Virus record (IMG/VR): IMGVR_UViG_2547132270_000007 | Length of the DNA stretch: 4,550 nucleotides | Strand: one strand, 5' to 3' | Origin: a virus | Lineage: Duplodnaviria > Heunggongvirae > Uroviricota > Caudoviricetes | Notes under the pieces: model-generated | The model's database searches: none | The model's input: only the letters and a program-made list of their open reading frames with translations | Told to the model about the DNA's origin: nothing | Program-made: the position numbers and the translations under genes | Shown: positions 1 through 4,550 of the stretch, in pieces | How positions within the stretch are numbered: the stretch's first letter is position 1 | Layout: each line of letters opens with the position of its first letter

Positions 1-265
1 GCATCACAAAATTCACTTTAAAAAGGGCGGACATCAGCCGAACTTCAAGAAAAAAACTGATGCCGCCAGGACTACACACAGCAATGTCGTTATTCACAAC
101 CGGATGCGCACTCCCACCATTTAAATTTAACAGACAAGACCGACTCTTTATGGATATCGGAAATGCGCCTTCGTGTTGTGCCCGGTTTTATTTCACCACC
201 TCCGGGCTTTGGTGGCCTCGGCTATACCCCTACAGCGAGAATATTGAATTAATCCAAATAATGGA

Positions 266-418
266 TTAGCAAGTATTTCTGGCAAGCCAGCGACGTGCGC
301 CCGTTTCAGTTTTGAATGTCTTGCTTTTTGTATAAGTCATGGCGGTGAACGTTCCATCCTGGCTGGGGAACACGCCACACACCAGGGATTCGTTGTTGCC
401 GAGGTCGATTTTTTGCAT
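266..418 (-). CDS. Small prophage protein, 50 aa (YdaF-like by size and position)
   Basis: Hand translation of the minus strand gives MQKIDLGNNESLVCGVFPSQDGTFTAMTYTKSKTFKTETGARRWLARNTC, stop TAA (+266-268). SD GAGGTG (+425-430) sits 6 nt before the ATG (+416-418) and overlaps the stop of the upstream 44-aa gene, suggesting translational coupling. Below the ORF-track length cut-off. Confidence 0.5.
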   Translation of the reverse strand: MQKIDLGNNESLVCGVFPSQDGTFTAMTYTKSKTFKTETGARRWLARNTC

Positions 419-428
419 TTTTCGCACC

Positions 429-563
429 TCACATTTTGTTGTTGCGGATAGAGGCTTCTGCCTGCCAGAGATCCCAGTCGTTGCTGCGTAGAGCCTGCAC
501 AGCCTGGTTGTAAGTGATACCGCAACAATCCATCAAATACTGAACTACTTCGTAATGCACCAT
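429..563 (-). CDS. Small prophage protein, 44 aa (YdaG-like by size and position)
   Basis: Hand translation of the minus strand gives MVHYEVVQYLMDCCGITYNQAVQALRSNDWDLWQAEASIRNNKM, stop TGA (+429-431). SD-like GGGGAGAG lies about 7 nt upstream of the ATG (+561-563). Sits between the repressor gene and the 50-aa gene, same strand. Confidence 0.5.
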   Translation of the reverse strand: MVHYEVVQYLMDCCGITYNQAVQALRSNDWDLWQAEASIRNNKM

Positions 564-629
564 CTTATCTCTCCCCTTAACGCCGGGTGGCGGAACTAAA
601 ACCTACAGCGCCGTGCTGCTTCTGTAATA

Positions 630-658
630 ATATTAGTTATATTCATATTGATGATCAA
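630..658 (-). promoter_or_regulatory. Candidate sigma70 promoter for the leftward small-gene pair (PL-like)
   Basis: On the minus strand: TTGATC (+653-658), 17-nt spacer, TAATAT (+630-635), about 65 nt upstream of the 44-aa gene start. Hexamers and spacing are the same as the rightward promoter candidate at 1311-1339. Confidence 0.35.
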
Positions 659-752
659 CATAAATATGCATTTTGTTGATAAAAATGTACTATCCTAATG
701 AAAATTTTAGTGTTTTTTGATAAAAAAGTAAGGTGATGGGGGCGGAGGGGAC

Positions 753-780
753 AAAAAAAACCGCCAGGGATGGCGGTTTA
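753..780 (-). terminator. Rho-independent terminator downstream of the repressor gene (hairpin is symmetric, may act on both strands)
   Basis: Stem CCGCCA (761-766), loop GGGA, stem TGGCGG (771-776), flanked by an A8 run (753-760) that is a U8 tail on the minus strand and by TTTA on the plus strand. Lies about 20 nt past the repressor stop (799-801). Confidence 0.7.
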
Positions 781-798
781 GTTACGAGGTGGTGGGAG

Positions 799-1263
799 CT
801 ATTTCTTCATGCGTTTCTGAGCTGCCAGCATATTTTCAAACGCTTCTTTGTAGAGTTCATTCTGGCCTTTAAGCCTTTCGATTAGTTTTGCTTTTTCTGA
901 TTCGGGGAGGATATCAAAAAGATCCAGTAAATCAGCTTGTTGCTTGTTAACCATCCGCCACCCTTCGCCTTCGAAACTTTCGTCATAAGTTCCAGAGGAA
1001 CGTACGTAATTCATCAGATCAGCTAAATCAGGCCTCAAGTCTTCAGGCTTAACTCTTAGCAATACTGCGAATTTTAATGCCGCATCAGTGTTAAGTGGAG
1101 CCTTTCCGTTGAGATAGTGGCTAACCGTAGATTGCGTCTCAAAGCCCATTAGCTCGGCAGCAAGCTCCTGAGTCAGTTTGAGCTCTCTTTTTTTTGCATC
1201 CCAGATTCCGCGTAGACGCTGCGTAGCTTCTGGCGATGCGATTTCTTCGCGTTTTCTTCTCAT
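799..1263 (-). CDS. racR: CI-type phage repressor without peptidase domain (RacR-like), 154 aa
   Basis: ORF-track protein has an N-terminal helix-turn-helix (LTQELAAELMGFETQSTVSHYLNG) resembling the lambda CI / P22 C2 DNA-binding domain, and a short helical C-terminus with no LexA-like S24 peptidase motifs. Divergent from the Cro-like gene. Symbol assigned from architecture and synteny, not a search. Confidence 0.85.
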   Translation of the reverse strand: MRRKREEIASPEATQRLRGIWDAKKRELKLTQELAAELMGFETQSTVSHYLNGKAPLNTDAALKFAVLLRVKPEDLRPDLADLMNYVRSSGTYDESFEGEGWRMVNKQQADLLDLFDILPESEKAKLIERLKGQNELYKEAFENMLAAQKRMKK

Positions 1264-1269
1264 ACCACC

Positions 1270-1297
1270 ATCTTATGAACACAGCTCATAATCTCAA
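1270..1297 (-). promoter_or_regulatory. Candidate PRM-like promoter for the repressor, possibly giving a leaderless mRNA
   Basis: On the minus strand: TTGAGA (+1292-1297), 16-nt spacer, TAAGAT (+1270-1275), ending 6 nt before the repressor ATG (+1261-1263). No properly spaced SD precedes that ATG (GGTGG is only 1 nt away). Confidence 0.3.
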
Positions 1298-1310
1298 ACT
1301 GATATAAGTA

Positions 1311-1339
1311 TTGATCATTTAAATTAGTATAGTTAATAT
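1311..1339 (+). promoter_or_regulatory. Candidate PR-like promoter for the rightward early operon (ydaS-ydaT and downstream)
   Basis: TTGATC (1311-1316), 17-nt spacer, TAATAT (1334-1339), about 29 nt upstream of the ydaS ATG. Embedded in AT-rich palindromic sequence (TGATCA, ATTTAAAT) that could hold operators. Confidence 0.45.
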
Positions 1340-1367
1340 TTTGGCAGACATTACTAAGGTGACCCTT

Positions 1368-1643
1368 ATGACATTAGATGAATATTTGAAAAAAAATCGT
1401 GTACGACAGTCTTGTTTGGCCGCGCTGGCTGGTTGTTCGCAATCAATGATTAGCCTCGTTGCTACTGGACGTAGTCAGTTAAGCCCTGAAAAGGTATTGC
1501 GTATCGCAGAGGCTACGAATTTCGAGGTTACACCTCATGAACTCCGGCCTGATATCTACCCGAATCCGACCGATGGTTTACCTGTTGGATGTAAGGCTAA
1601 CACACAAAATGCACAGGAGTTGATTCATGAAAATCAGGCATGA
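1368..1643 (+). CDS. ydaS: Cro-like HTH regulator, YdaS family, 91 aa
   Basis: ORF track 1341-1643. Preferred start is ATG 1368 with SD AAGGTGA (1356-1362) 5 nt upstream; the TTG at 1341 would fall inside the predicted promoter. HTH region QSCLAALAGCSQSMISLVATGRSQLS. First rightward gene after the divergent promoter; overlaps the next gene by 17 nt. Confidence 0.85.
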   Translation: MTLDEYLKKNRVRQSCLAALAGCSQSMISLVATGRSQLSPEKVLRIAEATNFEVTPHELRPDIYPNPTDGLPVGCKANTQNAQELIHENQA

Positions 1644-2049
1644 GCACATCGAATCAGTGCTGTTAGCCCTGGCCGCTGAAAAAGGGCAGGCGTGGGTTGC
1701 TAACGCAATTACTGAAGAATATCTGCGCCAGGGGGGCGGCGAATTGCCCCTGGTACCAGGCAAGGACTGGAATAATCAGCAGAATATCTATCACCGATGG
1801 TTGAAAGGTGAAACAAAAGCGCAAAGGGAAAAAATTCAGAAGCTGATCCCAGCAATTCTGGCAATCCTTCCGCGCGAGCTGCGTCACCGACTCTGCATCT
1901 TCGATACCCTGGAACGCCGTGCATTACTGGCGGCGCAGGAAGCGTTAAGTACGGCAATTGATGCGCATGATGATGCTGTCCAGGCCGTTTACCGGAAAGC
2001 GCATTTCAGCGGCGGTGGTTCGTCCGGCGATTCTGTTGTTGTTCATTAA
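1627..2049 (+). CDS. ydaT: YdaT-family protein (CII-position regulator, historically called a toxin), 140 aa
   Basis: ATG 1627 with SD AGGAG (1615-1619) 7 nt upstream. 140 aa, same length as Rac YdaT; begins MKIRHEHI and ends SGDSVVVH. Sits directly after the Cro-like gene with a 17-nt overlap. Confidence 0.88.
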   Translation: MKIRHEHIESVLLALAAEKGQAWVANAITEEYLRQGGGELPLVPGKDWNNQQNIYHRWLKGETKAQREKIQKLIPAILAILPRELRHRLCIFDTLERRALLAAQEALSTAIDAHDDAVQAVYRKAHFSGGGSSGDSVVVH

Positions 2050-2068
2050 GTGAATAGGGTAACTAACA

Positions 2069-2482
2069 ATGAAAATCAAACCGTTTATCAATGCTGGAAA
2101 TCTTACTCCCGGCGAACTACGAGACTGGATCCTGAAACTTGCAAAAAATGCAGAAATTGCGGGTTGGGGTACAGAAACTTCGGTTCGGAAGCTTCAGAGC
2201 GCAGAACTTAGCCTGCGCTCAGTTATGGACGATTTATCCCCAAGAATTAATTTTCTGGGGTCAGAGCAAATAATTCGTTCGGAAGGTCACTCCAGCGAAG
2301 TTGCGGAAGTTCTGAATACTCTGAGGATAACTTTTGCTGCCGTTCGCGATATTCAACGAACCATTCTCTCATTGATTTCTCAGCTTCAAGAAATTGATAG
2401 TCGCATTCCTGACGGGGGGCATAGAGAGCGTCTTCCAGAATGTGAAGAGCAAGGACAGGGGAAACAGATAAGGGATCAGTAA
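2069..2482 (+). CDS. Hypothetical protein, 137 aa, no family recognised (conflicts with antisense ORF 2247-2702)
   Basis: ATG 19 nt after the ydaT stop, weak SD-like AGGGT 8 nt upstream. Predicted helical protein with acidic C-terminal tail. Around 10 percent rare codons (ATA, AGG, AGA, CGA, GGG). Overlaps the minus-strand ORF by 236 bp, so at most one is likely to be real. Confidence 0.4.
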   Translation: MKIKPFINAGNLTPGELRDWILKLAKNAEIAGWGTETSVRKLQSAELSLRSVMDDLSPRINFLGSEQIIRSEGHSSEVAEVLNTLRITFAAVRDIQRTILSLISQLQEIDSRIPDGGHRERLPECEEQGQGKQIRDQ

Positions 2483-2702
2483 TACGTTTTTCACTTGCCT
2501 GGTATAGCAATCTCGCCAGCGAATCATAGCTACTGGGGCTCAGGAGAGAATCCCGTGAGTGATTTGTAAGAATCAGGTGGAAGCGGGTGAGAACTATAGC
2601 CCTGCATGTTACCAGGTTAACCATGTCGTGGTCGTGCTGGTTAATTTTGTACACAGTGCGCATGTGATTTTTAATTTTTTGGCAAACAGCCATTAAAGAC
2701 AT
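2247..2702 (-). CDS. Hypothetical protein, 151 aa, His/Cys-rich N-terminus, no family recognised; antisense to the early operon
   Basis: Near-consensus SD AAGGAGG (+2709-2715) exactly 6 nt before the ATG (+2700-2702). Perfect TATAAT on the minus strand (+2742-2747) upstream. Fewer rare codons than the overlapping + ORF. Its first 73 codons lie in a region with no plus-strand ORF. Perfect 8-bp hairpin (2197-2220) lies 27 nt past its stop. Confidence 0.5.
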   Translation of the reverse strand: MSLMAVCQKIKNHMRTVYKINQHDHDMVNLVTCRAIVLTRFHLILTNHSRDSLLSPSSYDSLARLLYQASEKRITDPLSVSPVLALHILEDALYAPRQECDYQFLEAEKSMREWFVEYRERQQKLSSEYSELPQLRWSDLPNELFALTPEN

Positions 2703-2765
2703 GTCGAACCTCCTTTGGTTCTGTTGATTGGGGAATCACAGATTATATCCGGAGGAAGGTTCGAC
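2703..2765. promoter_or_regulatory. Inverted-repeat control region between the antisense ORF and the replication initiator
   Basis: 9-bp perfect inverted repeat GTCGAACCT (2703-2711) and AGGTTCGAC (2757-2765), 45 nt apart. It brackets the minus-strand TATAAT (2742-2747); the left arm is the SD-to-start spacer of the minus ORF and the right arm adjoins a plus-strand GGAGG (2751-2755). Confidence 0.35.
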
Positions 2766-2781
2766 ACCAGATGAGGCAATT

Positions 2782-3906
2782 ATGGTTAAGGCTAAAAACA
2801 TGCCAAATCCCATGCCAAAAACTAAGGCAAACAATGAGCCTTATCGCAAGGTAAAAATAACGATATGGGATGATCCCAAATTTAGGGCGTTATCTCCTCT
2901 GCCTCCAAGTGGACAGAGTTTGTTTATTTATCTGCTGACCAGTCCATTTACCGGGATTATTCCCGGGTTGTTTAAAGCCGGGCGGGCAGCAATGGCTGAA
3001 GAGTTGGGGTGGGATATTGAAGCCTTTGACTTAGCCTTAGGCGAAGCCATGAAGCTTGGCATGGTGAAAGCAGATATCAAAGCCAGAGTTTTTTGGCTCC
3101 CGAATGCTGCGAAACACAATCCGCCAAACTCGATAAATGTCATTAAATCTTGGGCAAAGGCATTCGCTTTAATTCCTGATTGCCCTCTCAAATGGGAGGC
3201 CAGGGAATCGCTGAGAGCGGCGTCCTACGGGGTTTCTGAGGCTTTGGGGATGGCATTCGATAAGGCAATCCCTTTGCCTGAGGATAAGCCTAAGGATAAG
3301 GCTAACGCTTTGTCATGCGGTATCCAGATAACAGATAACAGATATATAAACCCCACACATAACGCGCGCGTGCGCGAGAGTGCTCTGACCAGTGAGTCGA
3401 ATGATTTGCCGTTACAGGCAGCGGAACCTGATTACCTGGAAGGCCTGAGCGAACCCATCGGGAAATTTCCGATGACCGATGGCTGGCATCCGTCGCCGGA
3501 TTTCCGACGGCGGGCTGCACTGTGGGGAGTGGCTCTGCCGGAGCCGGAATTTACACCTGCTGAACTTGCCGCCTTCCGGGACTACTGGGCAGCGGAGGGG
3601 AAAGTTTTCACGCAGGTTCAGTGGGAGCAGAAATTCGCCCGTCACGTAAATCACGTCAGGGCGCAGGTTAAACCAGTCAGCAAGGGGGTGAACCATGCAG
3701 CAGCACCAGGTGGCACCGCATCACGGGCAGTTCAGGAAATTCGGGCAGCACGTGAGCAGTGGGAACGTGAAAACGGATTTATCCGCGACGGAAACGGCGT
3801 GGAAGCTGTGGGAACTCATGGGGGAGGTTTATTCGAACCGCTGGACCCAGAAGAACGGGGCCGCACCTTCGAAGCTCTGGATTGCACAGATTGGCGCGAT
3901 GACTGA
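2782..3906 (+). CDS. Phage replication initiation protein with DnaT-like C-terminal domain, about 374 aa
   Basis: ORF track 2728-3906 begins at a TTG with no SD. Preferred start is in-frame ATG 2782 with GAGG 5 nt upstream (ATG 2800 is an alternative). N-terminal region WDDPKFRALS...LFIYLLT looks like a phage replisome-organiser DNA-binding domain; a low-complexity linker follows; then a DnaT-like motif (WHPSPDF...FRDYWAAEGKVFTQVQWEQKFARHV). Sits immediately upstream of a lambda-P-like gene. Confidence 0.85.
   Translation: MVKAKNMPNPMPKTKANNEPYRKVKITIWDDPKFRALSPLPPSGQSLFIYLLTSPFTGIIPGLFKAGRAAMAEELGWDIEAFDLALGEAMKLGMVKADIKARVFWLPNAAKHNPPNSINVIKSWAKAFALIPDCPLKWEARESLRAASYGVSEALGMAFDKAIPLPEDKPKDKANALSCGIQITDNRYINPTHNARVRESALTSESNDLPLQAAEPDYLEGLSEPIGKFPMTDGWHPSPDFRRRAALWGVALPEPEFTPAELAAFRDYWAAEGKVFTQVQWEQKFARHVNHVRAQVKPVSKGVNHAAAPGGTASRAVQEIRAAREQWERENGFIRDGNGVEAVGTHGGGLFEPLDPEERGRTFEALDCTDWRDD
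3259..3380. repeat. Origin-like repeat cluster inside the initiator gene linker (candidate ori)
   Basis: GATAAGGC (3259-3266); tandem GGATAAGCCTAA / GGATAAGGCTAA (3282-3305); tandem CAGATAA CAGATAA CAGATAT (3325-3345); AT-rich TATATAAA; then an alternating CG tract CGCGCGCGTGCGCG (3363-3376). The order (iterons, AT-rich, GC-rich) parallels lambda ori, which lies within the O gene. Confidence 0.4.
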
Positions 3907-4360
3907 GCAGCAAATCCGGCAGGTCTGCCGCCAGTGCATGGACCGTTGCAGGGCAGGTGAAACATGGCCTCCGGACCTGGCTGAGTTTGTGGCGCTGATT
4001 TCGGAGAGCGGGGCAAATCCATTTGGTCTGACGGTGGATAACGTGATGGAGGAATATCGCCGCTGGCGCAATGAGTCCTGGCGATACGACGGGAGTGATA
4101 AATACCCGTGGTCTCAGCCCGTGCTGTATCACATTTGCCTCGAGATGCGGGCAAAAGGGATTGAGCGTCAGATGACCGAAGGGGAGTTAAAACGACTTGC
4201 AGAACGGCAACTGGCGAAATGGGCAAAGCTTGTTGGTGACGGCTTCAGCGTTCCGCCCGTCCGGCGGCAACTGGTAGCACCAAAACGCCCGTCGGGGCCA
4301 ACTCCAATTGAGTTGCTGAAACAGGAATATGAACGCCGGAAAGCGGCTGGGTTTGTTTGA
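3695..4360 (+). CDS. Lambda P-family replication protein (DnaB helicase loader), up to 221 aa
   Basis: Recalled lambda P sequence aligns by eye over the C-terminal two thirds (ours [10 protein letters not shown]...YPWSQ...[11 protein letters not shown]...PPVRRQL vs lambda PSPGQFVAW...YPWKS...LTDAELRRKAA...EPVKQL). ATG 3695 has a strong SD (AAGGGGGTG, 6-nt spacing) and gives near-lambda-P length. Alternative in-frame starts are ATG 3818 and ATG 3899; the weak similarity seen upstream of residue 69 argues against 3899. Confidence 0.85.
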
Positions 4361-4395
4361 GTTGAGAAGTAATTTTTACCGGGAGGAAATTTTAA

Positions 4396-4550
4396 TGGAA
4401 ACTGTTTTTGATGCACTGAAAGCAATGGGAAAAGCCACATCCATAGAACTTGCTGCGCGACTTGATATCAGTCGTGAAGAAGTGCTGAACGAACTATGGG
4501 AACTGAAAAAGGCTGGTTTCGTTGATAAAAGCGCGTACACCTGGCGTGTG
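4396..4550 (+). CDS. Small winged-helix DNA-binding protein (PapI/FaeA-like fold suspected), 5' partial, runs off the window
   Basis: ATG 4396 with GGGAGG (4381-4386) upstream; open to the window end. Translation is [52 protein letters not shown], a pattern typical of small winged-helix regulators. Too short and truncated for the ORF track. Confidence 0.55.

Follow-up and report, generated by a model that had tools for sequence, protein, structure and literature searches.

Leftward and rightward early promoters that have matched hexamers and answer to one repressor have already been documented experimentally in two E. coli prophages, CP-933P (PaaR2/YdaS) and Qin (DicA), and the sequence of K-12 Rac shows likewise. 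In CP-933P of E. coli O157:H7, which encodes PaaR2, YdaS and YdaT, the first two of these proteins repress PL933P and PR933P, promoters with common hexamers (Jurenas et al. 2021, PMC8630535); as checked on a viral contig, both read TTGACT...TAAACT. In Qin, DicA represses dicCp (PR-like) and dicBp (PL-like) (bioRxiv 10.1101/2023.04.14.536235), with matched hexamers, TTGACT-17-TATCTT and TTGACC-18-AATCTT. In K-12 Rac, which is controlled by the RacR/YdaS/YdaT system (PMC9638921, PMC11879457), PL and PR both carry TTGACA, and RacR-type operators abut the −35 and overlap the −10 at the same relative positions.

The window, that is, the whole 4,550-bp stretch of viral DNA analysed here, is, judging by its sequence, the immunity region of a Rac-type lambdoid E. 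coli prophage. It contains two TTGATC-N17-TAATAT elements, which are very likely the leftward and rightward early promoters of this prophage (PL and PR), with the same putative 17-bp repressor-binding site over each. Our overall explanation, to which we assign a probability of roughly 0.8, is that PL and PR are twins held under one repressor by common 17-bp dyads, within a Rac-type heteroimmune cassette. This would be an ordinary lambda-style arrangement in an immunity type that has not yet been studied, and of little surprise to phage specialists; it extends the Rac/Qin/CP-933P group of E. coli switches by one immunity specificity, and supplies a concrete candidate operator, TATGAA-N5-NTAATA, and a full promoter/operator map.

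A swapped immunity cassette in a Rac-type backbone

Outside positions 600–1620, the window is 92.7–98.3% identical to K-12 Rac by blastn. The homology stops at 599 and restarts at 1621, and the immunity cassette between them (about 600–1620) is swapped relative to K-12 Rac; PL and its operators were therefore inherited as one unit with the repressor, separately from the genes that PL transcribes. The main genes and signals in and around the cassette are:

266–563, minus strand: first genes downstream of PL, a ydaG-like 44-aa gene (429–563) and a ydaF-like DUF1391 gene (266–427)
758–779, minus strand: intrinsic terminator of the repressor gene (9-bp stem with 5 GC pairs, T-run), between this gene and OL/PL
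799–1263, minus strand: 154-aa repressor with a lambda-CI-like N-terminal DNA-binding domain, a disordered linker and a C-terminal helical hairpin of the DicA/PaaR2 type
1368–1643, plus strand: Cro-like YdaS-family HTH protein, 91 aa, with an AAGGTG Shine-Dalgarno sequence 8 nt upstream
1620–1637, over the ydaT start codon: YdaT box, TTGATTCATGAAAATCAG
1627–2049, plus strand: YdaT (CII analogue), 96% identical to YdaT of K-12 Rac

The likeness to K-12 Rac lies in the prophage backbone, orthologues of which flank the cassette (the ydaG/ydaF leader, KilS and ydaT), in the YdaT box over the ydaT start codon, and in the ttcA-adjacent integration of the window's nearest genome; the intR-ttcA junction is seen in the RM11911 locus (98.8% identical). 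The differences lie in the control proteins and their sites. The repressor is unrelated to RacR (BLASTP E 4.5), the Cro-like protein is just 42% identical over 50 aa, and the control regions have no RacR operators, (T/A)TAGGC-n3-GCCTA(T/A), the single 2-mismatch match, at 3279, being at chance level. The cassette is therefore predicted to be heteroimmune to K-12 Rac. It is present nearly full-length in about 75 complete E. coli genomes, and it has relatives in Salmonella, Hafnia, Enterobacter, Serratia and other genera. Its value is in annotation and in predicting heteroimmune Rac-type prophages, which are carriers of kilR, recET and, in some strains, toxin genes.

Two outward-facing probable promoters

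The sequence-only reading had pointed to PL-like and PR-like candidates with identical hexamers, identical spacing and 10 of 17 spacer positions in common. Direct reading and a pattern search bear this out: TTGATC-N17-TAATAT occurs exactly twice in the window, both copies being directed outward from the repressor gene:

630–658, minus strand: PL-like early-left promoter, TTGATC ATCAATATGAATATAAC TAATAT (read from 658 to 630); −35 at 658–653, 17-nt spacer, −10 at 635–630
1311–1339, plus strand: PR-like early-right promoter, TTGATC ATTTAAATTAGTATAGT TAATAT; −35 at 1311–1316, 17-nt spacer, −10 at 1334–1339

The two copies agree at 22 of 29 positions overall, and when 2 mismatches are allowed the window still yields just these 2 matches (0.34 expected). 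The likeness runs past the promoter cores: 621–667 and 1302–1348 are identical at 33 of 47 positions, a value reached in 0 of 2000 intergenic shuffles and in 0 of 5000 AT-matched core shuffles (maximum 31), while the best alignment of the two regions in opposite orientation scores 27.

A generic sigma-70 scan called neither promoter because each matches the consensus at only 8 of 12 positions. Their status as promoters is based on where they lie and which way they face, on conservation in the relatives and on analogy with the primer-extension-mapped ydaS promoter of K-12 Rac, the −10 of which is TAATAT (PMC9638921), the same as that of PR in the window. Transcription from PL is predicted to start near 623 and to cover ydaG/ydaF, KilS, kilR, recET, xis and int; that from PR is predicted to start near 1346 and to cover the cro-like gene and ydaT.

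The same layout recurs in each of the 15 relatives whose repressors are homologous, the lowest repressor identity being 52%. There is always a TTGNNN-17/18-TAATAT promoter at 50–51 nt from the repressor ATG and another (TTGNNN-17-TAATAT) past the repressor stop, and the order of a repressor gene with two outward early promoters and a divergent cro-like gene by PR is kept throughout, the context being seen in locus L073. The sequence-only reading had taken identical hexamers as a sign of joint control. This holds for the −10, where the TAATAT identity is kept in 15 of 16 loci, but not for the −35: PL and PR have the same −35 in only 4 of 16 loci, so that a shared −35 is not diagnostic, and the −35 is not conserved at PL. 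That the −10 identity alone is conserved, and that PL and PR of such prophages repeatedly have twin −10 hexamers, would be because the −10 doubles as an operator half-site, which takes up five of its six bases.

A 17-bp dyad at both probable promoters and in the PRM-like promoter

It had also been held that the operator sequence cannot be defined from one genome. A 17-bp dyad emerges once relatives are used. Alignment of the two regions and a scan of relatives, the route put forward by the sequence-only reading, gave a common motif, which in the close group reads TATGAA-N5-NTAATA and at both promoters overlies the spacer and all but the last −10 base; a third copy lies within a PRM-like promoter predicted to be leaderless. 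The candidate operator consensus is TAT(G/T)A(A/G)-N5-NT(A/C)ATA (17 bp), and the putative sites in the window are:

631–647, minus strand: candidate OL1, TATGAA TATAA CTAATA, over spacer positions 6–17 and five of six PL −10 bases; 18.9 bits, the top matrix match; same position in all relatives
665–681, minus strand: distal OL site (OL2 or OL3, an assignment of moderate confidence), TATCAA CAAAA TGCATA, centre 34 bp from OL1; 12.9 bits
1274–1290, plus strand: OR3-like dyad, TATGAA CACAG CTCATA, filling the PRM-like spacer; 16.5 bits
1303–1319, plus strand: tentative OR2, TATAAG TATTG ATCATT, a weak dyad including the PR −35 hexamer; 6.8–7.2 bits only
1322–1338, plus strand: candidate OR1, AATTAG TATAG TTAATA, over spacer positions 6–17 and five of six PR −10 bases; 12.3 bits; same position in all relatives

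In 15 of 15 relatives, 17-bp dyads are centred 29–30 bp upstream (OR3-like) and 19–20 bp downstream of the first PR −35 base, and the PL dyad is centred 19–20 bp downstream of the first PL −35 base. OR has two strong sites 48–49 bp apart in every locus. At PL, 7 of 15 loci have a further dyad 15–17 bp ahead of the −35, and group B has the strongest examples (we refer to the TATGAA cassettes as group A and to the TATTCG cassettes as group B). Across 18 distinct sites from group A, the outer positions hardly vary (T15 A18 T18 G14 A16 A16 ... T18 A15 A18 T18 A18), while position 12 and the centre do. For OR1 and OL1, the centres vary only in part. The variable half-site shifts with the recognition-helix residues of the repressor subgroup: TATGAA goes with QS[TS]VSH, TATTCG with QATVSQ and TATYTG with QGTVSQ.

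We scored the window with a matrix built from relatives only, which replaced a circular motif count made with a window-derived pattern. Its top four distinct sites, 631–647, 1274–1290, 665–681 and 1322–1338, all fall within the two control regions, with 0.245 matches of at least 10 bits expected in shuffled intergenic DNA; as the relatives are orthologous, this test is not independent of shared descent, and part of the conservation may reflect limited divergence. The proposal that one repressor acts on both promoters through related operators, in the style of lambda OL and OR, draws support from the relatives, with the same dyad in 15 of 15, and from the close experimental precedents.

The same matrix finds no convincing OR2 in the window, the tentative site being the best; at the equivalent position at PL, loci L017 and L019 have good dyads (10.3–10.9 bits). 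Several other candidates were set aside. An OR2 placed by lambda geometry (1297–1313, ending in the TTG of the −35) has 7 of 12 half-site matches by eye, below the listing threshold, and four equally spaced repeats of the CP-933P kind (16-bp spacing) do not fit the window sequence, also by eye. The PR-side counterpart of the distal OL site (1288–1304) has a single good half-site (TATCAG) and overlaps OR3. The 11-bp palindrome TTGAT-C-ATCAA (648–658), with the 17-bp near-palindrome around it, is not conserved in the 92–94% relatives L002 and L003.

The repressor and its putative promoter

The repressor matches only HTH_3 and HTH_31 in Pfam. Its structural model is all-helical over the 154 aa, ending in the C-terminal helical hairpin, and neither Pfam nor the model shows an S24 autocleavage domain. 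In both sequence and fold, the N-terminal domain is a homologue of the five-helix HTH domain formed by residues 1–92 of lambda CI (phmmer E 2.5e-7 with 3kz3 and 1.5e-6 with 1lmb; by Foldseek, TM 0.79 to the target 1lmb, rmsd 2.3 Å, 34% identity). In the alignment it retains the counterparts of lambda Gln33, Gln44 and Ser45, for which we assume the contact roles given in the 1lmb literature. The NCBIfam DicA model (NF007257) matches the C-terminal 50 residues only, at 35.8 bits, below the cut-off of 101.

Upstream of the repressor gene, the promoter scan called a further element:

1270–1297, minus strand: PRM-like promoter, TTGAGA-16-TAAGAT, 9 of 12 to consensus

Its −10 ends 6 nt ahead of the repressor ATG at 1263, and the repressor mRNA is therefore predicted to be leaderless; most of the 15 loci have a −10-like hexamer 6–7 nt ahead of the repressor ATG, and there are leaderless precedents in cI, paaR2 and racR (PMC8630535, PMC9638921).

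The window resembles CP-933P in its immunity-region layout (PL933P, PR933P, PRM933P), in identical PL and PR hexamers with related operators at each, in a repressor mRNA predicted here to be leaderless, in a short repressor without a peptidase domain, in the YdaS-family Cro and YdaT-family CII analogues, and in the repressor C-terminal module, which is homologous to that of PaaR2 (33% over 46 aa). These 46 aa are all that aligns, however: the N-terminal DNA-binding domain is unrelated in sequence. The CP-933P operators are 18-bp palindromes with the half-site GTTTAGTAA, of which we found none within 3 mismatches; CP-933P has four equally spaced OR repeats as against two strong sites here; and the window cassette lacks the paaA2-parE2 toxin-antitoxin genes downstream of the repressor. 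With Qin it shares, besides matched hexamers, a short repressor without a peptidase domain, the C-terminus of which is homologous to that of DicA (30% over 50 aa), and the predicted targets: DicA represses a cro-like gene on the divergent side and, leftward, an operon headed by a DUF1391 gene, within which a DicF-type sRNA is encoded. The N-terminal domain is not alignable with that of DicA, and the operator sequence is different.

Alternative explanations

Might the likeness of PL and PR be merely that of AT-rich sigma-70-like stretches, or the remnant of an old duplication, with no common operator function? The intergenic DNA is indeed AT-rich (GC 0.29–0.37), the hexamer pairs are at 8 of 12 to consensus, and the bare pattern with 2 mismatches allowed occurs at least twice in 9 of 200 shuffles. 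We nevertheless consider this very improbable, given that none of 5,000 AT-matched shuffles attains 33 of 47, that the dyad, its 17-bp length and its −10 offset are kept at both promoters in 15 relatives while the flanks diverge, and that PL and OL belong to the swapped cassette. It is equally hard to credit that the TTGATC hexamers are half-boxes for YdaT (box TTGATT-N6-AATCAA) and that the twinning stems from YdaT control and not from the repressor. TTGATC is one base off the half-box, K-12 Rac YdaT also footprints within the racR-ydaS intergenic region (PMC11879457), and the YdaT of the window is 96% identical to it; yet neither PL nor PR has a full box within 3 mismatches, the sole near-perfect one being at 1620–1637, the PL −35 varies in close relatives (TTGCTC, TTGTGT, TTGATA), and the palindrome at 648–658 is missing from L002 and L003.

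The dyads could mainly be sites of the 91-aa Cro-like protein, with the 154-aa protein binding elsewhere or to only some of them. The two proteins are always co-inherited, so covariation cannot separate their contributions to the dyad; the YdaS footprint in CP-933P falls on this same region, with a preference for the PRM side (PMC8630535), and the PRM-proximal dyad is among the best-scoring sites in the window. We regard this as unlikely, since the operators of both proteins overlap in lambda, Qin and CP-933P (PMC8630535; bioRxiv 10.1101/2023.04.14.536235), the repressor has a lambda-CI-like N-terminal domain and the sites match those of lambda in their 17-bp length and TAT ends, and lysogeny could not be maintained with the repressor absent from PL and PR. 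Rac-type elements are often defective, sieB is deleted in the window relative to K-12, and some prophage genes are frameshifted in the nearest complete genome, all of which would suit relics of a decaying cryptic prophage with a PL that no longer works. This strikes us as quite unlikely: the frame of promoters and operators is intact and is retained in different genera, the cassette persists nearly full-length in the E. coli genomes mentioned above, and the corresponding promoters work in the cryptic K-12 Rac, Qin and CP-933P (PMC9638921, PMC8630535, bioRxiv 10.1101/2023.04.14.536235).

A model of the switch

Under joint control of PL and PR by the repressor, a dimer of the 154-aa protein would recognise the 17-bp dyad through its lambda-CI-like helix-turn-helix domain. 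OL1 and OR1 overlie the promoter cores of PL and PR, each taking up the final 12 bases of the spacer and all of the −10 except its sixth base, and bound repressor would therefore exclude RNA polymerase from both early operons at once. Some further contribution may come from the distal OL site and perhaps from weak sites over the −35 hexamers. The OR3-like copy in the PRM spacer would provide for repressor autoregulation, and is the likely target by which the Cro-like protein, expected to use the same operators, turns off repressor synthesis. PaaR2 forms octamers, and the C-terminal helical module common to DicA and PaaR2 probably bridges repressors at OL and OR, about 690 bp apart.

The arrangement is like that of lambda in its 17-bp dyads starting with TAT, in O1 lying over the −10 and spacer of PL and PR, in a site within PRM and, as predicted, in a leaderless repressor mRNA and in PR and PRM starts about 83 bp apart. 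It differs in half-site positions 4–6 (G/T-A-A here, C-A-C in lambda), in having no clear OR2, and in an OL-OR distance of about 0.7 kb as compared to 2.3 kb. Unlike CI, the repressor has no S24 C-terminal domain and hence no RecA-stimulated autocleavage, so induction would not be by RecA-mediated cleavage. More speculatively, the cassette may be a natural hybrid switch, a possibility that we put forward tentatively and with more doubt than conviction: a lambda-CI-type head joined to a DicA/PaaR2-type oligomerisation module would act from two strong OR sites, one at PR and one at PRM, and from OL some 0.7 kb off, with repression and autoregulation achieved via higher-order oligomers or OL-OR looping instead of lambda-style cooperation of neighbouring OR1 and OR2 dimers, and with RecA-independent induction by an antirepressor or by stochastic switching. 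The CI-like head and DicA/PaaR2-like tail make the protein a neat example of modular repressor evolution. By the matrix, the PRM-proximal site outscores OR1, the opposite of the affinity order of CI in lambda.

An immunity cassette exchanged within a Rac-type prophage

An E. coli genome of 98.8% identity has the region in a prophage integrated adjoining ttcA, and the leftward genes continue with kilR, recE, recT, ralR, xisR and intR. The window carries the following features:

266-427, minus strand: ydaF-like DUF1391 gene
429-563, minus strand: ydaG-like gene (44 aa)
758-779: terminator of the repressor gene
799-1263, minus strand: HTH repressor gene (154 aa)
1297..1270, repressor strand: PRM-like promoter, TTGAGA-16-TAAGAT, called by the promoter scan
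1368-1643: YdaS-family Cro-like gene (91 aa)
1627-2049: YdaT-family CII analogue
right of the YdaT-family gene: replication genes

Nucleotide homology to K-12 Rac covers 1-240, 287-599 and 1621-2050 at 92.7-98.3%, and the same comparison found none at 600-1620. Identity to the K-12 Rac counterpart is 96% for YdaT but just 42% over 50 residues for the Cro-like protein, and by sequence comparison the repressor has no relationship to RacR. The homology gap, the conserved YdaT and the non-RacR repressor together mark this as a Rac-type prophage whose immunity cassette has been exchanged. Both predicted early promoters, PL and PR, which face outward from the repressor gene, lie inside this cassette; PL and its operators would therefore have been inherited with the repressor and not with the genes that PL transcribes. 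The right-hand edge is marked by a YdaT box, TTGATTCATGAAAATCAG (1620-1637, plus strand), which spans the ATG of ydaT at 1627 and has one mismatch to TTGATT-N6-AATCAA, the motif footprinted in K-12 Rac and CP-933P. A two-mismatch box is found at 1429-1446, within the cro-like gene.

PL and PR are twins beyond their hexamers

The sequence-only reading had reported identical hexamers and 17-nt spacing at 630-658 (minus) and 1311-1339 (plus), which direct reading and a pattern search reproduce: PL (minus strand, 658..630) is TTGATC-ATCAATATGAATATAAC-TAATAT and PR (plus strand, 1311-1339) is TTGATC-ATTTAAATTAGTATAGT-TAATAT. Alignment likewise bears out the reported 10 of 17 identical spacer positions, with 22/29 over the whole element. 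Allowing up to two mismatches, PL and PR are the sole matches to TTGATC-N17-TAATAT in the window (0.34 expected); for this bare pattern, 9 of 200 shuffles gave at least two matches. The likeness extends further, 621-667 and 1302-1348 agreeing at 33/47 positions, a value reached by none of 2000 shuffles of the whole intergenic regions and none of 5000 AT-matched cores (maximum 31), and comparison in the wrong orientation yields at most 27 matches. A generic sigma-70 scan of the window called neither promoter, as each hexamer pair matches the consensus at just 8/12 positions.

The PRM-like -10 ends 6 nt ahead of the repressor ATG at 1263, so a leaderless repressor mRNA is predicted; a -10-like hexamer precedes the repressor ATG by 6-7 nt in most of 15 relatives. 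Leaderless repressor transcripts are known for lambda cI, paaR2 and racR (PMC8630535, PMC9638921). The spacer of the PRM-like promoter is filled by a strong dyad, 1274-1290.

Predicted operators emerge from comparison of relatives

Repressor homologues (97% to 52% identity) occur in Salmonella, Hafnia, Enterobacter, E. albertii, Serratia and other genera. We examined 15 non-redundant loci with homologous repressors (L002-L013 minus L006, plus L015, L017 and L019). All 15 have a TTGNNN-17/18-TAATAT promoter beginning 50-51 nt from the repressor ATG and a second one 86-153 nt past the repressor stop. Alignment of both regions and a scan of relatives, the check proposed earlier, yield a 17-bp dyad at both promoters that ends one base short of the -10 end, with a third copy 13-14 nt from the repressor ATG. 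Measured from the first base of each -35, half-site models built locus by locus place the centres of strong OR dyads 29-30 bp upstream and 19-20 bp downstream in 15/15 loci, and that of a strong PL dyad 19-20 bp downstream; 7/15 loci have another OL dyad, whose centre lies 15-17 bp upstream of the PL -35.

While the operator had been considered beyond definition from one genome, the relatives make it definable: 18 distinct sites in the close group (recognition helix QS[TS]VSHYL[NS]G) give TATGAA-N5-NTAATA, with nearly invariant outer positions and variation at position 12 and the centre. The variable half-site tracks the repressor subgroup (helix residues 45, 46 and 49), being TATTCG for QATVSQ and TATYTG for QGTVSQ. 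A weight matrix built from the relatives alone, with the dyad centre masked, was scanned over the whole window. Its top four distinct sites are 631-647 (OL1, 18.9 bits), 1274-1290 (OR3-like, 16.5), 665-681 (distal OL, 12.9) and 1322-1338 (OR1, 12.3), with the fifth at 9.0 bits and 0.245 hits of at least 10 bits in shuffled intergenic DNA, although, the relatives being orthologous, this test is not wholly independent of shared descent. The conserved half-site pattern, the fixed geometry and the half-site shift with repressor subgroup are what is informative for the predicted operators.

That the PL/PR likeness is generic AT-rich resemblance, or the remnant of an old duplication, with no shared operator function is highly improbable: the former is contradicted by both the shuffles and the geometry conserved in relatives. 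Control by YdaT is an unlikely source of the twinning, given that the sole near-perfect YdaT box, 1620-1637, lies over the ydaT start as in K-12 (PMC11879457) and the -35 of PL is not conserved. The comparative data are compatible with either the repressor or the Cro-like protein having shaped the dyad and cannot separate the two; by precedent, both would use it. Control of PL and PR by one repressor through related operators, as originally proposed, is supported by the conserved dyads, their geometry and the subgroup-specific half-sites.

A direct repeat, TTTGTTGATAAAAATGTA / TTTTTTGATAAAAAAGTA (672-689 and 713-730, 41 bp apart), lies upstream of PL. Its first copy overlaps the distal OL dyad, and both carry a TATCAA half-site on the PL strand beside an A-tract; additional half-sites are one possible role for them, an UP-like or bending element another.

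The -10 is the shared element

The promoter table additionally took in L016. The -10 is identical between PL and PR in 15/16 loci, because five of the six TAATAT bases belong to the promoter-proximal half-site NTAATA of OL1 and OR1; the position of this half-site also accounts for 7 of the 10 shared spacer positions lying in the O1-covered part of the spacer (O1 being OL1/OR1). The two -35 hexamers agree in just 4/16, PL variants including TTGCTC, TTGTGT, TTGTAT, TTGATA and TTGACT. Thus, of the hexamer identity noted earlier, the -10 part is conserved and the -35 part is not, and it is the -10 that is meaningful as a shared element. TTGATCAT sits inside a weak dyad at PR (1303-1319, 6.8-7.2 bits), and L017 and L019 have good dyads at the equivalent PL position (10.3-10.9 bits), so a second operator may overlie the -35. 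A palindrome at 648-658 was rejected as an operator, being absent from close relatives.

A lambda CI-like repressor with a DicA/PaaR2-type C-terminus

Homology to the N-terminal domain of lambda CI spans residues 12-82 (E 2.5e-7). In the AlphaFold model (mean pLDDT 77; ~88 over residues 11-89) the N-terminal domain is helical, residues ~90-106 form a disordered linker and residues 107-153 a helical hairpin at the C-terminus; a fold search ranks complexes of lambda repressor with its operator highest (1lmb: 34% identity, rmsd 2.3 A, TM 0.79 to target). In 1lmb, operator position 2 is read by Gln44 and position 6 by Asn55. By alignment, the counterparts of Gln33, Gln44 and Ser45 and the basic N-terminal arm are retained, and that of Asn55 is Ala, a pattern that would fit operators with lambda's 17-bp length and TAT start, differing at positions 4-6. 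The C-terminal 46-50 residues are homologous to DicA (E 8e-7) and PaaR2 (E 3e-6), and a domain search found no S24 peptidase domain. PaaR2 assembles into octamers, and for CP-933P looping has been proposed (PMC8630535); the C-terminal module may, by analogy, bridge OL and OR, ~690 bp apart.

Known prophage switches

PL/PR twinning is already described in other prophages. PL933P was recognised by -35 and -10 hexamers identical to those of PR933P plus similar operators, and PaaR2 and YdaS repress both promoters (PMC8630535); the sequences we recovered read TTGACT...TAAACT at both. The K-12 Rac ydaS promoter, mapped by primer extension, is TTGACA-18-TAATAT (PMC9638921); the PL side reads TTGACA-17-TATAGT, with RacR-type dyads in matching relative positions. 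In Qin, dicCp (TTGACT-17-TATCTT) and dicBp (TTGACC-18-AATCTT) are both DicA-controlled (bioRxiv 10.1101/2023.04.14.536235). Neither RacR-type nor PaaR2-type operators were found in the window's control regions, and the repressor falls below the cut-off of the DicA family model, which argues for a distinct immunity specificity in a well-known architecture: one more member of a described class of prophage switch, and of low surprise.

Leader elements and flanking genes

Directly downstream of the predicted PL start lies a hairpin, GCAGCACGGCGCTGT (619-605, minus strand), followed by AGGTTTTAGT (terminator-like in the scan) and CCGCCACCCGGCG. This segment (565-622) is kept in L002-L004, relatives with different operators, and could serve the early-left transcript as an attenuator or nut-like element. 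L005, L007, L008 and other group-B loci (TATTCG half-site) have GTTCTGACAG and then a CCGGAAAGACGG hairpin ~40-90 nt downstream of PL; its resemblance to lambdoid boxB (GAAA-type loop) suggests N-type antitermination sites in these relatives.

At the left end of the window sits the 3' portion of KilS, a small RNA of K-12 Rac: 80..25 (minus strand) is identical to the kilS 3' end, and 1-240 shares 98% identity with the kilS region of K-12. The Rfam DicF-like score, 39.1 bits, is under the gathering score of 48. In K-12, sieB separates kilS from ydaF; the window lacks it (K-12 locus 1126-1681 corresponding to window 240-287). Between ydaT and the replication gene, ORFs 2069-2482 (plus, 137 aa; PHROG 37051, E 5.7e-93, function not known) and 2247-2702 (minus, 151 aa; no family match found) overlap on opposite strands of a segment for which K-12 Rac has no counterpart. 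GenBank PP818812.1 (Actinobacillus phage vB_Apl-pPE4 by name) matches window 1619-4550, from ydaT to the replication genes, at 96% identity over 2.9 kb; for E. coli Rac-type sequence this host label is unexpected. The listed lambda-P-like ORF (3695-4360) and the 3' end of the DnaT-domain replication gene (2782-3906) share ~210 nt, so the ORF probably starts at a downstream ATG. K-12 Rac has ydaV, a different ATP-binding loader, at this position; thus the replication module is also unlike that of K-12.

What the first reader, a model, noticed from the sequence alone, without database searches (positions are those of the whole stretch)
2050..2780. AT-richer insert between ydaT and the replication module carries an antisense-overlapping ORF pair
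In E. coli K-12 Rac, as I recall, ydaT is followed closely by the replication genes. Here about 730 bp intervene, visibly AT-richer than the flanking replication genes. The segment holds two long ORFs on opposite strands (2069-2482 + and 2247-2702 -) overlapping by 236 bp. Each has a plausible start signal and 59-73 open codons outside the overlap, so neither is an obvious shadow of the other. Either one is spurious, or this is a genuine sense/antisense gene pair at an accessory hotspot inside the early operon. Neither protein matches a family I recognise.
Basis: partly seen in the sequence, partly recalled or inferred. Interest (0 to 1): 0.7.

Follow-up and report, generated by a model that had tools for sequence, protein, structure and literature searches.

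The report
Conserved antisense-overlapping prophage gene pair
Between the CII-like gene and the replication genes of this Rac-like prophage lies a mobile 0.7-kb cassette with two protein-coding genes on opposite strands that share 236 bases, and both reading frames are kept intact in relatives down to about 25% protein identity, so this is a rare well-supported antisense gene overlap of unknown function.

Summary
ORF-A (2069-2482, +, 137 aa) and ORF-B (2247-2702, -, 151 aa) overlap by 236 nt in a 732-bp segment that K-12 Rac lacks.

Both ORFs look like real genes.
- Every ORF-B homologue examined keeps a long open frame antisense to its 3' end. Most of these frames (not L008, L049/50) are recognisably ORF-A-like with a conserved ATG. 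They span E. coli, Salmonella, Serratia, Klebsiella and metagenomes, and the overlap is usually 200-270 nt.
- Each gene shows a coding signature outside the overlap, with no stops in its own frame against 11-51 in the other five.
- PGAP annotates only A, and gene callers in divergent genomes call only B. That explains why each looked like an orphan.

A 68-nt leader upstream of B is more conserved than either protein. It carries a -10-like TAnnCT, a strong Shine-Dalgarno site and an 11-bp inverted repeat. In 90 viral contigs it precedes many unrelated leftward genes at the same junction, several with their own overlapping convergent partner. O157:H7 Sakai Sp4 has a comparable pair (ECs_5703 plus an unannotated ORF).

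No protein family, fold or defence model matches. The likeliest mechanism is inferred, not shown: B is expressed leftward in the lysogen, A with the early operon on induction, and convergent transcription makes the two mutually exclusive.

The parts
2051..2771 (.). Mobile two-gene cassette. It lies flush between the ydaT stop codon and the Shine-Dalgarno site of the replication gene.
   Evidence: Homology to K-12 Rac ydaT ends at 2050. A Rac-like prophage with ydaU/ydaV (L003) shares window 1619-2785 and carries about 727 bp that K-12 lacks. Conservation among divergent loci begins at the ORF-A ATG and ends at the -35-like TGGTG at about 2770.
2069..2482 (+). ORF-A, 137 aa. It is acidic and predicted to form three long helices with a disordered tail. 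It is co-directional with the early (pR-type) operon, 19 nt after ydaT.
   Evidence: conserved ATG and motifs (KPxINAGxLxPxELxxW; RINFLxSDQIIRSxDHS) at 40-47% identity; 0 stops in the A frame against 11-37 in the other five frames across 8 lineages in the A-only part; codon-position divergence .49/.38/.60; omega about 0.25 (p=0.013) among 19 close haplotypes; called homologues P0020-P0034. AF2 mean pLDDT 74.5, about 83-95 over residues 41-110.
2247..2702 (-). ORF-B, 151 aa. It is acidic and helical, with the invariant C-terminal motif LPELxWxDLPxELF. It is co-directional with the cI-like repressor and antisense to the early operon.
   Evidence: full-length homologues down to 48% identity; 23 representative clusters in 1.84 billion proteins, about 150-160 aa; 0 stops in the B frame against 31-51 in other frames in the B-only part; codon-position divergence .42/.29/.53; 8 of 24 family members weakly hit NF033230 (ECs1072 family).
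2247..2482 (.). The 236-nt antisense overlap (3' end to 3' end). Codon position 1 of A lies opposite position 1 of B, and A position 2 lies opposite B position 3. It encodes the most conserved motifs of both proteins.
   Evidence: overlap is 236 nt in most loci and 203-272 in distant ones (exceptions: L036 158, L008 230); this is the least divergent DNA of the cassette, and the most variable site is B's wobble position; the A frame stays open with P = 0.04-0.29 per lineage under synonymous resampling of B.
2700..2770 (-). Conserved leader of ORF-B: -35-like CTGGTG (2770-2765), 17-nt spacer, -10 TATAAT (2747-2742; aligned consensus TAnnCT), Shine-Dalgarno AAGGAGGT (2715-2708), ATG (2702-2700).
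   Evidence: in 15 loci whose proteins are only 25-60% identical, the leader is better conserved than the coding regions, and conservation stops abruptly upstream of TGG. T, A and T of the hexamer are invariant, and 7 of 15 have TGnTAnnnT; the same leader precedes many different genes in 90 viral contigs; no Rfam match; coordinates.
2701..2767 (.). An 11-bp inverted repeat (GTGTCGAACCT at 2767-2757; AGGTTCGACAT at 2711-2701) enclosing an inner palindrome (2741-2721).
   Evidence: repeat I5; the hairpin has dG -27.3 (z -3.8) on the minus strand, where it would bury B's Shine-Dalgarno site and AUG, and -34.5 (z -4.2) on the plus strand; the outer helix is paired in 84% of cells, against 30-47% for the whole structure with slid partners, but there are few compensatory changes. 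Whether it acts as RNA or as DNA is open.
2779..2806 (-). A second promoter-like site (TTGGCA-16-CATAAT) lying over the start of the replication gene. Transcripts from it would include the whole hairpin.
   Evidence: 10 of 12 match. It is not in the conserved part of the leader.
1627..2049 (+). Left flank: YdaT (functional CII analogue), with a YdaT-box-like site TTGATTcatgaaAATCAg at 1620-1637.
   Evidence: The box sequences are taken from PMC9986795 and PMC11879457.
2782..3906 (+). Right flank: replication initiator with a DnaT domain, followed by a lambda-P-like gene (probable start 3899, ends 4360).

Best explanation
The segment is a self-contained, horizontally mobile cassette of two real protein-coding genes that converge and share 236 bp.

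ORF-A has no promoter of its own. It is read as part of the rightward early operon, just before the replication genes.

ORF-B is read leftward from its own conserved leader, which has a sigma-70-like -10 and a strong Shine-Dalgarno site. That leader abuts the ribosome-binding site of the replication gene.

Inferred mechanism:
- In the lysogen the early promoter is repressed, so only B is made, as a lysogen-expressed accessory protein.
- On induction, strong rightward transcription runs head-on into B's promoter and produces an RNA fully complementary to B's 3' half.
- B is therefore shut off as A appears, so the two are expressed either/or.
- A may additionally antagonise B protein so that the phage's own replication can proceed.
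- Conversely, leftward transcription from the leader may damp leaky early transcription into the replication genes.

Shown here: both frames and the leader are conserved, the cassette is mobile, and the architecture recurs with other genes. Inferred: promoter activity, mutual exclusion, and the biochemical roles of the two acidic helical proteins.
For: Both genes appear real.
- Every one of 44 loci (29 distinct A/B pairs), plus 7 more distant loci, keeps both frames open.
- ORF-A keeps its ATG, Shine-Dalgarno site and N-terminal motif in the part that does not overlap B.
- Stops in the non-overlapping parts: 0 in the A frame against 11-37 elsewhere, and 0 in the B frame against 31-51 elsewhere.
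- Codon-position divergence is lowest at position 2 and highest at position 3 in both non-overlapping parts.
- Among close haplotypes omega is about 0.25 for the A-only part (p=0.013).
- With the frame pre-specified from the window, the A frame is open in six other lineages, with a resampling probability of 0.04-0.29 each (product about 2e-7).
- Both families were recovered independently by profile searches.

The cassette is mobile. It is absent from K-12 Rac. It is present next to DnaT/P, YdaU/YdaV, IstB/DnaB, HTH_36/DnaB, Toprim-type and lambda-P modules, and in a P2-like prophage. It is always antisense to the early operon.

The leader is conserved with an invariant TAnnCT and Shine-Dalgarno site. 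It is shared with many other leftward genes at the same junction, and several of those have overlapping convergent partners.

No intrinsic terminator was found between the two genes on either strand, so convergent transcripts should overlap.
Against: - There are no expression or translation data for either gene.
- Inside the overlap the substitution pattern follows B's frame (B's wobble position is the most variable). pN/pS for A there is 0.88 and omega among close haplotypes is 0.66 (not significant). Selection on A's C-terminal half is therefore not demonstrated beyond frame openness and a confident AF2 helix.
- Among close E. coli haplotypes the B-only part shows omega of about 1 (26 non-synonymous, 10 synonymous). 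This indicates relaxed or diversifying selection.
- The leader's -35 is poor.
- The inverted repeat could mean the element works as RNA rather than as a promoter.
- A few loci keep B with a truncated or replaced A (L036, L008, L049).
- The B model is of low confidence (pLDDT 58).
- No homology supports any biochemical role.
Confidence: 0.6

Rival explanations
1. Only ORF-B is a gene. ORF-A is a shadow frame kept open by B's amino-acid sequence and by the conserved DNA.
For: In the overlap the divergence pattern is the one expected for B alone (B position 3, which is A position 2, is most variable). pN/pS for A there is 0.88. Gene callers in divergent genomes call only B.
Against: The 59 codons of A that lie outside B are open in all lineages, while the other five frames hold 11-37 stops. 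They show a position 2 < position 1 < position 3 pattern, omega 0.25 and a conserved ATG, Shine-Dalgarno site and motif. Given B's protein, the A frame would be open only 4-29% of the time per lineage. AF2 models A residues 41-110 at pLDDT of about 83-95.
Confidence: 0.08
2. Only ORF-A is a gene, as in the PGAP annotation. ORF-B is a spurious antisense ORF.
For: RefSeq annotates only A in the 22 E. coli genomes that carry the full segment. Among close haplotypes the B-only part has omega of about 1.
Against: B homologues are full-length down to about 25% identity with invariant motifs. The B-only part has 0 stops against 31-51 in other frames, plus a coding-type position pattern. B has a near-perfect Shine-Dalgarno site and a leader more conserved than the coding sequence. 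B occurs where A's N-terminus is lost or replaced (L008, L049).
Confidence: 0.04
3. Both genes are real, but the overlap is only genome compaction. The two are independent accessory genes with no regulatory or functional coupling.
For: Nothing here measures regulation. Some cassettes under the same leader have abutting, non-overlapping convergent genes (83 aa / 98 aa, overlap 0). A BssS-like gene has no partner.
Against: A and B are co-inherited across the whole family with a similar overlap length. Long overlaps recur in cassette families with no evident similarity to A/B at the same site (97/117 aa with 273 nt; 72/96 aa with 167 nt). Convergent transcription across more than 200 bp without a terminator in between is generally expected to interfere, by established knowledge of transcriptional interference.
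Confidence: 0.18
4. The pair is part of the phage's own lysis-lysogeny circuitry rather than an accessory module. A is a CII/CIII-like establishment factor. The leftward leader is a pRE/pO(oop)-like promoter whose transcript is antisense to cII/cro and may run on towards the repressor gene.
For: In loci without YdaT, A directly follows cro, in the position of cII (L004, L006, L037, L046). The leader sits where lambda has pO/oop, by established knowledge of the lambda map. No terminator was found after B. The leader is conserved regardless of the gene it drives.
Against: A has no DNA-binding domain or similarity to CII, CIII or YdaT. The cassette coexists with YdaT, and in L047 with a CP76-type CII. 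Closely related, presumably equally functional backbones lack it or carry other cassettes.
Confidence: 0.12

Closest known systems
Lambda cII / oop antisense arrangement (pO promoter at the cII-O junction)
   Same: Same map position, between the CII-type gene and the replication initiator. A leftward promoter next to the start of the replication gene gives a transcript antisense to the 3' end of the preceding rightward gene.
   Different: oop is a 77-nt non-coding RNA with its own terminator. Here the leftward transcript encodes a conserved 151-aa protein, the overlap is 236 nt of coding sequence on both strands, and there is no sequence similarity or Rfam match.
Prophage morons / accessory hotspots
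   Same: Presence/absence polymorphism between otherwise near-identical prophages. Orientation is opposite to the surrounding operon. The cassette has its own promoter-like leader and a lower GC than its neighbours.
   Different: The unit is a convergent, overlapping two-gene cassette, one half of which depends on the phage's early promoter. No terminator was found. The leader is shared among many different genes.
Antiparallel overlapping genes proposed in E. coli O157:H7 (e.g. laoB, pop; PMC5810103, PMC7103648, PMC9927249)
   Same: A long antisense overlap of two protein-coding ORFs that annotation pipelines suppress.
   Different: According to PMC9927249, its three antisense genes are distributed more narrowly than the genes they overlap. 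Here both partners have independent non-overlapping domains and are co-conserved across Enterobacterales genera to about 25-45% identity. None of the three antisense genes in PMC9927249 lies in a phage-derived region.
ECs1072 family phage-associated protein (NCBIfam NF033230); ECs_5703 in O157:H7 Sakai prophage Sp4
   Same: Same position, strand, size (151-152 aa) and leader. There is an unannotated convergent ORF overlapping by 317 nt with an A-like N-terminus. 8 of 24 B-family members hit the model weakly.
   Different: The window's ORF-B does not hit the model. A profile-sequence comparison with ECs_5703 is not significant. The relationship is at most that of a distant superfamily, and the function is equally unknown.
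Type I toxin-antitoxin systems (hok/sok-like)
   Same: Convergent antisense overlap, and a Shine-Dalgarno site that could be buried in a leader hairpin.
   Different: Both partners are soluble, acidic proteins of 137-151 aa. There is no small hydrophobic toxin and no dedicated non-coding antitoxin RNA.

Membership tests
Genuine antiparallel overlapping protein-coding gene pair | Both reading frames intact in homologues that have diverged to saturation at synonymous sites | tested here: met
   all loci keep both frames. Only L036 has a shortened A, and L008 and L049 have a different A N-terminus.
Genuine antiparallel overlapping protein-coding gene pair | Each partner shows an independent coding signature outside the overlap | tested here: met
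   codon-position pattern, and 0 stops against 11-51 in other frames. A-only omega is 0.25 (p=0.013).
Genuine antiparallel overlapping protein-coding gene pair | Purifying selection on both proteins inside the overlap | tested here: inconclusive
   B-frame pN/pS is 0.44 and A-frame 0.88; changes that are non-synonymous in A and silent in B occur 6 times in 304 opportunities, against 9 in 300 for the reverse (not significant). Frame openness is significant.
Genuine antiparallel overlapping protein-coding gene pair | Transcription and translation of both strands | not testable with these tools
   This needs strand-specific RNA-seq, Ribo-seq or tagging.
Prophage moron / accessory cassette | Present or absent between otherwise homologous prophages, with sharp boundaries | tested here: met
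   (K-12 Rac against the window and L003). (an alternative cassette in the same backbone).
Prophage moron / accessory cassette | Own promoter and terminator | tested here: inconclusive
   There is a conserved -10-like TAnnCT with TGn in 7 of 15 sequences, but a weak -35. No intrinsic terminator was found.
ECs1072 family (NF033230) | Score above the curated cut-off (70 bits) against the family model | tested here: not met
   no hit for the window's ORF-B; 8 of 24 relatives hit (best E 5.8e-8); two of them scored about 20 bits, far below the 70-bit cut-off.
Type II toxin-antitoxin system | Co-directional bicistronic operon with a recognisable toxin or antitoxin domain | tested here: not met
   The genes converge. 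There are no Pfam, NCBIfam or PADLOC hits.
Known anti-phage defence systems (PADLOC-DB 2.0) | A match to any defence protein model | tested here: not met
   no match for A, B or three distant B relatives.
CII / YdaT-type establishment regulator (for ORF-A) | HTH or POU DNA-binding domain and similarity to CII, YdaT or CP76 families | tested here: not met
   A is a three-helix coiled-coil-like protein with no family match.

The most novel reading that the evidence does not exclude
The cassette may belong to an unrecognised class of prophage modules: convergent, 3'-overlapping two-gene cassettes driven on one side by a shared portable leader and on the other by the phage's early promoter. In that class the same DNA would encode a lysogen-state protein and an induction-state antagonist, and the overlap itself would be the switch. 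At least two sequence-distinct cassette types (A/B with the ECs1072 type, and the 97/117-aa type), and possibly the 72-75-aa type, would be built on this plan at the cro/cII-replication junction of lambdoid and P2-like prophages, including CP-933P/Sp4 of E. coli O157:H7.
Probability: 0.3. Interest if true: 0.85.

Novelty: new variant of a known kind. Interest (0 to 1): 0.7.

Why it matters
Long antisense overlaps between bacterial protein-coding genes are disputed, and annotation pipelines remove them. Here that removal hides one partner in every genome: A in divergent genomes, and B in E. coli RefSeq.

This pair gives an unusually clean comparative case. Each partner has its own non-overlapping conserved domain, and the two are co-inherited across genera.

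The work also exposes a previously undescribed hotspot and a portable leader at the cII-replication junction of lambdoid prophages. That junction includes the well-studied paaR2/ydaS/ydaT locus of O157:H7, whose published maps show only ydaS and ydaT there (PMC8630535).

If the either/or expression model holds, the overlap is a compact way to tie an accessory function to prophage state. It is directly testable with existing strains and public O157 transcriptome and ribosome-profiling data.

Tried and rejected
Searches that gave nothing useful:
- Pfam, PHROGs, PADLOC and NCBIfam scans of A and B found no functional hit. phrog_37051 is simply ORF-A itself, with function unknown.
- PDB sequence-profile searches gave nothing meaningful.
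- Foldseek of the A model against PDB gave only generic coiled-coil hairpins with E > 0.2.
- Foldseek of the low-confidence B model against BFVD gave nothing. The afdb50 library was unavailable.
- Rfam had no match for the leader.
- tblastn against 50,697 phage records found one near-identical record only.
- Literature searches found no description of the pair.

Structure of the leader:
- RNAalifold on the leader did not recover the long hairpin.
- The hand-specified structure is well paired, but covariation is too weak to call it an RNA structure.

A statistical trap:
- Applying the synonymous-resampling test to the longest antisense ORF found post hoc gives low P even for a probably spurious 51-aa ORF.
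- I therefore use that test only where the frame was fixed in advance from the window (excluding the window itself).

Ideas considered and dropped:
- A LexA box in the inner palindrome. The spacing is wrong (CTGT-N13-ACAG).
- TTGATT-N4-AATCAC at 2724-2739 as a second YdaT box. The spacing is N4 rather than N6, and it is not conserved in other leaders.
- The clamp-binding-like look of B's C-terminal ELF motif. It rests on memory only and was not tested.
Full report
**1. What is in the window**

The window is the early region of a Rac-like lambdoid prophage.
- A cI-like HTH repressor without a peptidase domain (799-1263, -).
- A YdaS/Cro-like gene (1368-1643, +).
- A YdaT/CII-like gene (1627-2049, +).
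- The segment in question.
- A replication initiator with a DnaT domain (2782-3906, +) and a lambda-P-like gene ending at 4360.

They overlap by 236 nt, with 59 and 73 codons outside the overlap.

K-12 Rac has ydaT followed by ydaU after 12 nt. The window's ydaT is 94.7% identical to it, and the homology stops at base 2050.

The segment is 44.9% GC, against about 52% for ydaT and the replication gene. The repressor and ydaS genes are just as AT-rich, so composition is a weak argument.

**2. Why each ORF looked like an orphan**

The full segment occurs in 22 of 5,426 complete E. coli genomes at 96-99.7% identity. There RefSeq annotates only ORF-A. One deposited phage record annotates both.

A first protein search found only homologues of at least 85% identity for ORF-A. 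For ORF-B it found full-length 151-aa homologues down to 48% identity, in Salmonella, Serratia and metagenomes. That seemed to favour B alone.

Reading the DNA of those divergent loci changed the picture.
- Each one has an uncalled open frame antisense to the 3' end of the B homologue. In most, the stop is at the same place.
- The translations are recognisably ORF-A.
- Gene callers do not allow such overlaps, so they keep one partner and drop the other.
- A profile built from the recovered A sequences then found A-like proteins at 42-57% identity. These had been called in genomes where B was the partner dropped.

**3. Comparative tests**

I collected 44 loci from genomes, viral contigs and metagenomes, giving 29 distinct A/B pairs. 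All keep a long antisense frame across the 3' end of B. The overlap is 236 nt in most and 212-239 in the others, with two exceptions.
- L036 is a degraded context where A is truncated.
- L008 has an A N-terminus that is not homologous.

ORF-A has a conserved ATG, preceded in relatives by good Shine-Dalgarno sequences.

Results for eight divergent lineages, in the parts that do not overlap:

| Region | Stops in own frame | Stops in the other five frames | Divergence at codon positions 1/2/3 |
|---|---|---|---|
| A-only | 0 | 11-37 | .49/.38/.60 |
| B-only | 0 | 31-51 | .42/.29/.53 |

Both regions show the pattern expected of coding sequence.

Among 19 close haplotypes, the A-only part has omega of about 0.25 (5 non-synonymous against 8 synonymous changes, p=0.013). 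The B-only part has omega of about 1 (26 against 10).

Inside the overlap, the DNA is the most conserved of the cassette. The most variable site is B's third codon position, which is A's second. B's constraint therefore dominates there, and selection on A's protein sequence in the overlap is not separately demonstrable (pN/pS 0.88).

A's frame is nevertheless kept open. I fixed the frame from the window and resampled synonymous codons of B in six other lineages. The frame would be open with probability 0.04-0.29 each, a product of about 2e-7. The other two antisense frames carry 1-6 stops each in every lineage.

This test is only valid for a frame specified in advance. Applied post hoc to the longest antisense ORF, it gives low values even for a probably spurious ORF.

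**4. Deeper relatives**

An exhaustive profile search of 1.84 billion representative proteins found only 23 clusters of B-like proteins. They are about 150-160 aa long with an invariant C-terminal motif, LPELxWxDLPxELF.

I examined the loci of five of them, at 23-36% identity to the window's B. Every one has the same geometry.
- B lies on the strand opposite to cro.
- B lies between cro (with or without ydaT or a small gene) and the replication genes.
- An antisense ORF of 134-175 or more codons overlaps its 3' end by 203-272 nt.
- Four of the five carry the A motifs.

The replication modules differ between loci: DnaT/P, YdaU/YdaV, IstB/DnaB, HTH_36/DnaB, a Toprim primase-helicase, and lambda-P. 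One locus is a P2-like prophage in which B is again antisense to the Cox-side early operon. The pair therefore moves as a unit between phage backbones.

**5. The leader**

The 68 nt upstream of B's ATG are more conserved than either protein across all these loci. Conservation stops abruptly upstream of TGGTG.

Elements of the leader, in window coordinates:

| Element | Sequence | Coordinates (- strand) |
|---|---|---|
| -35-like | CTGGTG | 2770-2765 |
| Spacer | 17 nt | |
| -10 | TATAAT | 2747-2742 |
| Shine-Dalgarno | AAGGAGGT | 2715-2708 |
| Start codon | ATG | 2702-2700 |

In the alignment the hexamer is TAnnCT with T, A and T invariant. Seven of 15 sequences have an extended TGnTAnnnT.

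An 11-bp inverted repeat (2767-2757 and 2711-2701) flanks this region.
- If transcribed leftward from further upstream, for example from the TTGGCA-16-CATAAT site at 2806-2779, it would bury B's Shine-Dalgarno site and AUG. The hairpin has dG -27.3 and z -3.8.
- In the rightward transcript it forms a hairpin just before the ribosome-binding site of the replication gene, with dG -34.5 and z -4.2.
- Pairing potential is conserved: 84% of cells for the outer helix, against 30-47% for the whole structure with slid partners. Compensatory changes are too few to prove an RNA structure.
- Rfam has nothing here.

**6. A hotspot with a portable leader**

In 36 further E. coli genomes only the last ~86-89 nt of the queried segment (window 2692/2695-2780, i.e. 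the leader and B's first codons) match the window. In the two examined (strains 214-4 and F9792), the same ydaT-to-DnaT backbone carries a different convergent pair. It is 98 aa rightward and 83 aa leftward, abutting, and both genes are annotated.

A scan of viral contigs for the 3' part of the leader found 90 contigs. The leader precedes at least eight sequence-distinct groups of leftward genes:
- the B family;
- the ECs1072 family (NF033230, E 3e-38);
- a 97-99-aa family;
- 72-83-aa genes, several sharing an FDK...WVDSI N-terminal motif;
- a BssS-like gene (PF13991, E 1e-15);
- others.

Several have a convergent partner overlapping the 3' end: 97/117 aa by 273 nt, 99/92 by 207, 152/178 by 323, 156/160 by 269, 72/96 by 167, and 75/97 by 176.

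**7. E. coli O157:H7 Sakai**

In prophage Sp4 the gene order is paaR2-paaA2-parE2, ydaS, ydaT, ECs_5703, then the replication gene. ECs_5703 is 151 aa, on the minus strand, and carries the leader.

An unannotated rightward ORF overlaps ECs_5703 by 317 nt. It has an A-like N-terminus (SPHIWRGGLSDVELAEWLIHKANA). hhalign against the A profile gives E 2e-4 at 47% probability.

The papers on this locus describe only ydaS and ydaT between paaR2 and the replication gene (PMC8630535; PMC9986795).

The link between B and the ECs1072 family is weak.
- 8 of 24 B relatives hit the model; two of them scored about 20 bits against the 70-bit cut-off.
- The window's B does not hit it.
- Direct profile comparison with ECs_5703 is not significant.

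**8. The proteins**

Both are soluble and acidic. A has pI 4.8-6.2. B carries a net charge of -7 to -12 in most lineages.

AF2 models A as three long helices with a disordered tail. Mean pLDDT is 74.5, and about 83-95 for residues 41-110, which includes the overlap-encoded helix. B is all-helical, but the model has low confidence (pLDDT 58).

No family, solved structure, viral model or defence model matches either protein.

**9. Mechanism**

Shown:
- Two conserved genes that converge and overlap.
- A follows the early operon directly, with gaps of 19-57 nt and no conserved upstream element.
- B has its own conserved leader abutting the replication gene.
- No intrinsic terminator was found between them.
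- The cassette is mobile, and the design recurs with other genes.

Inferred:
- With the early promoter repressed in the lysogen, only B is expressed.
- On induction, rightward transcription collides with and occludes B's promoter. It also yields RNA complementary to B's mRNA, so B falls as A rises.
- A may neutralise B protein.
- Leftward transcription may also insulate the replication genes from leaky early transcription.

I put about 0.85 on both being real protein-coding genes, and about 0.4 on the either/or expression model. I have low confidence in any specific biochemical role.

The rivals are set out separately with the evidence for and against each: A as a shadow frame, B as spurious, the overlap as incidental, or the pair as part of core lysis-lysogeny circuitry.

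**10. Novelty and verdict**

Antisense overlaps, morons and convergent-promoter switches are all known kinds. A deeply co-conserved, 200-320-nt coding overlap, built into a mobile cassette with a shared leader at the cII-replication junction, does not appear in the literature I could search.

I rate it a new variant of a known kind, with interest about 0.7. It is a strong comparative case in a contested area and is immediately testable in O157:H7. However, expression is unproven and the function is unknown.

Noticed in passing
window 25-80 (-): A DicF-like small RNA. The Rfam RF00039 match covers the full model length at 39.1 bits (E 4e-6), below the gathering score of 48. It lies in the kil/dicB-side region of the prophage.
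   Followed up: no
window 1620-1637 (+): TTGATTcatgaaAATCAg spans the ydaS end and the ydaT start codon. It matches the published YdaT-box/OM operator (TTGATT-N6-AATCAA; PMC9986795, PMC11879457) in all but one base. A similar palindrome with N4 spacing (TTGATTggggAATCAc, 2724-2739) lies inside ORF-B's leader, but it is not conserved in other leaders.
   Followed up: partly
L002 (PP818812.1, 'Actinobacillus phage vB_Apl-pPE4'): This deposited phage, labelled with an Actinobacillus pleuropneumoniae host, is 96-98.5% identical to E. coli Rac-like prophage DNA over window 1619-4550 (2,932 bp). It is the only one of 50,697 phage records to carry the cassette. The host label looks doubtful.
   Followed up: no
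L144 19117-19677 (+) = NC_002695.2 1,169,116-1,169,676: E. coli O157:H7 Sakai prophage Sp4 has an unannotated rightward ORF (186 codons from the GTG; probable ATG at about 19168, giving 169 aa). It overlaps the annotated ECs_5703 by 317 nt, right after ydaT in the paaR2/ydaS/ydaT locus studied in the literature.
   Followed up: partly
L052 1960-2508; L053 1963-2511 (E. coli 214-4 and F9792): An alternative cassette occupies the same site of the same backbone. It has a 98-aa rightward gene and an 83-aa leftward gene that abut without overlap. The leftward gene is driven by a leader 100% identical to the window's. Neither protein has a known family.
   Followed up: partly
L054, L059 and about 29 other viral contigs: A cassette family with no evident similarity to A/B sits under the same leader. 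It has a 97-99-aa leftward gene and a 92-117-aa rightward gene (N-terminus KITIKYDGTTISIAPIT) overlapping by 207-273 nt. The partner's N-terminal sequence is similar in the two divergent examples.
   Followed up: partly
L064 (viral contig), leftward gene after the leader: A BssS-like (biofilm regulator family, PF13991, E 1e-15) 83-aa gene is driven by the same leader and has no overlapping partner. This shows that the leader also serves ordinary single-gene morons.
   Followed up: no
window 2483-2702 (B-only part), 19 close haplotypes: Among near-identical E. coli/Salmonella copies, the N-terminal half of ORF-B accumulates non-synonymous and synonymous changes at the same rate (26 against 10, omega of about 1), although the frame is never broken. 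This indicates relaxed or diversifying selection.
   Followed up: partly
window 3695-4360 (+): The lambda-P-like ORF is listed from an ATG at 3695. The homologous annotated genes (153 aa) correspond to a start at 3899, which overlaps the stop of the upstream initiator by 8 nt.
   Followed up: no

Follow-up and report, generated by a model that had tools for sequence, protein, structure and literature searches.

Does the minus-strand open reading frame at 2247–2702 of a Caudoviricetes record (IMGVR_UViG_2547132270_000007) encode a real protein, and is it the self-contained, separately expressed cassette that its strong translation and promoter-like signals suggest? The window, by which we mean the whole stretch of 4550 nucleotides that was analyzed, had been read from its letters as carrying an autonomous 151-residue gene directed against the early operon (the original prediction). 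We find that this frame, here called gene M, belongs together with a plus-strand partner, gene P, and a conserved leader.

Genomic context

The window has the layout of a temperate-phage immunity region. A cI/RacR-like HTH repressor gene is located at 799–1263 on the minus strand (PF01381), the same strand as gene M, and the plus strand carries ydaS (1368–1643; Cro analogue; PF15943, E = 2.2e-10), ydaT (1627–2049; CII analogue; PF06254, E = 1.7e-11) and a gene for a replication protein with a DnaT DNA-binding domain (2782–3906; PF17948, E = 4e-18), the last being divergent from gene M. The M/P module is placed between the lysis–lysogeny switch and the replication genes in Rac-type and other temperate phages. 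The predicted orientation of gene M against the early operon (cro/ydaS–ydaT to replication) is borne out, as it is kept in three different phage backbones. The M and P proteins diverge fast, while the flanks remain conserved. Isolated phages almost entirely lack the module: a tblastn search of these with the M protein gave one dubious record and a search with the ECs1072 protein gave no match, and a scan of genome contigs returned a single locus, in Trabulsiella.

Gene M

Gene M (2247–2702, minus strand) encodes an acidic, all-helical protein of 151 residues with a conserved C-terminal motif, LPELxWSDLPxELF, and is probably a divergent relative of the ECs1072 family. The predicted frame is present and is retained as a conserved family under purifying selection in its own frame. 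Sequence comparison shows homologues that keep 151 residues without insertions or deletions down to 44–50% identity and remote members at about 26%. The pN/pS of the minus frame is 0.40–0.53, alike in the part that overlaps gene P and in the minus-only part; within 2483–2699 it is 0.45–0.52, compared with 0.9–1.15 for the noncoding frames. Variability by codon position follows the order 3 > 1 > 2 both in 2250–2479 and in 2483–2699. When the P protein was held fixed, the minus frame was conserved far above chance (z = 23), with a probability of being open of 0.003–0.02 per lineage. The frame is also chosen by independent gene callers. Judged by these comparisons, 2247–2702 is a real protein-coding gene that is conserved in prophages. 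Its GC content is 0.445, against 0.50–0.54 in the flanks.

The first 35 residues contain three histidines and two cysteines, which had been proposed to form a metal site. This proposal does not hold, as the ligands are not conserved: Cys7, His13, His23 and His25 vary among homologues at 48–89% identity, and Cys33, the sole conserved Cys/His position in close homologues, varies in remote ones. No enzymatic or membrane features were found in the protein. Scans of M and P against Pfam, NCBIfam and PHROGs gave no informative family and neither protein matches a defence protein model in PADLOC; a profile sequence search of the PDB gave nothing beyond a designed helical filament and further noise, and Foldseek matched the P model to generic coiled-coil hairpins in the PDB (best E = 0.25). 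In these searches M and P match no family of known function, solved structure or informative fold.

Gene P and its pairing with gene M

Gene P (2069–2482, plus strand) is a second conserved gene that the original prediction missed. It encodes an acidic, helical protein of 137 residues; within the rightward operon it is the final small gene, downstream of ydaT. It is the only frame here that PGAP annotates in a 99.7% identical Escherichia coli genome, and phrog_37051, which has no functional annotation, spans it end to end (137/137 profile positions). Orthologues with an ATG and a Shine–Dalgarno sequence (AGGAGG, AAGGAGG) occur in divergent loci at about 60% nucleotide identity, the family is independently present in Klebsiella and Salmonella gene calls and its members in the protein database have 118–173 residues. 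In the non-overlapped segment 2072–2246 the plus-frame pN/pS is 0.42–0.59, compared with 0.9–1.1 for the other frame; outside the overlap, each of the two frames is thus under purifying selection by this measure. The conserved core comprises residues 1 to about 112, followed by a tail of about 25 residues that is variable in length and sequence and is predicted to be disordered.

The two genes overlap antiparallel and 3′ to 3′ over 236 nt (2247–2482; about 78 codons, probably coding on both strands), in a register that sets codon positions 1, 2 and 3 of the plus strand opposite positions 1, 3 and 2, respectively, of the minus strand; the earlier reading of the locus had passed over the plus-strand frame in this interval. 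Behind the leader, every M-family gene (13/13) is paired with a P-family gene, always in one and the same relative frame. Relatives at about 30% identity retain the pairing, this frame and an overlap of about 140–320 nt, and so do ECs1072-family loci, in one of which the partner again belongs to the P family and has this relative frame; both frames are intact and conserved across divergent relatives. The notion of a solitary cassette or isolated moron is therefore abandoned, as the convergent partner is always present.

The leader upstream of gene M

The leader and promoter block of gene M (2703–2772, minus strand) exceeds the coding sequence in conservation at every locus and was counted in at least 84 IMG/VR viral contigs or loci, in about 30 variants. 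It comprises TGGTG(T/C)CGAACC (2772–2761), a −10-like TATAAT/TAATCT (2747–2740), an inner palindrome (2741–2721) and AGAACCAAAGGAGGTTCGAC (2722–2703), which contains the Shine–Dalgarno sequence. TGGTGCCGAACC is invariant, alongside the SD–ATG block and the −10-like TAnnCT. The predicted ribosome-binding site is confirmed: AAGGAGG (CCTCCTT on the plus strand, 2709–2715) is located 6 nt before the ATG (2702–2700), and the SD–ATG block is invariant across 26 distinct leaders. The leader folds into a hairpin of −27.8 kcal/mol (z = −4.3), and a long-range anti-SD stem is 85% paired, without compensatory changes because both of its arms are nearly invariant. A search of Rfam at E ≤ 1 found no family for the leader or for the hairpin at 2197–2220. 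The same leader of about 70 nt precedes several unrelated cargo families, an arrangement that, from sequence, fits a portable expression platform.

The perfect TATAAT at 2742–2747 (ATTATA on the plus strand) on which the original prediction placed the promoter is present as described but is confined to the E. coli group; what is general is the TAnn[ACT]T element that it overlaps, which has a fixed position in 39/39 distinct upstream regions, and a −10-like element is conserved about 36–39 nt upstream of gene M. It was also correctly noted that TATAAT has no recognizable −35 element, the best candidate, read by eye, matching TTGACA at 2/6 positions. The hexamer does not form a sigma-70 −10/−35 pair with 16–18 nt spacing, and the consensus promoter scan omits it because of the missing −35. 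Promoter-like sites in the window are no commoner than in shuffled sequences. A sigma-70-like site, TTGGCA-16-CATAAT (2779–2806, minus strand; 10/12 match), lies inside the start of the replication gene and its transcript would start at the 5′ edge of the leader; it was found in 5/39 distinct upstream regions, in window-type loci only, and was therefore rejected as a general promoter. A LexA box (CTGT-N8-ACAG) and sigma-54, sigma-E and sigma-32 promoters in the leader were considered by eye and rejected on unfit spacing or core bases.

The operator consensus of YdaT is TTGATT-N6-AATCAA (PMC9986795; PMC11879457). A box with the N6 spacer, TTGATTcatgaaAATCAg (1620–1637, plus strand), is located at the ydaS/ydaT junction, and the leader contains a pair, TTGATTggggAATCA (2724–2738, plus strand), that has both half-sites but an N4 rather than an N6 spacer, between the −10 element and the Shine–Dalgarno sequence of gene M. 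Two such half-site pairs in the window compare with 0.07 expected. The leader pair is found together with the N6 box in loci that carry ydaT and is missing from the ydaT-less loci L005–L009. Its placement suggests that YdaT may also act on the M promoter in ydaT-bearing prophages, which would make the leader a candidate second target for this CII analogue.

Proposed mode of action

We favor the reading, at a probability of roughly 0.55, that the conserved three-part module of P, M and the leader is tied to the early operon through convergent antisense transcription. Gene M would be transcribed leftward from the leader promoter when rightward pR-type transcription is low, as in a lysogen, and its mRNA would be complementary to the 3′ third of the P mRNA. 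As no real terminator follows gene M, the transcript may run on and be antisense not only to P but also to ydaT and ydaS. In the lytic cycle, transcription from pR would have to cross gene M head-on to reach the replication genes. Given this head-on crossing and the complementary mRNAs, the two units would antagonize each other by transcriptional interference and RNA duplex formation, as oop does with cII. Such a gene, expressed in lysogens and coupled by antisense transcription, would be analogous to lambda cII/oop. The M and P proteins themselves are probably protein-binding partners or antagonists, and our leading guesses for their role are phage exclusion or the modulation of the switch or of replication.

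A stronger functional claim would make M a moron-like defence or superinfection-exclusion gene of the lysogen, with P, from the lytic operon, as its antidote or counter-regulator; the original prediction had likened the arrangement to genes of this kind. Several features of the locus would suit such a role, namely several unrelated cargo families behind one leader (as at known defence hotspots), the opposition of M to the early operon, its low GC content and the rapid divergence of the two proteins between conserved flanks. A precedent is phage Fc02, in which antisense-overlapping genes of the lysis–lysogeny region act in exclusion (PMC9936078), and a probe for ECs1072 gave a regulated signal in strain Sakai (PMC2241611), indicating expression in a lysogen, although this is weak evidence and concerns a relative rather than gene M. 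Against this, neither PADLOC, Pfam nor PHROGs offers a functional match, M is devoid of detectable enzymatic or membrane features and hardly any isolated phage carries the module. While M may act in defence or exclusion, we consider this account, with P as its antidote or counter-regulator, unlikely.

Constraint on the overlap

In the favored reading both strands would code across 2247–2482. Alternatively, gene M might be the only coding sequence there, with the plus frame real in its first 59 or so codons (2069–2246) or not at all and the remainder a read-through tail or a shadow frame shaped by M. In the deep comparisons the data lean in that direction: variability at 2250–2479 tracks the minus frame (43/39/81 by minus-frame codon position) and the plus-frame pN/pS in the overlap is 1.07, so that the case for an independent constraint on the P protein in this segment is made only by the openness of the frame, the pairs at about 93% nucleotide identity, a similarity excess and the structure model. 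The plus frame is open across the overlap in every lineage, each with 1.6–2.7 stops expected from synonymous shuffling and a probability of being open that, at 0.03–0.15, is modest when taken singly; the lineages number more than eight and are independent, including those at 30% identity and of the ECs1072 type, and remote pairs reach probabilities of 0.0003–0.06 with up to 4.8 stops expected. In the minus-only region, the number of plus-frame stops observed is close to that expected or a little lower. The position of the P stop codon is roughly conserved. In pairs at about 93% nucleotide identity, pN/pS is about 0.55 in both frames of the overlap, and that of the plus frame is 0.56 within it compared with 1.13 just outside. 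The minus-frame pS drops from 0.72 to 0.54 in the overlap, which has the lowest substitution rate among the three regions, and the plus frame there shows a larger similarity excess than the control region. The AF2 model of P (mean pLDDT 74) contains helices 35–64 and 72–112, partly above 90, in which the overlap-encoded helix 72–112 packs on helix 35–64, encoded outside the overlap, with pLDDT > 90; the variability and predicted disorder of the last 25 or so residues of P, on the other hand, speak for a shadow frame. Taken together, these comparisons suggest that the M–P overlap is maintained by selection, and a shadow frame appears improbable.

The 3′ end of gene M

A GC-rich hairpin of 8–9 bp (2197–2220, minus strand) with arms GAGCGCAG/CTGCGCTC at 2197–2204 and 2213–2220 had been offered as the end of the cassette. 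The hairpin exists, 27 nt past the stop codon of gene M and within a fold of −27.2 kcal/mol (z = −3.4), but it lies in the coding sequence of the partner, in the codons for SAELSLRS. It is true, as had been remarked, that no U-tract accompanies it on either strand (its tail reads UGAAGCUU), and the hairpin is not among the terminators returned by the scan. The hairpin occupies the conserved SAE-SLR motif of P and is found at the same position in 4/5 deep lineages, being lost in one that keeps the peptide. It is possibly a 3′-end or processing element rather than a canonical terminator.

An open 3′ end also bears on whether the main product of the leftward promoter might be RNA with a regulatory role, an antisense transcript of the oop or pRE/paQ type that either silences P, ydaT and ydaS or feeds repressor synthesis, with the protein secondary. 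The map position and orientation are those of lambda oop, M is not followed by a real terminator, the cI-like gene is found downstream of it on the minus strand and the leader carries YdaT-type half-sites. Furthermore, the YdaT of CP-933P drives a leftward promoter from a box downstream of that promoter (PMC9986795). The M protein is, however, under clear purifying selection and its strong Shine–Dalgarno sequence is invariant, from which it follows that translation of M matters, and ydaT-less loci retain the module; we regard a predominantly RNA-based role as very unlikely. That the plus frame is the sole gene and the minus frame a chance antisense frame, as the PGAP annotation of 2069–2482 alone and the full-length match to phrog_37051 might imply, is already contradicted by a minus-strand family of constant length to 26% identity, by purifying selection that extends into 2483–2699, a segment in which many stops close the plus frame, by the invariant SD–ATG, by the low probability of an open minus frame with P fixed and by the choice of independent gene callers.

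Relation to the ECs1072 family

A close parallel to the P/M module is found at ECs1072-family loci (NCBIfam NF033230), whose genes encode proteins of 145–156 residues and share the slot between ydaT and the replication gene on the minus strand. The leader and first codons are identical to those of the gene M locus, and the 3′ end is overlapped by a convergent partner whose relative frame is that of the M/P pair; one of these partners was matched by the P-family profile with E = 2e-5. Gene M is likewise on the minus strand in the interval between the cII-like and replication genes, behind the leader. The protein itself has no match to the NF033230 HMM at E ≤ 1 (curated cutoff 70 bits; true members score 100–164 bits) and BLASTP against an ECs1072 protein gives nothing; four remote M-family intermediates (P0024, P0026, P0029 and P0034) match NF033230 with E = 5e-7 to 7e-4, and an hhalign comparison of the two families (A3 versus A9) is collinear with E = 4.8e-4, at a probability of only 32%. 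The C-terminal motifs differ, LPELxWSDLPxELF in gene M as opposed to PPxSxxEWD in the ECs1072 family.

A broader reading, which we put forward tentatively and hold to be somewhat doubtful, is that the pair is an ancient dual-coding unit that predates the split of the ECs1072 and M families (overlaps of 140–320 nt) and serves as a lysogenic/replicative toggle. The two genes would then be kept together because convergent transcription, the RNA duplex and both proteins form the toggle, and the leader would be a portable platform, with its Shine–Dalgarno sequence masked by the anti-SD, for diverse leftward cargo beside the replication genes of temperate enterobacterial phages. The leader and convergent pair add a previously undescribed, widespread element of the immunity/replication boundary of Rac-type prophages, counted in at least 84 viral contigs. 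They also point to systematic annotation loss, as PGAP retains the plus gene here and the minus gene in ECs1072-type loci, never both.

Comparison with known systems

In phage lambda, oop is a leftward transcript from the spacer just upstream of the replication gene that overlaps the 3′ end of cII. The topology is the same as that of M/P, namely a leftward start before the replication gene and an overlap with the last rightward regulatory gene. However, oop is a 77-nt noncoding RNA with a proper terminator, whereas the M transcript encodes a conserved 151-residue protein; the M/P overlap, of 236 nt, probably codes on both strands, unlike that of cII/oop, there is no sequence similarity between the two systems, and Rfam gave no match.

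Lambdoid morons and defence hotspots resemble gene M in presenting a leftward, separately signalled gene in a rightward operon, with variable cargo flanked by conserved sequence. The M/P module differs in that no terminator-bounded cassette is formed, a partner, probably dual-coding, is always present and no defence model is matched. In the Pseudomonas beetrevirus Fc02, olg1/olg2 and gene 10 form an antisense overlap in the lysis–lysogeny region, and exclusion was demonstrated experimentally (PMC9936078). As with P and M, a gene of the lytic operon beside the cro/ner analogue overlaps a gene on the repressor strand; the proteins and the phage type are unrelated, and that study was not aimed at how deeply the pair is conserved.

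Whether bacteria and phages have long antiparallel coding overlaps is a matter of dispute, most of those proposed being young embedded frames with ribosome-profiling support only. The nontrivial antiparallel overlaps of E. coli O157 (nog1, laoB, asa, pop, ano and others) are, like M/P, dropped by annotation pipelines; they are mostly young frames embedded in an older gene and backed by Ribo-seq, whereas M/P is a 3′–3′ overlap of two similarly old genes that is supported by deep comparison. Since both partners have conserved non-overlapped halves and the overlap is kept down to about 30% protein identity, the pair provides a clean comparative test case.

Genomic setting

The window corresponds to the immunity and replication region of a lambdoid prophage of the Rac/CP-933P type. 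The leftward strand carries a DUF1391/ydfA-like ORF (266-427, E = 2e-28), an adjoining 44-aa ORF that is probably ydfB-like (429-563; UBA-like domain PF14555, E = 4e-5) and the gene for a cI/RacR-like HTH repressor (799-1263); the rightward strand carries a ydaS/cro-like gene (1368-1643), a ydaT/CII-like gene (1627-2049), the gene for a replication protein with a DnaT domain (2782-3906) and that for a lambda-P-like protein. Near-identical DNA is found in 22 of 5,426 complete E. coli genomes, and in a further 36 of these the shared stretch is limited to about 2695-2780. The PGAP start of the DnaT-domain gene (3943 in homologous locus L002, equivalent to window 2992) lies ~210 nt later than that of the phage record and of locus L003, which use the ATG at 2782 with GAGG in front; the RefSeq start is probably mis-called. 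A DicF-like sRNA match at 25-80 on the minus strand (RF00039, 39.1 bits, E = 4e-6, below the gathering score of 48) follows the ydfA/ydfB-like genes in the leftward operon, an arrangement shared with the dicBF operons of Qin and Rac. The sole canonical terminator near the immunity region is a textbook intrinsic one at 758-779 on the minus strand (a 9-bp stem followed by T8), just 3' of the repressor gene.

The convergent gene pair

Between ydaT and the replication gene lies gene M (2247-2702, minus strand, 151 aa), the leftward half of a convergent pair of genes that is conserved and probably dual-coding and whose leader is widely shared. Gene M is a real gene. The original prediction had described this ORF, which is read directly from the sequence, with an AAGGAGG 6 nt ahead of the ATG, a TATAAT at 2742-2747 on the minus strand and an 8-bp hairpin at 2197-2220, 27 nt past the stop, all of which are present. 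The same ORF is picked by independent gene callers. Homologues of 151 aa with no indels occur in Salmonella, Serratia, Trabulsiella and IMG/VR contigs down to 44-50% identity, and an exhaustive search with HMMER adds members of 148-159 aa at identities down to about 26%; the hallmark of the family is the C-terminal motif LPELxWSDLPxELF. Substitutions track the codon positions of the minus frame (72/49/93 in 2483-2699 and 43/39/81 in 2250-2479), with a pN/pS of 0.40-0.53. A His/Cys-rich N-terminus had been proposed as a possible metal site, but those residues vary among the homologues. In one gene M protein (P0004, from a single E. coli genome) a compensated double frameshift at residues 128-140, within the overlap and the conserved motif, replaces EYSELPQLRWSDL by VFRTSATSLRVIF; either the copy is degraded or its sequence contains an error.

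In a 99.7% identical genome, PGAP annotates the 137-aa plus ORF, gene P (2069-2482), alone. We initially expected gene P to be a shadow ORF, since an indexed protein search returned only relatives at 85% identity or above. This expectation is contradicted by loci at about 60% nucleotide identity, in which the plus frame is open, the ATG is at the equivalent position and the protein is recognizably conserved (KPxINAGxLxPxEL..W…SAExSLR…RINFLxSDQIIRS). Good Shine-Dalgarno (SD) sites precede gene P as AGGAGG in L034 and AAGGAGG in L008, and a profile search finds the family among Klebsiella, Salmonella and E. coli gene calls (42-57% identity, 118-173 aa). The first 59 codons occupy the apparent spacer beyond gene M and show a plus-frame pN/pS of 0.42-0.59 with a position pattern of 3>1>2, compared with 0.9-1.1 for the minus frame. 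The AlphaFold2 model of gene P is a helical hairpin (pLDDT > 90 in parts) with a disordered tail; of its helices, 35-64 is encoded mostly outside the overlap and 72-112 within it.

Probable dual coding of the overlap

The two genes overlap 3' to 3' over 236 nt (2247-2482). The minus frame is clearly coding here: with the plus protein held fixed, its similarity lies at z = 23 over random, with P(open) of 0.003-0.02 per lineage. Evidence for the plus frame is good but indirect. In a synonymous-shuffle test, in which each minus protein was given and plus-frame stops were counted, 1.6-2.7 stops are expected in the overlap (P(open) 0.03-0.15) and none is observed in any lineage, with the one exception of L005, where the terminal stop falls slightly earlier; the neighbouring minus-only region has 0-7 stops versus 4-9 expected, near or somewhat below expectation. 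For remote pairs the plus-frame P(open) is 0.0003-0.06. In pairs at ~93% nucleotide identity, pN/pS in the overlap is ~0.55 in both frames, with a plus-frame value of 1.13 just outside. The minus-frame pS falls from 0.72 to 0.54 on entering the overlap, and the identity excess of the plus frame over the synonymous-shuffle expectation is 0.20 in the overlap versus 0.11 in the control region. Against these observations, the plus-frame pN/pS of deep pairs is 1.07 in the overlap. We place the probability that the overlap is genuinely dual-coding at about 0.75-0.8.

Age and spread of the architecture

Comparison of homologous loci indicates that the pair is old. L044 and L045, with minus proteins ~30% identical to that of the window, have the same leader and a convergent 125-139-aa partner homologous to gene P, overlapping by 194-236 nt in an unchanged relative frame. 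Behind the leader, 13 distinct genes of the minus family were found, and each has a plus-family partner. ECs1072-family genes (NF033230) share the slot and the leader and likewise face convergent ORFs that overlap them by 140-323 nt; one of these ORFs matches the plus-family profile (E = 2e-5). By the HMM, the window protein does not belong to NF033230; intermediate relatives match the model at sub-threshold scores, and a profile-profile comparison of the two families is collinear but weak (E = 5e-4). The protein is probably a distant relative of the ECs1072 family.

In the isolated phage EKP1 the leader is the same, the cargo belongs to a different family, of 92 aa, and the annotated gene in the cII position overlaps it by 216 nt; conservation extends to the architecture and is not limited to one protein family. 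In the EKP1 record (OM284015.1, 'Elizabethkingia phage EKP1', 3009-3501; L168) the leftward ORF is unannotated (3067-3345), the annotated convergent gene spans 3130-3462, the leader is of enterobacterial type and the host attribution looks odd. Further cargo families of 97/99, 77/83, 88 and 75 aa, with no match in Pfam, lie behind the leader in IMG/VR loci L048-L167, many with long convergent candidate antisense ORFs (273 nt of overlap for a 97-aa cargo, for example). In Trabulsiella guamensis (L009, 1728-2504) the partner frame runs for 258 codons with no stop and may be fused to an upstream ORF. Isolated phages almost entirely lack the module. The sole isolated-phage record with it (L001; PP818812.1, 'Actinobacillus phage vB_Apl-pPE4'), in which both overlapping ORFs are annotated, matches E. 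coli Rac-type prophage DNA at 98.5-100% identity over the whole region, which makes the stated host doubtful.

Leader, putative promoter and 3' hairpin

Upstream of gene M (2703-2772, minus strand), the block that runs from TGGTG(C/T)CGAACC up to the ATG is conserved above the level of the genes in every locus, whatever the cargo or divergent replication gene. Its 16-mer AAGGAGGTTCGACATG has at least 120 matches in IMG/VR; the 5' motif is also present in 84 of the 120 matches listed, with about 30 variants among these. A TAnn[ACT]T element, with T1, A2 and T6 as in a -10 hexamer, is found in 39 of 39 distinct upstream regions, 10-12 nt past GGTGCCGAACC and 36-39 nt ahead of the ATG, and in the E. 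coli group it takes the form of the TATAAT, with a 2-nt shift. This conservation supports a putative internal promoter with a 5' UTR of ~30 nt. The consensus promoter scan lists no promoter at the TATAAT because a -35 element is lacking; the invariant TGGTGCCGAACC at that position is unlike TTGACA and is complementary to the SD-start segment as well. A strong upstream candidate, TTGGCA-16-CATAAT (2806-2779), from which the entire block would be transcribed, is confined to window-type loci.

Folding of the complete block gives -27.8 kcal/mol (z = -4.3). Pairing in its long-range stem is 85%, and no change among loci is cleanly compensatory; one position is U·A in the window, C·A in most loci and C·G in EKP1. 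In an alternative local hairpin the SD would sit exposed in the loop. No Rfam family matches the leader. The EKP1 leader has GUUCGGC, which makes its pairing with the 5' arm perfect again, and the L009 arms carry several paired differences (CUGA/UCAG versus CGAA/UUCG in the window). Several variants (L044 and related loci) contain TTTTCCACA or ATTTCCACA in the variable inner portion of the leader, adjoining the replication genes; this sequence fits the DnaA-box consensus TTWTNCACA.

The YdaT operator TTGATT-N6-AATCAA is located at the ydaS/ydaT junction (PMC9986795, PMC11879457), and the window has this box at 1620-1637. A second half-site pair (2724-2738), with an N4 rather than an N6 spacer, lies between the -10 element and the SD of gene M, giving two matches in the window versus 0.07 expected. 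The N4 pair accompanies ydaT-bearing loci, one with a different ydaT allele, and is missing from the ydaT-less loci L005-L009. The site and its co-occurrence with ydaT suggest that YdaT, a CII analogue, may act on the putative gene M promoter.

The hairpin at 2197-2220 is more stable than shuffled sequences (z = -3.4) and is not a canonical terminator: a proper U-tract follows it in no lineage examined (L005 has a short UUUU run), for which reason the consensus scan lists no terminator there. It is retained in four of five deep lineages, with one possible compensatory change, and coincides with the conserved SAE-SLR codons of gene P; in L034 it is lost and the peptide is kept through other codons. 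Its role may be to stabilize the minus mRNA at the 3' end or to process that end; alternatively, the peptide motif may account for it in part.

Functional implications

The proteins of both families are soluble and all-helical, with an acidic median pI of about 5.3, and neither protein matches a family of known function, a defence model, a structure or a fold. On a microarray of a Sakai lysogen, the signal of a probe for ECs1072, the relative rather than gene M itself, was regulated (PMC2241611). Gene M would be a leftward gene that is expressed while pR is quiet and is coupled antagonistically to the early operon through convergent, overlapping transcription; the two proteins would act as protein-binding partners or antagonists, with exclusion or switch/replication modulation as candidate roles. 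The original interpretation is supported in part. The finding is larger than first described, being a gene pair, one half of which is routinely dropped by annotation pipelines. The arrangement of genes P and M has the same topology as lambda cII/oop, and is also reminiscent of phage Fc02, in which exclusion genes overlap in antisense (PMC9936078).

Follow-up and report, generated by a model that had tools for sequence, protein, structure and literature searches.

Organization of the locus

The window (the whole stretch of DNA that was analyzed, 4,550 nt) contains an early rightward operon in which ydaS and ydaT are followed by a gene that we denote B and then by the replication genes, along with a leftward gene, A, that overlaps B tail to tail. 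The features considered here are the following.

1627..2049, plus strand: ydaT-like gene (CII equivalent), the upstream neighbor of B (Pfam YdaT_toxin, E 1.7e-11; RefSeq annotation)
2056..2060, plus strand: weak Shine-Dalgarno-like AGGGT, 8 nt before the ATG of B, read from the sequence
2069..2482, plus strand: gene B, ATG at 2069, TAA at 2480-2482, 137 aa, in the early rightward operon after ydaT
2069..2245, plus strand: B codons 1-59, without overlap with another gene; N-terminal segment, predicted helix 1 and start of helix 2
2247..2482, both strands: overlap of A and B, 236 nt, the last 78 codons of each gene; B position 1 faces A position 1, B2 faces A3, and B3 faces A2
2249..2398, both strands: probable dual-coding core, B codons 61-110 (plus) and A codons ~102-151 (minus)
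2399..2479, plus strand: tail of B (codons 111-137), an unconstrained continuation of the frame antisense to A
2247..2702, minus strand: gene A, ATG at 2702, 151 aa plus stop, convergent with B
2703..2770, minus strand: leader of A, ~70 nt, nearly invariant, conserved across all lineages and far better than coding sequence
2782..3906, plus strand: first rightward gene beyond the A/B cassette, an O-like replication initiator with a DnaT domain (Pfam DnaT, E 4.4e-18; annotations)

The first-pass annotation had placed a 137-aa plus-strand ORF at 2069-2482, 19 nt downstream of the ydaT stop and in the operon between the CII-like gene and the replication initiator. These coordinates are borne out, the ydaT-like ORF ends at 2049, giving the same spacing, and the slot of B indeed lies between the CII-equivalent gene and the replication genes.

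Product and family of gene B

The RefSeq record for B is WP_000695003.1, a hypothetical protein. B matches PHROG 37051 from end to end (E 5.7e-93, 309 bits; all 137 residues aligned to the 137 profile positions), as do 27 of the 31 diverged members of the B family that were scanned; this PHROG has no assigned function and, according to the tools used, an antisense overlap by a second conserved gene is unrecorded for it. The proposal of the first-pass annotation that B may be a new regulator of the early operon or a host-takeover gene is a conjecture. In agreement with the earlier impression that the product has no recognized early function, searches of Pfam, NCBIfam and PADLOC yielded no matches for B, and no helix-turn-helix or POU-type DNA-binding domain, as in Cro, CII, YdaS and YdaT, was found in it. 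A sequence profile search of the PDB returned chance-level coiled-coil matches only, and a Foldseek search of viral structures with the model of B gave nothing at E <= 0.001.

The AlphaFold2 (AF2) model predicts a folded core of ~110 residues, consisting of an N-terminal segment and a helix followed by a long helical hairpin, the loop of which holds a conserved R-I-N-F-L-x-S-x-Q-I motif. Codons 61-110, that is, the end of helix 2, the loop and helix 3, are modeled with pLDDT of 82-94. Residues 116-137 have pLDDT below 50 and are predicted to be disordered, and residues 113-137 are mildly acidic (pI 5.0), so that the helical product with an acidic tail proposed from the translation alone is recovered in the model. 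In relatives, B proteins are 110-150 aa long, with a variable stop position; the disordered tail is dispensable.

Gene B is conserved as a protein-coding gene

The window also holds three evidently non-genic ORFs of 94-136 aa; the length of the B frame alone is thus not beyond chance, and the case for B rests on comparative evidence. The features of B that had previously cast doubt on it, a weak Shine-Dalgarno sequence and more rare codons than in the antisense ORF, were both confirmed. Rare codons number 22 of 133 in B and 16 of 144 in A, with CAI-like values of 0.566 and 0.585, respectively; however, codon usage in B is only marginally poorer than in A and does not discriminate between the frames. 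Most of the diverged relatives have a clear AGGAGG or AAGGA there, and AGGAGG, AAGGA or GGAG stands at the equivalent spacing before the ATG of B in relatives with unrelated flanks.

A single-sequence search with B retrieved only relatives with at least 85% identity, a limit set by word-index sensitivity and gene calling, and the apparent early support for a shadow frame obtained from this search was overturned once the loci were read and profiles were used for searching. Against 1.84 billion representative proteins, the profile produced 34 matches at E <= 1e-3, of which ~30 are B-like (114-175 aa) and share the same motif layout, with the family diverging down to ~20% identity. Across 8 lineages, codons 1-59 of B show the nucleotide diversity typical of a coding sequence (0.49/0.39/0.61 at codon positions 1, 2 and 3), and pN/pS in the non-overlapped codons is 0.40 among close relatives. 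The ATG of B is conserved, and the distance from the B start to the A stop varies in multiples of 3 only.

When synonymous codons of A were resampled according to the codon usage of the genes themselves, the B frame stayed open for 50 codons into the overlap in 7-27% of the trials per lineage, and with E. coli codon usage, in 25-60%. The frame is open in all 8 lineages, for which the joint probability, multiplied by hand from the resampling, is ~5e-7 to 5e-4. Stops or frameshifts in B opposite an intact A, the pattern that had been named as evidence against B, were not seen: all lineages carrying A, with the exception of L007, keep the ATG and the frame of B to at least codon 110. In L007, the N-terminus of B is replaced and A is intact. 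Conversely, an intact B is retained in L049 (copy B1), L050 and L071, in which A has been deleted or reduced to a decayed remnant, and B is also found as a tandem duplicate and fused to its upstream neighbor. Taken together, these sequence comparisons indicate that B is a genuine conserved prophage gene of the early rightward operon.

Gene A represents a distinct protein family

A is preceded by a perfect AAGGAGG ribosome-binding site, and its homologues are 151-157 aa long in all lineages, with an invariant C-terminal motif, W-x-D-L-P-N-E/D-L-F, that remains constant while the B residues encoded on the same DNA vary. Full-length homologues found by searching reach 48% identity; more distant ones (155-157 aa) were recognized by eye, from the shared motif, position and leader, and not by score. 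Across its 73 non-overlapped codons, A shows diversity of 0.42/0.29/0.54, again a coding pattern, and pN/pS among close relatives is 0.51. No family was found for A in Pfam, PHROG or NCBIfam, nor a match in PADLOC, and the AF2 model is poor (pLDDT 58), too poor for a fold search. The comparative data thus identify A as a genuine protein-coding gene of a previously unrecognized family.

Double constraint in the overlap

The overlap is kept in at least 11 lineages, in which A is 151-157 aa and B is 110-150 aa long, both with ATG starts, and its length in relatives is 158-272 nt. Eight of these lineages were fetched through A (44-58% A identity), and the kinship of the three most distant A/B pairs was judged by shared motifs, position and leader, without a score. 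The overlap is old.

In the core formed by B codons 61-110, diversity is 0.22/0.28/0.24, with all three positions constrained. Pairs of identical A residues use the same codon in 75% of the cases opposite the B core, compared to 47% and 39% elsewhere in A. This synonymous suppression in A is absent opposite the B tail, where diversity along B is 0.32/0.63/0.25, the pattern expected from the A frame alone. Among close relatives, pN/pS of 0.4-0.6 reflects moderate purifying selection only. We consider it highly probable that these are two genuine genes with a dual-coded overlap, in which both frames are under selection at the protein level. Both start codons lie outside the overlap (the ATG at 2069 outside A, the ATG at 2702 outside B), so that either gene can be knocked out with the other left unchanged.

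The earlier reading treated the two frames as either/or; in the present analysis, both genes come out as real, the overlap as ancient, and the pair as a mobile two-gene cassette with a conserved leader. Existing annotations are similarly divided: RefSeq/PGAP annotates B only, Prodigal-type calls choose A and not B on most contigs, and one phage record lists both.

The conserved leader of gene A

The leader contains the following elements, all on the minus strand.

2770-2765: -35-like CTGGTG
2765-2754: 5' arm of the inverted repeat, GTCGAACCTTCC
2747-2742: -10-like TATAAT
2715-2703: AAGGAGG ribosome-binding site and 3' arm, GGAGGTTCGAC, followed by the ATG at 2702

The arms can form a long hairpin, with z values of -3.65 on the A-sense strand and -3.96 on the opposite one, and would pair over the ribosome-binding site. 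RNAalifold detected no compensatory pairs in the leader because it is almost invariant, and Rfam gave no match at E <= 1. By eye, two compensatory changes and a compensating insertion can be discerned in the leader of L007. The patterns of G-U versus C-A pairs, also read by eye, disagree as to the strand that folds, with L052, L057 and the majority variant favoring the rightward RNA and L006 favoring the A-sense RNA.

The putative promoter of A is deduced at the level of the consensus, from the aligned -10 TAnnnT and -35 TTGgtg, which scores below the scanner threshold. In the promoter and terminator scan, the only candidate was a leftward, lineage-specific promoter-like site at 2806-2779; no terminator was convincing, and no intrinsic one was predicted between A and B. 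A possible control of the A promoter by YdaT, via TTGATT-GGGG-AATCAC (2724-2739), was considered and rejected as a general mechanism: the spacing is N4 instead of the N6 known for the operator from the literature, and lineages that lack YdaT do not have the motif.

The leader is present in 635 of 5426 E. coli genomes (~12% of complete genomes). In other prophages, unrelated leftward genes lie behind the same leader, namely, the ECs1072 family, the bssS family and an 83-aa ORF. For ECs1072, a microarray signal has been recorded in uninduced O157:H7 culture (PMC2241611). The possibility that ECs1072 is a distant homologue of A was rejected, with an hhalign probability of 0.1%.

The A/B cassette and its genomic context

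A and B form a two-gene cassette of low GC content (45%, compared to 52-57% in the flanking genes) that moves as a unit. In many lambdoid prophages of enterobacteria, the cassette follows cro or the CII-equivalent gene and precedes the replication genes. In prophage contexts, the orientation is constant, B always with cro and A with the repressor. In L006 and L037, the cassette is found outside the usual context, still paired. In L050, where A is deleted, the leader remains and points straight into B. The same slot in strain C7 holds an unrelated, non-overlapping convergent pair, and CP-933P combines a B-like N-terminus with another C-terminus, the latter overlapping ECs1072. Given that B occurs without A at several loci, and A without the B N-terminus at one, a functional partnership is not required. 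Assessed as a moron, A shows the GC difference given above, a promoter deduced from the aligned TTGgtg-17-TAnnnT only, and no predicted terminator.

A possible antisense switch and alternative explanations

The architecture of the locus suggests a mechanism in which induction would lead to transcription of B from the early rightward promoter, and A would have a leftward promoter of its own, active probably in the lysogen. Convergent transcription would then lead to collisions, and the mRNAs would be complementary over at least 236 nt, so that expression of one gene should depress that of the other. A could serve in the lysogen as an accessory or exclusion-type protein that relies on its C-terminal motif, and B, made early in the lytic phase, could either counteract A or have a target in the host. 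A toggle between lysogeny and lytic growth, arising from this opposition, is a tentative proposal that we regard as possible but less likely than not, drawn as it is from the architecture. The broader idea, that A/B is a self-contained antisense switch cassette and that the leader is an undescribed portable platform for expression or recombination, is more speculative, and rather unlikely to hold in full.

An alternative to the switch is that both genes are real and functionally unrelated, with the slot being a cargo hotspot and the overlap a frozen accident without regulatory meaning. We consider this somewhat unlikely. The presence of unrelated gene pairs in the same slot in other prophages, such as that of C7, implies that the pairing could be historical rather than functional, and the unrelated leftward genes behind the same leader, the separate occurrence of B without A and of A without the B N-terminus, and the composite gene of CP-933P are all compatible with a hotspot. 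Against this stand the persistence of the overlap in the face of ~20-50% protein identity and exchanged flanking modules, and the cassettes that remain paired outside the usual context; a purely accidental overlap would be expected to resolve more often.

A different function for the pair was also weighed, namely, a toxin-antitoxin-like or defense/counter-defense cassette, in which A would be an effector of exclusion or abortive infection expressed in the lysogen, and B, or the B mRNA, its antidote. Under this scenario, B (or its mRNA, acting as an antisense RNA) would be made when the resident phage goes lytic. A mobile low-GC two-gene cassette in a prophage cargo slot, with a convergent 3' overlap that is also the geometry of several type I toxin-antitoxin loci, would suit such a role, as would the leader of L050 that points into B after deletion of A; in Pseudomonas phage Fc02, moreover, antisense-overlapping lysogenic and early lytic genes both confer superinfection exclusion (PMC9936078). 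However, Pfam shows no match and PADLOC none for A and B of the window or for two diverged A homologues, with only a chance-level hit (E 0.043) for a diverged B homologue. Both proteins are unlike small membrane toxins, with hydropathy over 19 residues peaking at 1.51 for A and 0.91 for B and with GRAVY of about -0.4 for both, and the free-standing copies of B argue against B being an antidote only. Overall, this scenario appears unlikely.

Much less credible are the readings that deny one of the genes. That only B is real, the 151-aa antisense ORF being its shadow, would fit the RefSeq/PGAP choice of B, the absence of A from PHROG, Pfam and NCBIfam, the decay of A at several loci with B intact, and the poor AF2 model, but is very unlikely in view of the coding pattern in the 73 A codons outside the overlap, the family-wide maintenance of length, the perfect ribosome-binding site and conserved leader, the motif that stays invariant while the facing B residues change, and the integrity of A in L007. 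The reverse, raised in the first-pass annotation, that B is a non-coding shadow frame, open and seemingly conserved only through the constraint on A, draws on the behavior of tail codons 111-137 as a shadow of A, on the 7-60% chance per lineage of an open frame given the A protein, and on the preference of Prodigal-type calls for A, but is already contradicted by the comparative data and retains next to no probability, given that 43% of B (codons 1-59) lies outside A and shows a coding pattern, in-frame indels and a conserved ATG, that B persists where A decayed and forms ~30 diverged clusters, and that synonymous sites of A are frozen specifically opposite the B core.

Implications

Long antisense overlaps are disputed in bacteria, and annotation software forbids such pairs. 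The A/B locus appears to be a rare, well-supported case in which one stretch of DNA encodes two proteins in opposite directions, and an unusually clean one for comparative analysis: the double constraint maps to the folded part of B and is absent over the disordered tail, and natural knock-outs of either partner exist. The analysis also flags an unrecognized protein family, A, and a widespread conserved leader that precedes cargo genes of prophages, among them a gene of CP-933P, a well-studied prophage of O157:H7. If the switch exists, each mRNA would be an antisense regulator of the other, with the lysogen making A and the induced phage making B, an arrangement analogous to the circuits of type I toxin-antitoxin loci or oop but built from protein-coding genes. 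If the leader is indeed a platform, lambdoid prophages would plug different leftward cargo genes in behind it.

Comparison with known systems

Type I toxin-antitoxin loci of the txpA/RatA type consist of convergent transcription units, in many cases carried by prophages, and the RNAs pair with each other at the 3' ends. These loci combine a non-coding antisense RNA with a small hydrophobic peptide, a combination not found in A/B, which encode two soluble helical proteins of 151 and 137 aa. A/B do not conform to type II toxin-antitoxin systems either: the genes are convergent, without a match in Pfam, NCBIfam or PADLOC.

The oop unit of phage lambda is a leftward unit just upstream of a replication gene, running antisense into the 3' end of the preceding early rightward gene. 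A, likewise, is leftward, starts just upstream of the replication gene and runs antisense into the early rightward gene B, in an arrangement comparable to pO/oop. In contrast to oop, a non-coding RNA of 77 nt that ends at a terminator of its own, A encodes a protein of 151 aa; no terminator is predicted for it, and Rfam gave no match.

In Fc02, the early lytic gene of the gene 10/olg1 pair overlaps, in antisense, a gene that is transcribed with the repressor in the lysogen (PMC9936078). The likeness to A/B is the placement of a gene directly after a cro/ner-type regulator, in the lysis-lysogeny region of a temperate phage. No sequence relationship to A/B was found, and Fc02 is a Mu-like (B3-type) phage; the exclusion activity is experimental there, whereas A/B are known here from sequence comparison, and deep conservation of the overlap is not the point of that paper.

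The antisense overlapping genes described in O157:H7 (PMC9927249) resemble A/B in being coding ORFs antisense to annotated genes, one of which the pipelines disallow; none of the three overlapping genes of that study is in a phage region. Those cases are mostly young and narrowly distributed, and are supported mainly by ribosome profiling, whereas the support for A/B comes from deep conservation of both frames and from the dual constraint on the DNA that they share.

Locus organization and annotation

The window, from a Rac-like lambdoid prophage, is its immunity and replication region and has the following layout:

799-1263, minus strand: cI-type helix-turn-helix repressor
1368-1643, plus strand: YdaS/Cro-type gene
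1627-2049, plus strand: YdaT gene (CII equivalent)
2069 (ATG) to 2482 (stop), plus strand: B, 137 aa
2702..2247, minus strand: A, 151 aa, overlapping B by 236 nt
2782-3906, plus strand: DnaT-domain O-like initiator
ending at 4360: lambda-P-like gene

The coordinates bear out the first-pass placement of B, which begins 19 nt past the ydaT stop. Within the overlap, B position 1 lies opposite A position 1, B position 2 opposite A position 3, and B position 3 opposite A position 2. Around B, about 1200 bp are 96-98.5% identical to prophages in 22 of the 5426 complete E. coli genomes, and the ydaT part alone is matched in approximately 1600 further ones. RefSeq/PGAP annotates only B, as the hypothetical protein WP_000695003.1; gene calls in a large metagenome collection are mostly of A only; and, among the records compared, both are annotated in just one, L002 (PP818812.1, “Actinobacillus phage vB_Apl-pPE4”). 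The host assignment of this record, deposited as a phage of Actinobacillus pleuropneumoniae, looks doubtful, given its 96% identity to E. coli Rac-like prophages across the region and its RecE, Kil, DicA-like and YdaT genes.

Annotations of the neighboring genes also vary. The O-like protein is 303 aa in RefSeq and 374 aa in PP818812. A P-like 221-aa ORF from ATG 3695 (plus strand) would overlap the O-like gene by 212 nt (3695-3906) in a different frame; this long version is probably an over-extension because RefSeq starts the P gene far later, with an 8-nt overlap with the O-like gene in the related locus L001. At 25-80 (minus strand), within the leftward operon and upstream of the place that kilR occupies in related prophages, there is a full-model-length match to the DicF-like small RNA (Rfam RF00039; 39.1 bits, under the gathering score of 48; E = 3.9e-6).

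Relatives of B

Three further ORFs of 94-136 aa lie antisense or out of frame inside the replication genes of the window, so that ORF length is insufficient as proof of coding, and comparison with relatives is needed. A single-sequence search with B retrieved relatives only at 85% identity or more, whereas A retrieved full-length homologues of 151 aa at identities as low as 48%, from Salmonella and Serratia. This disparity apparently favored the interpretation of B as a shadow frame but was overturned by reading the DNA of the distant loci. Every distant A locus contains an opposite, ATG-started ORF of 110-147 aa, the N-terminal part of which extends beyond A and aligns with B at the protein level (KPFINAGNLTPGELRDWILKLA in the window, QPIINAADLSPKDLRVWLSKLA in L003, KPYIHAGNLGPKEFRTWIIDMA in L005 and KPYVHAGELSPEELRTWLHQVS in L006).

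A profile built from these sequences recovered 22 database proteins, and when 1.84 billion representative proteins were searched exhaustively with an HMM, 34 matched at E <= 1e-3, about 30 of them clearly B-like (114-175 aa, common motif layout, identity down to ~20%). B matches PHROG 37051 (labelled function unknown) end to end, as do 27 of the 31 diverged B members. In several loci, namely L034 (4677-4937), L049 (3707-3967) and L050 (3719-3970), B is preceded by a protein of ~83-86 aa (...FQGFVLPMIGELI...) that is unannotated and had no Pfam or PHROG match. A functional link with B is suggested by one database protein, P0062 (215 aa), in which the 86-aa form is fused to a B homologue.

Coding signal in both frames

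The coding tests covered 8 independent lineages, with 44-58% identity between A proteins.

Nucleotide diversity by codon position (1/2/3)
A, non-overlapping: 0.42/0.29/0.54, canonical coding
B, non-overlapping (codons 1-59): 0.49/0.39/0.61, canonical coding
B codons 61-110 (overlap): 0.22/0.28/0.24, constraint at all positions
B codons 111-137 (overlap): 0.32/0.63/0.25, as expected from the frame of A alone

The functional part of B stops near codon 110. The distance from the B ATG to the A stop is 175, 178, 181, 184 or 208 nt depending on the lineage, all differences being multiples of 3. When lineage pairs sharing the same A residue were compared, the codon was identical in 75% of the cases opposite the B core, against 47% where A is alone and 39% opposite the B tail. 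We also resampled the synonymous codons of A, holding its protein constant: drawing codons by the usage of the genes themselves left the B frame open as far as 50 codons into the overlap in 7-27% of the trials per lineage, and drawing them by E. coli usage did so in 25-60%. In reality, the frame is open in 8 of 8 lineages, for which the product of the per-lineage values is a joint probability of ~5e-7 to 5e-4. Among close relatives, pN/pS is 0.40 in the free part of B and 0.51 in that of A. The B of the window is preceded only by AGGGT; diverged B genes carry a correctly spaced AGGAGG, AAGGA or GGAG in upstream DNA that is otherwise unrelated. A has a perfect AAGGAGG in all lineages but the most divergent one, L007.

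Several loci amount to natural knock-outs. In L049, B is present as two paralogues in tandem. The first copy (120 aa) is intact and faces a decayed remnant of A, which lacks the N-terminus and in which the C-terminal motif is destroyed; the second copy overlaps a diverged but intact A of 157 aa. B is likewise intact in L050 (118 aa), where A is deleted except for its leader and first codons, in L071, where the N-terminal half of A is gone, in L070, where A is open over an 87-aa piece only, and in L031, where the start of A is deleted. In B-only genes, diversity in the region that is dual-coded elsewhere is 0.34/0.28/0.36, nearer the ordinary pattern, a weak comparison of a single pair. Conversely, in L007 (Trabulsiella), A is intact and unrelated sequence takes the place of the B N-terminus.

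The A motif W-x-D-L-P-N-E/D-L-F is invariant across the family, and the B residues encoded opposite it differ (QII, EII, ETT, QID), making A the dominant constraint in this short stretch; the B motif R-I-N/D-F-L-x-S-x-Q-I is retained even in B-only copies. Loci reached via very distant B proteins keep the convergent overlap, of 272 nt in L052 and L055 and of 236 and 194 nt in L060 and L061, each with a 155-aa A protein whose C-terminus reads ...W-[SN]-D-L-P-N-E-L-F.

Taken together, these sequence comparisons indicate that A and B are both genuine genes, convergent and dual-coded over an ancient overlap. The first-pass suspicion that B might be a shadow of the antisense ORF is refuted by the coding signal in its free codons 1-59 and by its integrity where A has decayed or been deleted; the antisense ORF is real as well. 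What had been annotated as a hypothetical protein is one half of a deeply conserved antisense dual-coding pair with an attached leader.

The two proteins

The AF2 model of B, built from the family alignment, consists of helices 14-30, 35-64 and 72-112 (mean pLDDT 73), with a hairpin at pLDDT 82-94 and disordered residues 116-137; the predicted onset of disorder coincides with the evolutionary core/tail boundary. A is predicted to be all-helical at low confidence (pLDDT 58), and its most conserved segment, the C-terminal motif, falls in the low-confidence tail of the model, a placement that a short linear binding motif would have. Neither protein is membrane-like, and searches of Pfam, NCBIfam, PADLOC and PDB sequences returned no matches for either. 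A belongs to no described family.

A cargo slot with a portable leader

In prophages, B is always located downstream of cro, or of cro and the YdaT gene, in the rightward early operon, and A is always oriented opposite to B, in the same direction as the repressor gene. The 3' side of the two-gene cassette varies among DnaT-type, DnaC/DnaB-type and HTH_36-type replication modules; in L005, a CII-like activator (PHROG 101) follows. A and B remain paired beside transposase genes (L006) and next to a RecE-type leftward operon (L037). The GC content of the cassette is 45%, compared to 52-57% in its neighbors.

The ~70 nt upstream of A (2703-2770, minus strand) are nearly invariant, far better conserved than either A or B, the identities of which fall to roughly 20-50%. 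This leader contains an inverted repeat (5' arm GTCGAACCTTCC, 3' arm GGAGGTTCGAC, the latter including the ribosome-binding site) and forms a long hairpin from either strand (z -3.65 and -3.96). No Rfam family matched, and with so little variation in the element, covariation gave no information. The stretch between the arms shows TTGgtg, 17 nt and TAnnnT in the alignment, in some sequences with an upstream TG, a plausible sigma-70 promoter that scores under the scanner threshold. The repeat may function at the RNA level, either in the rightward operon transcript or in the A mRNA, where it would mask the ribosome-binding site, or else at the DNA level.

The leader is present in 635 of the 5426 complete E. 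coli genomes, fronting unrelated leftward genes, including an ECs1072-family gene in the O157:H7 prophage CP-933P, a bssS-family gene and, in strain C7, an 83-aa ORF, with the junction directly after ATGTCTTT. Hence, the slot acts like a hotspot for cargo genes behind a portable leader, which may serve as a promoter, a ribosome-binding-site-masking element or a recombination linker for prophage cargo. In uninduced Sakai cultures, ECs1072 gives a microarray signal (PMC2241611), a weak and indirect hint of leftward expression in the lysogen.

Other occupants and sites of the region were also observed. In E. coli C7 (L072, 1963-2511), a convergent pair unrelated to A/B occupies the slot bounded by ydaT and the DnaT-type replication gene. 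Its rightward gene encodes 98 aa and its leftward gene, behind an identical leader, 83 aa; the two abut without overlap, and neither protein has a family match. In CP-933P of O157:H7 EC4115 (L073, 2709-3218, minus strand of the locus), ydaT is directly followed by an ORF of 169 aa that lacks annotation. The first ~70 residues are similar to B (hhalign probability 79%, E = 1.5e-5), and the C-terminal part is antisense to the annotated ECs1072-family gene over 317 nt. ECs1072 itself is not a homologue of A. This ORF and ECs1072 may thus be another pair overlapping in antisense, within a prophage that is well studied.

At the ydaS/ydaT junction (1620-1637, plus strand), TTGATTCATGAAAATCAG matches the YdaT operator consensus TTGATT-N6-AATCAA, known from site OM of CP-933P (PMC9986795), which would fit a YdaT-controlled PRE-like promoter. 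A palindrome resembling YdaT half-sites, TTGATTGGGGAATCAC (2724-2739, plus strand), with a spacer of 4 nt rather than 6 nt, lies inside the leader in the YdaT-carrying lineage only. The best sigma-70-like match of the region (2779-2806, minus strand; TTGGCA, 16 nt, CATAAT, 10/12) is leftward, lineage-specific and overlaps the start codon of the O-like gene; it would transcribe the whole leader including the 5' arm.

Possible roles and comparison with known systems

From sequence, B is a gene of the early operon, A is equipped with translation signals of its own, and no intrinsic terminator was predicted in between. B would be expressed after induction, driven by the early rightward promoter, and A, probably in the lysogen, by a leftward promoter of its own. 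The polymerases would then collide, and the two mRNAs would be complementary over at least 236 nt, so that A and B should antagonize each other. That this antagonism is a selected regulatory feature we consider less likely than not. It is only slightly less probable that the proteins are functionally unrelated neighbors and the overlap a frozen accident, and a defense/antidote or toxin-antitoxin-like unit we regard as improbable. These interpretations are not mutually exclusive.

In the papers on YdaS/YdaT and CP-933P that we searched, we found no mention of genes in this slot. The geometry resembles that of type I toxin-antitoxin loci with a 3' overlap, but those are defined by a non-coding RNA partner together with a small hydrophobic toxin, and A/B has neither. 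It is similar, too, to that of the lambda oop RNA, although the non-coding RNA partner of that system has no counterpart here. The nearest functional precedent that we found, in a locus without sequence relationship to A/B, is Pseudomonas phage Fc02, where the gene after ner overlaps a lysogen-expressed gene in antisense and both exclude superinfecting phages (PMC9936078).

Follow-up and report, generated by a model that had tools for sequence, protein, structure and literature searches.

Organization of the initiator and loader genes

The DNA analysed here (hereafter the window) is a 4,550 nt stretch of a Caudoviricetes virus, IMG/VR record IMGVR_UViG_2547132270_000007, with a gene order of the Rac/Qin type: repressor, YdaS-like, YdaT-like, initiator, loader. 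The last two genes and their domains are as follows.

2782..3906, + strand: replication initiator gene from the ORF list, 374 aa, with a predicted winged-helix N-domain, a disordered linker and a DnaT-like C-domain
2872..3270, + strand: coding region of the predicted winged helix-turn-helix N-domain (aa ~31-163; a1-b1-a2-a3-b2-b3, then three helices)
3466..3666, + strand: DnaT-like single-stranded-DNA-binding domain (aa 229-295; Pfam PF17948)
3899..4360, + strand: lambda P-like helicase-loader gene (Pfam PF06992, PHROG, RefSeq), its start overlapping the initiator stop codon

The initiator ATG at 2782 is preceded by GAGG, 5 nt upstream. AlphaFold2 modelling of the protein returned two confident domains (aa ~31-165 and ~222-297) and a linker, aa 171-214, predicted to be disordered (pLDDT 31-47); in the model the N-domain folds as a winged helix-turn-helix. 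A Pfam search of the initiator found the DnaT domain only, with no match on aa 1-228, and the N-terminal half matches the PHROG replication-initiator families phrog_1408 and phrog_1701. Searching PDB sequences with an N-domain profile gave only spurious matches to designed helical proteins; no significant relation in sequence to solved Rep proteins was found.

The C-domain is better characterized. PF17948 covers aa 229-295 (E 4.4e-18, 65.2 bits vs a cut-off of 25), the solved DnaT C-terminal domains 4ou6, 4ou7 and 6aep are matched by phmmer at E about 1e-20, and pLDDT is above 90. Against the full-length DnaT model NF002770 (NCBIfam) the initiator scores 99.4 bits vs a cut-off of 201, aligning to model positions 80-167 only, and it is therefore not a DnaT equivalog. 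The loader, translationally coupled to the initiator gene, is a 153 aa protein that lacks the N-terminal third of the PF06992 model (E 3.4e-15, 56.6 bits vs a cut-off of 26, model positions 50-161 of 162); it also matches phrog_109 'P-like helicase loader' at E 2e-52 and is named 'replication protein P' in RefSeq.

Phased repeats inside the initiator gene

Five features, listed with no strand except for the heptamers, are written into the initiator coding sequence on the N-domain side.

2787..2843: cluster C (tentative), five units phased at 12 bp where the gene begins
3019..3050: cluster A, three 12-bp-phased cores in the codons of helix a3 (aa 80-90, EAFDLALGEAM)
3238..3316: cluster B, seven 12-bp-phased units, putative initiator-binding iterons
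3320..3350: least stable duplex of the initiator gene by nearest-neighbour stability profile (66% A+T over 3320-3360)
3325..3345, + strand: heptamer array CAGATAA, CAGATAA, CAGATAT, a putative unwinding element

A first-pass annotation of the sequence had pointed out six GATAA/GATAT cores within about 90 bp, two adjacent 12-mers, three tandem 7-mers, an AT-rich stretch and an alternating CG tract, all in the initiator linker, and each of these features is indeed present. The GATAW cores lie on the + strand at 3259, 3283, 3295, 3327, 3334 and 3341; none of 2000 dinucleotide-preserving shuffles reached six within 90 bp, the shuffle maximum being four. The 12-mers, GGATAAGCCTAA at 3281-3292 and GGATAAGGCTAA at 3293-3304, belong to cluster B, and Tandem Repeats Finder reports both 3276-3305 (period 12, 2.5 copies) and the heptamers (period 7, 2.9 copies, 100% matches). 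The stretch from cluster B to the last heptamer (3238-3345) is translated into aa 153-188, where the N-domain ends and the disordered linker begins. At about 25-30 bp the AT-rich tract is short; 3320-3350 is nevertheless the least stable part of the gene at window sizes of 20, 30 and 40 bp, on a par with the intergenic promoter regions of the window.

Cluster B extends beyond the 12-mers, with centres at 3241, 3253, 3265, 3277, 3289, 3301 and 3313 and cores that read, in order, GAGGCTT, ATGGCAT, AAGGCAA, TTGCCTG, AAGCCTA, AAGGCTA and TTGTCAT. Cluster A repeats the same spacing with AAGCCTT (3020-3026), TAGCCTT (3032-3038) and AAGCCAT (3044-3050), and the units of cluster C are centred at 2791, 2803, 2815, 2827 and 2839, with an exact TAAGGCTAA at 2787-2795 over the first codons. 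GATAAGSC occurs four times vs 0.34 expected (0/200 shuffles reach four), but AAGSCTT with at most one mismatch is only weakly enriched over the whole window (24 vs 16 expected; 8/200 shuffles reach 24), and the case for this core rests on clustering, phasing and comparative data.

The repeats accompany the N-domain

The array is present in every N-domain relative examined, in varying copy number: units of AAGSCT(T/A) with a 12-bp period, followed by a tandem CAGGAA or CAGNAAN array. Carriers include E. coli, Salmonella, Citrobacter (among them the isolated phage Chris1), Serratia, Pluralibacter and Dryocola; a Nitrospirota MAG is another, as are 72 distinct viral-contig genes, with Xanthomonadales-type contigs among the relatives. 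The combination of N-domain and array is retained across at least 14 other C-terminal classes, as defined by BLAST. In the 72 distinct genes successive AAGSCT units are spaced by exactly 12 bp in 144 of 196 cases and by 24 bp in 37, and their density is 21.8 per kb in the linker vs 0.84 per kb outside it. These comparisons point to AAGSCT(T/A) with a 12-bp period as the conserved core and to GATAA as an enterobacterial elaboration, the GGATAA part being missing in non-enterobacterial relatives that retain the array. The GATAA core and the start at 3259 that had been proposed earlier are accordingly replaced by this core, an array beginning at 3238 and an additional cluster at 3019-3050.

At the heptamer site enterobacterial relatives have CAGAAAGCAGTAAACAGTAAACAGATC and viral contigs (CAGGAR) in 3-11 copies. 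Among 71 relatives, the 30-bp window of lowest stability overlaps the beginning of the hexamer array in 42 and lies elsewhere in the gene in the other 29. Copy number changes are seen among close relatives too: E. coli STEC308 has one additional 12-mer, in frame (+4 aa), and in E. coli MB06101 a fourth heptamer causes a frameshift that splits the initiator gene. Besides Chris1, the module is carried by a 47.7-kb circular record of strain EC727A3 for which the typing shown lists no plasmid replicon; a search of plasmids for a minimal replicon with the module returned only this phage-sized circle and a distant Ralstonia match. The initiator family has no Pfam model and comprises 4464 representatives at 50% identity.

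Constraint acts on the DNA

Codon usage indicates that, wherever the N-domain occurs, the repeats are conserved as DNA, beyond the protein. Synonymous entropy is 0 in the cores vs 1-2 bits elsewhere. The codons GCT, CCT and GAA are used in genomes of 60-68% G+C (Fisher p 1e-61, 1e-77 and 1e-19, respectively), values that, like the one given below for cluster A, overstate independence because the sequences in the comparison sets are phylogenetically related. The core is read in two frames and occurs in either orientation: AAGGCTT is the reverse complement of AAGCCTT, and across the 72 genes 136 units have G and 132 have C as the centre base, in no fixed order. Lineage-specific variants of the core are common to clusters A and B, as for AAGCCTA, present in both at the Nitrospirota locus.

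For cluster A, seven of the nine degenerate codon columns with an invariant amino acid are identical in six enterobacterial genes, vs 9/72 elsewhere (Fisher p 9e-5), and among 53 viral-contig genes with <90% nt identity codon entropy is 0 at GAA/GCC/AAA/GCC/GAA/GCC/CAA vs about 1-2 bits elsewhere. Phased units like those of cluster C occur in 6/6 enterobacterial relatives and are absent in Xanthomonadales-type relatives, whose initiators are without the N-terminal tail; here synonymous constraint is only suggestive (3/7 columns frozen vs the same 9/72 background).

A hairpin or cruciform formed by alternating AAGGCTT and AAGCCTT was rejected as a conserved feature, since orientation strings differ freely and uniform arrays are common. 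Rfam returned no structured RNA over 2700-3900 at E up to 1. An internal promoter or terminator was likewise discarded: in the scan, hits were no more numerous than in shuffled sequence, and the CG tract gave only a weak hairpin.

A module junction on the right-hand side

Two further features, also without strand, border the repeats on the C-domain side.

3322..3362: mosaic junction, at which the shared C-terminal module begins (AAACCCCACACATAAC, protein NPTH...)
3363..3376: alternating CG tract CGCGCGCGTGCGCG, part of the C-module and not of the N-domain element

Megablast homology begins at 3322 with Rac-SA53, at 3342 with TL-2011b and at 3344 with PPompW/Stx2a phages. Rac-SA53, PPompW and TL-2011b have the C-module in common from NPTH on (3322-3349 onward) with three unrelated N-domains, and each of these initiator types has its own, different repeats at the same spot, e.g., ACACCCAAA x6 in PPompW. 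The comparison thus places the repeats with the winged-helix N-domain and not with the DnaT-like C-domain. The initiator had been described as of the DnaT type, which holds for the domain itself but not for the link to the repeats. As for the CG tract, relatives with other C-domains lack it, and E. coli B4103-1 and MB06101 have lost six of its bases; folded as single-stranded DNA it gives a small hairpin (z -1.8), and on the minus strand it is scored as a hairpin resembling a terminator.

A putative replication origin within its own initiator gene

Because the repeats are conserved as DNA wherever the same N-domain occurs, the most likely role of the array is that of a replication origin, and we think it rather probable that 3238-3350, probably together with 3019-3050, constitute the origin of this phage inside its own initiator gene. 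A lambda-like origin in the initiator linker had been suggested from the single sequence; the comparative and codon-level evidence strongly supports it, but the initiator is not an O homologue. What the locus most likely presents is a lambda-like layout with an undescribed initiator family and a new type of repeat. The initiator would stand outside the O family, Pfam finding the DnaT domain only, though working as lambda ori and O do.

Copies of the N-domain would bind the phased cores and build a nucleoprotein complex comparable to the lambda O-some, which would strain and open the neighbouring heptamer and AT-rich tract. The exposed single strand could then be held by the DnaT-like domain, and the C-terminal region would recruit the P-like protein carrying the host DnaB helicase, whereupon replication starts. 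We found no report of binding, unwinding or origin activity for the element or any family member in the literature searched, and the Stx 'Eru' paper does not treat origins. Neither the repeat type (including the literal CAGGAACAGGAACAGGAA) nor the N-domain is described in that literature, which included few subscription journals, and an earlier description is possible.

Some observations count against an origin. Besides the short AT-rich tract, the weak enrichment of AAGSCTT over the whole window and the relatives in which the least stable window lies elsewhere, helix a3 is acidic and hydrophobic, unusual for a recognition helix, and winged helices of the DnaD type, of relevance in view of the phrog_1701 match, serve oligomerisation. 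The basic residues of the domain are in the N-terminal arm and wing. DNA binding by the N-domain is thus plausible but putative.

A more specific version of the origin reading can be put forward only tentatively. The element may be a self-contained, dual-coded origin with a distinct iteron architecture and not a copy of lambda, in which AAGSCTT sites every 12 bp are written into the winged-helix a3 codons and the linker, and a translated microsatellite, (CAGGAA)n or (CAGATAA)n, acts as the unwinding element. With a 12-bp spacing on DNA of 10.5 bp per turn the sites are not all on one face, and an initiator filament that brought them into line would need to untwist the helix; such untwisting could drive the opening of the neighbouring tract. 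In its heptamer form the microsatellite would also be a switch, slippage by one unit turning the initiator gene off.

Alternative readings

The phased cores could instead be operators through which the initiator or another factor autoregulates the initiator-loader operon, with replication starting elsewhere. We regard this as unlikely, although more copies overlap the first codons of the gene and conservation at the DNA level fits any function as a double-stranded binding site. Plasmid iterons, too, commonly serve both replication and autoregulation. The array, however, is always accompanied by a tandem tract that melts easily, it sits at the junction of N- and C-modules, exactly the place of lambdoid origins, and the window contains no other repeat cluster fit for an origin. 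A role as operator does not exclude one as origin in any case.

Somewhat less probable still is that AAACCCCACACATAAC and the CG tract (3347-3376), perhaps with the CAGATA repeats, are mainly a recombination joint for swaps of N- and C-modules by lambdoid phages and no working part of an origin. Homology with three other initiator types does start at 3322-3349, the DNA is nearly identical across four N-domain types, and the sequence is absent where the C-domain differs; this nevertheless covers the right-hand edge only and not the 12-bp arrays. The joint and the origin are compatible since in lambdoid phages, too, the O gene is a mosaic whose junction falls at the origin.

The repeats might also be a slippage-prone, low-complexity protein linker, (K-P/A-x-x)n + (QE)n, with no function as DNA. 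The segment is predicted to be disordered, copy number varies among strains and lineages, and the motifs K[PA]xx and QEQE recur, but the codon analysis already largely refutes a role as linker alone, which we consider very improbable. The synonymous sites of cluster A are frozen even though it encodes a confidently folded helix; lysine is encoded by AAA in cluster A and by AAG in cluster B, as the DNA core demands in each reading frame; the alternation of Ala and Pro is the flip of one palindromic DNA site; and in G+C-rich genomes AAT is invariably the codon for the asparagine that precedes the array. Where the array period passes from 6 to 7, as in the enterobacterial heptamers, the protein repeat QEQE is consequently lost and the DNA repeat kept.

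A host DnaA-dependent site built from GGTATCCAG and TTATCC motifs on the two strands merits hardly any credence and was rejected, as the DnaA-box resemblance noted earlier (GTATCCAGA at 3320-3328, two mismatches to TTATCCACA) and a better match (TTATCCTCA, minus strand, 3279-3287, one mismatch) are among 20 matches with at most two mismatches in the window vs 12.4 expected (5/200 shuffles reach 20), none exact and at chance level, and outside enterobacteria the array occurs without the GGATAA part.

Comparison with known systems

The lambda iterons are about 19 bp long. As in the layout of lambda ori in gene O, with its four dyad-symmetric iterons (PMC7466680), the putative origin occupies the centre of the initiator gene, where the code for the N-terminal (DNA-binding) half gives way to that for the C-terminal (loader-recruiting) half, and the easily melted tract comes after the site array, towards the loader gene. 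The gene for the P-like loader is immediately downstream and the initiator gene is mosaic at this point, again as in lambda. Here, in contrast, the period is 12 bp and the core a 7-bp pseudo-palindrome, the putative unwinding tract consists of translated hexamers or heptamers in tandem, the C-terminal half is a DnaT-like single-stranded-DNA-binding domain, and a second cluster of sites lies inside the N-domain coding region.

The Rep proteins of iteron plasmids (RepA/RepE/pi type) and SPP1 G38P/DnaD-like replisome organisers differ from the initiator in having two winged-helix domains instead of one, and the plasmid iterons, with a period of roughly 19-22 bp, are spaced much more widely than the 12-bp units. 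To E. coli DnaT the likeness is that of the C-domain, homologous to the three-helix single-stranded-DNA-binding domain; it is fused here to an unrelated N-domain, and the context is phage initiation and not replication restart.

In Stx phages 933W and P27 the origin has six iterons, extra iterons adding 13 aa to O in frame (PMC7466680). In-frame changes in iteron copy are tolerated here as well, as the +4 aa of STEC308 illustrate, but the initiator family and the iteron sequence are others, and a change in heptamer copy can be out of frame and inactivate the gene (MB06101). For the Rac prophage, whose type of gene layout recurs in the window, PMC3945230 and the reference list of PMC11014345 indicate an active origin and the existence of oriJ plasmids; the position of oriJ was not found in the literature searched. 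The Rac-SA53 YdaU protein has the C-module and the joint in common with the window, but an unrelated N-domain and other repeats.

Implications

If confirmed, the element would supply thousands of prophages, within Proteobacteria and outside them, with an origin and a rule for its binding sites, AAGSCTT at 12-bp intervals followed by an array of the CAGGAA type; the initiators of these prophages have no family name at present, and their annotated start is often truncated. Conceptually the surprise is moderate, as lambda is the textbook example of an origin located in its initiator gene. The locus is also a clean natural case of coding sequence under strong double constraint, one stretch of bases specifying both a helix of the folded protein and an array of sites, in two frames and both orientations, and can hence serve to test methods for detecting functional elements that overlap. 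Prophages with a common replication specificity would be predicted, with consequent incompatibility or cross-activation, and one route of prophage decay, the heptamer frameshift, would find an explanation.

Layout of the region and its nearest genomes

The window comes from a Rac/Qin-like lambdoid E. coli prophage, of which it forms the immunity and replication region. Its main features, including clusters A, B and C (groups of 12-bp-phased AAGSCT(T/A)-type cores), are:

799-1263, leftward: repressor with HTH_3 domain
1368-1643: YdaS-like cro analogue
1627-2049: YdaT-like gene
2069-2702: two overlapping antisense ORFs
2782-3906: initiator, 374 aa
2787-2843: tentative cluster C, over the first codons of the initiator
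3019-3050: cluster A (AAGCCTT, TAGCCTT, AAGCCAT), encoding aa 80-90 of helix a3
3238-3316: cluster B, seven phased units centred at 3241, 3253, 3265, 3277, 3289, 3301 and 3313
3320-3350: melting minimum
3325-3345: heptamers
~3347-3376: joint and CG tract of the C-module, after the heptamers
3899-4360: lambda-P-like loader gene, its start overlapping the initiator stop codon

At least 80% of the window is contiguous in nine E. coli genomes, the best full-length matches reaching 96-97% identity, and phage record vB_Apl-pPE4 (PP818812.1, L004) shares 97% DNA identity over 2700-4400. The recorded host of this phage is Actinobacillus pleuropneumoniae, yet its gene content is Rac-like, and the attribution to Actinobacillus looks doubtful. 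The same initiator and P module are found on a circular 47.7-kb 'plasmid' record, p727A3-47K (CP100067.1, E. coli EC727A3); no plasmid replicon appears in the typing given for this record, which probably represents an excised or circular phage genome.

On the minus strand, a DicF-like antisense sRNA (25-80) matches the full Rfam model RF00039 at 39.1 bits (E 3.9e-6), below the gathering score of 48; its place, distal in the leftward operon, is that of dicF in Qin. A strong intrinsic terminator, AAACCGCCATCCCTGGCGGTTT then T8 (758-779, minus strand), lies directly downstream of the leftward repressor gene. The antisense ORFs (2069-2482, plus, 137 aa, with a phrog_37051 match; 2247-2702, minus, 151 aa, with an AAGGAGG ribosome-binding site) overlap by 236 nt, and because different small genes occupy this site in E. 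coli prophages that otherwise have this initiator (L092, L094), 2069-2702 is an insert that varies between prophages. Between it and the initiator gene lies a region flanked by a perfect 10-nt inverted repeat (2702-2711/2757-2766). The loader (153 aa) covers Pfam model positions 50-161 of 162 and so lacks a counterpart of the model's N-terminal third; at 3695, within the initiator gene, a longer ORF begins in the same frame.

Initiator and anatomy of the repeats

The N-domain of the initiator is modelled at pLDDT 83 with the canonical winged-helix order a1-b1-a2-a3-b2-b3, and its C-domain is a homologue of the DnaT domain of solved structure that binds single-stranded DNA, although the initiator is no DnaT equivalog. 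The N-domain family comprises 4464 representatives at 50% identity (E <=1e-3) and has no Pfam model; C-terminal regions of the homologues sort into 14 or more classes unlinked by BLAST, with a DnaT domain in only 5 of 35 sampled. Many genomes (among them L093, L094 and L095) are annotated in RefSeq/PGAP from an internal ATG, Met71 (2992), giving ~305 aa and removing helix a1 and strand b1 from the winged-helix domain. The start at 2782 is favoured, since the upstream sequence is conserved across genera and preceded by a GAGG ribosome-binding site.

The repeats read as origin-like in the first-pass annotation were recovered: two adjacent 12-mers (GGATAAGCCTAA and GGATAAGGCTAA, 3281-3304), three heptamers (CAGATAA, CAGATAA, CAGATAT; 3325-3345, Tandem Repeats Finder) and six GATAW cores within 3259-3345, a number that none of 2000 shuffles reached in 90 bp. 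GATAAGSC occurs four times against 0.34 expected. Given seven phased unit centres from 3241 on, cluster B sets in ~20 bp upstream of the start first assigned. The AT-rich stretch corresponds to the least stable duplex of the initiator gene (3320-3350, at three window sizes), the CG tract occupies 3363-3376, and the proposed linker location agrees with the full-length AlphaFold2 model, in which aa 171-214 (pLDDT 31-47) separate confident domains at aa ~31-165 and ~222-297. The supposed resemblance to a DnaA box is at chance level, and a DnaA-dependent site was rejected on that test. The region has no match in Rfam.

With one mismatch allowed, the enterobacterial 9-mer TAAGSCTAA is found nine times in the window (1.65 expected), seven of these within 2787-3305. 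An exact isolated copy, TAAGGCTAA (1592-1600, plus strand), in the final part of the cro-like gene, ~1.2 kb 5' of the arrays, may be due to chance.

The repeats go with the N-terminal domain

Megablast against phage genomes places the start of homology to Rac-SA53, PPompW/Stx2a phages and TL-2011b at 3322-3344, right after the repeats. Their initiators have three mutually unrelated N-terminal domains and all share the window's C-module (the C-terminal part from peptide NPTH, 3349, on), with distinct short repeats for each phage type just 5' of the common joint AAACCCCACACATA(A/G)CG: six ACACCCAAA-type units in PPompW, TGTTCAAACA/TGTTTGAACA plus GATACA repeats in Rac-SA53, and GTAACGC units in TL-2011b. 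Some part of the window matches ~2600 genomes, the N-module only 37 of 5426 E. coli genomes, and phage matches cover only the half with C-module and loader. On these alignments, the window's repeats belong to the N-terminal module. The PPompW/Stx2a initiator (L002 3303-3499) has an HTH N-domain and also two tandem GGAACCCAAA copies just before the same joint; PPompW-type repeats are a candidate origin for a group including Stx2a-converting phages.

In the genome collection, relatives of the N-domain occur in Salmonella, Citrobacter, Serratia, Pluralibacter, Dryocola (there joined to a non-DnaT C-domain) and a Nitrospirota MAG (44% identity). Directly 3' of the N-domain, each has 12-bp-period units (e.g., GATAAGGCTAAG, CCTTTGCCTAAG and CGTAAAGCCTAT, the last in five copies) followed by a CAGNAA(N) tandem array, and the isolated Citrobacter phage Chris1 shares this arrangement. 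A profile search confirmed 286 relative-encoding stretches in viral contigs; in 72 distinct genes (50-69% G+C) the linker reads ...GAAAGCCTTCCGGAAAGCCTTCC...AAGGCTATGCCTAAT(CAGGAA)n, n = 3 to 11. Successive AAGSCT motifs there are spaced exactly 12 bp in 144 of 196 cases and 24 bp in 37, at a density of 21.8 per kb in the linker vs 0.84 per kb outside. Across the sequences compared, this N-domain was in every case accompanied by these DNA arrays. Many Xanthomonadales-type relatives (L012-L091) carry GAAGCTTCCTCGCTTCGCTCGGA (protein ASSLRSES) directly after (CAGGAA)n, which includes AAGCTT, the core minus its centre base.

A fourth CAGATAA heptamer in E. coli MB06101 (L092 1249-1430) shifts the initiator frame, RefSeq giving a 'hypothetical protein' ORF and a DnaT-like pseudogene, and suggests that slippage during replication has inactivated a replication gene of the prophage. 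The CG tract is 6 bp shorter in B4103-1 and MB06101.

Constraint on the DNA

Codon patterns indicate that constraint acts on DNA, not protein. AAGGCTT and AAGCCTT (136 and 132 counts, in no fixed order) are reverse complements, so that the alternation of Lys-Ala and Lys-Pro reflects a single pseudo-palindromic DNA site that may point either way. Relatives have a second cluster 200-400 nt upstream, within the folded domain, where helix EAFDKAFGEAF is encoded by GAAGCCTTCGACAAAGCCTTCGGGGAAGCCTTC and the core lies in reading frame +1. Among 53 genes of <90% nucleotide identity, synonymous-codon entropy is 0 in this cluster at Glu GAA, Ala GCC, Lys AAA, Ala GCC, Glu GAA, Ala GCC and Gln CAA, and near 0 in the linker at Lys AAG, Pro CCT, Ala GCT, Asn AAT and Gln CAG, against ~1-2 bits in other columns. 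Lysine is thus AAA upstream and AAG in the linker, as the core needs in each frame. GCT, CCT and GAA are strongly over-used in the linker of G+C-rich relatives, a test that is partly circular because the motif defined the region; the entropy profile is not.

In the enterobacterial second array the 7-bp period (CAGAAAG CAGTAAA CAGTAAA; CAGATAA CAGATAA CAGATAT in the window) keeps the DNA repeat and loses the QEQE protein repeat. In cluster A of six enterobacterial genes, 7 of 9 amino-acid-invariant degenerate codons are identical vs 9 of 72 elsewhere (p 9e-5), and lineage-specific core variants are common to clusters A and B, such as AAGCCTA in both at the Nitrospirota locus.

A putative replication origin and its alternatives

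We consider a DNA-level cis element highly probable and, with moderate confidence, take it for a putative replication origin bound by the N-domain. Operators without origin function would fit the binding-site evidence, but leave unexplained why a melting-prone tandem array accompanies the sites at the module junction in every case. A recombination joint would account for 3347-3376 only and could coexist with an origin. The codon data contradict a linker acting at the protein level alone.

By analogy with lambda (PMC7466680) and iteron replicons, several N-domains would occupy the phased cores of the proposed origin. The complex would distort and then open the adjacent heptamer/AT tract, the DnaT-like domain would capture single-stranded DNA, and the C-terminal part would bring in the P-like protein with host DnaB. 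As the DNA helix has 10.5 bp per turn, sites spaced by 12 bp do not all lie on one face and an ordered filament would have to wrap or untwist the duplex, which is speculation on our part. Helix a3 is acidic and hydrophobic, so the residues touching DNA may be those of the wing and of the basic N-terminal arm.

The lambda-like layout first suggested holds for the arrangement, which would work like the lambda origin within O (PMC7466680). The element lies outside the lambda family, its initiator is unrelated to O, and site period, core and translated microsatellite differ. No description of the N-domain or repeat type was found in the literature searched, which covered older subscription literature incompletely. 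Rac oriJ is an active origin (PMC3945230; reference list of PMC11014345), in a type of region related to that of the window. One additional in-frame 12-mer in E. coli STEC308 parallels Stx phage origins, where extra iterons add residues to O (PMC7466680).

Follow-up and report, generated by a model that had tools for sequence, protein, structure and literature searches.

Same-strand overprinted gene pairs, in which a single stretch of DNA yields two proteins, are known from phages, i.e. Rz/Rz1 of lambda as well as D/E and A/B/K of phiX174. Mostly, these consist of one gene embedded in another, with one partner being evolutionarily young; locally, one of the two frames is dominant, and disorder or a biased composition characterizes the overprinted stretches. 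In the replication module of lambda, the C-terminus of the initiator O is taken to bind the helicase loader P and the N-terminus of P to bind O, with the last five residues of O being essential (PMC6022878), and in P itself domain I (amino acids 1–29) is disordered and domain II comprises amino acids 30–119 (PMC12661323).

The window analysed here, a stretch of 4,550 nucleotides from a Caudoviricetes virus record (IMGVR_UViG_2547132270_000007), is the immunity and replication region of a Rac-like lambdoid prophage and contains an initiator gene followed by a loader gene, i.e. the same order as O and P in the early right operon of lambda. In bacterial genomes, long overlaps on the same strand usually reflect erroneous annotation, whereas the one between these two genes belongs to a type that is conserved and selected in both frames. 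We consider it likely that it represents a genuine and ancient dual-coding overlap on the same strand, with a full-length loader starting at 3695 and an initiator tail that would act as a loader-docking element.

Geometry and conservation of the overlap

The initiator reading frame is open from 2728 and continues as a single frame to TGA 3904–3906, and in a 97%-identical record (PP818812) the gene is annotated at 2782–3906 (table 1). Residues 229–295 of the initiator form a DnaT domain (Pfam PF17948, 65.2 bits with a cut-off of 25), which is its final part outside of the putative shared cassette discussed below. In the window, the initiator gene also contains a three-copy 18-nt repeat family with related repeats (3149–3312), followed by CAGATAACAGATAACAGATATATAAA at approximately 3326–3351; these might be a counterpart of the origin, with iterons and an AT-rich stretch, that is located within the O gene of lambda. 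The loader matches PF06992 with 58.6 bits (cut-off 26), with its residues 56–188 corresponding to profile positions 28–161 of 162, and a profile search with the loader retrieved the lambda P chains 8v9t and 8v9s. The gene order around the locus is a dicA/racR-like repressor, a ydaS/dicC-like gene, ydaT, and then initiator and loader. An Rfam scan of the region gave no match, and promoter and terminator scans of the region found nothing.

Table 1. Features of the initiator–loader locus (positions refer to the window).
Feature	Position	Strand	Basis and remarks
Replication initiator ('phage replisome organizer') gene	2782..3906	+	ORF list; 374 aa from ATG 2782
DnaT-like ssDNA-binding domain of the initiator	3466..3666	+	Pfam; AF2 pLDDT 85–91
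Shine–Dalgarno-like AAGGGGGT	3682..3689	+	six bases before ATG 3695, within the initiator ORF; duplex with 16S 3′ end −11.8 kcal/mol
Lambda-P-like helicase loader gene, proposed full length 221 aa	3695..4360	+	ORF; Pfam PF06992
Dual-coding overlap, 212 nt	3695..3906	+	initiator aa 305–374 (frame 0), loader aa 1–70 (frame +1)
First overlap half, initiator frame dominant	3695..3796	+	initiator linker and helix motif; loader aa 1–34 variable
Second overlap half, loader frame dominant	3797..3906	+	the greater part of loader helices 1–3 (predicted)
In-frame ATG, loader Met42, possible secondary start	3818..3820	+	35/37 loci; NCBI 180–181 aa proteins
ATGACTGA, RefSeq E. coli start (153 aa) joined to initiator stop TGA 3904–3906	3899..3906	+	annotations

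The basic geometry given by the first-pass annotation was borne out by the sequence: ATG 3695 lies 212 bp inside the 3′ end of the initiator gene, a run of five G residues (3684–3688) is located six bases before it, and further in-frame ATGs at 3818 and 3899 would correspond to an 89-nt overlap and to the ATGACTGA junction, respectively. Yet another in-frame ATG is found at 3938. Since an in-frame TGA (3689–3691) is located only one codon upstream, ATG 3695 is the earliest possible start of the loader ORF. Within the overlap, a disordered stretch of each protein overlies a structured stretch of the other.

Among 37 loci that represent different species of Enterobacterales, 33 have an overlap of 149–227 nt in the same phase (+1), and the Vibrio phages D67 (where it also measures 212 nt) and 1.247.B carry it as well. 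The segment is present in 1253 of the 5426 complete E. coli genomes, i.e. in about a quarter, and O157:H7, among the strains listed, has it in 3–4 places per chromosome; NCTC86 and E2348/69 are further carriers. In the second half of the overlap, none of the 29 lineages has a stop that would close the initiator frame early, for which the joint chance is approximately 1e-12. Sequence comparison confirms that the overlap is real, i.e. that it is neither a chance extension of an ORF nor a sequencing error. A literature search of limited coverage found no description of the present overlap.

The two frames might have been joined by a sequencing error, as the first-pass annotation had considered, by a pseudogenizing frameshift or by programmed frameshifting that yields an initiator–loader fusion protein. 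Proteins with fused DnaT and P parts indeed exist in databases (P0120 with 298 aa and P0106 with 385 aa), and in these the frames are joined close to where dominance passes from one frame to the other. However, the frames of both are disrupted further towards the 3′ end, so that they look like decayed prophage genes, and they were not accepted as a sign of an ancestral fusion or of programmed frameshifting. At the G5 run, a slip by +1 leads immediately to TGA 3689–3691 and a slip by −1 leads into the third frame rather than that of the loader, so that a slippery site feeding the loader frame in combination with a stimulatory element was not found there; nor was any special RNA structure or Rfam element for programmed frameshifting. 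Because the two ORFs are arranged identically across 1250 genomes of E. coli as well as 33 further species, a frameshift error in the window is excluded, and a joining of the frames in whatever form appears highly improbable.

Start site of the loader gene

From sequence features, we infer that translation of the loader begins at ATG 3695 in vivo. At the site equivalent to 3682, the Shine–Dalgarno duplex has a mean energy of −8.7 kcal/mol in 37 loci, compared with −2.8 kcal/mol at background positions, and reaches −6 or less in 84% of these loci versus 12% of background. The motif mostly reads GGAGG and is kept via the codons GGA GGT although the encoded initiator residues vary. Database homologues of the loader, which are 212–223 aa long and down to 48% identical, begin at an ATG equivalent to 3695. 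GTG codons at 3710, 3752 and 3767 were rejected as starts, since other loci do not keep them at these positions. RNA folding around the ribosome-binding site is unremarkable (z −0.4), and thus no coupling mechanism is evident.

The predicted structure of the loader is also relevant here. In the AF2 model, residues 1–27 are disordered (pLDDT <50), helices extend from 29 to 181, and a low-confidence linker (pLDDT <50 at 192–198) precedes a C-terminal helix (204–217). AF2 and Foldseek together reveal the four-part architecture of lambda P, i.e. a disordered N-terminal arm, domain II, domain III and a C-terminal arm, with 220 columns of the model being aligned with full-length lambda P (9oa1_Z; E = 7e-6). 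The helices 29–46, 48–54 and 60–67 fall into residues 29–67, which are encoded by 3779–3895. A conserved block, AWxLWExMGEIYSNRWTxKNGxxPSxLWIAQIG, starts near 3797 (approximately residue 35), and in the homologue alignment W50, K53, N54, G55, P58 and W62 are invariant.

It had been proposed beforehand that the long overlap should be given up if loader conservation started only past 3899 and initiator homologues ended near 3906 with a conserved tail. The former is not the case, with conservation beginning near 3797 and the fold at residue 29. The latter is: initiator homologues also end near 3906 with a recognizable tail, and therefore both frames are regarded as real.

A loader starting at 3899 or 3938 would have been connected to the initiator by an 8-nt termination–reinitiation junction, and conservation of the upstream +1 frame would be a by-product of the initiator tail. 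RefSeq E. coli entries and two GenBank phages do annotate a 153-aa protein from 3899, one GenBank phage annotates 140 aa from 3938, and the lambda O/P junction is of the same ATGA type. Yet with either start, no fewer than three of the predicted helices would be lost from the N-terminal end, and the one at 3899 would remove loader residues 1–68 including all six invariant residues mentioned above, whereas orphan loader genes that do not overlap with an initiator keep the segment upstream of 3899. No Shine–Dalgarno sequence precedes 3899 (−3.1 kcal/mol), and lambda P aligns over its whole length. Moreover, the loader frame upstream of 3899 has the statistics of a coding frame, with codon position 3 being most variable and 18 of 28 polymorphisms being silent in the loader frame only. 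Instead of a short coupling overlap with the true start at ATGACTGA, conservation and helices are found up to 120 nt upstream of 3899. A start at 3899 or 3938 is already contradicted by these comparative data and hardly deserves credence.

Annotation of the loader start is inconsistent between genera, with lengths of 140, 153, 180 and 221 aa all being used. Most database annotations miss the initiator/loader overlap. The RefSeq 153-aa E. coli 'replication protein P' probably lacks its first 68 residues, among them the region where contact with the initiator is expected.

Alternatively, translation might begin at ATG 3818 (Met42), leaving 3695–3817 open but untranslated and the overlap reduced to 89 nt, or it might use both starts and generate two isoforms. 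An equivalent ATG is shared by 35 of the 37 loci, Met42 is nearly invariant, and this codon is where the NCBI 'replication protein P' entries of 180–181 aa begin for Salmonella, Citrobacter, Klebsiella and other genera. A moderate to weak Shine–Dalgarno-like sequence, TGGGAG (mean −5.3 kcal/mol), is located upstream, which together with the near-invariance of Met42 makes a shorter isoform from 3818 possible. In addition, loader residues 1–34, the first 27 of which are predicted to be disordered, show little conservation and thus could be a tolerated leader instead of a functional arm. However, ATG 3818 is absent from two loci (L024 and L026), which have Leu in place of Met42, and TGGGAG is explained by conserved Trp–Glu codons and is only approximately 3 nt away from the ATG. 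Starting at 3818 would cut through helix 1, with the conserved AWxLW motif and the onset of this helix being located upstream, and some homologues start at 'MAW', i.e. five codons before 3818. It would also leave unexplained why a strong Shine–Dalgarno sequence and ATG are conserved approximately 150 nt upstream of the Trp codon and why the loader frame is open upstream in every locus (joint chance approximately 1e-8). Use of ATG 3818, alone or as a second start, thus seems rather unlikely to us. The comparative evidence favours the reading that the first-pass annotation had preferred, namely a genuine long overlap with ATG 3695 as the start of the loader.

Selection on both frames

As judged from variation between and within species, both frames are under purifying selection, and this includes the initiator frame even where the loader frame dominates. 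In the first half of the overlap, entropy is highest at position 2 of the loader codons, which is position 3 of the initiator codons, loader amino-acid entropy amounts to 2.3 bits, and 11 polymorphisms are silent in the initiator only versus 5 in the loader only. In the second half, position 3 of the loader codons is most variable, with 18 polymorphisms being silent in the loader only versus 5 in the initiator only. This change of the dominant frame near 3797 is seen in the comparison of species as well as within populations. Nucleotide diversity per site, determined for 67 haplotypes, is 0.015–0.021 in the overlap, i.e. 3–5 times below that in the flanking loader-only (0.057) and initiator-only (0.095) regions.

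Where the loader frame dominates, its synonymous codons favour Glu, Gly and Leu in the initiator (TCG in 14 of 16, AAG in 26 of 29 and GGG in 12 of 14 cases), with p-values of 1e-8 to 1e-6 in 29 lineages whose synonymous sites have come close to saturation. This choice of loader codons keeps the initiator tail open and acidic. Two orphan loaders that have no upstream initiator (L030 and L037) provide a natural control: here, stops appear in the initiator frame and Lys or Gln replace Glu.

The description of the initiator tail as Gly-rich and of low complexity in the first-pass annotation was only partly appropriate. The end encoded by the second half of the overlap is indeed disordered and Gly-rich and then acidic, but this selected acidic end is preceded by a conserved helix motif, which follows a linker and is encoded by approximately 3718–3771 (AF2, run on a 168-aa initiator fragment, places a helix at fragment residues 107–124). 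Where the tail ends varies by lineage, from +29 to +101 nt past the Trp codon, and its last residues are thus weakly constrained. Furthermore, the pattern [LIV]x[EQK][PS][LVM]D.[EQK][EK][RW] in its second half is largely dictated by the loader's own sequence, so that only the residual codon choice argues for independent selection on this part of the tail. The similarity of ALDCTDW at the tail end to LDLTNTDW at the C-terminus of lambda O was not relied on as homology, because the loader codons for LWIAQIG largely force this pattern.

Tail modularity and comparison with known systems

The same tail of approximately 70 residues is found behind at least four initiator architectures that Pfam can distinguish, i.e. 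DnaT (PF17948), Phage_rep_O (PF04492), HTH_36/DnaD_N and DUF1376, as well as behind several without a Pfam match. In the clearest cases, i.e. the Phage_rep_O and HTH_36/DnaD_N initiators and one DUF1376 initiator, the overlapped region is the only part with homology to the window initiator. Initiators that share the same domain and have another tail diverge directly after ...ARHVNH(V/I)R. A near-identical DnaT domain is also found with a different tail, ...ELDWNNTDWIEGV..., which matches the C-terminus of lambda O (...LDLTNTDWIYGVDL) and is paired with a lambda-type P having an N-terminal half unlike that of the window loader. Tail type covaries with the type of the loader N-terminal domain. 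With the 77-aa tail alone, a word-indexed protein search yielded eight fragments only; an exhaustive HMMER search with the tail gave 27 hits, including a few low-complexity giants, with modest added diversity.

By analogy to lambda and in view of this covariation, the initiator tail may bind the loader. A single early-operon transcript would carry the initiator ORF, with translation continuing as far as TGA 3906, and ribosomes starting independently at the Shine–Dalgarno sequence and ATG (3682–3697) inside of this ORF would produce the 221-aa loader from frame +1. The shared 212 nt would thereby specify the final 70 residues of the initiator, i.e. linker, amphipathic helix and disordered acidic end, and also the first 70 residues of the loader, i.e. 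the disordered arm and the first three helices of the lambda P domain II equivalent. If the tail serves for docking of the loader, in the way that the C-terminus of O does for P, a second frame of the loader gene contains the peptide that an origin-binding protein needs to recruit the loader, and recombination just upstream of 3682 could place 'tail + loader' behind any origin-binding module. That the 212-nt segment codes for both sides of the initiator–loader interface and that 'tail + loader' is an indivisible plug-in cassette is a tentative proposal, which we consider conceivable rather than probable. If true, it would explain how origin specificity is swapped in lambdoid and Vibrio phages with helicase recruitment remaining intact. 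Apparently, the initiator's loader-specific tail and the loader gene are physically tied to each other, and swapping the origin-binding module therefore cannot part the two partners. For phage mosaicism, this provides a testable rule, i.e. that a loader-specific tail stays with its loader gene.

Among known systems, lambda O/P comes with similarities and differences at several levels. The window loader belongs to the same family as lambda P (PF06992) and is collinear with it in predicted structure, whereas its first approximately 80 residues are without sequence similarity to P, with BLAST aligning residues 86–199 only. The gene for O in lambda is likewise a mosaic, in which the ori-binding N-terminal half can be exchanged. 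In the window initiator, however, a DnaT domain takes the place of the C-terminal domain of O, the tail comprises approximately 70 residues rather than the short LDLTNTDWIYGVDL end, and the two genes overlap by 212 nt rather than by the 4 nt (ATGA) of O and P.

The ydaU–ydaV pair in Rac of the E. coli K-12 type has the same neighbourhood, but its initiator shows no significant similarity to that of the window, and its loader is DnaC-like and follows the initiator after a 6-nt gap. As a case of the same initiator with a non-P loader, this comparison was discarded as uninformative because the initiators are unrelated. In phage Rac-SA53, initiator and loader genes are labelled ydaU and ydaV; for genes of the window type these names are positional only.

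With respect to bacterial genes, holD/rimI is, like the window pair, a co-directional overlap that is conserved among enterobacteria. In a survey of 338 genomes, none of the co-directional overlaps above 60 bp proved to be real, and the longest genuine one measured 32–56 bp (PMC2478687), compared with 149–227 nt for overlaps of the window type. In contrast to Rz/Rz1 and the phiX174 pairs, finally, the window pair consists of two old and unrelated genes, in which a disordered end is laid over the structured end of the partner, and their overlap would be passed on by recombination as a cassette, with varying genes upstream of it.

The overlap across species and its ribosome-binding site

All coordinates of the first-pass annotation recur in the sequence, i.e. 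the G5 run at 3684-3688, the ATGs at 3818 and 3899 in the loader frame, the initiator stop at 3904-3906 and a 212-nt overlap when the loader is read from ATG 3695. Since an in-frame TGA lies at 3689-3691, the +1-frame ORF can begin no earlier than this ATG. The first-pass annotation's reading of this stretch as a real extended overlap is borne out by scanning a single genome for each species. Of the 37 loci found, which range from Escherichia to Yersinia, Serratia, Erwinia, Pectobacterium and Rahnella, 33 have an initiator ORF whose end shares 149-227 nt with the loader ORF, with the loader in the +1 phase in every case; their initiator stops fall 29-101 nt (65-68 nt in most) past the first base of the conserved W..KNG Trp codon. 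The same kind of overlap occurs in Vibrio phage 1.247.B and, again with 212 nt, in Vibrio phage D67, where an unrelated HTH_36/DnaD_N-type initiator ending in ...HQEERGGSFIDLDNGDWSSK* runs into a 219-aa loader ORF whose annotated start is 333 nt too late. At the level of sequence comparison, the overlap is clearly real and old.

Such conservation across species excludes a sequencing error that joined two frames, which had been considered earlier. A programmed frameshift fusing initiator and loader finds no support either: slippage at the G5 run would meet a stop or enter the wrong frame, RNA folding is unremarkable and the region has no Rfam match. The fusion proteins P0120 and P0106 were considered as support for such a frameshift, but look like decayed genes.

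At normal spacing before the far-upstream ATG stands GGAGG, GGAGGT, GAGG or GGGGG. Mean duplex energy with the 16S 3' end is -8.7 kcal/mol for this ATG (84% at -6 or below), -5.3 kcal/mol for the Met42 ATG equivalent to 3818 (46%), -3.9 kcal/mol for the 3899-type ATG (12%) and -2.8 kcal/mol for background positions (12%). Over the Shine-Dalgarno motif the initiator residues differ between loci (GG, RG, GE, EV, GD and others), whereas the purines persist, so selection there is on the nucleotides. As far as sequence can tell, a conserved ribosome-binding site precedes the upstream ATG.

Loader start, gene content and public records

Loader conservation might have begun only after 3899. In an alignment of 29 homologues (46-78% identity), however, it sets in around residue 35, with the block AWxLWExMGEIYSNRWTxKNGxxPSxLWIAQIG, and W50, K53, N54, G55, P58 and W62, which are invariant, come before Met69, i.e. 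ATG 3899. In the AlphaFold2 model, residues 1-27 have pLDDT <50 and confident helices span 29-46, 48-54, 60-67 and 71-86; a start at 3899 or 3938 would remove at least the first three. Together with a Shine-Dalgarno share at background level for the 3899-type ATG, these data contradict such late starts. Many database loaders of 212-223 aa, down to 48% identity, start at the 3695 equivalent and others, of 180-181 aa, at the 3818 equivalent. A start at 3818, which would cut predicted helix 1 and whose ATG is absent from two of the loci (L024 and L026), is possible as a second site. The loader ORF clearly needs its upstream part, and ATG 3695 is probably the start used in vivo, with 3818 possibly used too.

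On ORF listing, Pfam and BLAST, the window is the immunity/replication region of a Rac-like lambdoid prophage.

Genes and repeats in the window
Feature	Position	Strand	Remark
Repressor	799-1263	minus	dicA/racR-like
Small HTH gene	end at 1643
YdaT-family gene	1627-2049
Unknown ORF	2069-2482	plus	137 aa
Opposing ORF	2247-2702	minus	151 aa
Inverted repeat	2702-2711 / 2757-2766		perfect, 10 nt; TGTCGAACCT / AGGTTCGACA
Initiator gene	2782-3906		DnaT DNA-binding domain PF17948 at aa 229-295
Repeat array	3149-3351		three-copy 18-nt direct-repeat family (GATAAGGCAATCCCTTTG and variants), partly palindromic relatives, then CAGATAACAGATAACAGATATATAAA
lambda-P-family ORF	end at 4360		PF06992

The two long opposite-strand ORFs overlap by 236 nt; they are hypothetical proteins gp12 and gp13 in PP818812, and neither has a Pfam match. 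Just 5' of the initiator start codon, the inverted repeat could serve as an operator or form an RNA hairpin. The repeat array sits within the initiator gene, after the N-terminal part and before the DnaT domain; since it resembles iterons plus an AT-rich unwinding stretch, it may be the prophage origin, as in lambda O.

The gene families are already known, and the 221-aa form is already produced by some gene callers. The nearest GenBank phage records (92-97% identity to the window) start P at 3899 (153 aa; PP818812 and KU052037) or 3938 (140 aa; LC567818), and RefSeq E. coli has a 153-aa P starting at the ATGACTGA junction (P0025, on at least 1000 contigs). Starts are thus inconsistent across public records (locus L046, NZ_CP148463.1; proteins P0002, P0022, P0025 and P0036), with lengths of 221-223, 180-181, 153 and 140 aa. 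Of 5426 complete E. coli genomes, 1253 carry a 441-nt segment spanning the overlap, in at most 6 places per genome. PP818812.1 (locus L001, 'Actinobacillus phage vB_Apl-pPE4', recorded host Actinobacillus pleuropneumoniae) matches a module of >1200 E. coli genomes with 97% identity over 1.7 kb; its host assignment or isolate purity looks doubtful. No description of the initiator/loader overlap was found in the literature searched, and a survey of 338 prokaryotic genomes reported no real co-directional overlap >60 bp (PMC2478687).

Selection on the two frames

Over loader residues 1-34, whose amino acids are poorly conserved (2.3 bits), codon-position entropy is highest at loader position 2, i.e. 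initiator position 3; from residue 35 on, loader position 3 is most variable, as in the non-overlapping part. This switch is also seen among 67 close haplotypes from IMG/VR: changes silent in the initiator only or in the loader only number 11 and 5 in the first half of the overlap (3695-3796), and 5 and 18 in the second (3797-3906). Nucleotide diversity per site is 0.095 in the initiator-only flank, 0.015 and 0.021 in the two halves, and 0.057 in the loader-only part.

Conservation of the tail motif alone proves little, because loader YSNRWTxKNG largely forces the other frame to [LIV][FL][KQE][SP][LMV]D.[KQE][KE][WR]. The residual codon freedom in the second half is used non-randomly. Among 29 lineages, near-independent at synonymous third positions since the median pair is only 42% identical there in the non-overlapping loader part, loader Ser is TCG in 14/16 (expected fraction 0.20, p 1e-8) and Lys is AAG in 26/29 (0.38, p 9e-9), both giving initiator Glu, and Gly is GGG in 12/14 (0.25, p 3e-6), giving Gly instead of Arg. 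When synonymous codons were resampled with each loader protein held fixed, the initiator frame was usually closed by a stop some 4 nt ahead of the Trp codon; a lineage kept it open through the acidic motif with a probability of 0.2-0.66, and all 29 are open (joint ~1e-12). The converse resampling, with the initiator protein fixed, gave a weaker result (loader frame open in the first half with mean 0.63 per locus, ~1e-8 jointly). Two Erwinia orphan loaders provide a natural control: they keep the AWRLWDLM... segment, and their initiator-equivalent frame has stops, and Lys/Gln where other loci read Glu. These orphan lambda-P-like genes (L030, 2492-3118; L037, 2471-3040) are flanked by host genes (TtcA-like; PTS-transporter-like) and lack an upstream initiator. 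Patterns of substitution and codon choice thus show both frames to be constrained.

Tail and loader as a unit, and the comparison with lambda

Tail-bearing initiators are, by Pfam, of DnaT, lambda-O (PF04492), HTH_36/DnaD_N or DUF1376 type, with several lacking a match. In the clearest heterologous types (D67 and loci L020, L022 and L024), BLAST finds similarity to the window initiator only over residues ~293-374, the loader-overlapped region (the loader starts at initiator residue 305); L021, L023 and L032 give low-identity (~30%) alignments extending somewhat further upstream. The initiator-frame motif (G/A)ES.A.QQ(I/L/V)R.A.E.W.RE is common to these types, and the overlying loader residues vary. 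Conversely, initiators with a DnaT domain 83% identical to the window's can bear another tail, ...HVNHIRGKSKNVGKSDELDWNNTDWIEGVWDEINSRTSQ*, diverging ~30 nt before the window's Shine-Dalgarno motif. A second cassette type, L045 (2501-4079), joins a near-identical DnaT domain and a lambda-O-like C-terminal motif (ELDWNNTDWIEGV) to a lambda-type P (39% identity to lambda P over residues 1-199), with an overlap of 29 nt; only the C-terminal part of this P aligns with the window loader (window residues 82-221). As the alternative tail is paired with a lambda-type P, the kind of tail changes together with the kind of N-terminal half in the loader. By these alignments, the overlapped segment and the loader gene behave as one mosaic unit.

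Among natural variants, a frameshift in P0120 and P0106 fuses the DnaT domain and first tail half to the loader, where frame dominance switches, and a deletion in P0200 and P0201 joins the tail to a truncated DnaT domain, and eliminates the loader Shine-Dalgarno and ATG; such variants may represent prophages in decay, or else natural mutants that are informative.

For the initiator C-terminus, AlphaFold2 predicts the DnaT domain with confidence, then a disordered linker, a single helix and 43 residues with pLDDT 31-38. The disordered end of each protein lies over the other's structured part, a pattern that fits two older genes having extended into each other rather than the birth of a new gene within an old one. 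More tentatively, the tail might be a loader-docking element, in which case the cassette would hold both sides of the interface.

For lambda, O is held to bind P through its C-terminal region and P to bind O through its N-terminal part, and O is inactive when an amber mutation removes its final five residues (PMC6022878). The lambda O C-terminus, ...KLDLTNTDWIYGVDL*, matches the tail of the alternative DnaT initiators, and the LD..N.TDWI.GV motif of this essential region is shared by the L045 initiator. Lambda P itself starts with a disordered 'lasso' (domain I, aa 1-29) and ends with a C-terminal lasso; domains II (aa 30-119) and III lie between them (PMC12661323). Foldseek matches the loader model best to lambda P chains, at full length, from the complex with DnaB (9oa1_Z, 220 aligned columns, E 7e-6), and the 221-aa reading of the window loader is collinear with the domain plan of lambda P.

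What the first reader, a model, noticed from the sequence alone, without database searches (positions are those of the whole stretch)
2782..4360. Mosaic replication module: DnaT-domain initiator paired with a lambda-P-type helicase loader, downstream of a Rac-type immunity module
The immunity genes resemble Rac, but the replication genes are not the YdaU/YdaV-sized pair I recall from K-12 Rac (about 285 and 246 aa). A 374-aa initiator with a DnaT-like domain next to a lambda-P-like loader suggests a module exchange at the ydaT/replication junction. That is the same junction where the unknown ORF pair sits.
Basis: partly seen in the sequence, partly recalled or inferred. Interest (0 to 1): 0.4.

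Follow-up and report, generated by a model that had tools for sequence, protein, structure and literature searches.

The report
Common prophage replication module, overlapping genes
This is an ordinary, widespread lambda-style replication module of E. coli Rac-like prophages (an origin-binding initiator carrying a DnaT-type domain plus a lambda-P-type helicase loader), whose one unexpected feature is that the two genes share about 212 bases read in two frames, which standard annotation misses.

Summary
ORF 2782-3906 (374 aa) carries a Pfam DnaT domain (E 4e-18) and ORF 3695-4360 a Phage_lambda_P domain (E 8e-16). K-12 Rac has an unrelated pair, DUF1376 YdaU and IstB/DnaC-like YdaV.

Against K-12 Rac the replaced segment is exactly 2051-4358, from the ydaT stop to the loader stop, so an exchange at that junction is supported.

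The arrangement is not unusual. The DnaT-domain + P block (3344-4360) occurs in about 1300 of 5426 complete E. coli genomes and in the Rac-SA53 phage record, and PGAP names it routinely. The DnaT_C/P pairing is already published (DopC/DopE).

The pair is not a recent chimera. The variable part is the initiator's N-terminal domain with its own iterons, exchanged at a junction inside the gene (about 3322-3344, where GC rises from 45% to 58%).

The "Rac-type immunity" label is only partly right, because the repressor is unrelated to RacR.

New here: the loader most likely starts at ATG 3695, not the annotated 3899. It then overlaps the initiator's tail by 212 nt in another frame. Both frames are conserved across many Enterobacterales genera.

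The module is already known; interest is low to moderate.

The parts
2782..3906 (+). Initiator / replisome-organiser gene, 374 aa. It has an N-terminal presumed origin-binding domain, a linker, a DnaT-type ssDNA-binding domain and a C-terminal tail.
   Evidence: ORF. Pfam DnaT. phrog_1408 'replication initiation protein' covers aa 20-355, E 1e-89. Full-length homologues of 366-385 aa at 50-65% identity align from the N-terminus. GAGG lies 6 nt upstream of ATG 2782. PGAP's 305-aa call in the best E. coli hit is a start-site choice, because the DNA there differs at only one base.
2839..3276 (+). N-terminal domain (about aa 20-165), the presumed iteron-binding specificity domain. This is the exchangeable part.
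   Evidence: Highly conserved in alignment A2. Weak PHROG matches to DnaD-like and replisome-organiser N-domains. No Pfam hit. AF2 pLDDT is 55-88, and Foldseek returned only non-significant matches, mostly winged-helix proteins. Only 37 E. coli genomes carry this version.
3259..3312 (.). Candidate origin iterons, GATAAGGCnnnnnCnTTG, 2-3 copies (3259, 3283, 3295). A looser second cluster of the motif sits at 2770-2894.
   Evidence: AAGGCWWWC gives 5 hits against 0.46 expected. The same repeats are kept in Salmonella and Citrobacter orthologues with the same N-domain. Each other N-domain type has its own repeat family at the same place: TGTCACGAC x6, CAAAGACACCCAAA x3, ACTACGnTAGnnACTACGA x3-4.
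3320..3352 (.). AT-rich stretch (cagataacagataacagatatataaacc) that holds the internal recombination junction at about 3322-3344.
   Evidence: Sequence. Similarity to about 1260 other E. coli genomes begins at window 3326-3347 and at 3322-3344 in loci L005-L009. GC rises from about 0.45 (2701-3150) to 0.58-0.60 (3301-3750).
3454..3669 (+). DnaT-type three-helix ssDNA-binding domain (aa 225-296).
3682..3697 (+). Loader ribosome-binding site AAGGGGG (3682-3688) and start codon ATG (3695-3697), both inside the initiator ORF.
   Evidence: Sequence. The first ATG of the loader ORF is preceded by a GGAGG-like motif in most loci of other genera.
3695..3906 (+). Dual-coding overlap of 212 nt. It encodes the initiator tail (aa 305-374, window position mod 3 = 1) and loader residues 1-70 (position mod 3 = 2).
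   Evidence: details are in the report.
3695..4360 (+). Lambda-P-type helicase loader gene, 221 aa. PGAP and phage records annotate only 3899-4360 (153 aa).
   Evidence: Pfam and PHROG hits. Homologues of 212-223 aa at 48-78% identity cover 96-100% of the query. W39, W50, K53, N54, G55, P58 and W62 are invariant or nearly so, and all lie upstream of M69, the annotated start.
2051..4358 (.). Segment that replaces ydaU-ydaV of K-12 Rac: unknown ORF pair, initiator and loader.
   Evidence: blastn of window against L003: 1621-2050 is 94.7% identical, 4359-4550 is 96.4%, and nothing matches in between.

Best explanation
This is the early-right replication module of a Rac/Qin-like lambdoid prophage of E. 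coli, built on the lambda O/P plan.

Shown:
- A 374-aa initiator with a conserved N-terminal domain, a DnaT-type ssDNA-binding domain (aa 225-296) and a 70-residue tail.
- A 221-aa lambda-P-family protein that most likely starts at ATG 3695. If so, the two genes overlap by 212 nt in different frames. Residues conserved upstream of the annotated start guarantee at least about 113 nt of overlap.
- Relative to K-12 Rac, the segment 2051-4358 is replaced.
- There is a second, much more frequently used junction inside the initiator gene at about 3322-3344.
- Each N-domain type carries its own repeat family immediately upstream of that junction.

Inferred, by analogy with lambda O/P and with E. coli DnaT:
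- The N-domain binds the GATAAGGC-type iterons that lie within its own coding sequence.
- The adjacent AT-rich stretch melts.
- The DnaT-type domain contacts the exposed single strand, the helicase, or both.
- The tail recruits the loader, which delivers host DnaB.

The block of DnaT domain, tail and loader is inherited as a unit. Origin specificity (N-domain plus iterons) is swapped at the AT-rich linker.
For: Domains.

Boundaries against K-12 Rac. Internal junction and frequencies: (1300 genomes carry any part, 37 carry the whole), and the GC step. Iteron families co-vary with N-domain type and are conserved in orthologues. Motif enrichment.

Loader start at 3695:
- A Shine-Dalgarno motif precedes it.
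- Homologues 212-223 aa long cover the whole query at 48-78% identity.
- Invariant or near-invariant residues lie upstream of the annotated start.

Dual coding:
- An overlap of 149-224 nt (mostly 212 or 215) with the same frame offset is seen in 24 of the 28 loci of this P subfamily (L010-L037); 2 lack it and 2 are ambiguous.
- With the loader's amino acids held fixed and synonymous codons randomised, the initiator frame stays open with probability about 0.04 per sequence. It is open in all 25 sequences tested (window plus 24 loci).
- Control: P genes partnered with lambda-O-type initiators (n = 7) have 5.9 stops per 210 nt in that frame. The third frame in the long-overlap loci has about 4.
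- The tail motif [16 protein letters not shown]...[14 protein letters not shown]...DxxDD-stop is conserved across genera. It persists behind non-DnaT bodies.
- Nucleotide diversity among 8 E. coli-level sequences is 0.042 in the overlap, 0.116 in initiator-only and 0.093 in loader-only sequence.
- Variation sits at initiator wobble sites in 3695-3793 and at loader wobble sites in 3794-3906.
- Third-position identity at identical residues is raised in both frames.
Against: - No experiment was done. Origin function, DNA binding and the tail-loader contact are all inferences.
- The window's iterons are few (2-3) and degenerate compared with lambda's four or the six in sister types.
- GATAAGGC with one mismatch allowed is only weakly enriched: 8 hits against 3.5 expected, reached by 4 of 200 shuffles.
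- The N-domain has no Pfam family, and the Foldseek matches to it are non-significant, E 0.3-1.3.
- The loci used for the overlap tests are related, so the per-locus probabilities cannot simply be multiplied.
- The rise in loader-frame wobble conservation is modest, 0.554 against 0.463.
- The first 33 loader residues are poorly conserved, so an internal GTG start (aa 6, 20 or 25) is not excluded. The overlap would then be 140-197 nt.
- The strong match of profile A1 to lambda P structures is inflated, because A1 contains lambda P itself.
Confidence: 0.8

Rival explanations
1. The database annotation is right. The loader is 153 aa and starts at ATG 3899, overlapping the initiator by 8 nt. The open frame upstream of 3899 is not translated.
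For: PGAP annotates 153 aa in every E. coli locus examined. Curated phage records give 153 or 140 aa.
Against: The Pfam P-domain match begins at residue 56, upstream of M69. W39, W50, K53, N54, G55, P58 and W62 are invariant or nearly so in homologues down to 46% identity. Lambda P aligns collinearly with the 221-aa form. No Shine-Dalgarno motif precedes 3899, whereas AAGGGGG precedes 3695. The loader frame is open from a conserved ATG in nearly all loci examined.
Confidence: 0.04
2. Only the loader frame is under selection in 3695-3906. The initiator's last 70 residues are a tolerated read-through with no function, and the frame stays open by ancestry.
For: In 3794-3906 the E. coli-level variation follows the loader's codon phase. 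The AF2 model shows the tail as one helix followed by disorder, with pLDDT below 60. The sequences are related, so shared ancestry inflates the apparent conservation.
Against: The frame stays open with chance probability about 0.04 per sequence across genera that share only 32-68% tail identity. The stop position is conserved, giving an overlap of 212 or 215 nt in most loci. In 3695-3793 the variation follows the initiator's phase and the loader residues are the variable ones. The tail motif is retained when the upstream domain is exchanged. Control loci have about 6 stops in that frame.
Confidence: 0.12
3. One reading: the DnaT-domain initiator and the P-type loader were brought together recently by recombination, so the pairing itself is an unusual chimera.
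For: Lambdoid phages are highly mosaic. K-12 Rac has a different pair at the same position.
Against: The DnaT domain, tail and loader are contiguous, overlapping and co-conserved in Escherichia, Salmonella, Citrobacter, Enterobacter, Klebsiella, Pluralibacter, Phytobacter, Kluyvera, Pectobacterium and Serratia. About 24% of complete E. coli genomes carry the block. No junction falls between the DnaT domain and the loader. The DnaT_C + P pairing was described in 2017 (PMC5509034).
Confidence: 0.04
4. The origin is not inside the initiator gene. The repeats at 3259-3312 merely reflect a repetitive D-K-A/P peptide linker, and the origin lies elsewhere, for example in the AT-rich 2600-2700 region or outside the window.
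For: The repeats encode 'DKAIPLPEDKPKDKANAL', so repetition at the protein level could explain them. There are only 2-3 copies. Repeats also exist at 2634-2678.
Against: Four unrelated N-domain types each have a different repeat family at the same position, directly before the shared junction. Some have 6 copies in a 10-21-nt register, typical of iterons. The layout matches lambda, where the iterons and AT-rich region lie in the middle of O.
Confidence: 0.2

Closest known systems
Bacteriophage lambda O/P replication module with ori-lambda inside gene O
   Same: The gene order is cII-like, then initiator, then loader. The loader belongs to the Phage_lambda_P family. The repeats and an AT-rich stretch lie in the middle of the initiator gene, between an N-terminal specificity domain and a C-terminal part that travels with the loader. 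The module is exchangeable between lambdoid phages.
   Different: The initiator has no Phage_rep_O domain (lambda O has it). A DnaT-type domain plus tail replaces the C-terminal part of O. The loader's N-terminal 92 residues are not similar to those of P genes partnered with O-type initiators. The genes overlap by 212 nt rather than 4 nt.
E. coli primosomal protein DnaT (PriA-PriB-DnaT replication restart)
   Same: The C-terminal three-helix ssDNA-binding domain is about 57-59% identical to crystallised DnaT C-domains, with TM about 0.9.
   Different: Only profile positions 80-166 of 179 are matched, at 97.5 bits against the equivalog cut-off of 201. The N-terminal half of DnaT (profile positions 1-79) is absent. 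The domain is embedded in a phage initiator.
K-12 Rac YdaU (DUF1376) / YdaV (IstB/DnaC-like ATPase)
   Same: It occupies the same slot between ydaT and the DUF1627 gene ydaW, and presumably has the same role.
   Different: There is no sequence similarity and the loader is of a different type, an AAA+ ATPase rather than P. In other E. coli strains a DUF1376 N-domain is fused to the same DnaT-tail-P block (L005).
DopC/DopE, chromosomal genes domesticated from lambdoid O/P (Brezellec et al. 2017, PMC5509034)
   Same: An HTH N-domain plus a DnaT C-terminal motif sits next to a P-domain protein.
   Different: These are chromosomal genes of bacteria that lack DnaC and DciA, and the authors detected no iterons. 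Sequence relationship and gene overlap were not tested here.
Escherichia phage Rac-SA53 'ydaU primosomal protein I' / 'ydaV putative replication protein'
   Same: It has the same DnaT-domain + P block downstream of ydaT, in a deposited Rac-type phage genome.
   Different: The window aligns to that record over only 41% of its length, in three pieces, and its initiator is 356 aa rather than 374 aa. Its loader is likewise annotated at 153 aa.

Membership tests
Lambda-P helicase-loader family (Pfam PF06992) | Match to the Phage_lambda_P profile above the gathering score | tested here: met
   58.6 bits against a cut-off of 26, E 8.2e-16, profile positions 28-161 of 162. phrog_109 'P-like helicase loader', E 8e-61.
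Lambda-P helicase-loader family (Pfam PF06992) | Binds and loads host DnaB | not testable with these tools
   Inference from family membership only.
Lambda O initiator family (Pfam PF04492 Phage_rep_O) | N-terminal Phage_rep_O domain | tested here: not met
   No Pfam hit for aa 1-173 even at E <= 1. Lambda O scores E 6e-36 in the same call.
Lambda-type module (functional class: initiator with intragenic origin plus loader) | Iterons followed by an AT-rich stretch inside the initiator gene, co-varying with the N-domain | tested here: inconclusive
   There are 2-3 GATAAGGC-type repeats at 3259-3312 and an AT-rich stretch at 3320-3352. The repeats are conserved in orthologues, and other N-domain types have different repeat families at the same place. 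Function was not shown.
DnaT (primosomal protein I) equivalog, NCBIfam NF002770 | Full-length match above the curated cut-off (201 bits) | tested here: not met
   97.5 bits, covering only profile positions 80-166 of 179.
DnaT DNA-binding domain (Pfam PF17948) | Domain match and three-helix fold | tested here: met
   65.2 bits against a cut-off of 25. PDB hits at E about 1e-20. Foldseek TM 0.88-0.91 and rmsd about 1.5 A to 4ou6/6aeq.
K-12 Rac YdaU/YdaV module | DUF1376 initiator and IstB/DnaC-like ATPase loader | tested here: not met
   Neither domain is present in the window's proteins. There is no BLASTP or DNA similarity.
Rac immunity group (RacR/YdaS/YdaT) | RacR-type repressor and YdaS/YdaT | tested here: not met
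   YdaT is met: 95% DNA identity and the Pfam YdaT_toxin domain. The YdaS-family domain is present at 42% identity over 50 aa. The repressor is unrelated to RacR.
DopC/DopE | Chromosomal, in genomes lacking dnaC and dciA, with an O-like HTH N-domain | not tested
   Only the published domain description was compared. The window's context is a prophage.

The most novel reading that the evidence does not exclude
The 212-nt overlap is a conserved dual-coding segment. It encodes, in two frames of the same DNA, the two surfaces through which the initiator (C-terminal tail) and the P-type loader (N-terminal about 70 residues) recognise each other. Cognate partners then cannot be separated by recombination, while origin specificity is freely exchanged at the AT-rich linker upstream. 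In lambda the corresponding contact (O C-terminus with P N-terminus, from established knowledge) is encoded by adjacent, non-overlapping DNA.
Probability: 0.3. Interest if true: 0.55.

Novelty: already known. Interest (0 to 1): 0.3.

Why it matters
As a replication module it adds little. It is one of the two commonest replication cassettes of Rac/Qin-type prophages, and modular exchange in lambdoid phages is textbook.

Two practical points follow.

1. In every annotated record examined here, the reference annotation truncates the loader by 68 or more residues. That holds for 6 PGAP-annotated E. coli loci and 3 phage records, out of about 1300 genomes that carry the block. In at least one record the initiator is also truncated, by 69 residues. 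The truncation removes the loader's conserved N-terminal part.

2. A 70-codon overlap with signs of selection in both frames is long for bacteria and phages. It makes a testable system for how two interacting replication proteins are kept together in a highly recombining gene pool.

Tried and rejected
- Direct BLASTP of the initiator against YdaU, and of the loader against lambda P. The first gave nothing. The second matched only the C-terminal two thirds at 23% identity, so profile methods were needed.
- Pfam on the N-terminal 173 aa at E <= 1 gave no family.
- AF2 plus Foldseek for the N-domain. The model has mean pLDDT 54, and the matches to the N-domain are non-significant, mostly winged-helix proteins. 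I do not claim a fold.
- Profile A1 against the PDB gave E 5e-66 to lambda P. I discount this because A1 contains lambda P.
- GATAAGGC with one mismatch is only weakly enriched. I rely instead on conservation in orthologues and on the co-variation of repeat families with N-domain type.
- Programmed frameshift or an initiator-loader fusion. phrog_15931 spans both proteins, and a few fused database proteins exist (P0085, P0106, P0120). They are rare singletons or small clusters and are more simply explained as frameshift errors or pseudogenes. This was not pursued.
- Four full-text literature searches and two papers gave no description of the long overlap. That is not proof that none exists.
- tblastn of the two unknown ORFs against phage records found only the one near-identical record.
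Full report
**What is in the window**

The window is the early region of a Rac-like lambdoid prophage of E. coli (families).

| Coordinates | Strand | Feature |
|---|---|---|
| 266-427 | - | ydaF-like |
| 429-563 | - | ydaG-like |
| 799-1263 | - | 154-aa HTH_3 repressor with a DicA-like C-terminus |
| 1341-1643 | + | YdaS-family Cro-like gene |
| 1627-2049 | + | ydaT |
| 2069-2482 / 2247-2702 | + / - | pair of unknown, mutually overlapping ORFs |
| 2782-3906 | + | 374-aa ORF (initiator) |
| 3695-4360 | + | 221-aa ORF (loader) |
| near 4393 onward | + | start of a DUF1627 (ydaW-like) gene |

The best complete E. coli genome matches the whole window at 96.6% identity. It shows the usual Rac neighbours: xisR, ralR, recT, recE and kilR.

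**Check of the observation**

The domain calls are correct.

- The 374-aa protein has a Pfam DnaT DNA-binding domain at aa 229-295 (E 4.4e-18).
- It matches crystallised DnaT C-domains at E about 1e-20.
- In an AF2 model that segment superposes on 4ou6/6aeq at TM about 0.9.
- It is not a DnaT orthologue. The NCBIfam equivalog is matched only over positions 80-166, at half the cut-off score.
- The 221-aa ORF has Phage_lambda_P (E 8.2e-16) and phrog_109 'P-like helicase loader'.
- K-12 Rac encodes YdaU (285 aa, DUF1376 only) and YdaV (248 aa, IstB/DnaC-like ATPase). Neither is similar to the window's genes.

**Where the exchange points are**

Against K-12 Rac:

| Window segment | Similarity to K-12 Rac |
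|---|---|
| 1-240 | 98% |
| 287-599 | 93% |
| 600-1620 | none |
| 1621-2050 | 95% |
| 2051-4358 | none |
| 4359-4550 | 96% |

- The replication cassette, together with the unknown ORF pair, is replaced exactly between the ydaT stop and the loader stop.
- The repressor and Cro-like genes are also replaced. The repressor has no similarity to RacR, and the Cro-like protein is 42% identical to YdaS over 50 aa. The immunity region is therefore not Rac's.
- A third junction was not anticipated. Searching 2782-4360 against 5426 complete E. coli genomes finds 1300 genomes with a match, but only 37 carry the whole query.
- Almost all the rest begin to match at query 545-566, which is window 3326-3347. 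They run at 87-93% identity to the end of the loader.
- The junction lies in an AT-rich stretch in the middle of the initiator gene. It coincides with a rise in GC from about 45% to 58-60%.
- Upstream of it, other genomes carry unrelated N-terminal domains: DUF1376 in L005 and others in L006-L009.

**Origin**

Directly upstream of this junction each N-domain type has its own family of short direct repeats.

- The window type has GATAAGGCnnnnnCnTTG. Salmonella and Citrobacter orthologues with the same N-domain keep it.
- Another type has TGTCACGAC in six copies.
- Another has CAAAGACACCCAAA in three copies.
- The DUF1376 type has ACTACGnTAGnnACTACGA in three to four copies.

This is the lambda layout, where four iterons and an AT-rich region lie in the middle of gene O.

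For the window itself the case is only moderate. There are two to three copies. AAGGCWWWC gives 5 hits against 0.46 expected. The stricter motif is barely enriched.

I read 3259-3352 as the candidate origin and the N-domain as its binding domain. Neither is demonstrated. The N-domain has no Pfam family, and the Foldseek matches to it are non-significant.

**The overlap**

PGAP annotates the loader as 153 aa, starting at window 3899. Phage records give 153 or 140 aa. Several results contradict this.

- The Pfam match already starts 13 residues upstream of that start.
- Lambda P (233 aa) is collinear with the 221-aa form.
- Homologues of 212-223 aa at 48-78% identity cover 96-100% of the 221-aa query.
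- W39, W50, K53, N54, G55, P58 and W62 are invariant or nearly so. All lie upstream of M69.
- ATG 3695 is preceded by AAGGGGG, whereas 3899 has no such motif.
- Of the 28 loci of this P subfamily (L010-L037; 38 loci were fetched in all), 24 show the overlap. In those the loader ORF starts at an ATG, preceded by a GGAGG-like site in most. It overlaps the upstream initiator ORF by 149-224 nt, mostly 212 or 215, always with the same frame offset.
- Two of the 28 loci lack the overlap. Two are ambiguous: one has the first in-frame ATG far upstream and one has a disrupted loader.
- P genes partnered with lambda-O-type initiators overlap by only 4-17 nt.

**Is the initiator frame also selected?**

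- With the loader's amino acids held fixed and synonymous codons randomised, the initiator frame stays open with probability about 0.04 per sequence. It is open in all 25 sequences tested.
- In control P genes without the long overlap, that frame has 5.9 stops per 210 nt. The third frame in the overlap loci has about 4.
- The tail has a motif conserved across genera: [16 protein letters not shown], then [14 protein letters not shown], then an acidic end at a conserved stop. The motif is retained when the domain in front of it is not DnaT-like.
- Among eight E. coli-level sequences, nucleotide diversity is 0.116 in initiator-only sequence, 0.042 in the overlap and 0.093 in loader-only sequence.
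- In 3695-3793 the variation sits at the initiator's third positions. In 3794-3906 it sits at the loader's third positions. The shared position is almost invariant, at 0.007.
- Third-position identity at identical residues is raised in both frames.

The sequences are related and the counts are pairwise, so this is strong circumstantial evidence and not a formal test. I put dual coding at about 0.85.

The exact loader start could still be an internal GTG, which would give an overlap of 140-197 nt. The conserved residues guarantee at least about 113 nt.

**Mechanism**

By analogy with lambda O/P and with what is known of DnaT's C-domain (ssDNA binding; PDB 4ou6):

1. The N-domain binds the iterons inside its own gene.
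2. The AT-rich linker region opens.
3. The DnaT-type domain engages single-stranded DNA or the helicase.
4. The tail recruits the loader, which brings host DnaB.

All four steps are inferred. The AF2 model shows the tail as one helix (aa 315-330) followed by disorder. That fits a flexible docking element but does not prove one.

**Comparison with what is known, and novelty**

- The arrangement is common and already named in databases as 'DnaT-like ssDNA-binding domain-containing protein', 'phage replisome organizer', 'primosomal protein I' and 'replication protein P'.
- It occurs in the Rac-SA53 phage record.
- It is about as frequent as the K-12-type ydaU-ydaV, which is found in 715 genomes at 80% coverage or more.
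- The combination of a DnaT C-terminal motif with a P-domain partner was described for DopC/DopE, which were derived from lambdoid phages (PMC5509034).
- The finding as stated is therefore already known, and the 'mosaic pairing' reading is wrong in emphasis. The DnaT domain, tail and loader are the stable unit. The N-domain and origin are the exchanged part.
- I found no description of the long two-frame overlap or of the mis-set start in four full-text searches and two papers read. That search was limited.

**Verdict**

It is an ordinary module with one under-appreciated feature. Interest is 0.3.

Noticed in passing
window 2247-2702 (-), leader 2703-2806: The 151-aa minus-strand ORF has a perfect Shine-Dalgarno motif (AAGGAGGTTCGACATG) and a promoter-like site, TTGGCA-16-CATAAT, at 2806-2779. 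Its 5' end and leader (2695-2776) recur, mostly at 90-95% identity, in most of the 582 E. coli genomes hit by this query. In the listed hits the annotated gene is an 'ECs1072 family phage-associated protein'. In the one locus inspected that gene is also 151 aa, on the minus strand, in the same slot between ydaT and the initiator. The two proteins are unrelated. This looks like a cargo slot behind a shared leftward promoter, at the position of lambda's p_O/oop.
   Followed up: partly
window 2069-2482 (+): PGAP annotates this 137-aa ORF (phrog_37051). It overlaps the minus-strand ORF by 236 nt antisense and has only a weak ribosome-binding site. One of the two ORFs may be spurious. The whole 2051-2781 segment occurs in only 24 complete E. 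coli genomes.
   Followed up: partly
window 799-1263 (-) and 1341-1643 (+): The repressor is unrelated to RacR; it has HTH_3 and a DicA-like C-terminal 50 residues. The Cro-like gene is only distantly YdaS-like. The prophage is therefore probably heteroimmune to K-12 Rac, even though ydaT and ydaF/ydaG are near-identical.
   Followed up: partly
window 240-287: K-12 Rac has about 550 bp, including sieB, between the two blocks that are almost adjacent here. sieB is absent from this prophage.
   Followed up: no
L002 (PP818812.1, 'Actinobacillus phage vB_Apl-pPE4'): A phage record labelled with an Actinobacillus pleuropneumoniae host is 96% identical to window 1619-4550 and carries E. coli Rac genes (exonuclease VIII, Kil, DicA, ydaT). 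The host label looks doubtful.
   Followed up: no
L001 8992-9906 (= window 2992-3906): PGAP calls the initiator 305 aa in the best E. coli hit, although the DNA differs from the window at only one base there. The first 69 residues are conserved in other genera, so that annotation is N-terminally truncated.
   Followed up: yes
homologues P0144, P0150, P0156, P0166: Some DUF1376-type initiators fused to the same DnaT block also carry PF10544 and PF13455 (T5orf172/MUG113-type) domains. This suggests a nuclease-like insertion inside an initiator gene.
   Followed up: no
homologues P0208, P0230, P0232, P0239 (alignment A2): These keep the window-type N-domain and the C-terminal tail but have a different middle domain in place of the DnaT domain. 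The initiator is therefore at least a three-part mosaic.
   Followed up: no
phrog_15931; P0085, P0106, P0120: A PHROG profile of 482 positions matches both the initiator's C-half and the whole loader. A few database proteins fuse initiator domains (PF17948 DnaT or PF07120 DUF1376) with P. These are probably frameshift errors or pseudogenes, but a fusion product was not excluded.
   Followed up: no
window 429-563 (-): The 44-aa ydaG-like protein gives a Pfam UBA_4 (UBA-like) hit just above the gathering score, 23.7 against 21.8 bits.
   Followed up: no
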